Below, piece after piece: positions 1 through 62,860 of a stretch of 62,860 nucleotides of DNA. The notes beneath the pieces were generated by a model, which worked only from the letters and a program-made list of their open reading frames with translations, did not search any database and was not told where the DNA came from. Source of the DNA: a virus. Its lineage: Duplodnaviria; Caudoviricetes. Made by a program: the position numbers and the translations under genes. The first letter of the stretch is position 1; each line of letters begins with the position of its first letter. The stretch spans positions 1 to 62,860 of the IMG/VR virus record IMGVR_UViG_3300032282_002104; one strand, given 5' to 3'.

Positions 1-2
1 GC

Positions 3-1556
3 ATTCTGAGTGCTTAACTGCGCAGCACTAACTACTGATACGGCATTACTTACAGTATTAACATGTGTTTCAACTGATGCAACGGCAGCACTGACTACAC
101 TTACTGCATTACTTACTGTGTTTATGGCACTTTGCGCTGCTGCGCTAACGGCACTTATAGTATTGCTTATTGCTGAAATTGCATTGCTTACAACATTAAT
201 AGCACTTTGTAAATTGCTTTTTGCACTTGCTAAATCAGCACTAGTAACTGAAACTGAATTACTAATACCATCAATTCTTACGCTTAGAGCATTATCAGCA
301 CTGGTCATCTGTGCTGAGTTAGTTGCTACCTGAGCACTAACTGTACTTACTGCATTGCTTACAGTATTAATATGACTTTCTAATGCAGCACTTGCTGCTG
401 TTCTTACAGATATTTCATTGCTTAAGGCATTCCAAGTGCTTAACTGGGCAGCACTAACTACGCTAACTGCATTACTGATTGCGTTATCAGCACTGGTCAT
501 CTGTGCTGAGTTAGTTGCTACTTGAGCACTAACTACACTTATGCCATTACCAACTGCACTTACTGCATTGCTTACAGTATTAATATGAGTTTCTAATGCA
601 GCACTTGCTGCTGCTCTTACAGAAATTTCGTTGCTAACTGCATTCCAGGTGCTTAATTGAGCTGCACTTACAACTGATACTGCATTACTGATTGCATTGT
701 CTGCACTGGTCATCTGTGCTGAGTTAGTTGCTACCTGAGCACTAACTACACTAACAGCATTGCTTACAGTATTAATAGCATTAATAACATCTATACCACC
801 TACAACTAGGTTAGAGTTAACATAAAGTTTTTCTCCAATACCTACACCGCCTGCTATTACTAAAGCACCAGAAGTAGTGCTAGAAGATGCAGCAGCATTA
901 GTAACATTAATTCTGCTTGCTGTAGCAATGTTACCACCATTAGTTGTAACTGTTAAATCAATATTAGTACCAGAAGTATTGATACTGTCTGTACCTACTC
1001 TGATGTTACCAACCGTAACATTACCAGCTACAGTTAAAGTGTTTGTTGTTTCGTTATATGCAAGATCTGATTCAGATTTTAATGACCCACCTGTGGTACC
1101 ATATACTACTTGACCTGATGCAACATTACCAATATTGGCACTAAAATTACTTGCTGTTAAATTTCCAACAATAAGATCAGCATAGCCAGATTTGTTTATA
1201 GTTCCAGCAGTTGAACCAGTTTCTGTGGTAAAGGTTGCCATAAAACGATCATTAGACTCGTCCCAAGCAAAAGCCACGTTGGTGTCGGTTCCGCGCTCAA
1301 TTACAATACCAGAGTCTAAGGCAGCAGCTCCTGATTGGCTTCTGGCTAAAACAATTAATGGATCTGCTACTACTGTATTAGTAGTGTCAATAATAGTGGT
1401 AGCACCTTGTACCGTAAGGTTGCCAGTAATAGTTAAGTTACTAGGATAAATTAAGTCTAAATCTAATTTTCCAGCAGTAACTGCATTATTTGCCAGTTTT
1501 GAACCGATAACTTCTAAGTCGGTAATCTGATTGCGTTTAATTCTTGTTATAGACAT
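3..1556 (-). CDS. Tail fibre / virion fibre protein, 3'-truncated by window edge
   Basis: Not in the ORF track because it runs off the left edge. Read manually from ATG at 1556 (MSITRIKRNQITDLEVIGSKLANN...). AAGGA SD and TAAATA upstream. Contains a SGALVIAGGVGIG fibre motif and Ser/Ala/Asn/Val-rich coiled-coil repeats. Confidence 0.8.
   Translation of the reverse strand, partial: MSITRIKRNQITDLEVIGSKLANNAVTAGKLDLDLIYPSNLTITGNLTVQGATTIIDTTNTVVADPLIVLARSQSGAAALDSGIVIERGTDTNVAFAWDESNDRFMATFTTETGSTAGTINKSGYADLIVGNLTASNFSANIGNVASGQVVYGTTGGSLKSESDLAYNETTNTLTVAGNVTVGNIRVGTDSINTSGTNIDLTVTTNGGNIATASRINVTNAAASSSTTSGALVIAGGVGIGEKLYVNSNLVVGGIDVINAINTVSNAVSVVSAQVATNSAQMTSADNAISNAVSVVSAAQLSTWNAVSNEISVRAAASAALETHINTVSNAVSAVGNGISVVSAQVATNSAQMTSADNAISNAVSVVSAAQLSTWNALSNEISVRTAASAALESHINTVSNAVSTVSAQVATNSAQMTSADNALSVRIDGISNSVSVTSADLASAKSNLQSAINVVSNAISAISNTISAVSAAAQSAINTVSNAVSVVSAAVASVETHVNTVSNAVSVVSAAQLSTQN
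290..780 (-). repeat. Three imperfect intragenic repeats (~190-215 bp spacing) encoding SAQVATNSAQMTSADNA(I/L)S
   Basis: cactggtcatctgtgctgagttagttgctac recurs near 299, 491 and 704 with similar flanks. Confidence 0.85.
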
Positions 1557-1583
1557 CTGAGCTATCCTTGGGCGGTATAGCTT

Positions 1584-1590
1584 TATTTAT
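1584..1590 (-). promoter_or_regulatory. T4-type late promoter (ATAAATA)
   Basis: Intergenic, upstream of the fibre gene; matches the gp55 TATAAATA core. Confidence 0.6.
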
Positions 1591-1603
1591 TTAAAATGGC
1601 ATA

Positions 1604-3448
1604 TTAAACGATTCGAGTTTTGTGTACTTTTACAGTATTACCAGTACCAGAACCTACGAAAATTAGCTGGACCGTACTACCTACCATGTCTACCCCTAAC
1701 GTTCCTAAACTACTAGAAGTATATAAAGTAGAGCTAGAAATGTAAGGATTTGTGCCATTATGTACTACCATGGCGTCAAAAACCTGATGGTTTGACCCGT
1801 TGCTTACCTGCACAAAGTACTTGGTACTTCTGTAGCTGGAAGTAGTAAATGTATCTACAATCGTATTACCAGTTCCAGCACTGATTCCGGTCTGATTATA
1901 AGTTATACCAGTGCCCGCTGTTAGATTTAAGTTTGAGTCTATTACCAGTCGTTCTGTACCAGCAGTAGTTATACGAACTTTGTTATCGCCAACAGTGTCT
2001 TCTACAGTAACTATGGTATTAACCGCTTCGTTTTGTATGGTTGGGCCAAGTCCAACTAAACTAGTATTCAAACTACGAATTTCAACAGTATCGATGCTAG
2101 TTGGAGCATCTGCAAAAATAATATCAGCACCGCTTAAGGTATAAGCTACCCCTGGTAACTGCATTACACCGTTTAGTGTTACAATGTAGTTTTCAACTGG
2201 TACTGTTTGACTTGCCGTAAAGGTAGTAGTACTGTTATCGCCCTGGTAAATGTCTAAGCTCATTAAACCTGTTGTTGGGCTGGCATTTATCCAGGTTGCA
2301 CCGTTGTAATATTCTAGGTATCCTGAACTGGTATTATATCTGACATATCCAGCAGTTGCACCGGCTGGTCTAGATCCTTCAGGACCAGCAGGAATTAAAA
2401 TTGCAGTATCAGTATTAATATCCACAATACCATAGTTATTAGGCTGAATTACTACATTGCCGTTAGTATTAGCATTACTTAATGTATCTGTTGTAATGGT
2501 TAACGAAGCAGCTTCTAATCTGCTAGTTGCTGTAATTGTACTGGCATGTATGTTACCTGATACACCTAATCCGCCAGTTACCACTATTGTGCCAGTTGAA
2601 ACATCTGCGCTAGGAGTATTGCCAGTAAAACTGTAAGTTGCGCCACTAAATGTCTGGCTGCTAGTCATAATTACACTAACATGATTGCTTACTACATTTA
2701 TAGCACTTGCTAGGTTGTTATTAACGCTTGTTAGCTGCGCACTAACTGCGCTGACTGCATTACTTAGTTTAGTATCTATGCTTGCTAGATTTGAACTTAT
2801 AGCACTAATTCTGTTGTTAGTGCTAACAACAGCAGCACTCACTGCACTTATAACATTGCTTAAAGCATTGTCTGCGCTGGTCATCTGAGCAGAATTAGCT
2901 GCCACTGCTGAAGTTAAAACACTTATGGTATCTTTGATGTTCATACCTGCTACATTTAATGTAGCACTAACATATAAACTTCCACCTACGCCAACCCCAC
3001 CTGCTACAACTAAAGCACCTGAACTAGTAGTTGACGAGGATGTGGTGGCTGAAACATTAATATTACTAATAACTTGAACATTTGCACCTGCTACTGGACT
3101 CAGAGTTAAATCACCAGAAGTGGTGCTTACATTACTTATTATGGCTTTGGATGTGCTAATATTGCCAGCGTTTAGGTTTCCAGAAACTACTACAATTCCA
3201 GAGCCATTTCCTGACAAATTTAAGTTTGCACTAGCAATTAATGGGCTAATATTGCCTGAATCTAGTACAATATTACCAATCTGAGCATTGCCTGTGATAT
3301 CAAGTACATAGGCAGGAATAGCATTACGGATGCCAATACGATTAGTCGTAACATCAAAATATAGTAAATCGGTTTCAACACTTAAGTTTATGCCCTGTCG
3401 TTCCAGATTGCTCTGGAGCATAGGGCCGCTAATTCTGCCTATAGCCAT
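1604..3448 (-). CDS. Virion structural / fibre protein (614 aa)
   Basis: SGALVVAGGVGVGG repeats, coiled-coil module shared with other fibres, GYVRYNT..LEYYNG and GDNSTTTF motifs typical of large-phage fibre proteins. Confidence 0.7.
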   Translation of the reverse strand: MAIGRISGPMLQSNLERQGINLSVETDLLYFDVTTNRIGIRNAIPAYVLDITGNAQIGNIVLDSGNISPLIASANLNLSGNGSGIVVVSGNLNAGNISTSKAIISNVSTTSGDLTLSPVAGANVQVISNINVSATTSSSTTSSGALVVAGGVGVGGSLYVSATLNVAGMNIKDTISVLTSAVAANSAQMTSADNALSNVISAVSAAVVSTNNRISAISSNLASIDTKLSNAVSAVSAQLTSVNNNLASAINVVSNHVSVIMTSSQTFSGATYSFTGNTPSADVSTGTIVVTGGLGVSGNIHASTITATSRLEAASLTITTDTLSNANTNGNVVIQPNNYGIVDINTDTAILIPAGPEGSRPAGATAGYVRYNTSSGYLEYYNGATWINASPTTGLMSLDIYQGDNSTTTFTASQTVPVENYIVTLNGVMQLPGVAYTLSGADIIFADAPTSIDTVEIRSLNTSLVGLGPTIQNEAVNTIVTVEDTVGDNKVRITTAGTERLVIDSNLNLTAGTGITYNQTGISAGTGNTIVDTFTTSSYRSTKYFVQVSNGSNHQVFDAMVVHNGTNPYISSSTLYTSSSLGTLGVDMVGSTVQLIFVGSGTGNTVKVHKTRIV

Positions 3449-3478
3449 TTCAGGTATCCTTAGCTATATTTAGCTTGA

Positions 3479-3889
3479 TTAGCTAGCGTATCCGTGTAGC
3501 AGAACGATAGTATGACCAAGTGGTGGTGGGCTGGTGAAAGTAATGGTTGTAGAGCCATCAAAAGTAAATGCTACACCAGGATTTTGAAAAACGTTGTTGA
3601 TAAAAACTAAAACTGCCTTTTCCTGTCCAGCAGTATAACTAAAACTCATTGGACTAAAAGTTAAGGTAGAGCTGTCACCAGTAAATGTGTCTTTAGTTAT
3701 AGTAGCAGCACCTGCCGTTCTGAGTGAACTCCAAGTACCATTGATATATGCTTCTAAAACATTAGTTGTAGTATTGTACCGAATCTGACCATTTGAGCTT
3801 GCACTTGGTCTCAGAGTAGTAGCCCCGCCTGGTATTTTTGCGGTAGTTTCGCCTACTTTAATCTTGGTATTTTTAAGGCTGCGTCCCAA
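3479..3889 (-). CDS. Virion structural protein (~136 aa, probable TTG start)
   Basis: The track ORF overlaps the upstream gene. An in-frame TTG at 3889 follows GGAG and the upstream stop. GQIRYNTTTNVLEAY and FTGDSSTLTF motifs are shared with the neighbour. Confidence 0.65.
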   Translation of the reverse strand: MGRSLKNTKIKVGETTAKIPGGATTLRPSASSNGQIRYNTTTNVLEAYINGTWSSLRTAGAATITKDTFTGDSSTLTFSPMSFSYTAGQEKAVLVFINNVFQNPGVAFTFDGSTTITFTSPPPLGHTIVLLHGYAS

Positions 3890-3891
3890 AA

Positions 3892-4206
3892 TTAAACTCC
3901 AACGTAACTTACAGTAGCAGTCACTGAAGAAGCTGAGCTGCAATTTGCGGCTAGTGCATCATTAGTGCCTAAAATTAACTTTTCAACATCCATGATGTAG
4001 GTGTCGGCTGCGGCAATAGTTAATGTTTTGTAAATCTGATTACCGGCTCCGTATGTTCCTGAAGCTGGAATAGCCCAGACATTTATAGTTACATCCCCTG
4101 CGCTAGTATTACAAAAATATACTGTGCTCACTACAGTATTTCCTGAACTTGCATAAATGTTACCAGGTGTTGATGAGTTTGTTAATTGTGTACATTGTAT
4201 TGTCAT
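3892..4206 (-). CDS. Hypothetical virion protein (104 aa, beta-rich)
   Basis: Co-oriented within the structural operon, GGA SD, Thr/Ser-rich. Confidence 0.6.
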   Translation of the reverse strand: MTIQCTQLTNSSTPGNIYASSGNTVVSTVYFCNTSAGDVTINVWAIPASGTYGAGNQIYKTLTIAAADTYIMDVEKLILGTNDALAANCSSASSVTATVSYVGV

Positions 4207-4216
4207 GTTAATTCCG

Positions 4217-4867
4217 TTATAGTATTAATCCAAATAATACGGCTTTGCTTTTGCTTACTAGTTCATCTGATGCAGTTGCATTAACTACATACACACCTGA
4301 CCCGCCGTTGTTAGGTGCTTTAGCATAAAGTTTATTGTAGCTACTTAAGCTACTTGGATCTGATCCCTGATTTTGCAGAGTTAAAACATCATCTAGTTTA
4401 ACTAACCCAGATCCATCTGCATCAATAACAATGTTTCCATTGCTTGCACTGGTTATTTTATGTCCGTTTACATCTAAGTCGCCGCCCAATTGGGGGCTAG
4501 TGTCGTCTACAACATTACCTAATCCACCTGAAGTAATAGGGTTCCAGGTAGAACCATCATTAGTTAATTCCCAACGAGTTAAACTTTCGTTCCATCTAAA
4601 TCCAGTGTTAGATAAACTACCGCGTTCAATTTCAATACCTGAATAGCCCAGGGTAACGCCTGCGCCGGCTTCACCAGAATTTAATACAATAGTATTGTCT
4701 GAAATTAAGCTGTTTGTAGACTCTACACTAGTGGTAGAGCCAATTACGACCAAATTTCCAATTACATTTAAATTGGTTGTTGTAACCACTACGTTTCCGG
4801 CAGTAGTGCCAGAACCGTTTACTGTGGTTATGTTATAATCGCCCTGAATTCGTTTATTAGTAGACAT
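4217..4867 (-). CDS. Virion structural protein (216 aa)
   Basis: GIEIERG..WNE segment related to the fibre at 3..1556; DTSPQLGGDLDVNG motif common in T4-like fibre proteins. Confidence 0.65.
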   Translation of the reverse strand: MSTNKRIQGDYNITTVNGSGTTAGNVVVTTTNLNVIGNLVVIGSTTSVESTNSLISDNTIVLNSGEAGAGVTLGYSGIEIERGSLSNTGFRWNESLTRWELTNDGSTWNPITSGGLGNVVDDTSPQLGGDLDVNGHKITSASNGNIVIDADGSGLVKLDDVLTLQNQGSDPSSLSSYNKLYAKAPNNGGSGVYVVNATASDELVSKSKAVLFGLIL

Positions 4868-4868
4868 A

Positions 4869-5441
4869 TTAGTTATTTATGATGGTTTGGAATTTAGCCA
4901 AATCCAAATGTTCTAAATTTTCTTGCTGTTTTAATTTATTAGGTATCAACGCATTTTCTGGTATAACTCTATGATATCTTACTTTTGGATGATGTTTTAT
5001 AACTGTTAGGGTCTGATCTACCCAGTTTCCGTAATAAGTCTCTGCATCTGAACTCTTTTTGTAATGTGCAGTATCCGCATACATATTATTAAATTTACTG
5101 CTTACTCCAGAGTAATCAAATCCTAAAATGTAAATAGTTTTAATATTGCTTATGGCTGATGCATAGCTTAGTGCAATGGGCCCTGAACTGTATCCATAAT
5201 TTAAAGTAATTTTTTTAGCCCCAGATTCTGGAAGCGGTTTACGGGTGTAAAATTCGTTAATTTTAGCATAACCAGATTTTTGTATTTCCTGGCTAATTCC
5301 ATCGTCTGTAGCAATCAAAACATCAGGAGCAAAATCTCTGTATAAAGCATTACACCCGTAAACTCTGCCCAGAGTTTTCAGTTTGTCTAAATCTATGCCT
5401 TTTCGGCTGGTTCCATTTCCGAGTACGAATGCTATAGCCAT
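4869..5441 (-). CDS. Sialyltransferase/MAF-like (GT29/GT42-type) nucleotide-binding fold protein
   Basis: N-terminal AFVLGNGTS, YGCNALY...PD, SSG and IYILGFD motifs. Confidence 0.55.
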   Translation of the reverse strand: MAIAFVLGNGTSRKGIDLDKLKTLGRVYGCNALYRDFAPDVLIATDDGISQEIQKSGYAKINEFYTRKPLPESGAKKITLNYGYSSGPIALSYASAISNIKTIYILGFDYSGVSSKFNNMYADTAHYKKSSDAETYYGNWVDQTLTVIKHHPKVRYHRVIPENALIPNKLKQQENLEHLDLAKFQTIINN

Positions 5442-5474
5442 AAAAAATCCCTGAGTATTTACCCAGGGATTCTT
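5442..5474 (-). terminator. Intrinsic terminator of the 5493..6128 gene, with a TAAATA late promoter in its loop
   Basis: aatccctg...cagggatt inverted repeat plus minus-strand T run; tattta at 5456-5461. Confidence 0.6.
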
Positions 5475-5492
5475 GTTAGCACCTAAAACTGA

Positions 5493-6128
5493 TTAGGCAG
5501 CGTCTACTCGTACAAAGGCTGTAGTACCAGCAGCTTTATCTGTAGCATAATCATTATTTGTTGTTGCAGCAGCTAACCAATAACGAAACTTGTCTGCGGG
5601 TGTTGAAAAATCATACACCCATTTGTTGGTAATGCGACTTGCATAAAATGTTGAAGCGTCTTGTTTAGTTACAAGAATACTCATTTCATTTGCACCCAAT
5701 GAACCAGATGCTTTATTTGCTAGTGTACAAACGCCAACTAGTGTAACTGTGCCTGATCCTGCACCAGCGGCTTTGGCTACAAAAATACCACCAACTTGTG
5801 CGTTGGATTTTGATGCGCCAACGGCCACCCAGTCGGTTGTGCCTACAGTTAAAATTCTATAAATGCTACCAACGACCATATCCTCGTCATTAATAGCTGT
5901 ACCGCTAGTAACTAGGAATTTCTTTGCACCTTTCTGAGCTAAAATTGAACCAGCAGCGGCTGCTTGTGCTCCAATTTTAACATATGGTCTAATAGTGTTA
6001 CCCGTCTGACTTGTCATACCGCCAGTACCACCAACATTATTACTGCTTATTAAGGTTGGAGACACAAATTTGTCGCGCACCTGTGCGTCTGTAGTAGGGG
6101 TATGTGTAATTTTTAATTTGTTTGCCAT
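5493..6128 (-). CDS. Probable virion structural protein (211 aa)
   Basis: Strong AAGGAG SD, own late promoter and terminator, Ala/Gly/Thr-rich. Confidence 0.6.
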   Translation of the reverse strand: MANKLKITHTPTTDAQVRDKFVSPTLISSNNVGGTGGMTSQTGNTIRPYVKIGAQAAAAGSILAQKGAKKFLVTSGTAINDEDMVVGSIYRILTVGTTDWVAVGASKSNAQVGGIFVAKAAGAGSGTVTLVGVCTLANKASGSLGANEMSILVTKQDASTFYASRITNKWVYDFSTPADKFRYWLAAATTNNDYATDKAAGTTAFVRVDAA

Positions 6129-6146
6129 TTATTTTCTCCTTGTGAT

Positions 6147-6193
6147 TAGCGTTCTAGGCTACTCGAAGTGGTGCTCCGAGAGTTCAGCTGAAC
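6147..6193 (-). promoter_or_regulatory. Candidate structured 5' leader (three adjacent hairpins)
   Basis: Minus strand reads GTTCA-GC-TGAAC, CTCGGAG-CACCA-CTTCGAG, TAGC-CTAGAAC-GCTA, between late promoter 6199-6205 and the SD. Confidence 0.5.
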
Positions 6194-6197
6194 ATTA

Positions 6198-6497
6198 TTA
6201 TTTATGAGATTTTTGTAATAATGATAGTAGCAGATGTTCCTGCATTATTGTGATTACACTATTGGCTTCTGTAATCTTTTCTGTATAAAGTCTCTTGCTG
6301 CTTACAGACCCAGTCCTGGTATAATTACGACGATGCTCGCTAGCATATTTAAGGATGTTGTCTACCGCCTTGAGTAATGTATCGAATTCTCTGTAATCCT
6401 TATACATATGATTCATCTGTGCTGTTTTTAACTTGTAGCGTAAGTCGTACCAGTCTTCTATTTCTGCTATCTGAATAGTTGTGATGTCTGCATCCAT
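6198..6497 (-). CDS. Hypothetical helical protein (~99 aa)
   Basis: ORF track 6198..6515; ATG at 6497 preferred because it lies 5 nt after a minus-strand TAAATA. Confidence 0.6.
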   Translation of the reverse strand: MDADITTIQIAEIEDWYDLRYKLKTAQMNHMYKDYREFDTLLKAVDNILKYASEHRRNYTRTGSVSSKRLYTEKITEANSVITIMQEHLLLSLLQKSHK

Positions 6498-6508
6498 ATA
6501 AATATTTA
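6497..6508. promoter_or_regulatory. Overlapping divergent late promoters (TATAAATA + strand / TAAATA - strand)
   Basis: tataaatattta, containing the palindrome taaatattta, between divergent genes. Confidence 0.65.
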
Positions 6509-6526
6509 CATACAAGGAGAACCCCT

Positions 6527-7147
6527 ATGGAATTTGATTTTGATTTCACACAAGAAAAACTAGCAGCCTGTTTACCCCGTAACAAGGATCCCGAAGGCTG
6601 GTTCAACATTATGTATGAAACTCTACAAAAATACGATATTAGCACCAGAGAAAGAGTAGCTGCTTTCATAGCACAAGCCGGACATGAAAGTGCTGAGTTT
6701 ACAATTTTAAAAGAAAACTTAAACTATACTGCTGAATCACTTCACAGAGTTTGGCCAAGCCGTTTTCCTACATTAGAAGCAGCACAACCTTATCACAAAA
6801 ATCCAGAAAAGATTGCTAACAAAGTTTACTCAGCTCGTATGGGCAATGGCGATGAACATTCTGGTGACGGTTGGAAGTTCCGTGGCCGCGGTGCTATTCA
6901 GTTAACAGGTCACGATAACTATAAGGCATTTGCTGCATCAGTAGGTATGAGCATTGATGAGGCAGTAGCTTACTGCGAAACTAATCAGGGTGCTTTAGAA
7001 AGTGCTTGCTGGTTCTGGCAAAAAAATAACCTGAATCAGTTTGCTGATACTGGTGATATGACTACGTTAACTAAACGCATTAACGGTGGTACATTAGGTT
7101 TAGAAGATCGCACTAAGCATTACAAACATGCCATGGAAGTTCTATAA
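6527..7147 (+). CDS. Glycoside hydrolase family 19 endolysin (chitinase-like lysozyme)
   Basis: AAFIAQAGHES, ENLNY, FRGRGAIQLTGHDNY, SACWFW and INGGTLGLEDR motifs; AAGGAG SD. Confidence 0.93.
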   Translation: MEFDFDFTQEKLAACLPRNKDPEGWFNIMYETLQKYDISTRERVAAFIAQAGHESAEFTILKENLNYTAESLHRVWPSRFPTLEAAQPYHKNPEKIANKVYSARMGNGDEHSGDGWKFRGRGAIQLTGHDNYKAFAASVGMSIDEAVAYCETNQGALESACWFWQKNNLNQFADTGDMTTLTKRINGGTLGLEDRTKHYKHAMEVL

Positions 7148-7150
7148 CGC

Positions 7151-7378
7151 ATGGGCATGACATTGCTAGATGACAATATCAAAAGTTTAATTGTAAACTT
7201 TGATGATGACACTTGCGAGGCTGGGTTCATTTTAAGAGAACTCAGCCGCAATGCCTTTGGTGCTAGACCGTTGGACCGAGTTAAAATGACTGAGGCTTTG
7301 GAAAAAGTTTGTGCTGAAGCAAAACCTATAGCTTTAGAAGTTATATATGCTATAGAATGTATTACTGCTAACAACTAA
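7151..7378 (+). CDS. Hypothetical protein (75 aa)
   Basis: Starts immediately after the endolysin and ends at the convergent gene's stop. Confidence 0.5.
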   Translation: MGMTLLDDNIKSLIVNFDDDTCEAGFILRELSRNAFGARPLDRVKMTEALEKVCAEAKPIALEVIYAIECITANN

Positions 7379-8398
7379 TTATTTCATTTGTTTTGTAATA
7401 AGTTTCATAAACTCTGGTCTAAAAAGTCTAAGATAATTTTGCTCTAGTCTACCAGAGTTTTGGATAAAGATTTTTTTAAGATCTAATTTACTTAGTCGCA
7501 ATAATTCAGCATGTATGGCATAAGTTTTTGGTACAAACCCTTCTATTTTATCATAGCTATGATCTATGATATCATCAAACATATCAAATCCGAGATCTCG
7601 CATAAATTGTACAGCGCCAGTCTGCGCACACATTAAGAACATCTGTCTGCATAATAAAGGTTTTGTAGTTTTTTCAGTTAAAATAGGTGCATCACAATGC
7701 ACATACAAGTCTATAAAATCACAACTTGTTTCTGTAACTAAATTTATATAGGTATCAGTATAGGCTAAATGTGTTACACCATGATCGTTTTGTCCGCTAT
7801 ATCCATCCTCATACGGACTGTAAGGAACTAAATGCCTAATCTTACCAAAAATGTTTGCAATATGTGGATCATTGCATTTATTCATCATCCTATCTAGATT
7901 ATCATTATGTTGTTCAGGTGTAAGATCACTATACATAGCCTTACCCCAAAAACTTATGCAACTGTCTGTAAAATAATCAGCTTCATGAAACAGGCAAAAA
8001 TTCATTAGTCTATGTGGTTTTAATTCTCTGTTTAAACAACTAAATTTAAATCTTCGTTGAGCTTTAGGAGTAAAGTTAACTAATGGATAAACAGCCATAA
8101 ACCAAAATGGGCAATATATTATATCTGGATCAGTTTTGTACCAATAAGTAAAATCACAAGTTAATGCTTTAACATTAGTGTTTGTTTTTCTTATTTCCAT
8201 AAGAACGTCTAACCAAGGATCCTTTTCCACCATAATTGGATCATAACTAGCATCTACCCAGATTTCTGTGGCATTTGCAATTTCTTCTAGAGTTGGTGGT
8301 TGGACATTATTATTAGCTATACCTATAAAACTTTTAATGTCTGTGTTTAAAATATGATGCAAATTATTTGCTTCACAATATTTTTTTAGTCTGTACAT
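7379..8398 (-). CDS. Putative glycosyltransferase-like protein (339 aa)
   Basis: FSCLNR..KPHR, YINLVTET, TEKTTKPL and LGFDMFDDIIDHSYD motifs of a family common in large-phage glyco-islands; TEK motif resembles GT10-type enzymes. Function inferred. Confidence 0.5.
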   Translation of the reverse strand: MYRLKKYCEANNLHHILNTDIKSFIGIANNNVQPPTLEEIANATEIWVDASYDPIMVEKDPWLDVLMEIRKTNTNVKALTCDFTYWYKTDPDIIYCPFWFMAVYPLVNFTPKAQRRFKFSCLNRELKPHRLMNFCLFHEADYFTDSCISFWGKAMYSDLTPEQHNDNLDRMMNKCNDPHIANIFGKIRHLVPYSPYEDGYSGQNDHGVTHLAYTDTYINLVTETSCDFIDLYVHCDAPILTEKTTKPLLCRQMFLMCAQTGAVQFMRDLGFDMFDDIIDHSYDKIEGFVPKTYAIHAELLRLSKLDLKKIFIQNSGRLEQNYLRLFRPEFMKLITKQMK

Positions 8399-8399
8399 A

Positions 8400-8969
8400 T
8401 TAATTTCCGTAAATTAGATTAGGATGAGAATCGAACCATTGTTTTACTACATCGTATTCAGCACCAAAATGCATATTAAAAACTAATCTAAGTTCATTAT
8501 TTCGTACTCCATGAGGATTCTTTGTTGATAATAGCCAAGGTTGGTCAGTTATGCTAGGATAAGTAAACTCCTGATTTAAATATTTGACGTAAGTTTCAGC
8601 ATTGGTTGTATTAATAGGATAATTTAATGCTGTAGGATAGTGGTTAAAATCTGTATGTTCTGCTGCATTGCTATTAAGTACACTAATTAGCCAGGTTGGA
8701 TTAAGATCTGACATATCAGCTAACATTTTAGGTAACCAGGTTAAATGTTTTTCCAACAATTTACTGTGGACCATGAACCAATTTTCACTTATATGATGAT
8801 GTATAACGCTGCCATGGTTACCTAAATCATAAAATGTAGCGTTGCCATAGGGTCTAATTTCACTATGATGTGTTTTTGATTTTTCTATGATAGTGTTTAC
8901 CATAGTCACAACTTTTGACCAATCCTGGATAATTTTTAAATCCACAGGACTAACAGGGTTCTGATACAT
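8400..8969 (-). CDS. Putative 2OG-Fe(II) oxygenase / cupin-fold protein
   Basis: HxD (HTD) ... PHGVRN ... RLVFN pattern consistent with a facial triad plus Arg. Confidence 0.55.
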   Translation of the reverse strand: MYQNPVSPVDLKIIQDWSKVVTMVNTIIEKSKTHHSEIRPYGNATFYDLGNHGSVIHHHISENWFMVHSKLLEKHLTWLPKMLADMSDLNPTWLISVLNSNAAEHTDFNHYPTALNYPINTTNAETYVKYLNQEFTYPSITDQPWLLSTKNPHGVRNNELRLVFNMHFGAEYDVVKQWFDSHPNLIYGN

Positions 8970-9820
8970 TATTTTTTAAACAGTAATTTAAAATGTGACC
9001 AGTAAGGATTGTTTGTTATATGCATGCCACCTTTGATTACTCTATCTGGATGCATGTTAGGTTTTAATTTGGGTAACTGAGTCCAGTGCAAGCTAGGAGT
9101 ATTATGATGTTCCTGGTGATAACCGGCGCCAAATCCTATAATGTTATACCAGCAACTATAAATTCCTATGCTATCCTGAGTTGTGTCACCTCTGCGATCT
9201 AATACTGTCCAGTGTTCTCCATAGCTGGTCGCATTGTTTAAAAAATGAGACATGAAATATACTAATGCCATGTAAATTCCATATCTAAAATCTAATACAA
9301 ATATACTTAAAAGATATAAATTAAAAGCCCATTGTTCACAAATGATTTTAGTTTTATTAACAGGTTTAGAATAATTAGGTATTTTTAACATACCAACAAA
9401 ACTATCCAGAGTTATTCTAATACAATAACTCCAAAAGTTTTCTATCTCTCCGTTTTTGCCATGTAAAAAAACTGACATAGGATCTTTAGTTGCACCGTCT
9501 ACAGGTTTGTCGTTTACATATATGTGATGTTTTAAATGACAGTATTTCCAAGCCTGATGTGGTATACTACCAATCATACTTAACCATATTTCATATATGA
9601 TGTTTGTAGTTTTGTTATTAAAAGTAGGCCAATGACTGTGATGGTGTAAAGGGCCGTTTAATAAATTTGTAATTAGCCAACCATGTACAGGTAAAAATAT
9701 TGCTAATATCCAAAAATTAATACCGAACCCTATTAGTAAAAATGGCAAACCAGCCATTAAAATGGTATAAAGTATTAGATATAAATCTTTCCAATTATAT
9801 TTGAATAAAGGCTTAGTCAT
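8969..9820 (-). CDS. Membrane fatty acid desaturase family protein
   Basis: Three His boxes (HHHSH, HLKHH, HQEHH) and several transmembrane segments; ATG 9820 lies 5 nt after TAAATA. Confidence 0.85.
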   Translation of the reverse strand: MTKPLFKYNWKDLYLILYTILMAGLPFLLIGFGINFWILAIFLPVHGWLITNLLNGPLHHHSHWPTFNNKTTNIIYEIWLSMIGSIPHQAWKYCHLKHHIYVNDKPVDGATKDPMSVFLHGKNGEIENFWSYCIRITLDSFVGMLKIPNYSKPVNKTKIICEQWAFNLYLLSIFVLDFRYGIYMALVYFMSHFLNNATSYGEHWTVLDRRGDTTQDSIGIYSCWYNIIGFGAGYHQEHHNTPSLHWTQLPKLKPNMHPDRVIKGGMHITNNPYWSHFKLLFKK

Positions 9821-9875
9821 GCTTGTATTTATTTTAAGTTTGGTAACCAAAAAATATCAATTACTAAATATTCAG

Positions 9876-10154
9876 ATGTTATACTACTACATTATGGTAG
9901 ATCCAGATAAGCCTAATAAATGTAAATTGGGCATAACTACTGATCCACTGAGCAGAATAAAAGCCTATAAAACGGCTGCACCAAACTGTTATTTTATGGA
10001 AACGTATACTATTCCACACAGAATGCACGAAAAACGGATTCTAGCGGTAGTTAAAAAGGTAGCTAAAGTTCAGAGTGAGTATGTGCATTGTACTCCACAT
10101 TTAATCAAAAATATAGTTGAAAGTTACTTTTTAGATAACGACATAAAATACTAA
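9876..10154 (+). CDS. GIY-YIG-related (T5orf172/MUG113-like) small protein
   Basis: YYYIM...KLGIT.D...RIKAY.T..P...E pattern; ATG 9876 lies 5 nt after TAAATA. Confidence 0.6.
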   Translation: MLYYYIMVDPDKPNKCKLGITTDPLSRIKAYKTAAPNCYFMETYTIPHRMHEKRILAVVKKVAKVQSEYVHCTPHLIKNIVESYFLDNDIKY

Positions 10155-10176
10155 ATTTTTACTGTAAAATATACAC

Positions 10177-10184
10177 TATAAATA
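10177..10184 (+). promoter_or_regulatory. T4-type late promoter TATAAATA
   Basis: Perfect consensus, intergenic. Confidence 0.75.
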
Positions 10185-10257
10185 TTCATGCTCGTGTAGC
10201 AATCTTGTCCTGCATAGGGCGGGACTTGAACGACACACACATACACAGGAGAAAAAC

Positions 10258-10485
10258 ATGAGCAAAACACCTTACGAGATCCGTCTCGAACTTTTAACTT
10301 TGGCTAAAGAAATTCTTCAAGCGCCAATCTACGAAAAACGCAGTCAACTCAGCGACGAATATCATTCTAAGCTAACTGATGCTAACCGCGAAACTTTACC
10401 GTTCCCAACCGTACCTGATTTTCCGTCAACAACGGACATAATTAGCAAGGCTGAAGAACTTAATAAGTTTGTAAGCGGAAATTAA
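10258..10485 (+). CDS. Phage hypothetical protein (75 aa, PYEIRLELL motif)
   Basis: CAGGAG SD, own promoter and terminator. Confidence 0.75.
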   Translation: MSKTPYEIRLELLTLAKEILQAPIYEKRSQLSDEYHSKLTDANRETLPFPTVPDFPSTTDIISKAEELNKFVSGN

Positions 10486-10489
10486 GAAG

Positions 10490-10509
10490 AAGCCCCGCAA
10501 GGGGCTTTT
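10490..10509. terminator. Intrinsic terminator between convergent genes
   Basis: aagcccc-gcaa-ggggctttt, GNRA loop. Confidence 0.85.
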
Positions 10510-11365
10510 AAGTGAGCCTTAGGGCTTTCATGTTTTTAGCCGTAGTATCAGGATGTATGTCACCAGTTAAACTAGAACTGTATCTAGGATCATTTTTCTG
10601 ACTTGCGTTGGCTATGACGCCAACAGCTTCTTCTGGTGTTTGTACTTTAGCTAGTTGTGTTTGGCGGTGTTTTAACCCTGCCATATTAGGATTAATTCCT
10701 TTGGTTACTTGTTTTACTGTAGCCTTTTCAAAATCTTTAACTTTAGGTGCTACTCTGTTTTTCCAGAACCATTCTGCTACTTTAGCTGCAATTTCTGGTT
10801 GTGCTGCCAAATCTGGATTGTTCGCTAAATCTACGCCTATGGCCCTGCCTACTCTGGTATAATTATCCCGTCCAGTTAACTGTATGTAACCTCTGCCTTT
10901 AAATCGTTCACCATCACCTTTAACTTTATTGCCTAATATCTTAGCTTTGTTTTTGTTTTTTTCGTAACGATTTTTAAAATATTCTGGTGTTCCTCGTTCT
11001 ATCATACTAGTAAAGTTACGAGTTTCATGAGACATTTGTGATATAAAATGTTGTAATTCTGCACCTGACATACCAGCGTTAGTAGCGTGTTGAACCAGAT
11101 AAGTTTTTAATTCTTCAGGAGTACTTGGAGTGCGTACTTGTTGTGTTGGTTGTTGCACCTGAGGTTGGGCTTGTGATTGGGCTTGTGGTTGAACTTTTTG
11201 TATGCTTTGTGTAGGTTGTACGCCAGGAGTTATATCATAAGAAATATCTTTGTTCTTAGAACCAAATCCTCCCATAGCTAGACCACCTGCAACACCTAAT
11301 GCAGCTAGACCACTTTTCCAACCTTCGTCTAGGTCAGCTTCTGTAATAAATTCTGAAGCTCTCAT
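10508..11365 (-). CDS. Second GH19 muramidase with N-terminal hydrophobic segment and Gln/Pro linker
   Basis: FISQMSHET, FKGRGYIQLTGRDNY, AEWFW motifs; N-terminus MRASEFITE...LAALGVAGGLAMGG. Confidence 0.85.
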   Translation of the reverse strand: MRASEFITEADLDEGWKSGLAALGVAGGLAMGGFGSKNKDISYDITPGVQPTQSIQKVQPQAQSQAQPQVQQPTQQVRTPSTPEELKTYLVQHATNAGMSGAELQHFISQMSHETRNFTSMIERGTPEYFKNRYEKNKNKAKILGNKVKGDGERFKGRGYIQLTGRDNYTRVGRAIGVDLANNPDLAAQPEIAAKVAEWFWKNRVAPKVKDFEKATVKQVTKGINPNMAGLKHRQTQLAKVQTPEEAVGVIANASQKNDPRYSSSLTGDIHPDTTAKNMKALRLT

Positions 11366-11415
11366 TTTTTAGGGTGTCTACCGCCACACTTTGGGCATTC
11401 GTCTTCTAGGTACAT
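11362..11415 (-). CDS. Candidate micro-ORF MYLEDECPKCGGRHPKK (17 aa)
   Basis: GGAG SD, TATAAATA upstream, TGA overlaps the ATG of the GH19 gene (ATGA). Confidence 0.5.
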   Translation of the reverse strand: MYLEDECPKCGGRHPKK

Positions 11416-11431
11416 TTTAATCTCCATGTAT

Positions 11432-11439
11432 TATTTATA
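11432..11439 (-). promoter_or_regulatory. T4-type late promoter TATAAATA
   Basis: Perfect consensus just downstream of the capsid terminator. Confidence 0.75.
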
Positions 11440-11445
11440 GTCAAC

Positions 11446-11469
11446 AAAAAACCCCTTGCGGGGTTTTTT
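11446..11469 (-). terminator. Intrinsic terminator of the major capsid gene
   Basis: aaaaaacccc-ttgc-ggggtttttt (GCAA loop on the minus strand). Confidence 0.9.
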
Positions 11470-11500
11470 GACCTTCCCATCCCTGGGTAATATTCTCGGA

Positions 11501-12679
11501 TTAAGAGAATGCTAGGTTTTGTACGTCGATCTCACCAACATAATCTCCAGCATTACCAAGAGATGATGATGTGTTAGTTAGCTCAATGTAACCATATCTG
11601 GTCATAAAGCCAACTACTGGTTCGAAGGTGCTTGGATCTAGAACAACACCGCTGCTCATCAATGGAACGTATGGGCAGTAGAATGCTGCTGCATCTGCTT
11701 CGCTTGAACCTTTGTAACCAACTAGTACTGCTTTGTCGTCGGCAGCATAGCTGTCAACGTATACACGCATAGCACCGTTTAGTGTACCAACAAACTTGGT
11801 GTTTGTTGGAGCCTCGAAAGTACCTTCAGTGGTACGAGCGAATGCTGAGGTGGTTGCGCTCTGCAGAACAGTTAATGCAGCTGAGCTAACAACAGCCCAG
11901 TTACCAGCGCCACGACGTGTACGCTGAGCAATCTTGTTTGCAGTACGGTTGATTAGAACTGCCAAAGCGGCATGCTCGTCACCAACGAATGTAGCGGTAC
12001 CAGAAACTGATGATTGGTCGTAGGTGAACTCGGTTGCTGCTAGACTACGCAAGCTACCTAGAACTTCCTGATCGATTTCAGCGGTAATTTCTTGTGCCAA
12101 TGCTGCCATGATTTCGGCTTCAACATCAAGGCCGTGCATAGCTTGTGCATCCTGAGCAGCTTCGAATGTCCAGCGAGCTGATAGCTTGCGGGTCTTAGCT
12201 TCTACAACTTGCTTTAGGATTTGCACGTTGATCTTACGACCTGGTGAACCTTCTAAAGCGGCTGTGCTATTAGCACGAGCAGTTGTGCTATCGCCAGAAT
12301 AAGCAGTAGCAATTTTGAATGGGCTTAGTGCTTCTTCACCGGCTGTTACGTCGGTGTCGTATGCACTGGTATCATTCAATGTTTCTGCATAACGAACACG
12401 CAGAGTGTGGATCTGTGCAACAGGTCCGGTCATTGGCTGAACGCCAACGATCTCGTTAGCAATTACTGTTGGCATTACACGACGGATTACTGGAAGAATA
12501 ACGCGATTTAAGCTAGCAACGTTTCCTGCGGAAGTTGCGCCAGCTGATGCGGTTTCTACCAAGTGTCTTTTGGTGTTTTCCAAAATAATTGCCATTGTTG
12601 TGCGACGTGAACCATTAAGACCTTCTAACAGGGCTTCCTTGGTTTCGCCCCAACGGCTTTCAAGTAGTTGTTGTGTCAT
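11501..12679 (-). CDS. gp23: Major capsid protein (T4 gp23 family)
   Basis: RRVMP..IA.EIVGVQPMTGP, AKTRKLSARWTFEAAQD, YCPYVPL and GFMTRYG motifs. Confidence 0.97.
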   Translation of the reverse strand: MTQQLLESRWGETKEALLEGLNGSRRTTMAIILENTKRHLVETASAGATSAGNVASLNRVILPVIRRVMPTVIANEIVGVQPMTGPVAQIHTLRVRYAETLNDTSAYDTDVTAGEEALSPFKIATAYSGDSTTARANSTAALEGSPGRKINVQILKQVVEAKTRKLSARWTFEAAQDAQAMHGLDVEAEIMAALAQEITAEIDQEVLGSLRSLAATEFTYDQSSVSGTATFVGDEHAALAVLINRTANKIAQRTRRGAGNWAVVSSAALTVLQSATTSAFARTTEGTFEAPTNTKFVGTLNGAMRVYVDSYAADDKAVLVGYKGSSEADAAAFYCPYVPLMSSGVVLDPSTFEPVVGFMTRYGYIELTNTSSSLGNAGDYVGEIDVQNLAFS

Positions 12680-12703
12680 TTTTTTACTATCTCCTTAGTT
12701 TTA

Positions 12704-13804
12704 TTACTTAAGCCCTGCTAGACGTTTGATGTCCACGACATTATTGTCATTTGTCTCAACCGCGGTTGCAGTTTTATCACCGGTGCGTTCAACTCTGCTC
12801 TCTGCTAGTACAGATTTGCCTGTGGCAACCTGACTTGGCTTGGCATTGTTCAACACGGCTGGTAGATACTTGTCAAATGCAGACTTTAGCTTAGGTGTCT
12901 GCACGTTCTCTAAAAGCTCACGCATTAGATTAGCTTTGTCCTTGGTTAGTGTGGTGCAAAGTTCATCCACAGTCTTTTGACGAGTTACATTTTCAGTAAT
13001 CATCTTAATTTCTGTATCTTTGCTTTCTACTAACTTAGATTTTTCAACTGCTTCTGCTTTAGCTTCTGCAATTACTTGTTCCTTAGCTTCTAATACTGAG
13101 CGCAATTTCTTGATCTCTGCATTTTCGTTAAGGTGTGTGATTGCAAACTCTGAAGCAAATGCTTCGAAAATTCTACGGCCAAACATATTCTCACGAGCTT
13201 CTTTGATGTCAGTTTTGAACTGTTTGAGTTCAGCTTTGAGGTTTGTGGCTACTGATTCCTTAATCATTGCAGCACTACGTTTGATCATGTTCTTCTGAAC
13301 ACTCTCTAGTGTAGTTTTTGCATTGGCAAGCAGTTTAACTTTAGTCTCAGCCAATTCTTTCTTGTCCTGACCAAAGTCCTTGATTTCCTCAGCCAGTTGA
13401 CGAATAACAAACTTGTTCAATTTTTCAATTGCTTCTGTTTGTGTCTTACGATCTGATCTGAGTTCAACAATTTCTTCTGCTAGCTTGTTTGTTAGGAACT
13501 GGTTAAACTTGCGGCCGGTTTCTGAAACATGTTGTTTAAATGCAACACGGTCTTCAGATAGCTTACGCTTTTCTTCCGCAAATTCTACTAGTTCTGTCTT
13601 AAGGCTTTCAGTGACCATTTTGTCCAAAGCTTCAACCATTACAGATTTATCATGTTCATAACGGCGAGCAAACTCTTCACGCAATTCAGCTTTCGCTGCA
13701 TCACGAGCTTCACTTAGCTTAACATCCCAGGCTTCCTGGATTGCACGCTTAGTGTCTTCGTTCACAATACCGCTATCGATTAATGGCTTGATAGCTTCTA
13801 ACAT
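12704..13804 (-). CDS. gp22: Prohead core scaffolding protein (gp22-like)
   Basis: Coiled-coil protein between gp21 and gp23, many (L/I/V)xE sites. Confidence 0.8.
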   Translation of the reverse strand: MLEAIKPLIDSGIVNEDTKRAIQEAWDVKLSEARDAAKAELREEFARRYEHDKSVMVEALDKMVTESLKTELVEFAEEKRKLSEDRVAFKQHVSETGRKFNQFLTNKLAEEIVELRSDRKTQTEAIEKLNKFVIRQLAEEIKDFGQDKKELAETKVKLLANAKTTLESVQKNMIKRSAAMIKESVATNLKAELKQFKTDIKEARENMFGRRIFEAFASEFAITHLNENAEIKKLRSVLEAKEQVIAEAKAEAVEKSKLVESKDTEIKMITENVTRQKTVDELCTTLTKDKANLMRELLENVQTPKLKSAFDKYLPAVLNNAKPSQVATGKSVLAESRVERTGDKTATAVETNDNNVVDIKRLAGLK

Positions 13805-13816
13805 TAAATGTTCTCC

Positions 13817-14455
13817 TTAAATTTTTAGATCTTTGATAAGTCTCAACACTGAGTCTTGCAAATATCTCTGTACCTTTGAATCGACGCTGGCTTGTCCGGA
13901 TTTCTCCTTTAAAACCTCGAGTACTCTGTGTCCGTTCTTCATGTTCAAAAGCCCTTCATATATTGGCTTAGGAAATGCATTAGGGGCACTAGGTTGCGCC
14001 ACTACATCTACCGTAATAATCTCAAAATCTGAAACTTCACCGGTTCCTTCATTTACATTACCGGATCCTCTGGAACTAACACCTAACTTCACACCACCTT
14101 GAAGCATGGTCTGAACTAAATTACCCATAGGAGTTTTTAAAATTTTAAGTTTACCAAAACCGTTAGGACCGTCCATCCACATGTTATCAATCATGAGACA
14201 AACACGATCCAGGTTAATTTTTAGATCATCAGGATGGTCAACTTCACCTAAAACTGAATATCCTTTTTTGATCTGTTCGTTAATAGCATCGACTGCGATT
14301 TTTATCTGAACTACAGGATATACTCGATCGTTTTGATTACGAACGCCACCCTGAATACAGATGCCCTTTAAATAAAGATCCTTTCCTTCGCCAGTGCTCT
14401 CAGTTACGATCTGAGCCTGGTCAAAGGAAAGGGATTCTCTCAGTAATACAGTCAT
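13817..14455 (-). CDS. gp21: Prohead protease (T4 gp21 family)
   Basis: NQNDRVYP, LGEVDHP, LGVSSRGSG and DVVAQPSAPNA motifs. Confidence 0.96.
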   Translation of the reverse strand: MTVLLRESLSFDQAQIVTESTGEGKDLYLKGICIQGGVRNQNDRVYPVVQIKIAVDAINEQIKKGYSVLGEVDHPDDLKINLDRVCLMIDNMWMDGPNGFGKLKILKTPMGNLVQTMLQGGVKLGVSSRGSGNVNEGTGEVSDFEIITVDVVAQPSAPNAFPKPIYEGLLNMKNGHRVLEVLKEKSGQASVDSKVQRYLQDSVLRLIKDLKI

Positions 14456-14463
14456 GCTACTGA

Positions 14464-15291
14464 TTAGGACTCTATGCTACGCTTGTTAACACCGCTTGGC
14501 TCGGATGTTGTTGGCTTGCTAGCACTTACTGGGCTACCTGCCTTACCACCTGGGACATTGCGGTTGCCAGAACTGATAACTTGTGCCTTGTCTGCGCTAG
14601 CAGGGCGTGTGCCATCTTGATTCTGATTTCCACCTTTGCTTGAAACAGCCTTGCCACCCATGTCGTTCTTACCAGCTACTGGTGATTTGGTGTTTTTCTC
14701 GCCTTGGTTTTCACTCTTTGAACCGGTTCCAGCCATCTTACCTGATGGGTTTGACTGTCCAGTATCAGCAACTTTTTCAACGTATTCACGCATCAAAGTG
14801 TTTTCCATTTCCATTTCGTCGCCAGCTTCGTCTCCGAAGTCAGGATCCATGTTACCGTCATTGTGCTCTTCTTCACCAGCTTCGTCAGCCATTAGTGAAT
14901 CAAACTCAGCTTTTAGTTCGTCTAAAGCGTCTTCTAGATCCATAACACGATCTTCTAACTCTTCAGTTTCTTCGCCTTCGGCATCATCCATGTCGTCCAT
15001 GTCGTCCATGTCATCCATGTCATCCATGTCGTCCATGTCGTCCATGTCGTCTTCTTCAGCATTGTCTACGTCAGTCATCATATCGGTGACTTCGTCTTCT
15101 GAAGCTTCTTCAACTGGTGCGTTTTCTTCGTCAGCAGTAATACCGTCTGCTATCTCTTCATGGTCCATGTGCTCCATGCTTTCCCAGATTTCGCGGCTTT
15201 TTGCAACCACGATGTTGTGAAATAATTCTTTTGCTTTTTCAGTATCATCAGAAATGATGTACTCTACTAACTTTTCGTAATTCTTGTCCAT
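14464..15291 (-). CDS. Acidic prohead core protein (gp67/gp68-position)
   Basis: Very D/E-rich, between portal and protease; ATG 15291 follows an AAGGA SD. Confidence 0.65.
   Translation of the reverse strand: MDKNYEKLVEYIISDDTEKAKELFHNIVVAKSREIWESMEHMDHEEIADGITADEENAPVEEASEDEVTDMMTDVDNAEEDDMDDMDDMDDMDDMDDMDDMDDAEGEETEELEDRVMDLEDALDELKAEFDSLMADEAGEEEHNDGNMDPDFGDEAGDEMEMENTLMREYVEKVADTGQSNPSGKMAGTGSKSENQGEKNTKSPVAGKNDMGGKAVSSKGGNQNQDGTRPASADKAQVISSGNRNVPGGKAGSPVSASKPTTSEPSGVNKRSIES
14983..15051 (-). repeat. 9-bp tandem repeat encoding (DDM)x7
   Basis: (tc[a/g]tccatg)n array seen directly. Confidence 0.9.
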
Positions 15292-15389
15292 GTAATATTT
15301 CCTTTCATATAGCATTGACTGTAATGATATTTACAGCGTAGTTAAAAAAACACGCTCAAATGCTATGATTTCAGAGCATTCTGAAAGAA

Positions 15390-15632
15390 TTACATGCCTA
15401 GGCCAGCACCACCTGCGGCAGCAGCAGTACCCATACCATACTGCTTTTGAATGGTTTCCAACTTTTGTTTCATTTCGATCTTGCGCTGATCGTTCATAAG
15501 TCGGAGTTTGTTGATTTGTTCAAGTGTAAGACGAGTTTTGCGTGTGTCAGACATCTTTAACTGACTATTGTCGTTAGCAGCATCATAACGAGCATCAACT
15601 TCAACATTTTCAAAAAGGTCTTGTATGAACAT
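15390..15632 (-). CDS. Small head-module protein (~80 aa)
   Basis: MFIQDLFE...DTRKTRLTLEQINKLR; ATG 15632 follows TAAATA at 15641-15646. The longer track ORF overlaps the portal gene. Confidence 0.7.
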   Translation of the reverse strand: MFIQDLFENVEVDARYDAANDNSQLKMSDTRKTRLTLEQINKLRLMNDQRKIEMKQKLETIQKQYGMGTAAAAGGAGLGM

Positions 15633-15660
15633 AGTATAGTTATTTACACCAAAATGGCAA

Positions 15661-17388
15661 TTATAGGCCTGGTGGTGCTTGTGTGGTTGGTGCTGCGCCT
15701 GGTTGTGGTGCCGTTGGAACTCCACCACCTACAGGAGAACCACCTTCAGGAGCAGCTTCACCCTCTCCAGTTGGTATAGGTGCTAATGCTTCAACATCAC
15801 CCATATCAGATTGAATTCCGCCTGGTGTTATACCAACACTACGCAATCCAACATCACCAGCAGCCATTTCTTCAGAATCGCCTTTTTCTTCAGCCCACAT
15901 ACTGTCGTTTTCTGCCATTTCTTCTTCAGTTAATCCTAGATAACGCTTGAGTAGGAATCGCTTGCTCAGATATGGATATTGTTCTAAGCTGGTAAAGGTA
16001 GTAACACGAGCCTGATCAACTTCAGCTTGTTTATATGAAGCAAAGTTTTGTGGGTCATTAAAACGCAAATCAAATACGCCAGCATCTATGTTAATGCCTC
16101 TCCAACGTATGAACATCTTAAATTCGTCATTTAACTTGTCTACAATCATGTTTTGCAGACGTTTACAATACTGGTTAAAACGCCATTCTTGTATGAGTGC
16201 TGTGCCTACTTTACCATCAGTTACTGACTGTGAACCATCTTCTGGACCAGTTGGTAAGTATGAACTAGGTATACGCAATCCCCTGAACAATTTATTTGTA
16301 AAGTATCTAAGGTCGTCAATCTCACCTAGGTTTTGTCCACCTGGCAATGGCTCAACACTAGAGCCACGACCAGTTTCACCGTTAAAGGGAAAGAAATAGT
16401 CTTCGTTGATGCTAAGTGGATTGTAAGTTGCATCCATCATGTTAGTACCACCACCAGTTTGCGTAGGAATACGACGCTGATGTACTTCGTTCTTAACACG
16501 CTCAACGAAAGCCATGGCTAAATGGCTAGGCATGTTACCGACGTCAATTTTAAACACTCTGCGCTCTGGTGCTCGCTGTATACGATAAATTAAAATAGCA
16601 TCTTCAAGTAATTCTTTTTGCTTGAACACCTTAAAGATTTGTTCTAAAATACTATTACCAAATGGCCAGTTTACATCTAAACCTTCTGTTAGGCTAAGAT
16701 GTAATATGTGTTCAGCACTAATAGCCATTTCATTTTGTGCATGGGTAAAACGACCACCACCTGCATAAGGGGTATTGGGCTGTACATAAGAACCATTTGC
16801 ACCACCAGTTTGTGGATGGTTCATAAAGGTATCTGATGTAGTAACTTGTGTGGCTGTTAAATTTTTAAAGTTAGGGTTAATCTCTTTAAGCACATATTGC
16901 TCAGGCTCTTTGCCCTTGCTTTCATTTACAATAACTTTAGTAACTTTGGACATTTCAACCCAGAACAATTCAAATGTTTCTGGATCTCTGAGAAATACTT
17001 GGTCGCCGTATTTTAGGGTGTTACGAACAAGTTTAAATGCTCGTTTGTCTAATTGGTTAAGTGCTACCCATTGTTGTAATTGTTCTTTAAGGATTTTAAG
17101 TTCACGGTCAGTTGGAACTTCCTTAAACACTAAATCAAATGGTGTTTGATTTTCTATATTAACCTGAGTACAAAACTCTGACAATACATCTAGTGCAGCG
17201 TTTACTTCAGAATCCATGTCCATTTGTTCGTATTGATTGTAACGCTCAACACGATTAGGATGCCCTACATAAATTTCAGGTAGTTGATACTGATAGTTTC
17301 TGAAGCTGAAATCCTGACTCTGAGCACTACTACTAAGTGGGCTCACATTGTTGATTTCAACTACTTTAAAATGTTTTTTCCAGCTCAA
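15661..17388 (-). CDS. gp20: Portal vertex protein (T4 gp20 family)
   Basis: LLEDAILIYRIQRAPERRVFKIDVGNMP, EDYFFP, LPGGQNLGEIDDLRYF and LRIPSSYL motifs. Confidence 0.96.
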   Translation of the reverse strand: MSWKKHFKVVEINNVSPLSSSAQSQDFSFRNYQYQLPEIYVGHPNRVERYNQYEQMDMDSEVNAALDVLSEFCTQVNIENQTPFDLVFKEVPTDRELKILKEQLQQWVALNQLDKRAFKLVRNTLKYGDQVFLRDPETFELFWVEMSKVTKVIVNESKGKEPEQYVLKEINPNFKNLTATQVTTSDTFMNHPQTGGANGSYVQPNTPYAGGGRFTHAQNEMAISAEHILHLSLTEGLDVNWPFGNSILEQIFKVFKQKELLEDAILIYRIQRAPERRVFKIDVGNMPSHLAMAFVERVKNEVHQRRIPTQTGGGTNMMDATYNPLSINEDYFFPFNGETGRGSSVEPLPGGQNLGEIDDLRYFTNKLFRGLRIPSSYLPTGPEDGSQSVTDGKVGTALIQEWRFNQYCKRLQNMIVDKLNDEFKMFIRWRGINIDAGVFDLRFNDPQNFASYKQAEVDQARVTTFTSLEQYPYLSKRFLLKRYLGLTEEEMAENDSMWAEEKGDSEEMAAGDVGLRSVGITPGGIQSDMGDVEALAPIPTGEGEAAPEGGSPVGGGVPTAPQPGAAPTTQAPPGL

Positions 17389-17429
17389 AGTCTTTGTCCT
17401 ATTGTAGGGTATTTAGTGTAGAATCAGGA

Positions 17430-19562
17430 TCAAACTTTTAGTTTGGTCCAGATGTCTAATATATCATTACCCTGTGGTTTTGGTGCAGCAACGGTTTCTG
17501 GCTTTGCTTCTGCCACTTTAGGCTGTGCTATATGTTCTGGCATGCTTAAGAAACGTTCAAACACTTCTAAATCTTTAGCATATGATTCAGATATTTTTCT
17601 CTTTTTAATCATTTGTTTTTTCATTTCTTCTCTGATTCCCTTATCAGCAGCCCGCTTAATGGCAAGTTTATCTGAAGCAGTTTGTTGGAAAGCTGGTTTA
17701 GCTTTGGCTGCATCTGCTGCGGCTTTAATAGCGGCATCAGTATTTGCTGTTGCTTGATTAGCTTGTGCAGTTGTTTGCATTTGCTGTATAGCTTGTTGTT
17801 GTTGGGCTTGTGCTGCTTGACGAGTTGCTTGTGTTTGCTGTCTTACCTGATTTAAATCAGCTTCAGTACCTTGTGGTTGTTGAGCGGCTGGTGGTTGCTG
17901 TTGCGCTGTTGTTGGTGCAGGTTCGTCATCGGCATCGTCTGCTACAGGCAATTTTAAAAGTTCATCTTTAACAGCTTGTTGATTTTGCGGAGTCATTTTA
18001 TCAAATTCTGCTTTTAAATCATAAACAGTCTTTTGTTCAGCAGGTGTTGCTGCCTGAGCAGGTTGTGCTGCAGGTGTTGCTGCCTGAGCAGGTTGTGCTG
18101 CAGGTGTTGCTGCCTGAGCAGGTTGTGCTGCAGGTGTTGCTGCTTGTGCTGCCTGATCAGATGTAGTTGCTGTTGCAGCAGTTGCAGGTTTTGCAGTTAC
18201 AGCAGTAGGTTTTACGGGCGTTGTGCCAGATGCTTTAGCTGCATCTGTGCTACCTGAACCAATTACCTTTTCACCACCACGCATGATTGCAGGGCTAGGA
18301 CTAGTTGTAGCTGGTGCTGCGGCTGGTGCAGGTATTGCTGGTAATGCAGCAGATGGTATACCTACTTTTTCAGTAGCTTGTTTTATAACTTCAGGATTTA
18401 TTTTAAAATCTGTTTGTAAGAGTTGCATAATTTTATTGCTATCAGTAGGGCTACCTGCATTTTTCCAGGCAGTCATAAGTTTGTCAGCAGTAACTTTGGT
18501 TGTTAAATTTTTACCTACAGTAGCAAGTTTATTAGCAGCGGCACCTGCTGCCCCTTTTACTTTGTCCCACATACCGGCTTCTGTCACTATGGTAGTAAAC
18601 AGAAGTTTTACACCAGATTCAGTTAGATGTATACCACCTTTAGGTTTACCTAGACTTTCATTTAAAGCCCAGGCCATTATGGTTGTATCACGGTCAATAT
18701 GCTCTCTGGTTAATTGAACCTGACCGACCATAACAGCTTTATCAATTAGAGCCTCTGGACCAAGCGGAAGTCGGCCGCTTAGACCAAGTTGGTCTACAGC
18801 AGATTGTGCTGCATATCTTAAGCTCATAGAATCAGTTTTGCCTGAAGCAATAGTATCCCGAACTGCTTTTAGTGCAGTCTGATAAACTTCTTCCCTAGGT
18901 GTTAATGAATCCAAAGGAATGTTGTTGGGTAAACCTGATGCCATTTTAGCATCAATAGGATTTGGTTGTCCTTTAACTAAATCACCTAGCTTACTTGCAC
19001 CATAAGCCATTGCACCTGTAGCTGCACCTTTACCTACGGCTGTACTAAACTTTTCACCTTGTAATAGTTTGTCTACCATTTTAAACAAACCTAATGCTAC
19101 TGCCCCACCTGCACCTGCACCAGTAATACCAGCAGCAGCAATCAGAGCAGAATAAATTAAACTTTGTGCTATGGGATGAGCTTTAGCAAAATCACGATAC
19201 TTTTGTACATACTTCATTACACCATCATCACCGCCTGTGGCTTGTTTAAGTTTTTCAGCAGCCTGATCATATAATGCATCTACATTTTTAACTGGACCTG
19301 AATTTTGTACTTTACTAACTAAATCGTCATAGGCTTTTTTTACTGCACCAGCAGCATCCATGCCTTTGCCTAGTAGGGTGCGATTGCTACCACTGGCTGT
19401 TCCAGTTGTTTCTATTTCTTGAAATAATTTTTGAATCTGATCAGCAGTAAGTTGTGCTTCTGCTAATTTACGACCAGCACTTTCCCAGAGCTGGACACTT
19501 TTAATTTCGGATTTGTTTAACCCTTCGTACAAGTAAAATGTTTTAAATTCGTTAATGAGCAT
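17430..19562 (-). CDS. Ala/Gln-rich 710-aa protein, probable internal head (ejection) protein
   Basis: Adjacent to portal, hydrophobic Gly/Ala segments, many LxE sites, low-complexity repeats. Confidence 0.55.
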   Translation of the reverse strand: MLINEFKTFYLYEGLNKSEIKSVQLWESAGRKLAEAQLTADQIQKLFQEIETTGTASGSNRTLLGKGMDAAGAVKKAYDDLVSKVQNSGPVKNVDALYDQAAEKLKQATGGDDGVMKYVQKYRDFAKAHPIAQSLIYSALIAAAGITGAGAGGAVALGLFKMVDKLLQGEKFSTAVGKGAATGAMAYGASKLGDLVKGQPNPIDAKMASGLPNNIPLDSLTPREEVYQTALKAVRDTIASGKTDSMSLRYAAQSAVDQLGLSGRLPLGPEALIDKAVMVGQVQLTREHIDRDTTIMAWALNESLGKPKGGIHLTESGVKLLFTTIVTEAGMWDKVKGAAGAAANKLATVGKNLTTKVTADKLMTAWKNAGSPTDSNKIMQLLQTDFKINPEVIKQATEKVGIPSAALPAIPAPAAAPATTSPSPAIMRGGEKVIGSGSTDAAKASGTTPVKPTAVTAKPATAATATTSDQAAQAATPAAQPAQAATPAAQPAQAATPAAQPAQAATPAEQKTVYDLKAEFDKMTPQNQQAVKDELLKLPVADDADDEPAPTTAQQQPPAAQQPQGTEADLNQVRQQTQATRQAAQAQQQQAIQQMQTTAQANQATANTDAAIKAAADAAKAKPAFQQTASDKLAIKRAADKGIREEMKKQMIKKRKISESYAKDLEVFERFLSMPEHIAQPKVAEAKPETVAAPKPQGNDILDIWTKLKV
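18040..18143 (-). repeat. Perfect 30-bp tandem repeat x3.5 (AQPAQAATPA)
   Basis: gcaggtgttgctgcctgagcaggttgtgct at 18040, 18070 and 18100 plus a partial copy. Confidence 0.95.
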
Positions 19563-19564
19563 AA

Positions 19565-20122
19565 TTATATTCCGAGAGCTTTTCGTAATGACTTTTTATC
19601 GGCTGGTTTTAATTTTTTAAAAAAGTTTATCCAGGTTGCAACATCCATGGTTGTTGGTACAGGATTTGCTTGTTGTGGACTAGACTGCGCTGTTTTGTCT
19701 GGTTCTGCACTAGTATTTTGCTTTGTATCTGCTGACGATTGTGTTATAGGTAAACCTGCATTATATGCGCCAACTTCTGCTCTAATAAATTTTAATACGC
19801 TATTATTTCCTAAATCCGCTGGAATTTTGGTTCTGACACCACCAAATCGTTGGGTTATCCAGGCTTCTAAATTTTTAGGTTCTATAGGTTGTCCAGATGC
19901 TTTTAATCCTGCCATAACCTTTGCCCAGTCCTGGAACATACGGTCAGCAGTCATATTAGTTGCTTGTTTAGCTTGGATTTCACTTTTTGCTGCGCCATAA
20001 CCAGATGCAAATCCTTTGAAAAGGTTAGCTCCACCTAAGCCAGATGCAGCTCCTGATACCCCAGCACCAACTTTTTTGACAAAGTCTATGGGTCCTTCAT
20101 TTAAAATATCTTTAGATTTCAT
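19565..20122 (-). CDS. Hypothetical protein (185 aa), probable internal head protein
   Basis: N-terminus MKSKDILNE-GP, Gly/Ala amphipathic segment, late promoter at 20143-20149. Confidence 0.6.
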   Translation of the reverse strand: MKSKDILNEGPIDFVKKVGAGVSGAASGLGGANLFKGFASGYGAAKSEIQAKQATNMTADRMFQDWAKVMAGLKASGQPIEPKNLEAWITQRFGGVRTKIPADLGNNSVLKFIRAEVGAYNAGLPITQSSADTKQNTSAEPDKTAQSSPQQANPVPTTMDVATWINFFKKLKPADKKSLRKALGI

Positions 20123-20145
20123 AATTTGTCCGGATTATCTAATAT

Positions 20146-22512
20146 TTATGACATACTTTGTAGAATATCATTATTGACCGCAACACCATCTTTTAAGGTT
20201 TTAACCATGTCATCAAACTTTTCATGTCCAGCACTGGTTTTTGCTATGAGATCTTTAAGTAATCCCACTAATTCTGAATTATCGTTAGTAATAGTCGCTG
20301 GTGCTTGGGTAATGTTTACAGGTATTGTTTTGTTATCTGGCAATGGTACAACTGCTTCCATGCCATGTAATTTTTCCATGTACCCTGATTCTGGACCTGA
20401 AGCTATACCACCATTTGCTTTGCCGCTCATTAGTCCAATACCGCCACCAATTGCAGCACCAATAGCACCACCTATTGCTATACCAATAGGTCCACCAAGG
20501 GCACCGATTGCTGCGCCAGTCCCTGCACCCGACAATGCTCCTGATGCCCCACCCATCCAATTTAGGCCGGATTCTTCACCACTTGATTCTTTTATTGTTT
20601 TGTCCAAAGACTTTAGTATTTTTTCTGAATATTCAGCAAACTTTGTTATGGCTCCAGTAAGTTTTTCCTGTATTGCTACTCTGAGTTCATCTGCTGCTTT
20701 GGCACTACCTTGTACACTATTTGTTAATGCATCCTGAGTATTTTTCTGACCTTCTGTGGCGGCCTTAGCTGCTGCTACACTTTCTGTAGTAAATTTCTGA
20801 AAGTTTTGCATGGCGTCTAAACCAGCATTGGCTACTTCCGTAAATGAACCGTTAGCAGCCTGGGCCATGCCTATGGCTGTTAGATTCTTTCTATCTTCCA
20901 GAGCTAGCTGACTATTTTCTGCTTGTATATCAGATGCTTTTTCTACAGTCAATGCTCCTTCATTAGCAGCATCATTAAACTGTTGCATACTGTTGGCATA
21001 ACCACGGTTGCTGGCCATCATGATTGCACCAGTTTCATTTACTACAGTACCAAACAGTTGCATTTCCATAAAATCTTTTTTCTGCTGAGCTGTCATGGTC
21101 ATCATAGATCTTTCTAATTCAGCAGCCACTGTTGGATCCATTTCAGCAAGTTTATTCTGAAACGCTATCTGGTTAGCAGCAGCTTTGGCAGCAGCCATTT
21201 TAGACTTAGCATCTTCACCTGTAATTGCACTAAGTGTTCTAAGATCCTGTGCATACTGGGCTGTGGCTGAAGCAATTTGTTGATCCGTCATGCCCCTTGC
21301 AGTACCTCTGCGATTTAAATCTGCCATGGTTTCAGCAATTAACCCGGCTTGTTCTTCTAAACTATACCCCAGATTACGAAGTTCCATCTGGACACTTTGA
21401 CCACTTGCACCTACAGTTTCCGAAAAACTTTTTGCTACTCCGCCCATTCTCTTGGTAGCTTCTGTTACACCTATACCAGCAGCACCTAACTCAGCAGATC
21501 TTTCTGAAACTACTTTACTAAAACTATCCACAGTAAGTCCAGCATTACCAGCAGCATTACGCATGCCTGTCATACCATCAGCAAACAAAGCACCTGATTT
21601 GCTCATGGTATTAAATGCTGTTATAGTTTTTTCTAATTCTTTTTGTACTACTTCGAGACCAAATTTGGCCATTTTACTAGCAGATTCACCAATTCCTGCT
21701 ATTGCTGGACCTGCAACACTAGCTATTACTCCCAATGTTTTAACATAAGGATTAGTACTAGAAGCTAGGGCACCCCCCAATCCTCCTACAGCAGCACCAG
21801 CTGTTTTGGCTGCATCACCTGCAGCATCTATACCAGCACCCATGATGCCTGCTGCTACATCTATACCACTTGCACCACCCTGTAAACTTTTTACAGCACC
21901 ACCGGCTGCTGATGCTAATCCTCTAAATGCTATACCTGCTACATTTTTTGCAAATTCTATATTAGCTTGTTTATAAAGATTGGTTGCTAATTTTACTTCG
22001 GCGTTATGAAGTTGTTGTATTGCGCCTGACTTTTTATTTTCAGCAGCAACCGATTTAAGAGCATTTAATTGTTCGTCTATAACCGCTAATTCTTCAGCTG
22101 AAGCAGTAGCTCTACTTGCTTCTAAATCTTCAATGGCGTCTTCATATTGTTTTAGTTCTGATCTGATACTATTAACACCAGAACTAAAATCATCTATCTT
22201 AATTTTTCCAGATTTAAATCTATCTGTAAGTCTGTCTAAATTAAAGGAACTTTCAGATAAATTTTTATTATATTTTTTAGAAAATTGTTCTAGCTCTTGC
22301 TTTAAATACTTTGCTTTTTCTTTAGCATCATCCAACCCATCGCCAAAAGAATTAATTTTTTTACGAGTATCCGTGTAGCCATCTTTGGCACCAGCTAATC
22401 CTTTTCCTAGATCGTCAAAGTTTCTTTCCAGAGTTTTACCAAAACGGTCCATAGTACTCGATAACTTTTCAGTCATAGAGGTTAGGATATTATTCAGTTC
22501 TTCATCAGTCAT
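20146..22512 (-). CDS. Tape-measure-like protein (788 aa)
   Basis: Long helical Ala/Gly-rich protein with glycine-zipper segments and a C-terminal GGI.SGP.SGY...LHG.EAVVPLP motif. Confidence 0.7.
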   Translation of the reverse strand: MTDEELNNILTSMTEKLSSTMDRFGKTLERNFDDLGKGLAGAKDGYTDTRKKINSFGDGLDDAKEKAKYLKQELEQFSKKYNKNLSESSFNLDRLTDRFKSGKIKIDDFSSGVNSIRSELKQYEDAIEDLEASRATASAEELAVIDEQLNALKSVAAENKKSGAIQQLHNAEVKLATNLYKQANIEFAKNVAGIAFRGLASAAGGAVKSLQGGASGIDVAAGIMGAGIDAAGDAAKTAGAAVGGLGGALASSTNPYVKTLGVIASVAGPAIAGIGESASKMAKFGLEVVQKELEKTITAFNTMSKSGALFADGMTGMRNAAGNAGLTVDSFSKVVSERSAELGAAGIGVTEATKRMGGVAKSFSETVGASGQSVQMELRNLGYSLEEQAGLIAETMADLNRRGTARGMTDQQIASATAQYAQDLRTLSAITGEDAKSKMAAAKAAANQIAFQNKLAEMDPTVAAELERSMMTMTAQQKKDFMEMQLFGTVVNETGAIMMASNRGYANSMQQFNDAANEGALTVEKASDIQAENSQLALEDRKNLTAIGMAQAANGSFTEVANAGLDAMQNFQKFTTESVAAAKAATEGQKNTQDALTNSVQGSAKAADELRVAIQEKLTGAITKFAEYSEKILKSLDKTIKESSGEESGLNWMGGASGALSGAGTGAAIGALGGPIGIAIGGAIGAAIGGGIGLMSGKANGGIASGPESGYMEKLHGMEAVVPLPDNKTIPVNITQAPATITNDNSELVGLLKDLIAKTSAGHEKFDDMVKTLKDGVAVNNDILQSMS

Positions 22513-22525
22513 GGGTTTGCCAGGG

Positions 22526-22543
22526 TAAATATAGTTATATTTA
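22526..22543. promoter_or_regulatory. Face-to-face late promoters for tape measure (-) and gp26-like (+)
   Basis: taaata at 22526-22531 and tattta at 22538-22543 in a 43-bp spacer. Confidence 0.6.
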
Positions 22544-22555
22544 TGGTGATCAAAA

Positions 22556-23404
22556 ATGCAAAATAACAGCTCAAATCCTTTGGCGAAACATTTTCGTCAG
22601 CCCGCTCTGTACATTAAACTACCTAGTTCTGGTAGATTTTGGCCTGATGGGGCTATTGAAATACCTATGAATGGAGAGATTCCAGTCTATCCCATGACTG
22701 CCAAAGACGAGATTATGATCCGTACCCCAGATGCCTTGCTTAACGGTGCTGGAACTGTTTCAGTAATTCAGAGTTGCTGCCCTAGCATTAAAGATGCCTG
22801 GAATATGCCTAGCATAGATCTAGATACTGTGCTAATTGCTATTAGAATAGCAAGTTATGGACCAACCATGGATGTTAGCACCAAATGTCCAAAATGCGAT
22901 CATTCCAACGAAGTTAGCATACCATTGCAAAACTGTTTGGATACTATTCGTATGCCTGACTTTGACACTGGTATTATGGTAGACGAGCTAAAGTTTAAAT
23001 TGAAGCCACAAAGTTATTTTAGTAATAACAAAACGGCACAAATTAACTTTGAACAGCAACAATCAATCAGAGCCATAAGTGACCCAGACATTCCTAATGA
23101 TCAAAGACAGGCAGTATTTAATGAACATCTGGAAAAGTTAGTTACATTAAACATTAATAGTTTTACAGAAACAACCCAGAGCATTACTATGTCAGATGGT
23201 ACCAGGGTTGATGATCCTGAGTATATCAGAGAGTTTTATAATAATGCTGACAATCGTGTGTTTAAAGCACTACAAGCATATATTACTGAACTAGGACAAG
23301 ACTTACAAATTAAGCCATTTAAACTACAATGCGAGGAATGTGAACATGAATTTGATTTCACGCTAACATTTGATTGGGCAAATTTTTTCGACAACGGCTT
23401 TTGA
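22556..23404 (+). CDS. gp26: Baseplate hub assembly protein (T4 gp26-like) with two CxxC pairs
   Basis: LPS.G..., PMTAKDE, DLDTVLIAIRIASYG, CPKC and CEEC motifs, ends ANFF. Confidence 0.75.
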   Translation: MQNNSSNPLAKHFRQPALYIKLPSSGRFWPDGAIEIPMNGEIPVYPMTAKDEIMIRTPDALLNGAGTVSVIQSCCPSIKDAWNMPSIDLDTVLIAIRIASYGPTMDVSTKCPKCDHSNEVSIPLQNCLDTIRMPDFDTGIMVDELKFKLKPQSYFSNNKTAQINFEQQQSIRAISDPDIPNDQRQAVFNEHLEKLVTLNINSFTETTQSITMSDGTRVDDPEYIREFYNNADNRVFKALQAYITELGQDLQIKPFKLQCEECEHEFDFTLTFDWANFFDNGF

Positions 23405-23619
23405 TTTTAGATCGTGAAGGTGTAATGAACCTCTTAGACACCTACGATAAAGAAACAAAAGCCATAAAAAACGAAATATTAAAAATGTGTTGGTATATGC
23501 GGGGTGGGATTACCTACGACCAAGGCATGGATCTAAGCATGACTGAAAGAACCATGATAGGTAAAATCATCGAAGATAACATGGAAACAACTAAGAAGAG
23601 CGGGTTGCCATTCTTCTAA
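23374..23619 (+). CDS. gp51-like small baseplate/tail assembly protein (frameshift extension, or independent start at 23425)
   Basis: CWYMRGGITY...LS..ER motif; overlaps the gp26-like end in the -1 frame. Confidence 0.65.
   Translation: MGKFFRQRLLILDREGVMNLLDTYDKETKAIKNEILKMCWYMRGGITYDQGMDLSMTERTMIGKIIEDNMETTKKSGLPFF
23380..23389 (+). other. Candidate -1 ribosomal frameshift site (A AAT TTT TTC)
   Basis: Two overlapping in-frame X XXY YYZ heptamers; the -1 frame is the open downstream ORF. Confidence 0.55.
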
Positions 23620-24020
23620 TACTACTAGGTATGCTTCGCATACCTGCTTCATCGCTTACGCTCGAAGCATTTTGTTTTTGTTTCTAATTGATATCATCCA
23701 GATCTTGCAGTCATATTTCGCCTGAAACCAGGCGAAAATTGAAGACATCATCCGAGTCGTACAATCATCTATTCACAAGAGATTCATGTTTCCATGACGG
23801 AGGCGGTTGACCGGTACCCCCCTACTCTAGCTTCGCATATCAACGGAACCCTAGTTACCCGGAATAGACCCAAGTCCTATAAGCAGCGGTTGTATCTGTT
23901 TCACAGAGCCGCAATCATTTATACTCTAAAGTTAAGTTTAACTTGCAGCGACCAAGATTTTCCGAACTGGGTCTTGCACCAGTCCTCAATGGTGGTCGAG
24001 CTACCCCGACCAAACAATGC
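23620..24020 (-). ncRNA. Candidate large structured non-coding RNA (or replication-origin element)
   Basis: Only long non-coding gap in the window; visibly GC-richer; many hairpins, GNRA loops and long-range complementary segments. Family not recognised. Confidence 0.5.
23645..23684 (+). terminator. Probable intrinsic terminator of the gp26/gp51-like unit
   Basis: tgcttc...gaagca stem followed by ttttgtttttgtttc. Confidence 0.55.
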
Positions 24021-24022
24021 TG

Positions 24023-24526
24023 CTATGTAACTACTGTAAAAAAGGATTCTGTGGGTAAATCTAGAAATGTGCCAAGTTTATATGTGAAATACTGTTTATA
24101 ATTGATAGTTGATGTGATGCCTATGATAGGTTCTGCTAACAATACAAATTCACTTACATTATTGTATTTGATTATCAGTGCCATTTTTTTGCCTGAGGTA
24201 TTTGAGTCTTGCTGTGCCTGTTCGAGCCAATCGTCCCATTGTTTTACTTCTTGCGCTAAAATACTTTGTAAACTTGGCGCAGTTTTGTAATGCTTGCACT
24301 CGATGCTGTAAACGAAATTTCTGGGACAGATTAAATCACCAAAGATAGCATAATCTAAACTATGAGTCTGACTACGCTGCACATTCGAACCGCCAAAGTA
24401 GCTACCACTATCAGGATTTCTTCTGAAACCAGACTCAATGCCTAGGTATTCAGCGAACCTTTCACTTAATAGCTTGGCTACTTTGCGTTCAAATGTATTA
24501 CCTTTGTTCTTACCGTTTACAGCCAT
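24023..24526 (-). CDS. PD-(D/E)XK nuclease, Holliday-junction-resolvase-like
   Basis: KNKGNTFERKVA, GDLI.P, SIECKHY and W..Q motifs. Confidence 0.75.
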   Translation of the reverse strand: MAVNGKNKGNTFERKVAKLLSERFAEYLGIESGFRRNPDSGSYFGGSNVQRSQTHSLDYAIFGDLICPRNFVYSIECKHYKTAPSLQSILAQEVKQWDDWLEQAQQDSNTSGKKMALIIKYNNVSEFVLLAEPIIGITSTINYKQYFTYKLGTFLDLPTESFFTVVT

Positions 24527-24540
24527 ACAAGTAGTTATGC

Positions 24541-24726
24541 TTACTTAGCCGTCATGGCGTTTTTCTTGTCCTGAATCTCTGATCTGCGCAATTTAATAGC
24601 TTTGCTTAGATCACCCAATGCCTTACGAGCACGGCTACTAGCAGCCTTAACGCCCTTGACTTCAAACTTTTCATGCTCTGCTTTGTAAGTTTCTACTAGT
24701 TCTAAGATGGTATCATGTGTTGACAT
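24541..24726 (-). CDS. Histone H1-like (Hc1-type) small basic protein
   Basis: KG.KAASSRARKAL..L.K motif; AGGAG SD. Confidence 0.65.
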   Translation of the reverse strand: MSTHDTILELVETYKAEHEKFEVKGVKAASSRARKALGDLSKAIKLRRSEIQDKKNAMTAK

Positions 24727-24737
24727 TAATGTCTCCT

Positions 24738-26510
24738 TTAAGTTATTTCCACATCTGTTGCGTATGTTGTATAGCCATTTTCTTTAACTACACGCAATAC
24801 ATTGTTTACACGGCTACTTAGTTCATCCTTATGACTAACTAACCAAATGCTCTTGTTTGCTTCACGGCTCATTTTCTTCAAAATAGCCAAAGCACTGTCT
24901 GTTCCCATCTGGTCCATGCCTGAATCCATGAGCTCATCTACAAACAATAAGTTCACGGGCTGGTACAGGCTTTCCCAAACATCCCTGAATGCCCAACTTA
25001 GGCTCAGGATTAATCTGTTACGCTCACCACGACTTAGGTTATCAAAATCTAACTCACGGCCTAGTTCCTGAATATCCACAGTTAAATCGTTTAGGAAGGT
25101 AACTGTATGCGGCAATCCAATCTTATCCAAATAATGACTTAACCTACCATTCAAATAACTTAAGTTCTGATCAATAATTCGTTTTCTAATAAAACTGTCT
25201 TTGCTGGTTAACAACTTACTCAGGAACTCCTGATGATTTAGCATACGAGTTAGGTTGTTAATAACATCGTAATCAATTTCAGCCAGAGCTTGTTGTTCCA
25301 TTTCAGTAATTTGCTCAGCATAAGGATCATGCTCTGCTTGTTTGTTAAGCATCTGACTTTTTAAATTCTCCAGAGTCATTCTATGATTATGTGCTTCTTG
25401 TTCAGAATCATAATATACTGTGGGTGCAACACCAGGCTCAATTAACTTATAAGCCTCTGAAAGTTCAGATATAGTATCCTGGGTTGCTGTTAAATGTGTC
25501 TGATTGGTATGTAAGTCTGTCTTTTTAGTGTTTAACAGTTCGTCGTGTGTTTTGTCGTGAACGTCTTGTCCACAAGCATAACACTTGTGCTCTGCTAAAC
25601 TGTTTATTTCTGTTTCCAGCTTAGTGATTTGCTTTTGTGTTTTAGTAACATCAAGCTCTAGTCTGGACATTTCTGTTTTTAATGTACTACGCTGACCAGT
25701 TTTTTCATTAAAACTGGCCAAGGCTTTATGAGCAGCAATTTCTACATCAATATCAATGTTACTAAGTTCAGCAATACTACGTTCAAACTTGGTAATGTCT
25801 TCATCGTGTTTGCTTTGCCAGAGTGTTTGTCTGCGTTTTAAACTATTGATCTGATCTTGTATACGAGTATTGGCCTCTTGCGATGCTTTAATTTTATACT
25901 CTTCTTGTTGTATCAGATCTTTAGTTTCTTTGATTTGTAGTTTAAGGTTCTCTGCTTTTTCACTTAGCAAAGTAATGCCCAACAACTGTTCAATAATGGC
26001 TCTCTGATCAGCAGCCTTCAAACTCAGGAATGGTTCTGTATAGGTGTTTAGGGCTACAATATGCTTAAACATTTCATGACTCATGTTAAGCAATCGTTCT
26101 ATTTCGCCTTGTGTTTCACGGCTATCGCCCTGACTATTATCGTCTTCGTTAGTCTTTTCTACGCTGTCTACATAAAAGCGCAAGACATTGGGTTTACGAC
26201 CGCGCTCAATTTTATATTGTATACCAGCACATTCAAAGTCCACAGTCACTAACATATTCTTGGTGTTAGTGCGGTTAATTAGGTTATCTTTTTTAATATT
26301 GCTTAGTGCTTGTCCGTATAGAGCATAGCTCAGAGCATTGATTAATGTAGTCTTACCAGTACCATTGCGGCTACCGGTATCATCGCCGCCTAGGTCTAGG
26401 TTAGAGCCTAAGACCAGAGTCAGATCCTGACGATCAAAGTTTACACCCTGAGTTACATTACCTATGCTTAGAAAGTTTTTTGCTGTTATGTTAGTTACTT
26501 TAAACATCAA
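24738..26510 (-). CDS. gp46: Recombination endonuclease ATPase subunit (gp46 / SbcC / Rad50)
   Basis: NFLSIGN, Walker A NGTGKT, CYAC zinc hook, LSRGE signature, Walker B LFVDE, SH. Confidence 0.95.
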   Translation of the reverse strand: MMFKVTNITAKNFLSIGNVTQGVNFDRQDLTLVLGSNLDLGGDDTGSRNGTGKTTLINALSYALYGQALSNIKKDNLINRTNTKNMLVTVDFECAGIQYKIERGRKPNVLRFYVDSVEKTNEDDNSQGDSRETQGEIERLLNMSHEMFKHIVALNTYTEPFLSLKAADQRAIIEQLLGITLLSEKAENLKLQIKETKDLIQQEEYKIKASQEANTRIQDQINSLKRRQTLWQSKHDEDITKFERSIAELSNIDIDVEIAAHKALASFNEKTGQRSTLKTEMSRLELDVTKTQKQITKLETEINSLAEHKCYACGQDVHDKTHDELLNTKKTDLHTNQTHLTATQDTISELSEAYKLIEPGVAPTVYYDSEQEAHNHRMTLENLKSQMLNKQAEHDPYAEQITEMEQQALAEIDYDVINNLTRMLNHQEFLSKLLTSKDSFIRKRIIDQNLSYLNGRLSHYLDKIGLPHTVTFLNDLTVDIQELGRELDFDNLSRGERNRLILSLSWAFRDVWESLYQPVNLLFVDELMDSGMDQMGTDSALAILKKMSREANKSIWLVSHKDELSSRVNNVLRVVKENGYTTYATDVEIT

Positions 26511-27523
26511 AGGTGCCTGTAAATTTCCATAAGGATATTGCGGTCATAGTGTTCAGATTCAATGTTAGATAGTTGATTAGTAACAATCTGATCTACGCTC
26601 TCAAATTTAATCTCAGTGTTATATTCGGTAACATTGGGATCGGTATTCTTTTGTGGCAGCAGAGTAATCTCTCTGAGGTTGTAGGTGTTTACGAAAGTCT
26701 CTTTAATAAAGTTAGCTTCTTCGTAACTAATTTCTACATCCAGGTTTACTCTGACATGCATATTGGGTTTAAGGACCTGGTCGGCTACATTTAAAATTTC
26801 TGACAGACCAAATACTCTGTATGTGGGTTGATCTGGCCAGGTGTGATATTCTGGATCTTTACCCCATTCAATTATAGTAAGGCCGCGAGCATCGTCGCCA
26901 GCATCGGCGTAGTTATGTGGGAAACAGTTGCCAATGTATGTAATATTGTTCTGAGTTTGTCGTTTATGGAAATGCCCAGTAAACACATTCTCAATATGCT
27001 GAAAATTGTCTCTGCGTATCTCACCATGGTCTGGCATAGCTACCATGGCGTTCATTAAGTATCCAGGCAATTCAAAGTGTCCAAATACATAACGTCCTTT
27101 TACCTTAGGAATCCTTTTATGGTCATCACCCACAAGCCAAGGACAGATAACCACATCACCGTCAGCAAACCAATTGTTACAAATTTGAACATTACTGAGG
27201 TGTTTAGCCCATTCCACACTTTGTATATCTCGTTTGTCACGATAATACAGATCATGGTTGCCAGGAATAAAATAAGTTCGTTCAAAGTTGGCATTTAAAT
27301 GCTCCAAAGCCTGTAGGCTATAGTTTAAAGTTAAAATATTAATAGCAGCACGGTTGTTATGCCAGTCACCCAGGAAGAAGCAGGTCTCACAGCCTTCGGC
27401 TTTCGCTTTGGCTGTGGCCCACTTTACGAAATTTAAACAATCTTCGTTATGTATAATACTGTTGGACTTTAATCCAAAATGGATGTCAGTGAACAGTGCT
27501 GCTTTTTTAAATAGGTTACTCAT
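26507..27523 (-). CDS. gp47: Recombination endonuclease nuclease subunit (gp47 / SbcD / Mre11)
   Basis: DIHFG, GDW, GNHD and GHFH metallophosphoesterase motifs; overlaps the gp46 start. Confidence 0.95.
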   Translation of the reverse strand: MSNLFKKAALFTDIHFGLKSNSIIHNEDCLNFVKWATAKAKAEGCETCFFLGDWHNNRAAINILTLNYSLQALEHLNANFERTYFIPGNHDLYYRDKRDIQSVEWAKHLSNVQICNNWFADGDVVICPWLVGDDHKRIPKVKGRYVFGHFELPGYLMNAMVAMPDHGEIRRDNFQHIENVFTGHFHKRQTQNNITYIGNCFPHNYADAGDDARGLTIIEWGKDPEYHTWPDQPTYRVFGLSEILNVADQVLKPNMHVRVNLDVEISYEEANFIKETFVNTYNLREITLLPQKNTDPNVTEYNTEIKFESVDQIVTNQLSNIESEHYDRNILMEIYRHL

Positions 27524-27531
27524 GTGGTACT

Positions 27532-27560
27532 ATTATAACGCCTAGATTAGCAGATGTAAA
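27532..27560 (-). promoter_or_regulatory. Sigma70-type promoter for gp47-gp46 (TTTACA-N17-TATAAT)
   Basis: Near-consensus boxes with 17-nt spacer; ATG 8 nt after the -10. Confidence 0.75.
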
Positions 27561-27573
27561 CAGGTACTTAACC

Positions 27574-28404
27574 TTATTCGTGGTCGTAACTACCTTCGTT
27601 TTGACGAGTATAACTTGGGTTATAGTTATTCATTTGTAGGATATCATCACGAATATTTTGGTTACGTTTTTCAATGTTTAGTACACGAGTAAAACTATTA
27701 GTAATTACAGCCGTATAGTAAGCGAATGGGTTAGCACTCTTGCTTTCATCAAATTGTAATCCAATCTGACTCAACTGTAGCAGGGCTTGACTACGCATTT
27801 CTTCGTTGTAGGTATAGCCTCTCCAGTTACTGCGAGTAGCATAACGCTCACATAACTTCATAAACATATGAGCTAATTTATTAGTCATAGCACCATGATC
27901 CTTGCTGAATTTACCAGACTTCATAGGACCAATCCAATGGCTTTTGCCAACTAACATGGGTTCGCCTTCAGCATTAATTCTGTAGTGATGGAATGGTGGG
28001 AAGTTTACTTTCAGATACTTAATTGGTGCAATTTCTTCGTCGTATTCTGTAACAATTTGTTCGTCTGGTTCAACTTCTACTTTCTTGAGCTCTTCCTGAG
28101 GGATATGTTCCCAGGTCATGATTCTGAACACAATGTCTGTATCTTCGATATCTTTGGGTTTCATTTTGAATTGATCTAACTTAACTGTAGGATCAGTAGC
28201 ATGAGCTAAATCGTATGCTGCTCTGGCTAACCTGTCAGCTCTGTTTTCACGAGCTTGTTTAATATTTTTCTTATTGATTTGGTCTACACTTTTAAGTATG
28301 ATGTCATAGTCCGAATCACTAGGAGTTTTAAAACTACAGTATGTTTTCTTGCTTTTGTGTATCTCTGATAAGATGTCGCGATTGTTAAGGTAATTCGTAC
28401 GCAT
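27574..28404 (-). CDS. gp55: Late-transcription sigma factor (T4 gp55 family)
   Basis: NYLNN..., NWRGYTYNEEM and FDESKSANPFAYYT...NSF.R....EK motifs. Confidence 0.9.
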   Translation of the reverse strand: MRTNYLNNRDILSEIHKSKKTYCSFKTPSDSDYDIILKSVDQINKKNIKQARENRADRLARAAYDLAHATDPTVKLDQFKMKPKDIEDTDIVFRIMTWEHIPQEELKKVEVEPDEQIVTEYDEEIAPIKYLKVNFPPFHHYRINAEGEPMLVGKSHWIGPMKSGKFSKDHGAMTNKLAHMFMKLCERYATRSNWRGYTYNEEMRSQALLQLSQIGLQFDESKSANPFAYYTAVITNSFTRVLNIEKRNQNIRDDILQMNNYNPSYTRQNEGSYDHE

Positions 28405-28429
28405 TGGGTTCCTGTCTAAATAATAGCAG

Positions 28430-28459
28430 ATTATAGCATAACTAAATACTATTAATCAA
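28430..28459 (-). promoter_or_regulatory. Sigma70-type promoter for gp55 (TTGATT-N18-TATAAT, extended -10 TG)
   Basis: Read on the minus strand; AGGA SD downstream. Confidence 0.65.
28443..28448 (+). promoter_or_regulatory. Late promoter (TAAATA) for the baseplate operon
   Basis: Upstream of 28483; a second TAAATA lies at 28417-28422. Confidence 0.6.
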
Positions 28460-28482
28460 GTACTTAGCAAAGGAAACTTATA

Positions 28483-29418
28483 GTGCCAATAACCGATTTA
28501 TTCAGTTCAGCCAAAGATCTAGTCCAAAACCCCATGGGTCTGGCACAAAAGATTGGTGGCGCCCTTTCTAGTAGCGGCACTAGTGCAGGTGGCCTTGGTG
28601 GTATGCTAGGAGGAATAGCTGATAAGTTTAATGTGGCGGCCAGATTAGGTGGACAACTTACTAAAGGTGGGTTCCCTATGAATGCTAAAGTGCCTACTCC
28701 AACCGCCGGTGCAAAAATAGCACAAGGCCCAGTTTTCCTAGAAAATGATTGGAGAGTAACTCTACAGTTTACGGAATCTATTGCTAATTTAATAAAATTA
28801 CAACCTGCTGGTGATGTTAATTTATTGGCACCTTTATTTTATTTTAAAACCGAAGCCAACGATTATAACATGGCTTATGGAGATACTAGTATGTCTGGTA
28901 CTAATAATGGTATCGTATTCCCTTACACGCCTCAAATTAATATCACATACTCTGCAGAATATCAGAGTCAAAAGTTTACACATAGTAACTATGCTGCTCA
29001 ATTTTATTCTAGTTCAGAAGTTCAAGACATACAAATACAAGGCGAATTTACAGCTCAAAATGAAACAGAAGCCAGATATTTGTTAGCAGTAATTACATTT
29101 ACTAAACTAGTAACTAAGATGTTTTTTGGTAACGGATCATTTGTGGGGAACCCACCACCAATATTAAAGTTTAGTGGCTTTGGTCCGTATCAATTCAATA
29201 AGGTACCAGTAGTTGTAAAGCAGGCTAATTTTACTTTGCCAGCAGAAGTAGATTACATTCCAGTAAATAATGTATCTGGACAACTAGTTGCCAGAGTGCC
29301 TACACAAATGTCTGTGAGTTACACAGTTGCCCCAGTTTACAGCCGTAAAACTATTGGAGAATTTAATTTTGAAGAATTTGCCAACGGCGCTTTAATTAAT
29401 GGTAAAGGATTCGTATAA
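28483..29418 (+). CDS. Baseplate tail-tube initiator/cap (gp48/gp54-like)
   Basis: FPYTPQI, F.AQN..EA.Y and GNPPPILKFSGFG tube-fold motifs; first gene of the baseplate operon. Confidence 0.65.
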   Translation: MPITDLFSSAKDLVQNPMGLAQKIGGALSSSGTSAGGLGGMLGGIADKFNVAARLGGQLTKGGFPMNAKVPTPTAGAKIAQGPVFLENDWRVTLQFTESIANLIKLQPAGDVNLLAPLFYFKTEANDYNMAYGDTSMSGTNNGIVFPYTPQINITYSAEYQSQKFTHSNYAAQFYSSSEVQDIQIQGEFTAQNETEARYLLAVITFTKLVTKMFFGNGSFVGNPPPILKFSGFGPYQFNKVPVVVKQANFTLPAEVDYIPVNNVSGQLVARVPTQMSVSYTVAPVYSRKTIGEFNFEEFANGALINGKGFV

Positions 29419-29717
29419 TGGCATCTTATGCTAAACAAAGTCCATATTATACTACATCTAAGTTTAACAATTTCTTAGATGTATATCAGCATCGCAGCAT
29501 TCCTAAGTTAGTGGATGATGCACAATTTACTATCACAGAGTCACACAGACATCGCCCTGATTTATTAGCATTTGACTTATATCAGGACAGTAGACTTTGG
29601 TGGGTATTTGCAGTACGCAACCCTAACACTATTCAAGATCCAATTTTTGACTTCATACCAGGTGTAACAATATTTGTACCTAAATATCAGACTCTGGTAA
29701 GCAGCCTAGGACTATAA
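29418..29717 (+). CDS. gp53: Baseplate wedge protein, LysM-like (gp53-like)
   Basis: RPDLLAFDLY.D.RLWWVFA.RN motif. Confidence 0.8.
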   Translation: MASYAKQSPYYTTSKFNNFLDVYQHRSIPKLVDDAQFTITESHRHRPDLLAFDLYQDSRLWWVFAVRNPNTIQDPIFDFIPGVTIFVPKYQTLVSSLGL

Positions 29718-29718
29718 C

Positions 29719-32700
29719 ATGGCTGACGCCACATCACTTGCAAAAGCAGAGCAGGCTAAGGGGGCTGCATCAAAAGCAGCATATGAAGCTTCAAATGCCG
29801 CTGCTAGCCTCCAATTAAAAGTAAGAATTAATAATGGCAAAGTAAACAATTTAACCGAACTAGCAGCTAGTGAAAATAGAAGTTTAACACCTGCTGAACT
29901 TGCTGTTATTGACGAGGCTAAAAGTCAAAATGCTACCTTAGTACCACAATTAGAAGCAGCCAGAGATTTACGAGATGCCAAACTAAAAGAATCAGACGCT
30001 GCTTTATACGCTCTGGGTCTAGCACAAAATGACAAATCACAACCTAAAGATACTACCCAATCAACTACAACAGTAGCTGCACCACCAACACCTGAGCCAG
30101 TAACTACAGAGCAAGCAGTACCAGATGCTACTGCTGTGGAAGAAACAGGACCAGAGTTACTCAGTCAAGACGAACAAGACAAAGTAGATAATGCAGATCC
30201 GGTGCCTGAACCAGGTACAGAACTAATTGCGGGTCAGGGCATAACAGATGTCAGAGCAGCACAACCAACATCCCAGGCTGTTGAAGCTAATTCAGCTGAA
30301 ACAACAACTTCTGCTGATGCTGCTACTTTAGCCGAAACAACAACTGCCGCTGCCGAATCTCAGGTAAATGCTGGTAGTTTAGATCCTGCTAAAAACACAG
30401 AAGAAGTTAAAGAACGTCAGTTTGAACCCATAGACAATATTTTAGATCAATATGCCACTTACACCTATAATATAAGTTTACATGCTCTAACCAAGGAACA
30501 ATTTAATCAATTAACAGATGGTGAAGAATATTATCCTGAGAATGTTTTAATTGCTGGTGCAGGTCGCAGATCTTCTGAGGGTGATAATAATAAGTTTATA
30601 AGACACAAATATTGGCAGGAAGATTTTTACATAGATAATTTTAAAATGGCTAGTGTCATAGGTCATAATGCCCAAAACAAAGGTGGCAATGTTATTACTG
30701 TAGACTTTGAAATTACTGAACCTTATGGTATTAGTTTGTTAGACAGGCTTATTTTAACTGCTAAAGACCTAAAGGTGCCCAACTATCTGCAAATACCGTA
30801 CTTGTTGCAAGTAGACTTTTTTGGTTACCATCAGGTTGACCATGAACCAGCAAACACTCCCATAGTACAACGACTATTTCCTATCAGAATCCTTAGTATT
30901 GATATTACTTTTGATACCAAAGGTGCATTGTACAAATGCAAAGGCGTTCCTTACAGCCATTTTGCTTTTGAGTCTGAAATAACCAATCTGCCTATTGCTA
31001 GCAGATTGCAAACGGTGGAAGACAAATCAGATTACAAACTTACAGATTTCTTTGGTACGGACGAAGAACAAGTAAGGATATTAACTCAGTCATTGGACAC
31101 AGACAAAAAGACAAGTGATGCTAGATACGAAGCTGCTTTAGCAGAAGCCATCCAGAACGCTCGGTTAAATGGATATAATCCAGAACCAGGAACTAAAGAA
31201 TATGCTTCCGTAGAACAATCAGCTAGAGTAAATGCTGGTTATGTGGATGGCGAGAATGGAGTTAAGATAAAATTATCTCCACCCATAGCTAATGCTAATG
31301 GTTTAGGATCCATACTTAACAGTTACTATAAATTCCTAGCAGAAACAGAAAAGTTTGGTAAAGATAGCAATGGGCAAAGTATAGTTCCATATACCTTTGC
31401 TTTTGAATTTGCTGAACCCATAAGTGCCGCTAATGTACTAAATCAAAGTTTTAGGGACTTTGCACAAACTACAACCAAAACTCCAAACAAAAACAAAGAA
31501 CAAACAGAAGAAAATGTGCGTAATGGAACATCACAAACTGGAAGTAATCCAGGATTAATGGTTACCTTTCAAAAGGGATCAAGCGTTCTAAAAGTACTTG
31601 AGCAACTAATAGGTGTGAGCGATTATATATTAGATCAAATTAATACTGATGAAACTGAACAAGCTAAAAAAGAAAAATCTAAATCTCTACCACTTAACTT
31701 TTACAAAATTAGTCCTAAAGTTATTTTAGGTGATTACGATAAAAAGCGTAACGATTATGCTAAAAATGTAACATACTATATTCAACCATGTCAGACCTGG
31801 GGACAACGACTACCGTTTGGTCCACAAGGTGCTCCTGTAGATGCAGATTGTGTTAAAGATTATAATTATTTGTTTACAGGAAAAAACAAAGACATTCAGA
31901 ACCTTAACATTAATTTTAAGAGTTCTTATTTTACTATGTACACTGGTGGTGCTACCGCAAAGTCCAAGGACCAACAACGACCAGAATCACAAGATGTTGC
32001 AGGTGAGGAAGAAGAATTAGCATTGTCAGATGGTAGTTTATTCCCTGCAAGAATTATTGCTACCAATACCACAGATAGAGACAAACTAGCAAGTACAAAT
32101 GAAAAAACTATTAAATCAGGAGATATATTTAATAACGTTTTTACTCGCCAACAAGCAGACATGTTAAAGGTAGATCTAACAATCAGAGGCGATCCTGCAT
32201 TTATACAACAAGAAGATTTTACTGTTTGTTCTCCGCAGGGCAGAGTATTAGATGAAACTGATCCTAGACTGTTTAAAGACGGCAGTTTAGTAGTTTCTAA
32301 TGGACAAATTTTAGTCAAGCTAACTTTTAGATTTCCAGACGACATTGACACAGAAACTGGATTAACATCCTTTAATAGAGAATTAGCTAAGAAAGGCGGA
32401 AGTGTATTCAGTGGCATTTATCGTGTTTTAAAGATAGATAATACATTTGAGCGTGGATTGTTTACACAAAAGTTAGACTTAATTAGAATTTACAATGATA
32501 AACAAGCTAAACCTACGGACGAAAATAATACTTCAGAATTAATACGTGGAGCGGGAGATGCTGTTGAAGATCCTGCTACTGGCAATGATTTGATTCAACT
32601 AAGTGGTCCATCAGAGTCTGATGACGGACAAGACAATAATCAAGCAGCAGGTGAAAACGCAGATCAGAACGCAACTGATGCTGAGGAAGAAAATGCAACA

Positions 32701-33189
32701 GAAACAGGATTAGTCCAATTGGCTGGTCCAATTGAAACAGATGCTGCTGCCACAGAACAAGTAACAGAAGGTAAAGACATTAATACTGCTATAGAAGAAC
32801 AAAAAGCTAACGAAGAAGATCAGGCTAGGATAATTGCCGAATACAGAACTACTGTAACCGAAGCCAATACACAACTAGCTTCATTATCAGCTCAGATTAG
32901 TACTATTGATGCAGCACAAAATGCATTAAAGTCTGATTTAAGTGCTCTGGAAGCATCACTAGCAGCAGCAGATCCTGAATACGACAATTTAACTGAAGCT
33001 CAGATTGATGCAAAATATCCCGAAGTTAAAGCACTATCAAATAAGATACAAGCTAAAGCTGATGAACGAGAAACTGTAAAGCAAGAAGTACAAACAGTTT
33101 ATAATTCTGCTTTCCCACCTCCAAGCAATAAAGTAAATAGTACCGTATCTTACGATAGCAATAATGTTCCAAACATAACACTAAGTTAA
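29719..33189 (+). CDS. Baseplate hub protein (gp27-like) with long terminal extensions, 1156 aa
   Basis: YTYNISL, FEITEPYG, LTIRGDP and SGIYRVLKIDNTFERGLFTQKL motifs; between gp53 and gp5. Confidence 0.65.
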   Translation: MADATSLAKAEQAKGAASKAAYEASNAAASLQLKVRINNGKVNNLTELAASENRSLTPAELAVIDEAKSQNATLVPQLEAARDLRDAKLKESDAALYALGLAQNDKSQPKDTTQSTTTVAAPPTPEPVTTEQAVPDATAVEETGPELLSQDEQDKVDNADPVPEPGTELIAGQGITDVRAAQPTSQAVEANSAETTTSADAATLAETTTAAAESQVNAGSLDPAKNTEEVKERQFEPIDNILDQYATYTYNISLHALTKEQFNQLTDGEEYYPENVLIAGAGRRSSEGDNNKFIRHKYWQEDFYIDNFKMASVIGHNAQNKGGNVITVDFEITEPYGISLLDRLILTAKDLKVPNYLQIPYLLQVDFFGYHQVDHEPANTPIVQRLFPIRILSIDITFDTKGALYKCKGVPYSHFAFESEITNLPIASRLQTVEDKSDYKLTDFFGTDEEQVRILTQSLDTDKKTSDARYEAALAEAIQNARLNGYNPEPGTKEYASVEQSARVNAGYVDGENGVKIKLSPPIANANGLGSILNSYYKFLAETEKFGKDSNGQSIVPYTFAFEFAEPISAANVLNQSFRDFAQTTTKTPNKNKEQTEENVRNGTSQTGSNPGLMVTFQKGSSVLKVLEQLIGVSDYILDQINTDETEQAKKEKSKSLPLNFYKISPKVILGDYDKKRNDYAKNVTYYIQPCQTWGQRLPFGPQGAPVDADCVKDYNYLFTGKNKDIQNLNINFKSSYFTMYTGGATAKSKDQQRPESQDVAGEEEELALSDGSLFPARIIATNTTDRDKLASTNEKTIKSGDIFNNVFTRQQADMLKVDLTIRGDPAFIQQEDFTVCSPQGRVLDETDPRLFKDGSLVVSNGQILVKLTFRFPDDIDTETGLTSFNRELAKKGGSVFSGIYRVLKIDNTFERGLFTQKLDLIRIYNDKQAKPTDENNTSELIRGAGDAVEDPATGNDLIQLSGPSESDDGQDNNQAAGENADQNATDAEEENATETGLVQLAGPIETDAAATEQVTEGKDINTAIEEQKANEEDQARIIAEYRTTVTEANTQLASLSAQISTIDAAQNALKSDLSALEASLAAADPEYDNLTEAQIDAKYPEVKALSNKIQAKADERETVKQEVQTVYNSAFPPPSNKVNSTVSYDSNNVPNITLS

Positions 33190-33195
33190 ACTAAC

Positions 33196-35364
33196 ATGGC
33201 TATATCTAAAACATTTTCAAACATAGTAGACAACGTTACCCGAGACTCTGGTCCTTACATTGGTATTGTTAAGGACAATGTTGATACACAACGACTAGGA
33301 ATTTTACGAGTTTTCATCCCACAACTTAGTAATAATGAAAACGATCCTAAAAGCTGGTACCCAGTAATGTACCTAAGTCCATTCTATGGGTACAGTGATC
33401 CTTACATTAGCAATCCTAAAAAGCCTAAAAAAGCTAAAACTGCTACAGACTCAGATCTGAGAAGAACCAAACATAGCTACGGTATGTGGATGGTTCCTCC
33501 TGACATAGGCGTTAAAGTTTTAGTAGTATTTGCAAACGGTGAAGTCAACAAAGGATTTTTTATAGGTTGCATACCCGAAGGTCACAGCCATTTTATGGTA
33601 CCAAGTTTAGGTGCTTCAGATAGGTCAGATTTTAAACAAGGTATGACTGCTATACCTGAAAAAGATAGACCTGCGCAAGTCCCAGTAGCAGAATACAATG
33701 AAGAAAATCTTGCGTTAGATATTAAAAACGATTGGATTACTAACCCTAAGCCTTTACATAACGAGCAATTTGAAATATTAAGAAAACAGGGTCTAGAATT
33801 TGATTATGTTCGTGGAGCCATAAACAGTTCAAGCCAACGAGAATCACCAAGCACAGTATTTGGTATTAGTTCTCCTGGCCGTCCTTATAGAGACCCTACA
33901 TTAGAAAAGGCTTTACAAGATAAAATTAAATCAGGACAAAAACCAACTGCTGCAGAACTAGCGTTTGAAGGCCGTAAGGGTGGACACACCTTTGTCATGG
34001 ACGATGGTGATGCTACTGGCAATAATAATTTCTTTAGACTTCGTTCGTCTGCTGGCCATCAAATTCTGATGCATGATAGCTCAGACTTTATTTACATAAG
34101 CAATAGCAAAGGTACAGCCTGGATAGAGCTTAATAGCACAGGCGATGTTGAAATTTATTCAGGTGGTAATTTTAGTGTCAGAGCAGAATTTGATATCAAC
34201 TTACACGCTGACCAAAACATTAATATGTACGCAGGCAAAGATATTAATATGCTTGCTGAAAATAAATTCGCTACAGAATGTACCACGCATACTCATGGTT
34301 CAAAGAAAAACACCACCATACATGCCTGTGGAGATCTAGAACTTAAATCTGGTACCAAAGGTATCTGGGACGCTGGTACTACTCTGGGATTAAAATCTGG
34401 ATCACCCATGAATCTACAAGGCAGCATCATTAATCTTAATACTGCTGATCCAGGCAAAGTTAGCCCTGTGGCTGATATATCCCGTAATAGTTTTAGCAAT
34501 GCTGTACAAACAAGTAATCGTTATAAGAGTATAGCTAAACGCATAAGCACTATTACAACCAGAGCACCTACCCATGAACCTGATGTCGGACACTTAGCCA
34601 GAGTAGATATTGCTAAGGTATTGGCTGATACAGTAACGGTTTCTAACGATGCAGGCAGAGTACCAGCCAATGGCATAACCACCGGATCTGGTGGCAATTT
34701 AGTAGATGGTAATGGAAACAGAGTAACTTTTGGTCCAGCACCGGCATCTGATGCTAGCAGAAATAAAACTCCAACAAGCATCAAAGGCATGGAAAACCTA
34801 GCAACTTACATGGGCAAACAGCCTAAACCAGCCAAAGGCGTTGGAACATTAACAGCAGATGAAACCAAAGCATTATATGCTGGTATTGCTAAGTCAGAAT
34901 CAGGTCACAATTATGCAGCAGTTAACCAGATTGGTTACCTGGGCAAGTATCAGATGGGCGCAGCAGCCCTGGTAGAACAAGGCTATATCAAACCAGAATT
35001 TTATAAGAAGTATGGACCGCAAAATAATCTCTTAAACAATCCAGATGCTTGGACAGGCAAGGACGGGGTTACCTCTAAGGATTCATTCTTAGCGGCGCCA
35101 GCAGCACAAGAAAAGGCCATGGAAGGACTGACTGCTACAAATTACAATCGTATGGTAAAAACAGGCGCAATTCAACCTGGTGATGATCCAGCTACGGTGG
35201 CAGGTATGCTCCAAACAGCTCACTTGTTAGGTGCAGGTGGAGCAACTGCTTGGCGTAATGGCAAGGGTGGTTCAGATGCCAATGGTGTTACCGGAGACAC
35301 ATATTTTGCCAAGGGTAAATATGCTATAGCAACCCTAACCAAGGACGGAACATCCGTAGCATAA
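33196..35364 (+). CDS. gp5: Baseplate central spike (gp5-like) with C-terminal lysozyme-like domain
   Basis: OB-fold D..RLG.LRV.IP and GMWMVPPDIG; GHTFVMDD; beta-helix repeats; C-terminal SESG.NY..VN..GY.GKYQMG. Confidence 0.8.
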   Translation: MAISKTFSNIVDNVTRDSGPYIGIVKDNVDTQRLGILRVFIPQLSNNENDPKSWYPVMYLSPFYGYSDPYISNPKKPKKAKTATDSDLRRTKHSYGMWMVPPDIGVKVLVVFANGEVNKGFFIGCIPEGHSHFMVPSLGASDRSDFKQGMTAIPEKDRPAQVPVAEYNEENLALDIKNDWITNPKPLHNEQFEILRKQGLEFDYVRGAINSSSQRESPSTVFGISSPGRPYRDPTLEKALQDKIKSGQKPTAAELAFEGRKGGHTFVMDDGDATGNNNFFRLRSSAGHQILMHDSSDFIYISNSKGTAWIELNSTGDVEIYSGGNFSVRAEFDINLHADQNINMYAGKDINMLAENKFATECTTHTHGSKKNTTIHACGDLELKSGTKGIWDAGTTLGLKSGSPMNLQGSIINLNTADPGKVSPVADISRNSFSNAVQTSNRYKSIAKRISTITTRAPTHEPDVGHLARVDIAKVLADTVTVSNDAGRVPANGITTGSGGNLVDGNGNRVTFGPAPASDASRNKTPTSIKGMENLATYMGKQPKPAKGVGTLTADETKALYAGIAKSESGHNYAAVNQIGYLGKYQMGAAALVEQGYIKPEFYKKYGPQNNLLNNPDAWTGKDGVTSKDSFLAAPAAQEKAMEGLTATNYNRMVKTGAIQPGDDPATVAGMLQTAHLLGAGGATAWRNGKGGSDANGVTGDTYFAKGKYAIATLTKDGTSVA

Positions 35365-35365
35365 C

Positions 35366-35746
35366 ATGGCCACATACAAAGGATTCAACACTCAGGACGA
35401 ACATCATAAGTTCAGAACAACAGATTTTGAGCTTATTAAGCGTGATTTGCTAAATCATTTCAATATCAGATATGGTGAAAAGCTCATGAAACCTACTTTT
35501 GGATGCGGCATTTGGAACTATTTGTTTGATCCGTTTACTAATGATGTTACTGATAACATAGTAAAAGAAGTTAAAGCAATTATAGATTATGACCCCAGAG
35601 TAAATGCCGACAACATCATAGTAGTTGGCTATGAACACGGCATCCAGATAGAGCTTGATATAAGCCTAGTGAACACCAATCAAACTAGTAAAATGATATT
35701 TCAGTTTGATAAAAACATTGGTGCAGCCCTGGCCCTGAGCCTTTAA
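35366..35746 (+). CDS. gp25: Baseplate wedge subunit (gp25-like)
   Basis: GEKLMKPTFGC.IW..LFDP and DPRV motifs. Confidence 0.88.
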   Translation: MATYKGFNTQDEHHKFRTTDFELIKRDLLNHFNIRYGEKLMKPTFGCGIWNYLFDPFTNDVTDNIVKEVKAIIDYDPRVNADNIIVVGYEHGIQIELDISLVNTNQTSKMIFQFDKNIGAALALSL

Positions 35747-35790
35747 AGTACCATATATTCGCAACCATAAATACTAGAAATACATAAACC

Positions 35791-38700
35791 ATGGCAGAAA
35801 TCACTAGACAACAAAATTTATTAGTAGCTGAAGACTGGAAGAAAGTTTACCAGAGCTTCAGAAACGCTGACTTCCAGGCTTACGATTACGAAACCCTGCG
35901 CAAAGCCATGATTGATTACCTCAGAACATATTACCCTGAGGACTTTAACGACTTTATTGAATCTAGCGAATACATAGCCCTAATCGACCTCATTGCATTC
36001 TTAGGTCAGAGTTTGGCTTTCAGAGCAGATTTAAATGCTCGTGAAAACTATATTGATACAGCAGAACGCCGTGATAGTATTCTGCGTTTAGCCCGCTTGA
36101 TCAGCTACAATGCAAAACGCAACAAAACAGCAACTGGTTTCCTTAAGTTTGAGAGTGTTAGCACTACTGAAAGTATTTCTGACTCAGAAGGTATTAACTT
36201 AGCTAACCGTGTAATTAATTGGAACGATACTACCAATCCAAATTGGTCAGAACAATTTATCACTGTGCTGAATGCTGGTATGGTCAAAGGTCAGCGTACA
36301 GGTAAACCTGGTAACAGCACGACCATTAACGGTATTAAAAATGACGAATATAAAATTAATCTGTCTGCAGGTACAAATAATATATTCCCATTTCAAGCAC
36401 AAGTACAAGGTAGCAATGTAAACTTTGAAGTAGTTGGAGCAACAACACAAAACCAAAGTTATGTTTACGAAGTAGCACCCAATACTACTGGTACTTTTAA
36501 TATTCTATATCGTAATGACAATCAGGGCAATGCTAGTAACGATACCGGATGGTTCCTGTACTTCAAACAAGGTACACGCAAAGCTCTTACATTAAATCTA
36601 GCAGAGAGTTTGGTTAACCGTGTTGTAAGTGTAAACGACGACAATATTAATGATTCAGACCTTTGGGTTTATAAAGTTGACAACAATGGTTTAGTTAATG
36701 AAGCCTGGACACAAGTTCCTAGCGTTGGCGCAAGTAATGTAGCCTATAACAAGTTAAGTCAGACTAACCGTAAACTATACGAAGTAAACACCAGACTGAA
36801 TGATCAGATTGATTTAGTATTTGGTGATGGCGTGTTCTCAGAAATTCCACAGGGTAATTTTAGAGTTTATTACAGAACCAGTAACAACCTTACCTACAAA
36901 ATTACACCTGATGAAATTACCAACGTCAGTTTTAGTTTCCCATATCAGAACAAAAACAATCGTACTGAAACACTTACTGTAGTTGCTAGTTTAAAGTATA
37001 CTGTAGCCAACGGTATGGCTCGTGAAACTATTAACGAAATTAAAACTCGTGCGCCACAACAGTACTACACACAAAATCGTATGGTCAATGGTGAAGATTA
37101 TAACATTGTACCTTTTACACAGTTTAGTAACATCTTAAAAGCCAAGGCTGTTAACCGTACCAGTTCAGGTATTAGCCGTTTCTTAGATGTGTTGGATACT
37201 ACAGGAAAATACAGTAGTACTAACATTTTCTGCCAGGATGGTATATTGTTTGAGAAAAGCAGAATACAAAGTTTTGATTTTGAATGGACCACAACATCAG
37301 ACATTCAACAAGTTATTGAAGGTGATTTAACTAGTATTCTTATTAGCAAACAGTTATTGCATTTTTACTATGCTAACAGCGCACGATATGTGCCATCTGC
37401 TCTAACTTATTTTAAACAATCAACTATTGAATCTAATAAGTCATCAGGTATGTTTAACAATGCCATTAATGGTTTAGGTGCAGACTATGCGGTTGGTCCA
37501 TTAGCCTCTGACACCTATCTTAAAAATATTAAAGTGGGTAGCGTAATTAAATTTTATGCTGGGGTTGGAAAGTATTTTGATAATAACCGAGTAATCCAGA
37601 CAGGTACCATAACCAACGAAGGTGAAGTAACTTATATCTATGCTACTGTAGTAAGTTTAGATGGTGATGGTGTTTATGATACAACAGAATTATCAGTTTA
37701 TAAAGTTGGCCCAGTAGTATTCAACGACATTATTCCAACTGGTGCCCAGGTAGTTGAAATTATACCATCGTTTACTAATTCACTTACTAGTTTAGTAAGA
37801 CAAGATATAACAACTAAAATCCGTGAGTACAAAGATTTTGGACTTGGATACGATCAGGTTAACTTAGCTTGGTATTTGATTAACGCAGAAGATTTAGATA
37901 CCACATCTGATTTCAGCCAAACTTATGCTCAGAATACAAGTACATCCAATTTGGATGCAAGCTGGGTAATTAGATTTGAAACTGATGGCAATATCTACAC
38001 TACTTACTACAGAACATTGGACTATTATTTTGAGTCAGAATTAGAAACAAGATTCTACTTTGATAAAAATCAAAGAATTTATGATCCTGCATCTGGATAT
38101 GTTATTACAGACACTGTTAATGTGTTAAGATTTAATACTCAACCAGATAGTGCTACTCCGTTCTATAGTAATATTCCCTTACGCATTTATGACAATGTAG
38201 TAGAGGATGATGGCTTTGAAAACAACAAAAAAATTCGTGTAACCTATAACGATTTTGATGACGATGGCATTCCTGATAATCCAGATTTCTTTACGGACAT
38301 TGTTAAGCCATTAGTAAGTCCAACTACTAAGCGAATTTATTACGAAATTACAAATTCTGGTAATATTCCAATGCCTGCTGGTACGGTTGTGACAACATAT
38401 TCAACCCTTGCTAGTATTAATACTAATAAAACTCGGTATTTAAATGGCACGGTATTTTATGCTGAAACAGATGCTACGTTTTATGTATTAACCGTAAACG
38501 GAAGTTTAAGAACTGTTGCTGTAAGCACAGATTATACCTATGAAACTGGCCGTCAGAGCATTTACTTCCAGTACAGACATAACAGTCCAAATAATCGTCG
38601 TATAGATCCAGCACCAAACAATATTATTGATTTGTATTTGCTAACTAAAAACTATGATACTGATTACAGAGCTTGGTTATCTGACACAACCGGAAAAGTA

Positions 38701-39174
38701 AGTAGTCCAGTAGAAGCTACTTCTGAAGAATTACGATTAGAGTTTGAAGATTTAGAAAATTACAAAATGATTTCAGATACAATCATTTTTAACAATGTTC
38801 GTTTTAAGCCATTGTTTGGTGCCAAGGCAGACACAGAGTTCCAGGCTAAGTTTAAAATTGTAAAGTCAGAAGGCACCATGTTAAGCGACACTGAAATTAA
38901 ACTCAGAGCAGTTACATCATTGAATAACTATTTTAGCAATGAAAACTGGGACTTTGGCGAAACATTCTACTATACAGAACTTAGCGCATATATGCACAAA
39001 ATTTTAGCAGGTGCAGTAAGCAGTATTGTGTTAGTACCTAAAGATTCAAGTAAAACATTTGGAAGTTTATTCCAGGTTAACGCAGAACCAGATCAAATTT
39101 TCGTTAATGCAGCAACTGTTGATGATATTGAAATTATCGCAGCAATAACACCCAAGCAACTAAACCAGGCGTAA
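35791..39174 (+). CDS. gp6: Baseplate wedge subunit (gp6-like), 1127 aa
   Basis: DFNDFIESSE, E.YIDTA.RRDSI..LA..ISY, FGDG and QNRMVNGEDY motifs. Confidence 0.85.
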   Translation: MAEITRQQNLLVAEDWKKVYQSFRNADFQAYDYETLRKAMIDYLRTYYPEDFNDFIESSEYIALIDLIAFLGQSLAFRADLNARENYIDTAERRDSILRLARLISYNAKRNKTATGFLKFESVSTTESISDSEGINLANRVINWNDTTNPNWSEQFITVLNAGMVKGQRTGKPGNSTTINGIKNDEYKINLSAGTNNIFPFQAQVQGSNVNFEVVGATTQNQSYVYEVAPNTTGTFNILYRNDNQGNASNDTGWFLYFKQGTRKALTLNLAESLVNRVVSVNDDNINDSDLWVYKVDNNGLVNEAWTQVPSVGASNVAYNKLSQTNRKLYEVNTRLNDQIDLVFGDGVFSEIPQGNFRVYYRTSNNLTYKITPDEITNVSFSFPYQNKNNRTETLTVVASLKYTVANGMARETINEIKTRAPQQYYTQNRMVNGEDYNIVPFTQFSNILKAKAVNRTSSGISRFLDVLDTTGKYSSTNIFCQDGILFEKSRIQSFDFEWTTTSDIQQVIEGDLTSILISKQLLHFYYANSARYVPSALTYFKQSTIESNKSSGMFNNAINGLGADYAVGPLASDTYLKNIKVGSVIKFYAGVGKYFDNNRVIQTGTITNEGEVTYIYATVVSLDGDGVYDTTELSVYKVGPVVFNDIIPTGAQVVEIIPSFTNSLTSLVRQDITTKIREYKDFGLGYDQVNLAWYLINAEDLDTTSDFSQTYAQNTSTSNLDASWVIRFETDGNIYTTYYRTLDYYFESELETRFYFDKNQRIYDPASGYVITDTVNVLRFNTQPDSATPFYSNIPLRIYDNVVEDDGFENNKKIRVTYNDFDDDGIPDNPDFFTDIVKPLVSPTTKRIYYEITNSGNIPMPAGTVVTTYSTLASINTNKTRYLNGTVFYAETDATFYVLTVNGSLRTVAVSTDYTYETGRQSIYFQYRHNSPNNRRIDPAPNNIIDLYLLTKNYDTDYRAWLSDTTGKVSSPVEATSEELRLEFEDLENYKMISDTIIFNNVRFKPLFGAKADTEFQAKFKIVKSEGTMLSDTEIKLRAVTSLNNYFSNENWDFGETFYYTELSAYMHKILAGAVSSIVLVPKDSSKTFGSLFQVNAEPDQIFVNAATVDDIEIIAAITPKQLNQA

Positions 39175-39175
39175 G

Positions 39176-42100
39176 ATGGCAACTAGAACAATAACATTTT
39201 TACCACAGGTATTTCAAACTGATACTAATCGTAAATTTTTAAATGCTACATTAGATCAATTAGTTACTAACCCAAAATTTAAAAAGATAAACGGATTTAT
39301 CGGTAGAAAAACAAGTCCTGCTTTTAAAAGCACTGACAACTATTTGCCTGAGCCAACAACTCGTAAACAAAACTATCAGCTTGAACCTAGTGTTGTCGTA
39401 GATTCTTCTAGTGAATATTTTGTAGCAAACTTTGCTGATATTTTAGATAGTATTAACTATCACGGCGGTAATATCACCAATCAGGACAGAGTGTTTACTG
39501 ACGATAATTACACCTATGCTGGATTGTTTGATTACGACAAATTTATTAACTATAACCAATATTATTGGTTACCTAATGGACCAGACAGTGTAGATGTAAC
39601 TGCCGCAGCCATAAGCACCTCAGACAATCTTAGCGTTAGTCGTAATATAACTGACCAGGCTTATAACATAAGCGATTATTTTGAACAAAACCCAGTACTA
39701 ATTTTAGCTCGTGGTGGTACATATACCTTCCAAGTTAATCAGTCTGGATTTCCTTTCTATATTCAGGCACAACCAGGCACAAGTGGTGGTTATACCTGGC
39801 AACCAAGCATTAGTACCAGAGAAGTTTATGGTGTAGAAAATAATGGTACAGATGTAGGAACTGTTACATTTAATGTTCCATACATTACAGCTCAGAACTG
39901 GCAAATGGAATTGCCAAATTATACTAATGTTGATTATGCTACAGATTTTACATTAGCTGATATAGCTAACAAGCCATTAAGTTATGTTCAGAAAAAATTA
40001 GGCGGTATTGATGGTGTAACTGACATCGCTAATAAGACTCTGGTATTTGTACACGGAAATACTTCTGATGCAGCCTGGCAAGAGCCTGGTATCTATGAAG
40101 ATTATACTGAAAATTACGATGGTGGATTGGGATACGATCCTGGCGCATTAATTACTGGCAACAATAGATCAGGTATTTTTAGAATTACTGTTGACTCAAA
40201 CTATGCTGTACCTATTGTTAAAATTAAACAAGTAGATGTAGTAACTGATGAATACAAAATTAAAATATTAACTGGTAACAAGTATGCTTACAGAGAATTC
40301 TACAAGGGTACAGATACTAACTACCTAGAAATATTACCACCATTAACTGCCCCATTAGATACCCTATTTTATCAGGATGGTAGCAATTCATCCATGGTTG
40401 GTACTATTAAACTTGTAGATGTCCAAAGTAATACTCCTATTGATGTAGAATTAGATATCTTAGGTAAAAAGACTTATACGAGTGTTAATAATGTAGTGTT
40501 TACCAACGGATTGAAGGTTCGTTTTGACAGTACAGTAAAGCCAGTACAATATCAAAACAACGAATATTATGTTGAAGGGGTCGGTGATGCCATCCGTTTA
40601 GCAAAAGTATTAGAGCTAGTTACTATAGAAGATTATATTGTTCCAGTAGTAACCTCCTGGGACAACTTGGGTTGGGATACTGAAGGTTGGGAAGCTACCA
40701 TAGGCGGACCTACCCAATTAGATTATCTAACTATTAATCGTGCTAGTATAGATCAGAATGCTTGGAGCCGAAGCAATCGTTGGTTCCATACCGATGTTAT
40801 TAGCGCAACTGCAACTTACAACAATAGTACAGTGATTCTGGATCAAACTGCCAGAGCAAAACGTCCTATTATTGAATTTAACTACGATCTGCAATTATTT
40901 AATAATGGTAGAGTAGCCAAAGCCAGTGTTAGCATATTAGATACCGAAATTACTGATGCGTTTAGCCTTATTGAAGGTACAACATCTTACTTTGCTGATG
41001 GTGTGCAGATGCAAGATGGTGATAGAGTTATTTTTGCTGGAGACACTGATCCAGATGTTAGAAATAAAATTTATGTTGCAAACATAGTAGATCCTTCAGG
41101 AGATGGTAGCAGTATTGAACATCTTACTTTAACAGAAGATGGCGAAGTTTCTGAATATGAAACTGTTATAGTTTACTATGGCGACACCAACAGTGGAAAA
41201 ACATTCTGGTACGACGGTTCTGTTTGGCAAGAAAGCCAACAAAAAACTACCATTAACCAAACTCCATTGTTTGACATATTTGATGACGCTGGTGTTTCAT
41301 ATTCTGACTCAAGCAAATACCCAGATTCAACATTTGCTGGAACTAAACTATTCAGTTACAAAGTTGGTACAGGTACCAGAGACCCATATTTAGATTTTGC
41401 ATTTACATATAAAAATTTACAAAACATTGGTGATATTACTTTTGAAAATAACTTTGATTTAGACAGTTTTGAATACACTCTAGACTCAGAAACCATAAAC
41501 TATAAGATTAATAATGGAACACTCAATAGTATAAATTCATTGACCTCTGTTACGTCAGTTACTTGTTGGATTAAATCCAAAGAAGATAGCAAGCAATATC
41601 AGTTACGCCAATACCTTGTAACTGATGCTACTCAAATAGATTACTATTTAGGCTATTCTGGTGAACCTAACCTAGAAGTAAACAACTTATTAATTTACAA
41701 AAATAGTACCGCATTAACAAGCACAGAGTACAGTATTGTAAGAACCAAGGGTAAAACTTATGCAAGGATTAATGTTGCATTAGCAGTTAATGACAGAATA
41801 GACATTAAGATTTACAGCAAGTTTGTCCTTAAAGATTACTATTATCAGGTTCCTGAGAATTTAGAAATTAACCCTGCTAACGAACAGTTTACTGTTTTAA
41901 CTCTAGGCCAACTTCGCCAACATGTAAGAGATGTATACGAAAAAAGCAAAGAAACCTATGGAATATATCCAGGCGCAAGTAATCTTCGTGACACTCCATT
42001 AATTAAAGATGTAGGCGGCAATATCCTACAACATGCTGGTAGCATGATTAGTGCGGGTCTATTCTTATGCCATCCTGAAATTAATTTTATATCTGCGTTG

Positions 42101-45100
42101 GATTTAGCAGCCAGAGAATACCAAAAGTTTAAAAATAAAATTGTAGATAGAGCAATAACACTTCCTGAAATAAATTACACAGATATTCCAGGCAGTCTGG
42201 ATGCTATTCTTTCTGACATAAACTTAGTTAAGAACGCAGATTTCCCCTGGTACTATTCTGATATGTTAGCATATGGCATAGAAAACTTAGTGGCCTCTCA
42301 GGAAATTATAATTGAAGATGATGCCAGAGCCATTTATAACTTGGAAACTATTTTTAGTTTAGATACACTAACACGTCAGAGTGTTCTAATTTATTTGAAT
42401 GGTGAGCAATTAACATACGGGCAAGATTATACTTTCCTGACTACTCGTCCAGCGTTTAGTTTAACAGACACAGTACTCAGAAGCGTAGATGATGTTTTAT
42501 TAATTAAAGAATATTCTACTACTAACGGTAGTTGGATACCAGAGACACCAACCAAGTTGGGTATGTATCCTGCTTTCAAACCAGTTAAGTATTTGGATGA
42601 AACATTTGTAGACCCAATTTATGTTATCCAAGGCCATGATGGTAGTATTACTCCTACATTTGGTGATTTTAGAGATGATATCCTTTTGGAATTTGAAAAG
42701 CGTGTCTACAATAATATCAAGGCCAAGTTTAGCCTAGACAAGGTGAGCATTTTTGATGTTCGTCCTGGTAAGTTCAGAGATAATAATTACACCTTAGCAG
42801 AATATAACAACATCATTGGTAAGAGTTTTGGTAAGTGGGCTGGTAGCCATCAGGTTAACTATTCAGAAACAACTGGGTACAGCTCAAACAATAGTTACAC
42901 CTGGAATTACAAGAGTATGTCTAATAAACTGGACGATACTTTATTACAAGGTAGTTGGAGAGCTATATTTGAACACCACTACGACACTACTCGTCCGCAT
43001 ACACACCCCTGGGAGATGCTAGGATTTAGCGATCAACCAGATTGGTGGGAAATGAGATATGGTCCAGCACCATATACTTCTGGTAACTTAGTATTATGGG
43101 AAGACCTTAAAGCTGGTAGCATATTTTCTGGTCCTAGAGCTGGTGTAGATTTGAGGTTTGCTCGTCCTAGCTTACTTGACATTATTCCTACAGATGATTA
43201 TGGTCAATTAAGACAGCCAGTGCAAATATTTGTTAAGAATTTTGATTCTAAGAAAACAAAAATTAGTTATGCCATTGGTGAAGTTGGTCCTGCCGAAGCA
43301 GCATGGCGCAGATCTTCCGAATATCCATTTGCATTAGCTAAAGCTATGGCTATAACTAAACCAGCTAAGTTTTTTGGTCACTTCTTAGACAACTTCAATT
43401 ATGTCTACGATAAAGATATTGAAGAATTTACTTACGCAGGACTAAAACGTAGAATTCAGATTACTGATTTGAAAGTAAATGATGCTGATACTCAGTTCAT
43501 TAGTTTAACTAACTATGTCAGAGACTTTCTAGCTGATTCTGGAATTACCCCATTAACTAAACTTACTCATGTTTACGATACATTGGGTGTTAAATTAAGT
43601 TACAATGTAAGCGGATTTACTGGTCTTGATTATATTAAGATTTTAGCAGAACAAGCCAGTCCTAATACAACAACTAACAGCGTATTAATACCAGACGATA
43701 ACTTAAATCTACATGTTAAAAAATCAGTACCTCAGAGCAAAGTTACCTATAGTGCTGTAATTGTTGCGCGGTTAGGTACAGGATATAAAGTTCACGGATA
43801 CAATTTAACAGACCCATATTTTACAATTATCCCTAGTACTGCAAATAATAATAAAACTGTTATTAATGTATTAGGTACAACTGCTACCATATATAACGAT
43901 TACGATGCAGTCAGAGTAACCATACCATACGGCACCGAGTTCGTTAACAGACAACAAGTAGTAGATTTCTTAGTAGGTTATCAGAGACATCTGTTAAGCC
44001 AGGGCATCTTGTTTGACGAGATTGATTCTGATTTAGGTCTAAGCAGAAACTTTGTATTAAGCGCTCATGAATTTATACTTTGGTCCAAACAAAACTGGAA
44101 CACCAATACAGTTATTGTTCTAAATCCACTAAGCAGCAGAATTAGAATTAAGTCTGATTATAAAGTAGTGGACACTATTAATAGTGGTAAGTTAGGGTCA
44201 GGTAAAGTATTAGATCCAAACTTTAACTATCTTAGAAATAATCAGTTGAGTGTAGTTAGAATAGGTAACGATTTCGTAGTTAATGCCATTAACGATCAAA
44301 GCATGGCCTTAGTAGAAATGAACCTGGTAGAATACGACCATTGTTTAGTATTTGACAATGCAACCATATTCAATGACACTATATATGAGCCAAGCACCGG
44401 AAATCGTCAGCAACGACTTAAGATGGTTGGTCACAAAACATTAGATTTTGACGGAAGTCTATATGCACCTGGATTCGTATATAATAGTGAAAATGTAGAT
44501 ACCTGGATGCCAGGCAAAGACTATAAAAAGTTTACTATTATTGAATTTAAAGATGCTTATTATGTAGCATCAGAAGATATTCCTGGTACTGATATATTTG
44601 ACTACAACAAGTGGCAACTAAGTACCAACCAAACTATAAAGTCTGGATTACTTCCAAACTTTAGTACCCTCGCAAGTAATTTACAAACTACTTACAATAC
44701 TTCAGATATCAATTTAGAGTCTGATTCAGATATCTACAGCAAGGGATTACTTGGTTTCCGTAAGCGTAATTATTTTGAAGATTTAGGTCTGGACGATACT
44801 AGTCAGGTTAAATTTTATCAGGGCTTTATCAAAGAAAAAGGTACGATAAAAAGCGTACAGGCTTTACTGGGTGCAGAATTTGATAAATTTACCACTGACA
44901 TTGACTTATACGAAAGCTGGGCACTCAGAGTAGGCGAATATGGTGCTACAGATATTAATCAGGTAATTGAAGTATTTGTTCCTGAAAAGCCCTTTGCTGC
45001 CAACCCAACTTATGCAGAATTTTTAAATGATGGTGATACTGAGCCAAACTTAAACTATTGGTTCAAACCAACCAGTACTGCTGAACACAAAATAAAATTA

Positions 45101-48100
45101 TTACCAAACAACTATGACAAGAACATATTCTTAACTACCAAGAATCTACTTAGATTAGAAAAAGAAATTAAAACTGCTGGCTACTTAAAAACAACCGACA
45201 TAGATGGTACTATTTTTGATATTGAAGCTATTGCCCTGGCAGATAAAGAAACATTCATTAACAGTATTGGCTCAGGATTTAAACTCTGGGTAGCTAAAAA
45301 AGCTAACAATGACTGGGATGTTTACAGAGCATCACAGAACAAGGCTGTAATTACCAAAGTTACAAATGCACTAGAGGGTTATGTTGAATTTACCACAGAC
45401 ATTCCACACGGATTAACTCTGGGAGATTTCGTTGTAGTTAAGAATGTCAGTACCAACTTTAACTATATCTACAAAGTTTATAATGTAAACAGCCTAACAA
45501 GTTTCTTAGTAAGCATTGACACTGGATTAATTGATCTAACAGGCTTTGAAAGCCAGGACGCTACTGGTGTATTGTTTAACTTACACACAGTAAGATTTAG
45601 CACTATTGCAGATTGGGCTGAATATACTCCTGCAGAAGGTTGGACTACTGACGACATAGTAGCTATTGATCAATGGGGTACAGATTATGTAGACTGGGCT
45701 GTTTGGAAAAAGACCGATAACTATCTACTTAATGATGGCATTACTAGACCAAGTGCTACATCAACTGAAAAGTTTGGTGAAAGTGTTGCATTTTTAGATA
45801 ATGGACAAGTATTATTGGCTGGGTTAAGTGATAGTGGAACCGGCAAAGTAGTTAGTTACTTAAACAAATCAGATAACAGTTCAATACTAGCTGATGTTAG
45901 TACTAACACAGATTTTTATGAATACAATGAGTCAGAAACTGTTACAGCAACTAACCTAGACAATTTTGGTAAAGTAATTAGTGCAAGTAATAATGCATGG
46001 TTTGCTGTGGGTGCTCCTGAATCTAATACGAGCAGTGGTTATGTATTCACATATAAGCGTACAAACACCATAGCAGACGGAAGTTCAGTTAGATTAGAAG
46101 TACAACAAGCATTTACTAGCGGTGTATTAGCAGCATCATTTGGTGCAGCATTATCTATTAGTTCGGACGCAAAATGGTTGTATGTTGGCCAACCTAACAG
46201 CATCTCTGGGGCAGTTTATGCTTATAGATTAGTTACCGGTGGAACAGCAGCAACTGGTACTTTAATTGGTGATGGATCAACATCAATTAAGGCTTGCCCT
46301 GTAAGTTTCAATAGTGCTTATCAGTTACAAATAACTGACACCACTGGTAAACTATATGTTTACTTAAAAGATTACACCATAAGCAGCACAAATATTGTGT
46401 TTACATCAGCACCAGCTGATGGGTTAGTTATTACAGTAAATGCATTATCAGAATATTATGTGTATAATGATACTATAAGTGATTTTGTATCATTTTCTGG
46501 TTTTGGTACATCGGTAAGCACTACCACAGATGGTGCTCAGGTAGTTATTGGTGCTCCAAGTTATGATTCAACTGCTACAAATAATGGTATCGTATATGTG
46601 TATGATAGAAGTATCAATGCTGAATTAGCTGATAGCAGCACATTAACATTCCAAGTATTACAGGGGTACACTGATTCAATAAATCCAAGAGTTACTGTAG
46701 ACGGCACAGAAGTTACTGTTAGTAGTTTTAGTACAGTAGCATCAACAAGCACCACAGTAGTATTAGCACAGGCCCCAGCATTAGGTTCAGAAGTTAGAAT
46801 TGAAACTAACAATTTCAGACTATTGAAAACTATTACTCCAGCTGATACTGAAGAAGGACAGGCGTTTGGTACTAGTGTATTAATTTGCCCAGCTAACTGT
46901 ACCATTTATGCCAGCGCACCAAATCAAGATAATGCGTTGGTTAGAAACACTGGTAGTGTATATCGCTTTACTAATTTAGGTAGACTGTATGGTGTTGTGA
47001 CTGGTACCGTGACTAGCCCAACAGTAACTGCAGGCCACAGAATACGCATAAATGATTACGAGGTTGAATTTACTGGCACATCATTAACTAGTGTTATTGA
47101 CGATATTAACAACGCTCTTATCCCAGGTATAACTGCAAGTAACAGTAGCAATAAATTAAAAATTACTTGTGACACTGAACTAGTAGCTAATAAACTGAGA
47201 ATTTTACCTGGTAATACTGGTACAGCATTAACTGATTTAGGTCTGGATATTTTCACAAACACACAGACAATTAAGAATCCTAATCCTTACGACAATGCTA
47301 ACTTCGGTAAAACTCTAGCACTTAAGAATACTGCTGATGTATTGTTTATTGGTTCTGATGTTGCTAATACTATAGAAATAACTACATTTGATGATAGTAC
47401 AACTAGCTTTGACCAAACAAGTATTGTGTTCAAAGACGAAATTATACAATCTGGTGCAGTACTAGTTTATGAATATATAGCAGAAAAAGTAGACAATACT
47501 GACCGCCCAGGATTCTTCATATTCAGCCAATACCTAGAACCAGGTAGCATGGCCAGATACGATCAATTTGGTGCAAGTATTGCTGCTTATGGTAATAATG
47601 TTGTTGCTGGGGCACTAGGATCAGATGTGTTTGGTGCCAATTATGGTGCATTATTTGGATTTAGAAATGTTTCAGAACGCAGCTGGGCCACAACTAGCAC
47701 TGCACCAGCTAAAGTTGATATTGACATCATTAATGAAGTAACTATCTACAACTACAGAACAAAGCTAAAAGTTCTTACTCTGGATATATTGGATCCAGCC
47801 AAAGGTAAAATCCTAGGATTAGCTTCACAAAACATTGATTATTCTAGTAGCTTTGATCCAGCAGTTTATGGCACCAGAGAAACAAAAAATCAGCTCTGGG
47901 GATCTACACAAATTGGTAAAATTTGGTGGAACACTAATACTGTCAGATACTTAGATTATGAACAATCAGATCTGGGATATCGTAGTGTAAATTGGGGCAG
48001 AGTATTCCCAGGCAGTAGCATTGATGTTTACGAATGGATTGAAAGCACAGTTCCACCAGTGGATTATATTGCTGCTGGCTACGAAGGAACACCATATAGC

Positions 48101-51100
48101 ACTGATTTAAATAATGCTGTAGTTATTACTAAATTAGATCCTGTTAGTTTAGCCAATTACAACTTGTATTATTTCTGGGTCAAAGGTAAAACAAATATTA
48201 ACCCAGCATCAATTAAAACTTGTAGTGCAGCTACTATTACTGACTTAATTACTGATCCTAAGAATCAGGGCATTGGGTATGCAGTACTTTCAGGTAGTAA
48301 TTCGTTTGGTCTTTACAATGCAAGTAATTACCTAAGCGGTTCAGATTGTGTATTACATATTGATTATGATGTAGTTCCAAATTCTCAGGTCGTACATACA
48401 GAATTTGAATTACTACAAGAGAAAAACCCAGCATCAAAACTACCAGCAAAAATTATGAACAAGGCTATTGATAGCTGGGCTGGTCAGGATGCATACGGTA
48501 ATGCCGTTCCTGATCCAACTCTGGATGAATACAATAACCTAGGTATTAGTGTTAGACCCAGACAGGGTATGTTTAGATTCCCAGATGTTGGGTTGCAAGA
48601 ATTAGTTAGTTACCTAAACAGAACTTTTGCAAGCCTGAATCTTATTGAATACTTTGATATTAGAAAATTTGATATTGGTGAACCACTGCCAAGCAAAGCC
48701 AGAGGCGAGTACAACATTAGTGTTGACAATGACACAGAACTTAGTTACTTGGTCATTTCTGATTACACTGCTGGAGATAAAGTTCTAGTATTAGCAGACT
48801 CAACAAAAGAAGGACGTTGGACTGTTTATACATTAACTGGTGGAAGTTGGGTATTGTCTGATACTCAAAGCTGGAAGTTAGGTCTACAATATGATTTAAT
48901 TGACTTCATAGCAAGTACCTATAACAATACTGCTAAGACTACCTATACAGTAAACACTAAAAACGATATTGAAAAACTAACATTAGAAAATAATGACACA
49001 GTATTCGTTCAGAACAACGGTAACAGCCGTTATGAAATTAGACTTTATACAGTAACTGATACTAGTACTACCTACGAAGTTGTAGTACAGCAAAATGCTA
49101 CAATTAAAATTAAGTCTACTCTTTACACCAACAGAGATAACTTAGCACAAGAGATTCGTAGTTTACTTGGACTAGTTATTGGTGAAGTGTTTACAGCAGG
49201 ACTAAGATCTTACAATAATAATTTAGCTTTTGTAATGATCCGTTACTTGCTCAAAGAACAAAACAATGTAGACTGGTTATTTAAAACTAGCTTTATTGAT
49301 GTTGTACATAGATTCCGTAAGCTAGAACAAAACTCAGTTTATCAGAAAGACAATCAGGACTTCTTACTACAATACTTAGATGAAGCCAAACCATATCATA
49401 CTAAGATTCGTGAGTACCTGTTAAATTATACTGGATTAGATGAGTGGAACGCTGATGTAACTGACTTTGACTTGCCTGCTTACTACGATGCAAATACTCA
49501 GTCCTTCCGTAGTCCAGATGGCACAGAAATAGGTGATGATGCTTTATTATCATCCGCTACACAATACAGCCAATGGTATGCTAATAGAGAATATACCATT
49601 ACAAATGTAATTATTGAAGATGGTGGAACTGGATATGTAACGGCGCCCACAGTTACTATTTCTAATGGTGCTAAAGCATACGCATTAGTTTCCAATGGTA
49701 GTGTTAATGAAATTATTATTACTAGACAAGGAACTGGATTAACTACAACTCCAACCATTACACTAGAAAGTGATACTGGAACTGGCGCTAAAGCATACGC
49801 ACAAATTGGTAATGATTTGTTAAGACACATCAAAACTACCATTAAATTTGACAGAGTTACTTATGATACTGCTGTAAATATCTGGGCACCAAGTACAACT
49901 TATACTCGTGGACAATATGTAGCCTATGATTACAGACTTTACTTTGTAGAACCATTGGACGGAAGCAGTTTAACATTTACTTCTGGAACTACATTTGATA
50001 GTTATAACTTAGTTGAAGTAATTAATCAGAACTTAATAGCTCGTAATACTCCAGCAACTTGGGCACCATATACTAACTATGTAAAAAATGATTATATTAT
50101 TAACGAGGGTCAAACCTATAGAGTAGTTCAGAGTTTCACAAGTGACTTGCAATTTACTATGGGAGATAATCTCGTAGAAACTGCTGACATTACTTTTGAT
50201 GACTTTGGCACTGCCAACGACAGAATTTGGGCATACTATAACCCAACATCAGGTATGCCTGGTAGAGTTCTAGGACAATTACAATCAGGTATTACTTACC
50301 CAGGTGTTATTGTAACCGGTGAGAATTTTAGTAGCCTACCAAACGACTATCCAACCACCATGAATCTAGATGATGACACTATCATTCAAAGTGACTTCAT
50401 TGATACCGAACTAGGAACCAGACCAGAAGATATTATTGTAGATGGTTCAGGATTTGTGGATGAATACAGCAGCCATGCTCCAGAGGAATTAATTCCTGGT
50501 CGTATGTTTGATACTCTTAATATGCAGATCCATACGGCACCACTTTCAGATTACACTTTAACAATTGGTGCTGGTCCAAATACTACTCTGTATCTGTATA
50601 CTGGAGATAATACTACTACCACATTCAGTTTTAAAGTAGCTGGTACATTTGATGATGTATTGTTTGTTCGTACTAAGAATCGTGGACAACAACTTGCAAA
50701 CACTAATTTTACAGTTAATTACGCCACAAGTGAAATTACATTCAATTCTGCGCCAGCACTAAACGACATTGTTTATGTTCTGATACAAAACAATGGCGGT
50801 AACTATTTGTTATACGATAAAACTTACACTGCTGATGGAAGCACTGTTGATTTCAGACTACCAAGTGAATACGCTCTGATTCAAAACGCATTAGTATTTG
50901 TCAATGGAGAAAAAGCTACAAATTACACTGGTGTTAATGTTGCTGGGGCGTATGTGGTACGATTTAACACTCCACCAGCAGAAGACGCATTCATCCATGT
51001 ATATGCATACAATGCTGTAGGAACTGCTAGAGAAATTCATCAAACAGTTAGAACAGTATCTGCTAGCCCAGTTTACCCAGATGATTATACAATAACTTTG

Positions 51101-52480
51101 GATAGGGCCATAGCAAATTGGGGTCCATACCATGCCAATATTATTGTTGAAGTTAATGGTAAGAGATTACGTCCAAGCAGCACTTCTTACTTTGTAAGTG
51201 ATGGAAGTACTTTAACTTATACTCCTACATATACTGCTGATATCAATGGTGCTCTTGTGCCTAGTGGTGACATTGAAGTTTATGTTGCTGGTCAAAGAAG
51301 AATTGAAACCGTAGACTACAATTTAAGTGTTATTGATAACAGTACTGTAAGAACAGTTACATTTACTAGTGCTGTTGCTGCTGGCACAGACATAGCAATT
51401 AGTTGTGTTACTAATGATGAATTTATAGTAATAGATAATTCTACAATACTAATTAATAGTTCAGTTCCAGTTCCTGCTAATAGCACTGTAACTGTTACAA
51501 CCTACAGTGTACATGATGCTGCTAGAATTAAAACTGTTAACAGATCAGGATTAAGCCTAACTAGTTTAACACTAATAAGTGGTTACGACTATGTTCCATA
51601 TGATAACGCAACGTATGAAAATGCATCAACAACTAGTGTTACATCTGCTAAATTTAGTCTGGAAGATACACATTCCAGCATAGGCTATGTGTTAGTTTAC
51701 AAAAACGGTATATTCCAAATTCCTGTTGCAGACTATGTTTTAACTGATAATGGCACTAAGATTGAATTTACCAATCCAGAATTAATCTCTAACACAGATA
51801 TTATTACCATAACTGAGTTTACAGAGAATGTTCAGCGCGGTTTAACTAGTTACAGAATGTTCAGAGACATCTTAAACAAGGTAACATTCTACAGAATTGG
51901 TTTAGAGGAAAGCACAGTACTAGCACAAACTCTCAACTTAACTGATACTGAAATTTATGTAGCCGATGCTTCAGTTTTACCAATTCCTAGTGCTGCTAAT
52001 AATAAGCCTGGTCGTGTTTTCATTAATGGTGAGTGTATTGAGTACTGGGACAGAGACATAGTTAACAACAAACTAAGCAGATTGTTCCGTGGCAGTTATG
52101 GAACAGGTGCTAAAACGACCCACAATGTTGGATCCTATGTTATAAGTGCTGGATTTGGTCAAACTGTTCCTGTGGAATACGATACAACTAGTATTGTAAA
52201 ATGGGAGCCAAATAAAGAATTTGTTGCCACACAGTATGTTCTTTATGCTGGAACAATATATCAGGCCAACATAGATTTCACTGCTGGTAGCAGTTTCAGT
52301 GCAACCAACCTAACCGAAAGAGCTCAATATCGCGATAAGATTTGGTACGATATTGTTGCTGGCGGCCAGATTGGTCCAGACGGTAGCACCCTAGAGGTAC
52401 TATTAACTGGTGACAGTTTGTACAATTCAAACACAGCACAGGTTAATTTTATAAGACAGGTAGCGGGTTTCATAGCCTAA
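39176..52480 (+). CDS. Giant multidomain baseplate wedge protein (gp7-position), 4434 aa
   Basis: Follows gp6; FG-GAP-like repeats, KPYHTKIR motif, GGTGY..AP repeat and W.P.T.Y..G repeats. Confidence 0.7.
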   Translation: MATRTITFLPQVFQTDTNRKFLNATLDQLVTNPKFKKINGFIGRKTSPAFKSTDNYLPEPTTRKQNYQLEPSVVVDSSSEYFVANFADILDSINYHGGNITNQDRVFTDDNYTYAGLFDYDKFINYNQYYWLPNGPDSVDVTAAAISTSDNLSVSRNITDQAYNISDYFEQNPVLILARGGTYTFQVNQSGFPFYIQAQPGTSGGYTWQPSISTREVYGVENNGTDVGTVTFNVPYITAQNWQMELPNYTNVDYATDFTLADIANKPLSYVQKKLGGIDGVTDIANKTLVFVHGNTSDAAWQEPGIYEDYTENYDGGLGYDPGALITGNNRSGIFRITVDSNYAVPIVKIKQVDVVTDEYKIKILTGNKYAYREFYKGTDTNYLEILPPLTAPLDTLFYQDGSNSSMVGTIKLVDVQSNTPIDVELDILGKKTYTSVNNVVFTNGLKVRFDSTVKPVQYQNNEYYVEGVGDAIRLAKVLELVTIEDYIVPVVTSWDNLGWDTEGWEATIGGPTQLDYLTINRASIDQNAWSRSNRWFHTDVISATATYNNSTVILDQTARAKRPIIEFNYDLQLFNNGRVAKASVSILDTEITDAFSLIEGTTSYFADGVQMQDGDRVIFAGDTDPDVRNKIYVANIVDPSGDGSSIEHLTLTEDGEVSEYETVIVYYGDTNSGKTFWYDGSVWQESQQKTTINQTPLFDIFDDAGVSYSDSSKYPDSTFAGTKLFSYKVGTGTRDPYLDFAFTYKNLQNIGDITFENNFDLDSFEYTLDSETINYKINNGTLNSINSLTSVTSVTCWIKSKEDSKQYQLRQYLVTDATQIDYYLGYSGEPNLEVNNLLIYKNSTALTSTEYSIVRTKGKTYARINVALAVNDRIDIKIYSKFVLKDYYYQVPENLEINPANEQFTVLTLGQLRQHVRDVYEKSKETYGIYPGASNLRDTPLIKDVGGNILQHAGSMISAGLFLCHPEINFISALDLAAREYQKFKNKIVDRAITLPEINYTDIPGSLDAILSDINLVKNADFPWYYSDMLAYGIENLVASQEIIIEDDARAIYNLETIFSLDTLTRQSVLIYLNGEQLTYGQDYTFLTTRPAFSLTDTVLRSVDDVLLIKEYSTTNGSWIPETPTKLGMYPAFKPVKYLDETFVDPIYVIQGHDGSITPTFGDFRDDILLEFEKRVYNNIKAKFSLDKVSIFDVRPGKFRDNNYTLAEYNNIIGKSFGKWAGSHQVNYSETTGYSSNNSYTWNYKSMSNKLDDTLLQGSWRAIFEHHYDTTRPHTHPWEMLGFSDQPDWWEMRYGPAPYTSGNLVLWEDLKAGSIFSGPRAGVDLRFARPSLLDIIPTDDYGQLRQPVQIFVKNFDSKKTKISYAIGEVGPAEAAWRRSSEYPFALAKAMAITKPAKFFGHFLDNFNYVYDKDIEEFTYAGLKRRIQITDLKVNDADTQFISLTNYVRDFLADSGITPLTKLTHVYDTLGVKLSYNVSGFTGLDYIKILAEQASPNTTTNSVLIPDDNLNLHVKKSVPQSKVTYSAVIVARLGTGYKVHGYNLTDPYFTIIPSTANNNKTVINVLGTTATIYNDYDAVRVTIPYGTEFVNRQQVVDFLVGYQRHLLSQGILFDEIDSDLGLSRNFVLSAHEFILWSKQNWNTNTVIVLNPLSSRIRIKSDYKVVDTINSGKLGSGKVLDPNFNYLRNNQLSVVRIGNDFVVNAINDQSMALVEMNLVEYDHCLVFDNATIFNDTIYEPSTGNRQQRLKMVGHKTLDFDGSLYAPGFVYNSENVDTWMPGKDYKKFTIIEFKDAYYVASEDIPGTDIFDYNKWQLSTNQTIKSGLLPNFSTLASNLQTTYNTSDINLESDSDIYSKGLLGFRKRNYFEDLGLDDTSQVKFYQGFIKEKGTIKSVQALLGAEFDKFTTDIDLYESWALRVGEYGATDINQVIEVFVPEKPFAANPTYAEFLNDGDTEPNLNYWFKPTSTAEHKIKLLPNNYDKNIFLTTKNLLRLEKEIKTAGYLKTTDIDGTIFDIEAIALADKETFINSIGSGFKLWVAKKANNDWDVYRASQNKAVITKVTNALEGYVEFTTDIPHGLTLGDFVVVKNVSTNFNYIYKVYNVNSLTSFLVSIDTGLIDLTGFESQDATGVLFNLHTVRFSTIADWAEYTPAEGWTTDDIVAIDQWGTDYVDWAVWKKTDNYLLNDGITRPSATSTEKFGESVAFLDNGQVLLAGLSDSGTGKVVSYLNKSDNSSILADVSTNTDFYEYNESETVTATNLDNFGKVISASNNAWFAVGAPESNTSSGYVFTYKRTNTIADGSSVRLEVQQAFTSGVLAASFGAALSISSDAKWLYVGQPNSISGAVYAYRLVTGGTAATGTLIGDGSTSIKACPVSFNSAYQLQITDTTGKLYVYLKDYTISSTNIVFTSAPADGLVITVNALSEYYVYNDTISDFVSFSGFGTSVSTTTDGAQVVIGAPSYDSTATNNGIVYVYDRSINAELADSSTLTFQVLQGYTDSINPRVTVDGTEVTVSSFSTVASTSTTVVLAQAPALGSEVRIETNNFRLLKTITPADTEEGQAFGTSVLICPANCTIYASAPNQDNALVRNTGSVYRFTNLGRLYGVVTGTVTSPTVTAGHRIRINDYEVEFTGTSLTSVIDDINNALIPGITASNSSNKLKITCDTELVANKLRILPGNTGTALTDLGLDIFTNTQTIKNPNPYDNANFGKTLALKNTADVLFIGSDVANTIEITTFDDSTTSFDQTSIVFKDEIIQSGAVLVYEYIAEKVDNTDRPGFFIFSQYLEPGSMARYDQFGASIAAYGNNVVAGALGSDVFGANYGALFGFRNVSERSWATTSTAPAKVDIDIINEVTIYNYRTKLKVLTLDILDPAKGKILGLASQNIDYSSSFDPAVYGTRETKNQLWGSTQIGKIWWNTNTVRYLDYEQSDLGYRSVNWGRVFPGSSIDVYEWIESTVPPVDYIAAGYEGTPYSTDLNNAVVITKLDPVSLANYNLYYFWVKGKTNINPASIKTCSAATITDLITDPKNQGIGYAVLSGSNSFGLYNASNYLSGSDCVLHIDYDVVPNSQVVHTEFELLQEKNPASKLPAKIMNKAIDSWAGQDAYGNAVPDPTLDEYNNLGISVRPRQGMFRFPDVGLQELVSYLNRTFASLNLIEYFDIRKFDIGEPLPSKARGEYNISVDNDTELSYLVISDYTAGDKVLVLADSTKEGRWTVYTLTGGSWVLSDTQSWKLGLQYDLIDFIASTYNNTAKTTYTVNTKNDIEKLTLENNDTVFVQNNGNSRYEIRLYTVTDTSTTYEVVVQQNATIKIKSTLYTNRDNLAQEIRSLLGLVIGEVFTAGLRSYNNNLAFVMIRYLLKEQNNVDWLFKTSFIDVVHRFRKLEQNSVYQKDNQDFLLQYLDEAKPYHTKIREYLLNYTGLDEWNADVTDFDLPAYYDANTQSFRSPDGTEIGDDALLSSATQYSQWYANREYTITNVIIEDGGTGYVTAPTVTISNGAKAYALVSNGSVNEIIITRQGTGLTTTPTITLESDTGTGAKAYAQIGNDLLRHIKTTIKFDRVTYDTAVNIWAPSTTYTRGQYVAYDYRLYFVEPLDGSSLTFTSGTTFDSYNLVEVINQNLIARNTPATWAPYTNYVKNDYIINEGQTYRVVQSFTSDLQFTMGDNLVETADITFDDFGTANDRIWAYYNPTSGMPGRVLGQLQSGITYPGVIVTGENFSSLPNDYPTTMNLDDDTIIQSDFIDTELGTRPEDIIVDGSGFVDEYSSHAPEELIPGRMFDTLNMQIHTAPLSDYTLTIGAGPNTTLYLYTGDNTTTTFSFKVAGTFDDVLFVRTKNRGQQLANTNFTVNYATSEITFNSAPALNDIVYVLIQNNGGNYLLYDKTYTADGSTVDFRLPSEYALIQNALVFVNGEKATNYTGVNVAGAYVVRFNTPPAEDAFIHVYAYNAVGTAREIHQTVRTVSASPVYPDDYTITLDRAIANWGPYHANIIVEVNGKRLRPSSTSYFVSDGSTLTYTPTYTADINGALVPSGDIEVYVAGQRRIETVDYNLSVIDNSTVRTVTFTSAVAAGTDIAISCVTNDEFIVIDNSTILINSSVPVPANSTVTVTTYSVHDAARIKTVNRSGLSLTSLTLISGYDYVPYDNATYENASTTSVTSAKFSLEDTHSSIGYVLVYKNGIFQIPVADYVLTDNGTKIEFTNPELISNTDIITITEFTENVQRGLTSYRMFRDILNKVTFYRIGLEESTVLAQTLNLTDTEIYVADASVLPIPSAANNKPGRVFINGECIEYWDRDIVNNKLSRLFRGSYGTGAKTTHNVGSYVISAGFGQTVPVEYDTTSIVKWEPNKEFVATQYVLYAGTIYQANIDFTAGSSFSATNLTERAQYRDKIWYDIVAGGQIGPDGSTLEVLLTGDSLYNSNTAQVNFIRQVAGFIA

Positions 52481-52490
52481 TAAATACATT

Positions 52491-53153
52491 ATGACTTCAG
52501 ACAAAGAAAACACAGACCCCATGGAAAACACAACTGAAAAGCAACCAGACGAGCAGTTTGGCGTAATGCTGCGCGGCCATATTAAAATATCTGATCCAGA
52601 TTCTGGAGAAGTTTATGTAGACAAGCCTAATGCTATTCACTACGAAAACTTCTCAGAAGCACTAGCTCTTAGTGTAGGTAACAAAGAGACTGGATTCATT
52701 ACAGAAATGCATTTTGGTAATGGTGGAACTAGCGTAGATACCACAGGTATTATTACCTACCTGCCACCCAACAATACTGGTATGAATTCAGATTTGTACA
52801 ACCCAACTTATTACAAAATCGTAGACGATAACAATAGTTTAAACGTTGATCCTACTCGTAACTTTATTGAAATTCGCCATGTCCCAGGTAAAAAATATTC
52901 AGATATTTTAATTACTTGTTTACTAGATTATGGTGAGCCAGCAGTAGGGCAAACAGCATTTGATAATGCTACAGATTTAAATGGAAACTTCGTATTTGAT
53001 GAGCTAGGACTTAAGAGCTACATTGGAGCAGGTACACAAGGAACTGGAAAATTGCTAACACATGTTATTTTCCATCCTGTACAAAAGTCTTTAAACAGAC
53101 TAATACAAATAGAATATACAGTGAGAGTACAAACTCTTACTAATTTAACATAA
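52491..53153 (+). CDS. Baseplate/virion structural protein (220 aa)
   Basis: NAIHYEN, FGNGGT, FDELGL and THVIFHPVQKSLNR motifs; between wedge and fibre genes. Confidence 0.65.
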   Translation: MTSDKENTDPMENTTEKQPDEQFGVMLRGHIKISDPDSGEVYVDKPNAIHYENFSEALALSVGNKETGFITEMHFGNGGTSVDTTGIITYLPPNNTGMNSDLYNPTYYKIVDDNNSLNVDPTRNFIEIRHVPGKKYSDILITCLLDYGEPAVGQTAFDNATDLNGNFVFDELGLKSYIGAGTQGTGKLLTHVIFHPVQKSLNRLIQIEYTVRVQTLTNLT

Positions 53154-53166
53154 CAAGGTATGAGAA

Positions 53167-55245
53167 ATGCCATATAGCGTAACTAAAACAGATGGTACAG
53201 TTGTAGCTACTGTACAAGATACTAAATTAGACACAACTACGGATTTAACCCTACTGGGTAAAAATTATCGTGGTTATGGCGAATTTGTTGCAAACAACTT
53301 TATACGTCTGTTAGAAAACTTTAGTTACACTAGTGCTCCAGCAAAGCCACTTAAAGGTCAGATTTATTATAATACAACTGATCGTAAACTTTATGTATAT
53401 GATAGTGCAACAGTGGGTTGGAAAGCTCTGGCAAAGGTAGAAAATGCTAGCTCAACACCAAGCAATGTAACAACTGGTGAAATGTGGTGGGATACTACTA
53501 ATAAACAGCTTAAAGTTTATGATGGTTCTGGATTTGTAACCATTGGACCAGCCACAGCATCAGGCTACGGAACAAGTGGTCAAGTAGTAGGAACCATACA
53601 CGATTCAGGTGAAAACCTTAAGGTAGTAGTTTATGATTATGTAGATGGTACCCTGGTAGCTATTATAAGTCATAACCCTACATTTACAATATCCGGTTCT
53701 TCCGAAGCTGCATTATATACTGAATTTACTACCATATCTCCAGGTATTAATTTAAGCAAATCTGTAGCATCTGGATTAGCTAAATTTACTGGTACAGCAA
53801 CCAATTCAGAGTTATTAAACAATCTAGCCAGTACTGATTTTCTTAGAGCCAATGTGGCGGCTAGTACTTCTGGTGCAGTTTCGTTCTTAACTGACACCGG
53901 TATCAGAGTTGGTGCTGGTTCTGACTTAGTAATTAATATTGACGGTGGTGGCGGAACGTATGCAAACTTTAAAAACCAAAGTACAAATGCTGATATTAAT
54001 CTCATTGTAACTACTGCAACTGGTGCCAATACTGCTATAAGTATTAGTGGTTCAACAGCATTAGCAACTGTAGCAGGCAACCCAACAACTGGATTAGGTA
54101 TTGCTACTAAAAACTATGTTGATACAGCAGTCGGTAGTGGAAATGCATTGCTCCGAGACGGTACAGTAAGTGTTACTGGTAACATTAGCCCAGATACTAA
54201 TAGTACAAGAAGTTTAGGTACCACTCTTTTACGATACAAAGATATATTTGGTACAACATTATACGGTAATGTAACAGCAACTGGTACAAGCAGCCAGGGC
54301 AACATAAGCATTACTGGTACTACTGCTAGTACAAGTTCAACAACTGGTGCTTTAACAGTAGCAGGCGGGGCTGGAATTGCAGGTAATGTGTATGTAAATG
54401 GTATTTTAGGAAGTACAGCGTCAATACCAAGTACAAGTACCACAACAGGTGCTTTAGTCATAGCTGGCGGTGCTGGGTTGACTGGTAATATCAATGCAGG
54501 TGGTACCATAACAGGTGCTATTATAGCAGGTACAAGTGCAGGGGTGTTTGGATCAGCAAATACTGCTAGTGCTGGTGAAATTCGTTTAGCAAATACTGGC
54601 ACTATTGCCTGGAGAAACAATACTAATACCGCAGATTCTGGAAACATTAGTCACAATGCAGGTAATTATCTAGTAGTTAACTCAACCAGTGGTGCAAATA
54701 TAGCAGTAGCTGGTAGTACCGTTGCAAACTTTGCAAGTACTGGATTAAGTGTAGGTAATTTAGTAAGTTCTGGTAATGTTCAGATCGGTGGAAGTATAGC
54801 TGCCAACGCAGGCGTATTACAAGTTACTGGACACAGTTCTTTTTCTTCCATATTAGAAAAAGCTACTATTGACACTACTACAACATTGGGATCAAGTATT
54901 ACAACCAACATTGATTTATTAACTTCTGCTGTGATATATTTTACACTTAATGCTGTTGCTGGATTCAGTTTTAATGTCAGAGCAAGTAGCACACAATCAC
55001 TTAATAATGTAATGAGTGTAGGGCAAACTGCTACATTAGCTATATTAACTACACAGGGATCAACAGCATACGTTACACCATATTTTTATATTGATGGTGG
55101 ATCTGCAATACCAGTTAAGTGGCAAGGCGGTTCAGCACCAACCTCGGGTAATGCTAATAGTATTGATGTTTATACTTTTACTATTATTAAAACAGCCAGC
55201 GCAGTTTTTACTGTACTAGCCTCACAAACTCAATTTAAGAACTAA
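53167..55245 (+). CDS. Tail fibre protein 1 (692 aa)
   Basis: N-terminal L.L.GKNY.GYGE....NF..LLENF baseplate-binding domain, GALTVAGGAGI repeats, C-terminal KWQGGSAPT.GNANSIDVYTF. Confidence 0.75.
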   Translation: MPYSVTKTDGTVVATVQDTKLDTTTDLTLLGKNYRGYGEFVANNFIRLLENFSYTSAPAKPLKGQIYYNTTDRKLYVYDSATVGWKALAKVENASSTPSNVTTGEMWWDTTNKQLKVYDGSGFVTIGPATASGYGTSGQVVGTIHDSGENLKVVVYDYVDGTLVAIISHNPTFTISGSSEAALYTEFTTISPGINLSKSVASGLAKFTGTATNSELLNNLASTDFLRANVAASTSGAVSFLTDTGIRVGAGSDLVINIDGGGGTYANFKNQSTNADINLIVTTATGANTAISISGSTALATVAGNPTTGLGIATKNYVDTAVGSGNALLRDGTVSVTGNISPDTNSTRSLGTTLLRYKDIFGTTLYGNVTATGTSSQGNISITGTTASTSSTTGALTVAGGAGIAGNVYVNGILGSTASIPSTSTTTGALVIAGGAGLTGNINAGGTITGAIIAGTSAGVFGSANTASAGEIRLANTGTIAWRNNTNTADSGNISHNAGNYLVVNSTSGANIAVAGSTVANFASTGLSVGNLVSSGNVQIGGSIAANAGVLQVTGHSSFSSILEKATIDTTTTLGSSITTNIDLLTSAVIYFTLNAVAGFSFNVRASSTQSLNNVMSVGQTATLAILTTQGSTAYVTPYFYIDGGSAIPVKWQGGSAPTSGNANSIDVYTFTIIKTASAVFTVLASQTQFKN

Positions 55246-55247
55246 CG

Positions 55248-56924
55248 ATGCCATCCGTAGCAACTTTTGGATCAATGTCAGGCAGAGGATTTGGTAAACT
55301 AACCAGATCAAAACGAGGACCATTGATTGAATTGAAAATGTGGGGTGGTGGAGGGGCAGGTGCTAGAAAATCTTGTGGTAATTCTGCTCCTGGTGGAAAC
55401 GCTGGTGGCTTTGTAATTGCTGTTACTGATCAAGTATTACCTGGAGACGTTCTAACAATTTATGTAGCAGGTGGTGGCTCTGGTGGTTCTGGTGGTTATG
55501 GTGGCGGAGGTGGTGCTGGCGGCAATGGCGGCGGCGGTGGCGGAGCCTCATACGTTTATTATGGAACTACCTTGTTAATGGTTGCTGGAGGTGGTGCTGG
55601 TTCGGGCCAAGGACAAGGTGCTGGTGGCTACCCAAATGGTCAAAATGGATCTAATGCTGGGTCTGGTGGTACAGCAGCTACTGGTGGAACTCAAACTGCT
55701 GGTGGAACAAGAGGTTCTGGCGGATTTAATGGTGGTGGTTCTGGTTCTACTGATGGCGGATTTTTACAAGGCGGTCAAGGTTCAAGCTGTGATGCTGGCG
55801 GCGGTGGAAGTGGCTATTGGGGTGGTGGTGGCGGAATGGGAGATTGTGGAAGCTGCCCTGGAGCATCGGGCGGCGGTGGCTCAAGCTATTACAATCCGAG
55901 TTTTATGAGAGATTTTTCGTTTTTTAACGGCAGCGGTGCAACACCAGGGGCTGCTGGATTTGCAGATTATTCTGCTGGTTTAGGAATAGGTGGTGGCTAT
56001 ACTGGCAATGGTGGTAATGGTAGAGTAGTAATTACTATTGATGGAACCAAATATTATTTTGATTACACTGGTTCTCCTCAGACTTTTAGAATTAGAGGTA
56101 CTCAATTTATTGTAGTTGGTGGCGGTGGTGCTGGCGGTGGTTCTACAGCAGAAGGTTCTGGCGTTGATGTTGAAAAGGGCGGTGGTGGCGGTGGTGCTGG
56201 CGGCTATGTTACCGGTAACTACATATTACCTACCGCAGGAACAACTTGGACCATAACCGTTGGAGCAGGCGGTGGTGGCGGCGGTGGCGGATCAAGCGGT
56301 GGCAGTGGTAACAGCAGTTCATTTAACAGTATTATTGCCAATGGTGGCGGTGGCGGTGGCGGTGGATATAGTGGAAACGGTCCCAACGGTGATAGACCAG
56401 GCAGATCTGGTGCTAGCGGTGGGGGTGCAGGCGGAAGTGGTGGAATTAATTCTGGTGGATCAGCAAGTCAGGGATATAACGGGGGAGGTTCTGTTGATGT
56501 AAGTGGAGGAAACGGATCTGCTGCTGGTGGAGGTGGCGGGGCTGGTGGGCCAGGCCAAACCGCAACAGGTGACAACGGTGGTAATGGTGGTCTAGGAATA
56601 CTCAATAACATTACAGGAACAGCCGTAGTCTATGCTGGCGGTGGTGGTGGTGGTCGCGCAGCCAATCAGGTAGGTACCAACGGTGTTGGGGGCGGTACCA
56701 ACAACGGAGCCGGACAGAACGCTGGCCAGGCAAATACTGGTTCAGGCGGTGGCGGTGGATTTGATAATTCTTCGGGTGGAGATGGTGGTTCAGGAACAGT
56801 GGTTCTCAGATATGAAGTTACATATCCAGCCCCAGTTTCTAGCCCAGGAGCAACTATATCTGTCATAAATGGTTACAGAATTATTCAGTACAAAACACCA
56901 GGGAGTTACACGCTTACATTCTAA
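55248..56924 (+). CDS. Glycine-rich adhesin / receptor-binding protein (558 aa)
   Basis: Two polyglycine-motif domains; directly follows a fibre gene. Confidence 0.65.
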   Translation: MPSVATFGSMSGRGFGKLTRSKRGPLIELKMWGGGGAGARKSCGNSAPGGNAGGFVIAVTDQVLPGDVLTIYVAGGGSGGSGGYGGGGGAGGNGGGGGGASYVYYGTTLLMVAGGGAGSGQGQGAGGYPNGQNGSNAGSGGTAATGGTQTAGGTRGSGGFNGGGSGSTDGGFLQGGQGSSCDAGGGGSGYWGGGGGMGDCGSCPGASGGGGSSYYNPSFMRDFSFFNGSGATPGAAGFADYSAGLGIGGGYTGNGGNGRVVITIDGTKYYFDYTGSPQTFRIRGTQFIVVGGGGAGGGSTAEGSGVDVEKGGGGGGAGGYVTGNYILPTAGTTWTITVGAGGGGGGGGSSGGSGNSSSFNSIIANGGGGGGGGYSGNGPNGDRPGRSGASGGGAGGSGGINSGGSASQGYNGGGSVDVSGGNGSAAGGGGGAGGPGQTATGDNGGNGGLGILNNITGTAVVYAGGGGGGRAANQVGTNGVGGGTNNGAGQNAGQANTGSGGGGGFDNSSGGDGGSGTVVLRYEVTYPAPVSSPGATISVINGYRIIQYKTPGSYTLTF

Positions 56925-56983
56925 TAAATATGTTAGAAACGTGCTTTCAGAATAGAATAAATACTAAGATATAAGGTTAAAAC

Positions 56984-58909
56984 ATGGCTTACACAGTTAA
57001 TAACACCCAGGGTAGCGTAGTAGCTACTGTAGCAGACGGTACTATAGATACTAGTACCACTAGTATTACCTTTATAGGTAAAAACTACGCTGGTTATGGT
57101 GAAATTCAAAACGAAAACTTCCTAAAATTAATGGAAAATTTCGCTAATCCTACACAACCCAGCACACCACAGGCTGGACAATGCTGGTGGGATACTAGTA
57201 CAACTCTGTTAAAAGTCTGGAGCGGATCCCAATGGAAAAACGTTGGTAGCGCCACAGCCAGCGCCACAGCACCCTCAGGTCCAAATCAGGGCGATCTCTG
57301 GTACGACACAACTAACAAACAACTTAAAGCCTATAACAGCACAAGCACAAACTGGGACTTAATTGGTCCAGATTATACCGCAGCACAACAACTTAGCGGA
57401 CAAGCAATTCAGACTATCTCTGATGGGGTATCAGACCATGTTGTAGTTTACATCTATGTTGCTAGTGTACTTTTAGCAATCTGGAGCAAGGATGCTACAT
57501 TTACACCAAGCCCAAGCATTACTGGTTTTAGTGTAATTAATCCTGGTATTAACTTTAACTCTAGTATTTCAGGTATTAGGTTTGCAGGTACTGCTAGCAA
57601 CTCAGATTTACTAGACAACCTAGATAGCACACAATTTTTAAGATCAGATGTTTCTGATAGCACAGATGGTCAATTAACCATTAACAATAACTCTGGTCTA
57701 ATAGTTGGAACCAGTAACGATTTTACTGTAACAGTAAGTGGCACCAGTAGTATAATTGGCACCACCACAGGTAACCTAAATCTAACGCCAGTAGCTGGTG
57801 CAAGCACTGTGATATCTAGTAATTTATTAGCAACTGCAAGTACAGCTAGTACAAGTTCAGCAACTGGTGCTGTAAGAGTAACTGGCGGTGTTGGTATTGG
57901 TGGCAACTTATTTGTAGGCAGTGCTGCTACTATTGGTGGTAACTTAACCCTAACTGGCGGTACTATTAATAGTACTGGTGGAGTTAGCATTTCAGGTAAC
58001 CTAAGTGCAGGTAATATTAGCACAACAGGTGAACTTGCAGCTAACATTACAAGCACTGGAACTAGTTCTTTTGCAACTGCTAATGTTAGTACATTAGCAA
58101 ACATTACATCAACTACAGCTAGTACAAGCACAACAACTGGTGCATTACAAGTAGCTGGTGGCGTTGGTATTGTAGGTAATGTTAATGCTGGTAATGTAAG
58201 CGCAACCAATGTAACTGGCACGTTAACAACGGCTGCACAACCTAATGTAACAAGTTTAGGTACATTAACTGGATTAACTGTTAACGGCGTTACTACTATA
58301 TCAGGTGCTAACCTAATAGTTAATAGCACCCAGGTTGATTTTACAGATATTAATTTAACAGTAGCTAAAGGTGCTACAGCAGCAGGAGCCAGCGGTGGTG
58401 GTTTAACTGTAGATGGTGCTGGCGCCACACTGACTTATGATAACTCAGATGCAACCTGGAACCTAAACATAATAACTAAATTTGCTAGTGGTATTAAAGT
58501 TTTAGGCAGTGTGGCAAGTACAGGTTACACCACAGGTGCAGCAGTAATAACAGGTGGTTTAGGTGTTTCAGGTAATGTATATACCAATGGTAATATTTTC
58601 TCCAACGGTGATGTTGTAGCATACGCAAGTTCAGATGCTAGATTAAAAACCAATGTTAAGAATATTACTAATGCCTTAGAAAAAATTAGCAAAATTAACG
58701 GTGTTACTTTTGATTGGATTACACCAACACCAGATCGTAACCGTACTGAAGCAGGTTTAATTGCTCAGGAAATTCAAGCAGTATTGCCTGAAGTTGTAAC
58801 TACCAGAGAAGATGGTATGTTAGCGGTCAAGTACGACAGAGTGATATCATTATTAATTGAAGCCATAAAAGAACTAAAAGCTGAAGTAGATCAACTAAAA
58901 GGGCAATAA
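56984..58909 (+). CDS. Tail fibre protein 2 with C-terminal intramolecular chaperone (peptidase S74-type)
   Basis: Paralogous N-terminus; SSDARLKTNV...GLIAQEIQAVLPEVV...Y......LIEAIKEL. Confidence 0.85.
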   Translation: MAYTVNNTQGSVVATVADGTIDTSTTSITFIGKNYAGYGEIQNENFLKLMENFANPTQPSTPQAGQCWWDTSTTLLKVWSGSQWKNVGSATASATAPSGPNQGDLWYDTTNKQLKAYNSTSTNWDLIGPDYTAAQQLSGQAIQTISDGVSDHVVVYIYVASVLLAIWSKDATFTPSPSITGFSVINPGINFNSSISGIRFAGTASNSDLLDNLDSTQFLRSDVSDSTDGQLTINNNSGLIVGTSNDFTVTVSGTSSIIGTTTGNLNLTPVAGASTVISSNLLATASTASTSSATGAVRVTGGVGIGGNLFVGSAATIGGNLTLTGGTINSTGGVSISGNLSAGNISTTGELAANITSTGTSSFATANVSTLANITSTTASTSTTTGALQVAGGVGIVGNVNAGNVSATNVTGTLTTAAQPNVTSLGTLTGLTVNGVTTISGANLIVNSTQVDFTDINLTVAKGATAAGASGGGLTVDGAGATLTYDNSDATWNLNIITKFASGIKVLGSVASTGYTTGAAVITGGLGVSGNVYTNGNIFSNGDVVAYASSDARLKTNVKNITNALEKISKINGVTFDWITPTPDRNRTEAGLIAQEIQAVLPEVVTTREDGMLAVKYDRVISLLIEAIKELKAEVDQLKGQ

Positions 58910-58912
58910 TCG

Positions 58913-60472
58913 ATGCCATACAGCAGTAAAGTACCAACTCAGGGCATTATTAGATTAAGCCAACTTCAGGAAGAATATGGTGGAAATAATCCTATCTCCC
59001 TGGGTGAGTATTATAGAAATGGATCGTATGTAACAGATATTGGTGTTAATTCTGGTGTACCTACTTCAGGTCAAACAAGTATGCGTCTTTTTTATGGTAC
59101 TGCTAAATCAGTAACACCAGCCATAACTACATCATATACCGTACCAGGAACATATACCTACGAAGTGCCAGCTACAGTAAGTAGTTTGGACATAAGTGCA
59201 ACGGGCGGTGGGTCTAGTACTGCAACAACTACTAAAGCTGTACCAGTAACAGCTGGTGATTTAGTTAGTATTCAAGTTGGCTTAGGCGGGTCCAGTTCCA
59301 CAGTTTATCCAGCAACACTTCCTGGAACATATCCAGGATTCTTAAACGCCTACGGTATCTGGAATTCGGGCATGAGCGGTGATGTTTTTGATCAAACCTG
59401 GAGTGTTTATTTCCCTACAACTGGTCTTTATGTAATTACCGCTACAGCCGATAATGCCCATTCCATTTATATAGATGGAAATACTGTTAATACCGGTAGT
59501 AATTGGGGAATTGTAGTAACTACAACATATAGTGTTACCCAGGGAATCCACTCTGTCAGAGTGTATGCTGAAGACTGGGGAATGCCAGCTAGTGTTGGGG
59601 TAGTAATAAGTGAAGGTTACGATTACACAACAGGACAAGTATTTACTACTAGGAATCCTAACGGTATAGGCACTGCTAGCTCAGCTACAGTGGCTGGTAG
59701 AACAGTTAATAATGCAGGTGGTTTTGGAACAAATGTCGGACAAGTTAGTATCACAGCACACGGCACAACTACTTATTCTACTGCAGGTGTTTATACATAC
59801 ACAGTTCCAACTGGTACAACATCAGTTTCCATTGCTGTAACTGGTGCGGGTGGGGGCGGTGGTGGATCAGATTCAGCTGGCCCAGGTGGTCCAGGTGGTG
59901 CTGGAACTACAGTTTCAGGAACTTTATCAGTTACTGGTGGGGATGTTCTTACTTTGTACATAGGTGGCGGCGGCGGCGCCGGGGGTGGTGGACAGGGGAC
60001 AGGTGCTGGTGCTGCGGGTATTTCTCAAGACCCAGGCGGTTACGCTGGTGGGCGTGGAGGTAATTCTGGTCCGAATCGCGGCCCAAGTGGAGGAGGTGCC
60101 GGCGGTGGTGCGGTTACTACATTATGGAAAAACGGAACTAGGTTGGTAGTAGCTGGCGGTGGTGGTGGCGGTGGTGGGGGTTCCTGGAACCGTAGCGCCT
60201 ATCCTGGTCTCACCAACACTGGTGGAAGTGGCAGCATTAATGGCGCGGCAGGAGTAGATTTTAGCGGTGATGGCGGTGGCGGTGGCGGTGGTGGTGGTGG
60301 TGTTGATGGTGGTTATGGCGGTGCGGGTGGCGGCGATAACGACAATGGTGGTCAGGGCGGCGGTGGTGGAACAAGTTTAGTTCCATCAGGTTGGACCAGT
60401 GCTAATGGACTTAATGGAGCTGCTGCACAGGGAACAAATGGTGGTGCCGGCAGAGTTACTATTTCCTTCTAA
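58913..60472 (+). CDS. Glycine-rich adhesin (gp38-like) with PA14-like insert (519 aa)
   Basis: N-terminal I.LS.LQ.EYGG.NPISL.EYY; TADN...IYIDG segment; polyglycine C-terminal domain. Confidence 0.65.
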   Translation: MPYSSKVPTQGIIRLSQLQEEYGGNNPISLGEYYRNGSYVTDIGVNSGVPTSGQTSMRLFYGTAKSVTPAITTSYTVPGTYTYEVPATVSSLDISATGGGSSTATTTKAVPVTAGDLVSIQVGLGGSSSTVYPATLPGTYPGFLNAYGIWNSGMSGDVFDQTWSVYFPTTGLYVITATADNAHSIYIDGNTVNTGSNWGIVVTTTYSVTQGIHSVRVYAEDWGMPASVGVVISEGYDYTTGQVFTTRNPNGIGTASSATVAGRTVNNAGGFGTNVGQVSITAHGTTTYSTAGVYTYTVPTGTTSVSIAVTGAGGGGGGSDSAGPGGPGGAGTTVSGTLSVTGGDVLTLYIGGGGGAGGGGQGTGAGAAGISQDPGGYAGGRGGNSGPNRGPSGGGAGGGAVTTLWKNGTRLVVAGGGGGGGGGSWNRSAYPGLTNTGGSGSINGAAGVDFSGDGGGGGGGGGGVDGGYGGAGGGDNDNGGQGGGGGTSLVPSGWTSANGLNGAAAQGTNGGAGRVTISF

Positions 60473-60487
60473 GCATAAGTATATATT

Positions 60488-61966
60488 ATGGCATACACAG
60501 TAAACAATACACAAGGCGCAGTAGTTGCAACCGTAGCAGAAAATACGTTTGATACTACAACTAGCCTGACTTTAATTGGTCAGAATAAATCAAATTTCGG
60601 TGAAAAATTTAACGAAAACATGATATTCTTGCTTGAGAATTTTGCTAATTCAAGCGCACCAGCCAGTGCTATAACTGGTCAACTCTGGTGGGATACTGCA
60701 TCAAAACTGTTAAAAATTAATACAAGTGCTACATCTACAGCAACTTGGAAAGTGGTTGGAGCCCCAACATCAAGTGCATCAGCACCCACAAGCCCAACAC
60801 CTATCACAGGTGACTTTTGGTATGACACTACTAATAAACAACTTAAAGTTTATAGTGGTACAGGCTGGGATTTAATTGGTCCAGATTACACTAGCTCACA
60901 GGGATTAAGTGGACAGAAGGTGAACACTTTAAGCGATGGCGTAGCTAACCACGTTGTTGTAGAATTTTGGATTGGTGGTACGTTAGTGGCTATTTTCAGC
61001 AAAGATAGCACATTTACTCCAGTTCCATCCATAGCAGGATTTACAACTATTAGTCCAGGATTTAGTTACAGTAGTTCAGTTTCAGGTGTAACTGCTGGTA
61101 ATGCAGCAACTCTAAACGGATTAAGCTCTAGCCAGTTTTTAAGATCTGATATTGCTACAACCAACAGCAATACTACCGCATCAAGTAGTACAACAACAGG
61201 TGCATTGGTTGTAACAGGTGGTGTTGGTATCGGTGGTAACTTGTATGTTAGCGCCAATATTGTTGCTGGTAACCTCACTGTTAATAGTGTTAATGTACTT
61301 AATGCAGTAAGTGTAGTTAGTGCCCAAATAGCTACTAATTCAGCTAACATGACAAGTATTGATACAAAGTTAAGCAATGCAGTCAGTGCCGTTAGCGCAC
61401 AATTAACTAGCGTTAAAAATAATTTACAAAGTGCAATCAATACAGTTAGCGCACAGGTAAGTGCTCTAGTAGCAGGTAACTTAAGTTTGGGTGCAGTAGC
61501 ATCCAATATCCTTCCTACCACAAACAATACCTATGTTATAGGTAATACTTCTTATCGTTGGGCCAATGTCTGGGCTGGTAATTTTTATGGTACAGCAAGT
61601 TCAGCAGCTTATGCTGACTTAGCTGAAAAGTTTGTACCAGATGCAAACTACCCAGAAGGTACTGTAGTTATGGTGGGCGGCGAAAAAGAAATTACTGCTT
61701 GCCAATTAGAATCCAAAGCCATTGGTGCTATTAGTTTGAAACCAGCCTATGGCATGAATAATGATTTAGAAAATGGTGTTTTCGTAGCATTAAAAGGACG
61801 GGTACCAGTCAGAGTAATTGGTCCAGTCTACAAAGGAAACGAATTGGTGCCAGCAGAAGCTGGCAGAGCTCAGGCACTGGGTAATTCAGGTGGAAAAGTA
61901 TTTGGTGTAGCCCTAGAAACCAATACTGATTCAGCTGAAAAAACTATAGAAGCTCTGATATTATAA
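60488..61966 (+). CDS. Tail fibre protein 3 (492 aa) with ADLAE-type C-terminal domain
   Basis: Paralogous N-terminus; YADLAEKF..D..Y..GTVV..GG.KEIT...VALKGRVPVRV. Confidence 0.75.
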   Translation: MAYTVNNTQGAVVATVAENTFDTTTSLTLIGQNKSNFGEKFNENMIFLLENFANSSAPASAITGQLWWDTASKLLKINTSATSTATWKVVGAPTSSASAPTSPTPITGDFWYDTTNKQLKVYSGTGWDLIGPDYTSSQGLSGQKVNTLSDGVANHVVVEFWIGGTLVAIFSKDSTFTPVPSIAGFTTISPGFSYSSSVSGVTAGNAATLNGLSSSQFLRSDIATTNSNTTASSSTTTGALVVTGGVGIGGNLYVSANIVAGNLTVNSVNVLNAVSVVSAQIATNSANMTSIDTKLSNAVSAVSAQLTSVKNNLQSAINTVSAQVSALVAGNLSLGAVASNILPTTNNTYVIGNTSYRWANVWAGNFYGTASSAAYADLAEKFVPDANYPEGTVVMVGGEKEITACQLESKAIGAISLKPAYGMNNDLENGVFVALKGRVPVRVIGPVYKGNELVPAEAGRAQALGNSGGKVFGVALETNTDSAEKTIEALIL

Positions 61967-61969
61967 ATA
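61962..61969 (+). promoter_or_regulatory. T4-type late promoter TATAAATA overlapping the upstream stop codon
   Basis: Perfect consensus. Confidence 0.7.
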
Positions 61970-61988
61970 CATGAACAGGTTAGAATAA

Positions 61989-62858
61989 ATGACATACGCT
62001 GCCGGGCAAACAATTCTTAGAGATGAATATAATATTTTCGCAACTGGTGCGGCAGATGGAACAGCTACCAATTCAGGAAATATTAACAATATCTGGGGAG
62101 CCGGAAATGGCAACTCAGGCTACGGACAAAGCACCACATTAACCGCAGTTAGTACTGGTAATACAATCACTGCCACCCAATGGGCCAACATGGTTGCCCG
62201 TTTGGATAGTATTAGTAAACATCAGACTGGTTCAGGCTACACTCCAGCAACAGGCCCAAACCCTATTACAGCTGGTAGTACAATTACTGCTGTATCAGAT
62301 TTAGCGACCAAACTATCTACTCTGTATACTAACAGATTGGTCTATACCGCTCAGGGTACTAATGCTACAAGCACAACTACTCCAGCAACCTGGAATAGTG
62401 CAACACCAACAACCTTTACCATAGTAAGAACATTTACTTTTGCTGACGAAAACTCAGCCAGATACTTTTTTAATTCTGGTGGACAAATTGGTATAACTTT
62501 TGCAACTGCTAGTGCTGCTGACACTGACAAAGAAATTAAAATGGCAGAACTAATTGCCAGTGTAGGTACTCATTATCTCAGAGCTAATAGCTGTACCAGA
62601 TCAGGTACAGGTAATACTCAGACAACTTTTAACTCAGCTACTGGTTATTACGACCTAACTCTTACGGCAACCACTGCTTTAAAGTTAACTGAGGATACTG
62701 CACCTTATACTACAAACACCATAGATATAAAGTGGAGTACCAATGCTCTTAATGCTTCTGGATTGGGTGGAAAAGGCAATATTATAACCTGTACTATTGT
62801 ATTAACTGAAAATGCAACTGACGACTTTAATGATGCATTTAACTTCACAATTACCACC
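61989..62858 (+). CDS. Virion structural protein, 3'-truncated by window edge
   Basis: Read manually: MTYAAGQTILRDEYNIFATG...WGAGNGNSGYGQ...RYFFNSGGQI; open to the window end. Confidence 0.75.
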   Translation, partial: MTYAAGQTILRDEYNIFATGAADGTATNSGNINNIWGAGNGNSGYGQSTTLTAVSTGNTITATQWANMVARLDSISKHQTGSGYTPATGPNPITAGSTITAVSDLATKLSTLYTNRLVYTAQGTNATSTTTPATWNSATPTTFTIVRTFTFADENSARYFFNSGGQIGITFATASAADTDKEIKMAELIASVGTHYLRANSCTRSGTGNTQTTFNSATGYYDLTLTATTALKLTEDTAPYTTNTIDIKWSTNALNASGLGGKGNIITCTIVLTENATDDFNDAFNFTITT

Positions 62859-62860
62859 AC

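Follow-up and report, generated by a model that had tools for sequence, protein, structure and literature searches.

The gap between convergent genes

Open reading frame (ORF) calling on the window, that is, the whole 62,860-nt stretch of DNA analysed, left a gap at positions 23620-24022 that splits convergent genes. To its left, on the plus strand, lie a baseplate hub gene and a conserved 81-aa ORF. To its right, a minus-strand block containing genes for a late sigma factor, gp47- and gp46-like proteins, a 61-aa Hc1-like protein and a PDDEXK nuclease ends at 24023, so that the stop codon of the nuclease gene abuts the element described here. The main features of the locus were as follows:

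22556-23404, plus strand: baseplate hub gene (PF12322, E 2e-17)
23374-23619, plus strand: conserved 81-aa ORF, convergent and downstream of the element; overlaps or follows the hub gene
23627-24022, minus strand: whole RNA element, made of a core (24021 to 23691, ~330 nt), an A-rich linker and two 3' hairpins
24023-24526, minus strand: upstream nuclease gene, 167 aa (PDDEXK_15 / RusA-like; PF24608, E 5.2e-25; phrog_244, E 7.9e-20)
24738-26510, minus strand: SbcC/gp46-like gene
26507-27523, minus strand: SbcD/gp47-like gene
27574-28404, minus strand: late sigma factor gene

The window record is estimated to be 18% complete (IMG/VR), and the isolates with the nearest gp47 are PA5oct-like Pseudomonas jumbo phages, at 50% amino acid identity. 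The initial annotation had described the gap as richer in GC than its surroundings and as the only long one in the genome. The first point was confirmed, with a GC content of 0.454 in the gap compared to 0.388 for the whole window, and sliding-window values of 0.47-0.485 at 23700-23999 against 0.325-0.41 in the flanks. The second was roughly right, but a crude gene call leaves other ORF-poor stretches at 334-876, 15316-15660 and 61967-62860; these are probably coding, since one frame of each is free of stop codons over 180, 89 and 290 codons, respectively.

By eye, the gap had not been matched to RNase P, group I introns or GOLLD/ROOL, and a search with the 4227 covariance models of Rfam 15 agreed with this, producing no matches in the whole window at gathering thresholds. 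At E <= 10, the element region gave only scores of 16.3 bits (threshold 74.2) and 13.7 bits (threshold 35.6), and the loci of five relatives gave one 18-bit score (threshold 39.5). ARAGORN detected no tRNA or tmRNA genes in the window, and a simple scan of the window for terminators and promoters returned no terminator (the P9 hairpin described below was not flagged) and no above-chance promoter.

Comparative evidence for a structured minus-strand RNA

The folding energy of the minus strand was -127.4 kcal/mol (z = -3.37), and none of 100 dinucleotide shuffles was as stable; for the plus strand, z was -1.99 and two of 100 shuffles were as stable. This signal is modest, and the decisive evidence is comparative. 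A first collection of loci was retrieved via the PDDEXK protein (L001-L011) and contained one RNA homologue, L001 (nhmmer E 2.6e-26), whose alignment with the window showed invariant blocks alternating with variable blocks that carry 1-nt indels. A search with the RNA profile found no homologue in L002-L011, where the PDDEXK gene also lies beside gp46, several of these loci being on contigs of 490-518 kb. A 34-nt pattern from the central block was present exactly in 77 IMG/VR contigs, and a looser pattern with the centre left free in at least 120. A profile of the core matched 166 of 176 stored loci, 128 of them at full length, which yielded 96 distinct full-length sequences; as the collection relied on core-derived patterns, the apparent invariance of the core blocks is inflated. 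The window itself matched the profile at 24022-23693 (nhmmer E 4.6e-84).

Of the 65 pairs that RNAalifold proposed from 44 sequences, 35 had compensatory changes. A curated model of 18 helices and 82 pairs was evaluated on the 96 distinct sequences, aligned with L-INS-i, with P1 omitted because its two length variants were misaligned. In this model 95.5% of the cells were canonical and compensatory changes were observed at 51 of the 82 pairs. In 300 column shuffles, the canonical share averaged 84.7% (maximum 85.3%) and the compensatory pairs 26 (maximum 31), and sliding the 3' partners by 1-3 columns left 38-41% canonical cells and 8-22 compensatory pairs; both controls ignore phylogeny and are supportive, not a formal test. 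Over the curated pairs of the 96 sequences, 641 cells were G-U and 87 were A-C, and the canonical share was 88.4% when the opposite strand was taken as the RNA. The excess of G-U over A-C assigns the fold to the minus strand of the window, as had been proposed. Conservation and covariation in relatives, named beforehand as the check on a multi-domain RNA in this strand, were thus found, and the element is a structured RNA in which covariation supports at least 12 helices and one pseudoknot. It has the generic marks of a structured non-coding RNA, with compensatory changes above controls, strand-specific G-U pairs and no coding signal. Its parts, from 5' to 3', are listed here:

23947-24021, minus strand: 5' domain, in which S1 encloses P1, P2 and P2a
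24019-24021 with 23947-23949, minus strand: closing stem S1 (97% canonical, 2 of 3 pairs compensatory)
24011-23994, minus strand: P1, which folds as a hairpin of 7 bp in 91 of 96 family members (52 different hairpin sequences)
23990-23993 with 23951-23954, minus strand: P2 (96% canonical, 3 of 4 compensatory)
23979-23985 with 23964-23970, minus strand: P2a (96-97% canonical, 5 of 6 compensatory)
23922-23938, minus strand: P3 hairpin (87% canonical, 4 of 4 compensatory)
23886-23912, minus strand: P4/P4b hairpin with purine-rich internal loop, covarying (P4 99.7% canonical, 3 of 4 compensatory; P4b 100% canonical, 1 of 3 compensatory)
23852-23879, minus strand: P5 hairpin (P5a/P5b 97-99% canonical, 7 of 10 pairs compensatory)
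23863-23867 (P5 loop) with 23769-23773 (~95 nt downstream), minus strand: pseudoknot PK1, covarying
23799-23851, minus strand: hyper-conserved centre, source of the 34-nt pattern
23822-23851, minus strand: hyper-conserved junction within the centre
23839-23844 with 23806-23811, minus strand: possible pseudoknot PK2, invariant
23826-23830 with 23698-23702 (the first 5 nt of twin motif copy 2), minus strand: candidate long-range helix LR1 (99.6% canonical, no compensatory change)
23817-23821 with 23799-23803, inner 23811-23813 with 23804-23806, minus strand: P6 hairpin
23784-23797, minus strand: P7, variable hairpin with GNRA tetraloop (93% canonical, shuffles at most 67%; 4 of 4 compensatory)
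23745-23756, minus strand: twin motif copy 1 (10 nt; DNA consensus CTCRGAYRAW)
23715-23738, minus strand: P8 hairpin between the twin motifs (10 pairs, 93% canonical, 3 compensatory)
23691-23702, minus strand: twin motif copy 2 (10 nt; DNA consensus TCTRGAYRAW)
23646-23685, no strand assigned: P9 hairpin (23646-23670) and a tract that is A-rich on the minus strand
23627-23645, minus strand: terminal hairpin T (8 pairs, 93% canonical, 5 compensatory)

All six hairpins named in the initial annotation were on the minus strand and correspond to the family helices P1, P2a, P4, P6, P7 and P8. The long-range pairing it had drawn between 23862-23868 and 23768-23774 is PK1, which is 97% canonical (shuffles at most 89%) with compensatory changes at 4 of 5 pairs. 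A second one, between 23950-23958 and 23702-23712, had to be abandoned: these bases sit in helices that covary locally (P2 and S1), and most family members lack complementarity between the proposed partners. For the suggested pairing of the TCAA loop with an upstream GTTGA, the two stretches are invariant and complementary in 96 of 96 sequences, which is compatible with pairing, and a sixth flanking pair is U-G in 77, C-G in 14, U-A in 1 and a non-pair in 3 of the 95 sequences tallied. LR1, PK2 and P6b belong to the invariant centre, beyond the reach of covariation. P6a is 100% canonical, with a closing pair that is G-C in 60 sequences and A-U in 36. The P7 loop is GNRA in 70 of 96 sequences (GAAA in the window) on a freely varying stem. 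The 9-nt loop of P3 is nearly invariant in the family, with one base that differs in the window; a kissing dimer through this loop, palindromic in most members, was rejected, as neither the window nor L001 keeps the palindrome. Another nine candidate helices (c1-c9), which included a pairing of the junction with motif 1, a pairing between the stretches 5' of the two twin motifs and helices of the invariant centre taken from RNAalifold, did not rise above shuffled controls, and c3 was only 46% canonical. No supported helix joins the 5' and 3' ends of the element; S1 closes only the first 75 nt.

The two 3' hairpins are variable and covary. P9a is 89% canonical (shuffles at most 67%) with compensatory changes at 6 of 6 pairs, and in the plus strand the P9 stem is followed by a T-run at 23670-23684, so read from its sequence it looks like an intrinsic-terminator-like site of the convergent operon of the hub and 81-aa genes. 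In most relatives a short U-run comes after hairpin T, but the window lacks it. The last ~45 nt (P9 and T) look like terminators common to the convergent operon and outside the functional core, so the functional core is ~24021-23691.

Distribution, expression and neighbouring genes

The RNA occurs once in the window and once in each of five large related records (177-317 kb, the largest 89% complete). It is carried by uncultivated phages of aquatic sites, lakes among them, which have genomes of ~350 kb and are distantly T4-like. Among 185,579 prokaryote species, each represented by a single genome, neither pattern had a match, and blastn with the elements of the window and of a second locus (L019) had none among 50,697 isolate phage records. 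In the syntenic region of Pseudomonas phage PA5oct there was no profile match and only a sub-threshold Rfam score; PA5oct has a 660-nt unannotated gap there, with long hairpins. Owing to this absence from the searched isolate phages and prokaryote genomes, the family looks confined to one uncultivated phage clade.

Ten sequencing runs labelled as RNA contain part of the sequence words of the element, and contigs from four metatranscriptome runs (four studies: salt marsh, freshwater, aquatic and lake water) cover it with 80-99% likeness; these RNA-library data are assembled contigs, which carry no strand, ends or level and may include DNA carry-over. A 3' end deduced from contig cover, which stops near L019:6039 in three runs, was discarded, as the contigs continue into unlike sequence.

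The position of the RNA is fixed relative to its neighbours. Wherever gp46 was found it lay upstream in the same strand (108 of 108 loci), and wherever the 81-aa ORF or the hub gene was found they lay downstream in the opposite one (114 of 114 and 103 of 103 loci, respectively). The spacers range from 469 to 5715 nt between the RNA and gp46 and from 67 to 3623 nt between the RNA and the 81-aa ORF, and they hold changing cargo, such as radical-SAM genes in L019. The usual upstream neighbour is a SegE-like GIY-YIG ORF (PF19835, E 6.5e-33), instead of which the window has the PDDEXK gene. In 103 loci the SegE-like ORF ends at most ~60 nt from the start of the RNA, and a further 32 loci have it within 2.5 kb; a SegE-like or PDDEXK match was present in 138 of the 141 loci with at least 600 nt of upstream sequence. 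In 32 loci, unrelated ORFs of 296-337 aa with no Pfam family are placed between the nuclease and the RNA.

Median identity to L019 was 78% (nt) for the RNA core, 61% (aa) for gp46 (n=54) and 49% (aa) for the hub (n=58); the SegE-like protein, with a median amino acid identity of 78%, also exceeds gp46 and hub. Between L037 and L019, the RNA is 99% identical, SegE 96% and the hub 55%, so that the neighbours form a mosaic. In the RNA-library contigs, SegE homologues pass into unrelated sequence exactly at the stop codon (loose ends at 5636-5642), which implies that the nuclease gene also exists elsewhere without the RNA. In these sequence patterns the SegE-like gene resembles a mobile homing gene. 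The SegB homing endonuclease beside the T4 tRNA genes is described as marking a locus of preferential inheritance and recombination (PMC2330249), and nuclease genes are reported at exchange boundaries (PMC10055350); the behaviour of the SegE-like gene fits both descriptions. The T4 tRNA and stable-RNA region shares with our locus a free-standing GIY-YIG gene beside conserved RNA genes in a recombination locus (PMC2330249), but the phage RNA is a single large non-tRNA. The RNA marks a hot spot for recombination and probably for homing. In 12 of the 77 exact-pattern loci, the whole contig ends within 280 nt of the core match, which suggests that metagenome assemblies break at the shared RNA sequence.

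The same neighbourhood could be read as a working pair, with the RNA acting as cofactor, guide, inhibitor or expression control of the upstream nuclease (compare omega RNAs and type III RNA antitoxins). The SegE-like ORF is little more than a catalytic domain (mostly 141-146 aa, 142 aa in 69 loci, of which the domain takes 123 positions), it adjoins the RNA in 103 loci, a nuclease match is nearly always present, and two equivalent motifs in the RNA would suit a dimeric protein. Nevertheless, we regard such a partnership as unlikely. The RNA has no hypervariable guide-like segment, its variable parts being covarying hairpins; the slot holds two unrelated nuclease folds and, in 32 loci, the unrelated 296-337 aa ORFs intervene; L002-L011 have the PDDEXK gene beside gp46 without the RNA, SegE homologues occur apart from it in the RNA-library contigs, and a SegE gene more conserved than its flanks, with mosaic neighbours, follows the pattern of a mobile homing gene. 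The omega RNAs of IscB/TnpB (HEARO-type) are likewise large structured RNAs directly beside a small nuclease gene, but here the nucleases belong to other families (GIY-YIG, PDDEXK), the RNA lacks both a guide and an Rfam match, and its association with the nuclease can be broken; the omega RNA type was rejected for the phage RNA on these neighbours and on the absence of a guide segment.

Twin motifs and the possible role of the RNA

The twin motifs flank P8 and have three variable positions, at which seven combinations of states occur. The two copies agree at all three positions in 95 of 96 sequences, and they likewise have in common a rarer fourth change (T to C). The mutual covariation scores of the motifs are 125, 115 and 76, compared with at most 57 with any other column. 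Antiparallel pairing of the motifs, whether ordinary or by tandem G-A pairs, was rejected because it leaves the identical states unexplained; two sites read by one partner predict them. This sequence behaviour suggests that the motifs are two sites for one co-evolving partner, and the lock-step could instead reflect a protein binding to DNA or an unusual or parallel RNA-RNA geometry. An anti-Shine-Dalgarno or Shine-Dalgarno mimic was discarded for lack of conservation, a stop-codon mimic is broken by CGA variants, and the GGA of a CsrA site occurs in no more than 42 of 96 sequences.

The triplet that changes in lock-step is ATG, ATA or ACG, followed by an invariant A, and in T-box leaders, which sense tRNA, the specifier codon is followed by a purine. 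The likeness may serve as a lead only, and the phage RNA differs from T-box leaders in not being a 5' leader, in having two sites instead of one and in lacking an Rfam T-box match. Paired codon-like specifiers holding two tRNA anticodon loops, in a phage RNA or ribozyme that handles tRNA, are in our opinion quite unlikely; tRNA matches in the five related records numbered 0, 5, 12, 23 and 38.

The locus contains a structured RNA gene that is widespread, single-copy and strand-specific, that keeps a fixed syntenic place and whose hyper-conserved centre is pseudoknotted. The joint explanation that we consider probable, with moderate confidence, is a stand-alone non-coding RNA gene that acts in trans, has two docking sites and has nucleases settled beside it. 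The RNA would be transcribed co-directionally with the gp46 block, starting at a promoter inside the upstream nuclease gene or reached by read-through from that gene, and would end at the T hairpin, with P9 and the A-rich tract doubling as terminator of the opposite operon. It would act in trans as a folded RNA or an RNA-protein particle, in which the invariant pseudoknotted centre would be the functional core and the twin motifs of the 3' domain equivalent docking sites for two copies of a co-evolving partner, which might be a dimeric protein or an RNA, for example the anticodon loop of a tRNA. SegE-like GIY-YIG genes would have settled beside the RNA as homing endonucleases do beside conserved targets, because the RNA evolves so slowly.

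We consider it very unlikely that the RNA is a far-diverged member of a large ribozyme class already described (group I intron-like or RNase P-like) that the Rfam models miss. In its size, pseudoknots, GNRA loop and invariant junctions the RNA does look like a ribozyme core, it has a GIY-YIG gene beside it as phage group I introns do, and an RNA that processes tRNA would make sense in related records with up to 38 tRNA genes. But no Rfam 15 family was found in the window or the five relatives, with no match at E <= 10 for the group I intron or the bacterial and archaeal RNase P models; exons are lacking, relatives differ in their upstream genes, no helix closes the two ends, and the 317 kb, 89% complete record with 0 tRNA matches keeps the RNA. 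A group I intron was rejected in particular because, besides having no exons, the element starts after the stop codons of differing upstream ORFs and ends at hairpins that face the convergent gene. T4-like group I introns with GIY-YIG genes share with the phage RNA a structured RNA of a few hundred nt, the adjoining endonuclease gene, pseudoknots and a GNRA loop, but the phage RNA interrupts no gene and its endonuclease gene lies outside and upstream, not in a loop. Likenesses to RNase P motifs noted by eye were also dropped, their pairings (among c1-c9) not being reproducible.

The element might alternatively be no more than a cis-acting end of two operons, with a bidirectional terminator in a long 3' UTR where the convergent genes meet. 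Convergent genes do flank it, P9 and the A-rich tract read as a terminator in the plus strand, and T is a palindromic hairpin. This is highly improbable, as terminators account for ~45-60 nt and not for a 330-nt core with at least 12 covarying helices and a pseudoknot. The core has 30-nt invariant blocks and is more conserved than the flanking proteins, and its sequence is kept while the genes on both sides change across spacers of very different length (469-5715 and 67-3623 nt).

Conservation at the DNA level, as a replication origin, a packaging or recombination site, or with the twin motifs as iteron-like sites bound by a protein or a homing-endonuclease target, would agree with direct repeats in lock-step, typical where one DNA-binding protein reads them, and with the recombination boundary seen between L037 and L019. 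Compensatory changes, the G-U excess (641 vs 87) and a GNRA loop retained on a variable stem point instead to single-stranded RNA and make a DNA-level site most improbable. A protein-coding role for the ATG-started 78-codon ORF that the window does have at 23794-24030 in the plus strand can be discarded with near certainty: it belongs to no Pfam or PHROG family, only 4 of 96 members have an ORF of at least 78 aa (median longest ORF, 46 aa), and of 1283 indel runs relative to the window 163 are multiples of three and 1120 are not. The coding-type conservation of this ORF that had been named beforehand as a refutation of the RNA is thus absent.

Returning to the stand-alone RNA gene that we favour, its likeness to RNase P, group I introns and ROOL, raised in the initial annotation, is fair for scale and goes no further. 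Covariance models for GOLLD, ROOL, OLE, raiA and HEARO had no match in the window or the five relatives. GOLLD and ROOL are also large, of many helices, borne by phages or prophages, found in metagenomes and obscure in function, and the phage RNA is also pseudoknotted; it differs in being smaller (~330-400 nt), in having no Rfam match and in having no adjoining tRNA gene in the window. GOLLD and ROOL are described as forming homo-oligomers (PMC12286853). Our literature search found no paper describing this RNA, and terms for it were absent from two 2026 preprints on intergenic elements. A set of 10,006 viral candidate RNAs in IMG/VR, with a mean length of 67 nt, has been reported (PMC10690425), and its supplement may list fragments of this RNA among the short candidates. 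The RNA looks undescribed and is a candidate for a new class of functional RNA.

The main limitation is that no cultured host-phage pair carries the RNA. The lock-step twin motifs offer a concrete experimental handle. Large (>300 nt) bacterial and phage RNAs with elaborate conserved folds and an obscure function are rare, and OLE, GOLLD, ROOL, HEARO/omega RNA and raiA each opened new biochemistry. Public viromes contain this one in abundance, with at least 166 loci, and it is conserved above the structural and recombination proteins of the phages that carry it.

The P9 hairpin and syntenic gaps in relatives

P9, the hairpin near the 3' end of the minus-strand structured RNA, can also be read from the opposite side, where the baseplate-hub gene and an 81-aa ORF run towards the RNA.

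23646-23685, read on the plus strand: P9 hairpin followed by a T-run

Because of this arrangement, the sequence would likely act as an intrinsic terminator of the hub/81-aa operon. A simple terminator scan did not flag the site.

Gaps were also detected at the RNA's position or in its syntenic region in two relatives.

L008 (related jumbo-phage contig), 4499-5302: about 800 nt without any 60-aa ORF
L177 (Pseudomonas phage PA5oct, NC_071039.1), 11881-12543: unannotated gap of about 660 nt

The first lies downstream of a PDDEXK nuclease gene and ahead of the hub gene, in synteny with the RNA, and comparison with the RNA revealed no similarity. The PA5oct gap contains inverted repeats of 18 and 26 nt, has a very low folding energy and produced no family match.

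Variable genes and tRNA arrays

Between gp46 and the RNA, gene content varies among related loci.

24541-24726, minus strand: Hc1-type (chlamydial histone H1-like) gene, 61 aa (PF07432, E 2.5e-12)
L019 (related locus), 3324-5179: two radical-SAM/SPASM genes

The Hc1-type gene, placed between gp46 and the PDDEXK gene in the window, was found in only 4/165 related loci. The two radical-SAM/SPASM genes form an insertion in the interval that separates gp46 from a SegE-like gene, and the equivalent variable island of L075 carries a B12-binding radical-SAM gene. Large tRNA gene arrays were found in two related phage records, both fragments about 51% complete.

G004 (record of L029), 155671-179417: 38 matches
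G005, 54844-79961: 23 matches

A 317-kb related phage record gave 0 tRNA matches.

Contig ends, the SegE-like gene and recombination

Among 77 IMG/VR contigs exactly matching a 34-nt core pattern, 12 were loci consisting of a whole contig that terminates within 280 nt of the invariant core (e.g. L016, L032, L035, L065 and L073), as would be expected if this shared sequence caused breaks when mixed phage strains are assembled.

L019, 5214-5642: SegE-like GIY-YIG endonuclease ORF (equivalent position in 103 loci)

This ORF encodes 141-146 aa in most loci, and in the 103 loci the RNA starts at most about 60 nt beyond its end. Its conservation exceeds that of the core genes on either side, and its stop codon forms the exact junction with unrelated sequence in contigs from RNA libraries, as a mobile homing gene would be expected to behave. 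Identity to L019 shifts sharply along the locus in L037, L031 and L070, with contrasts such as 99% in the RNA versus 55% in the hub gene, or 65% in gp46 versus 98% in the SegE-like gene; these changes place recombination breakpoints at the RNA/nuclease island.
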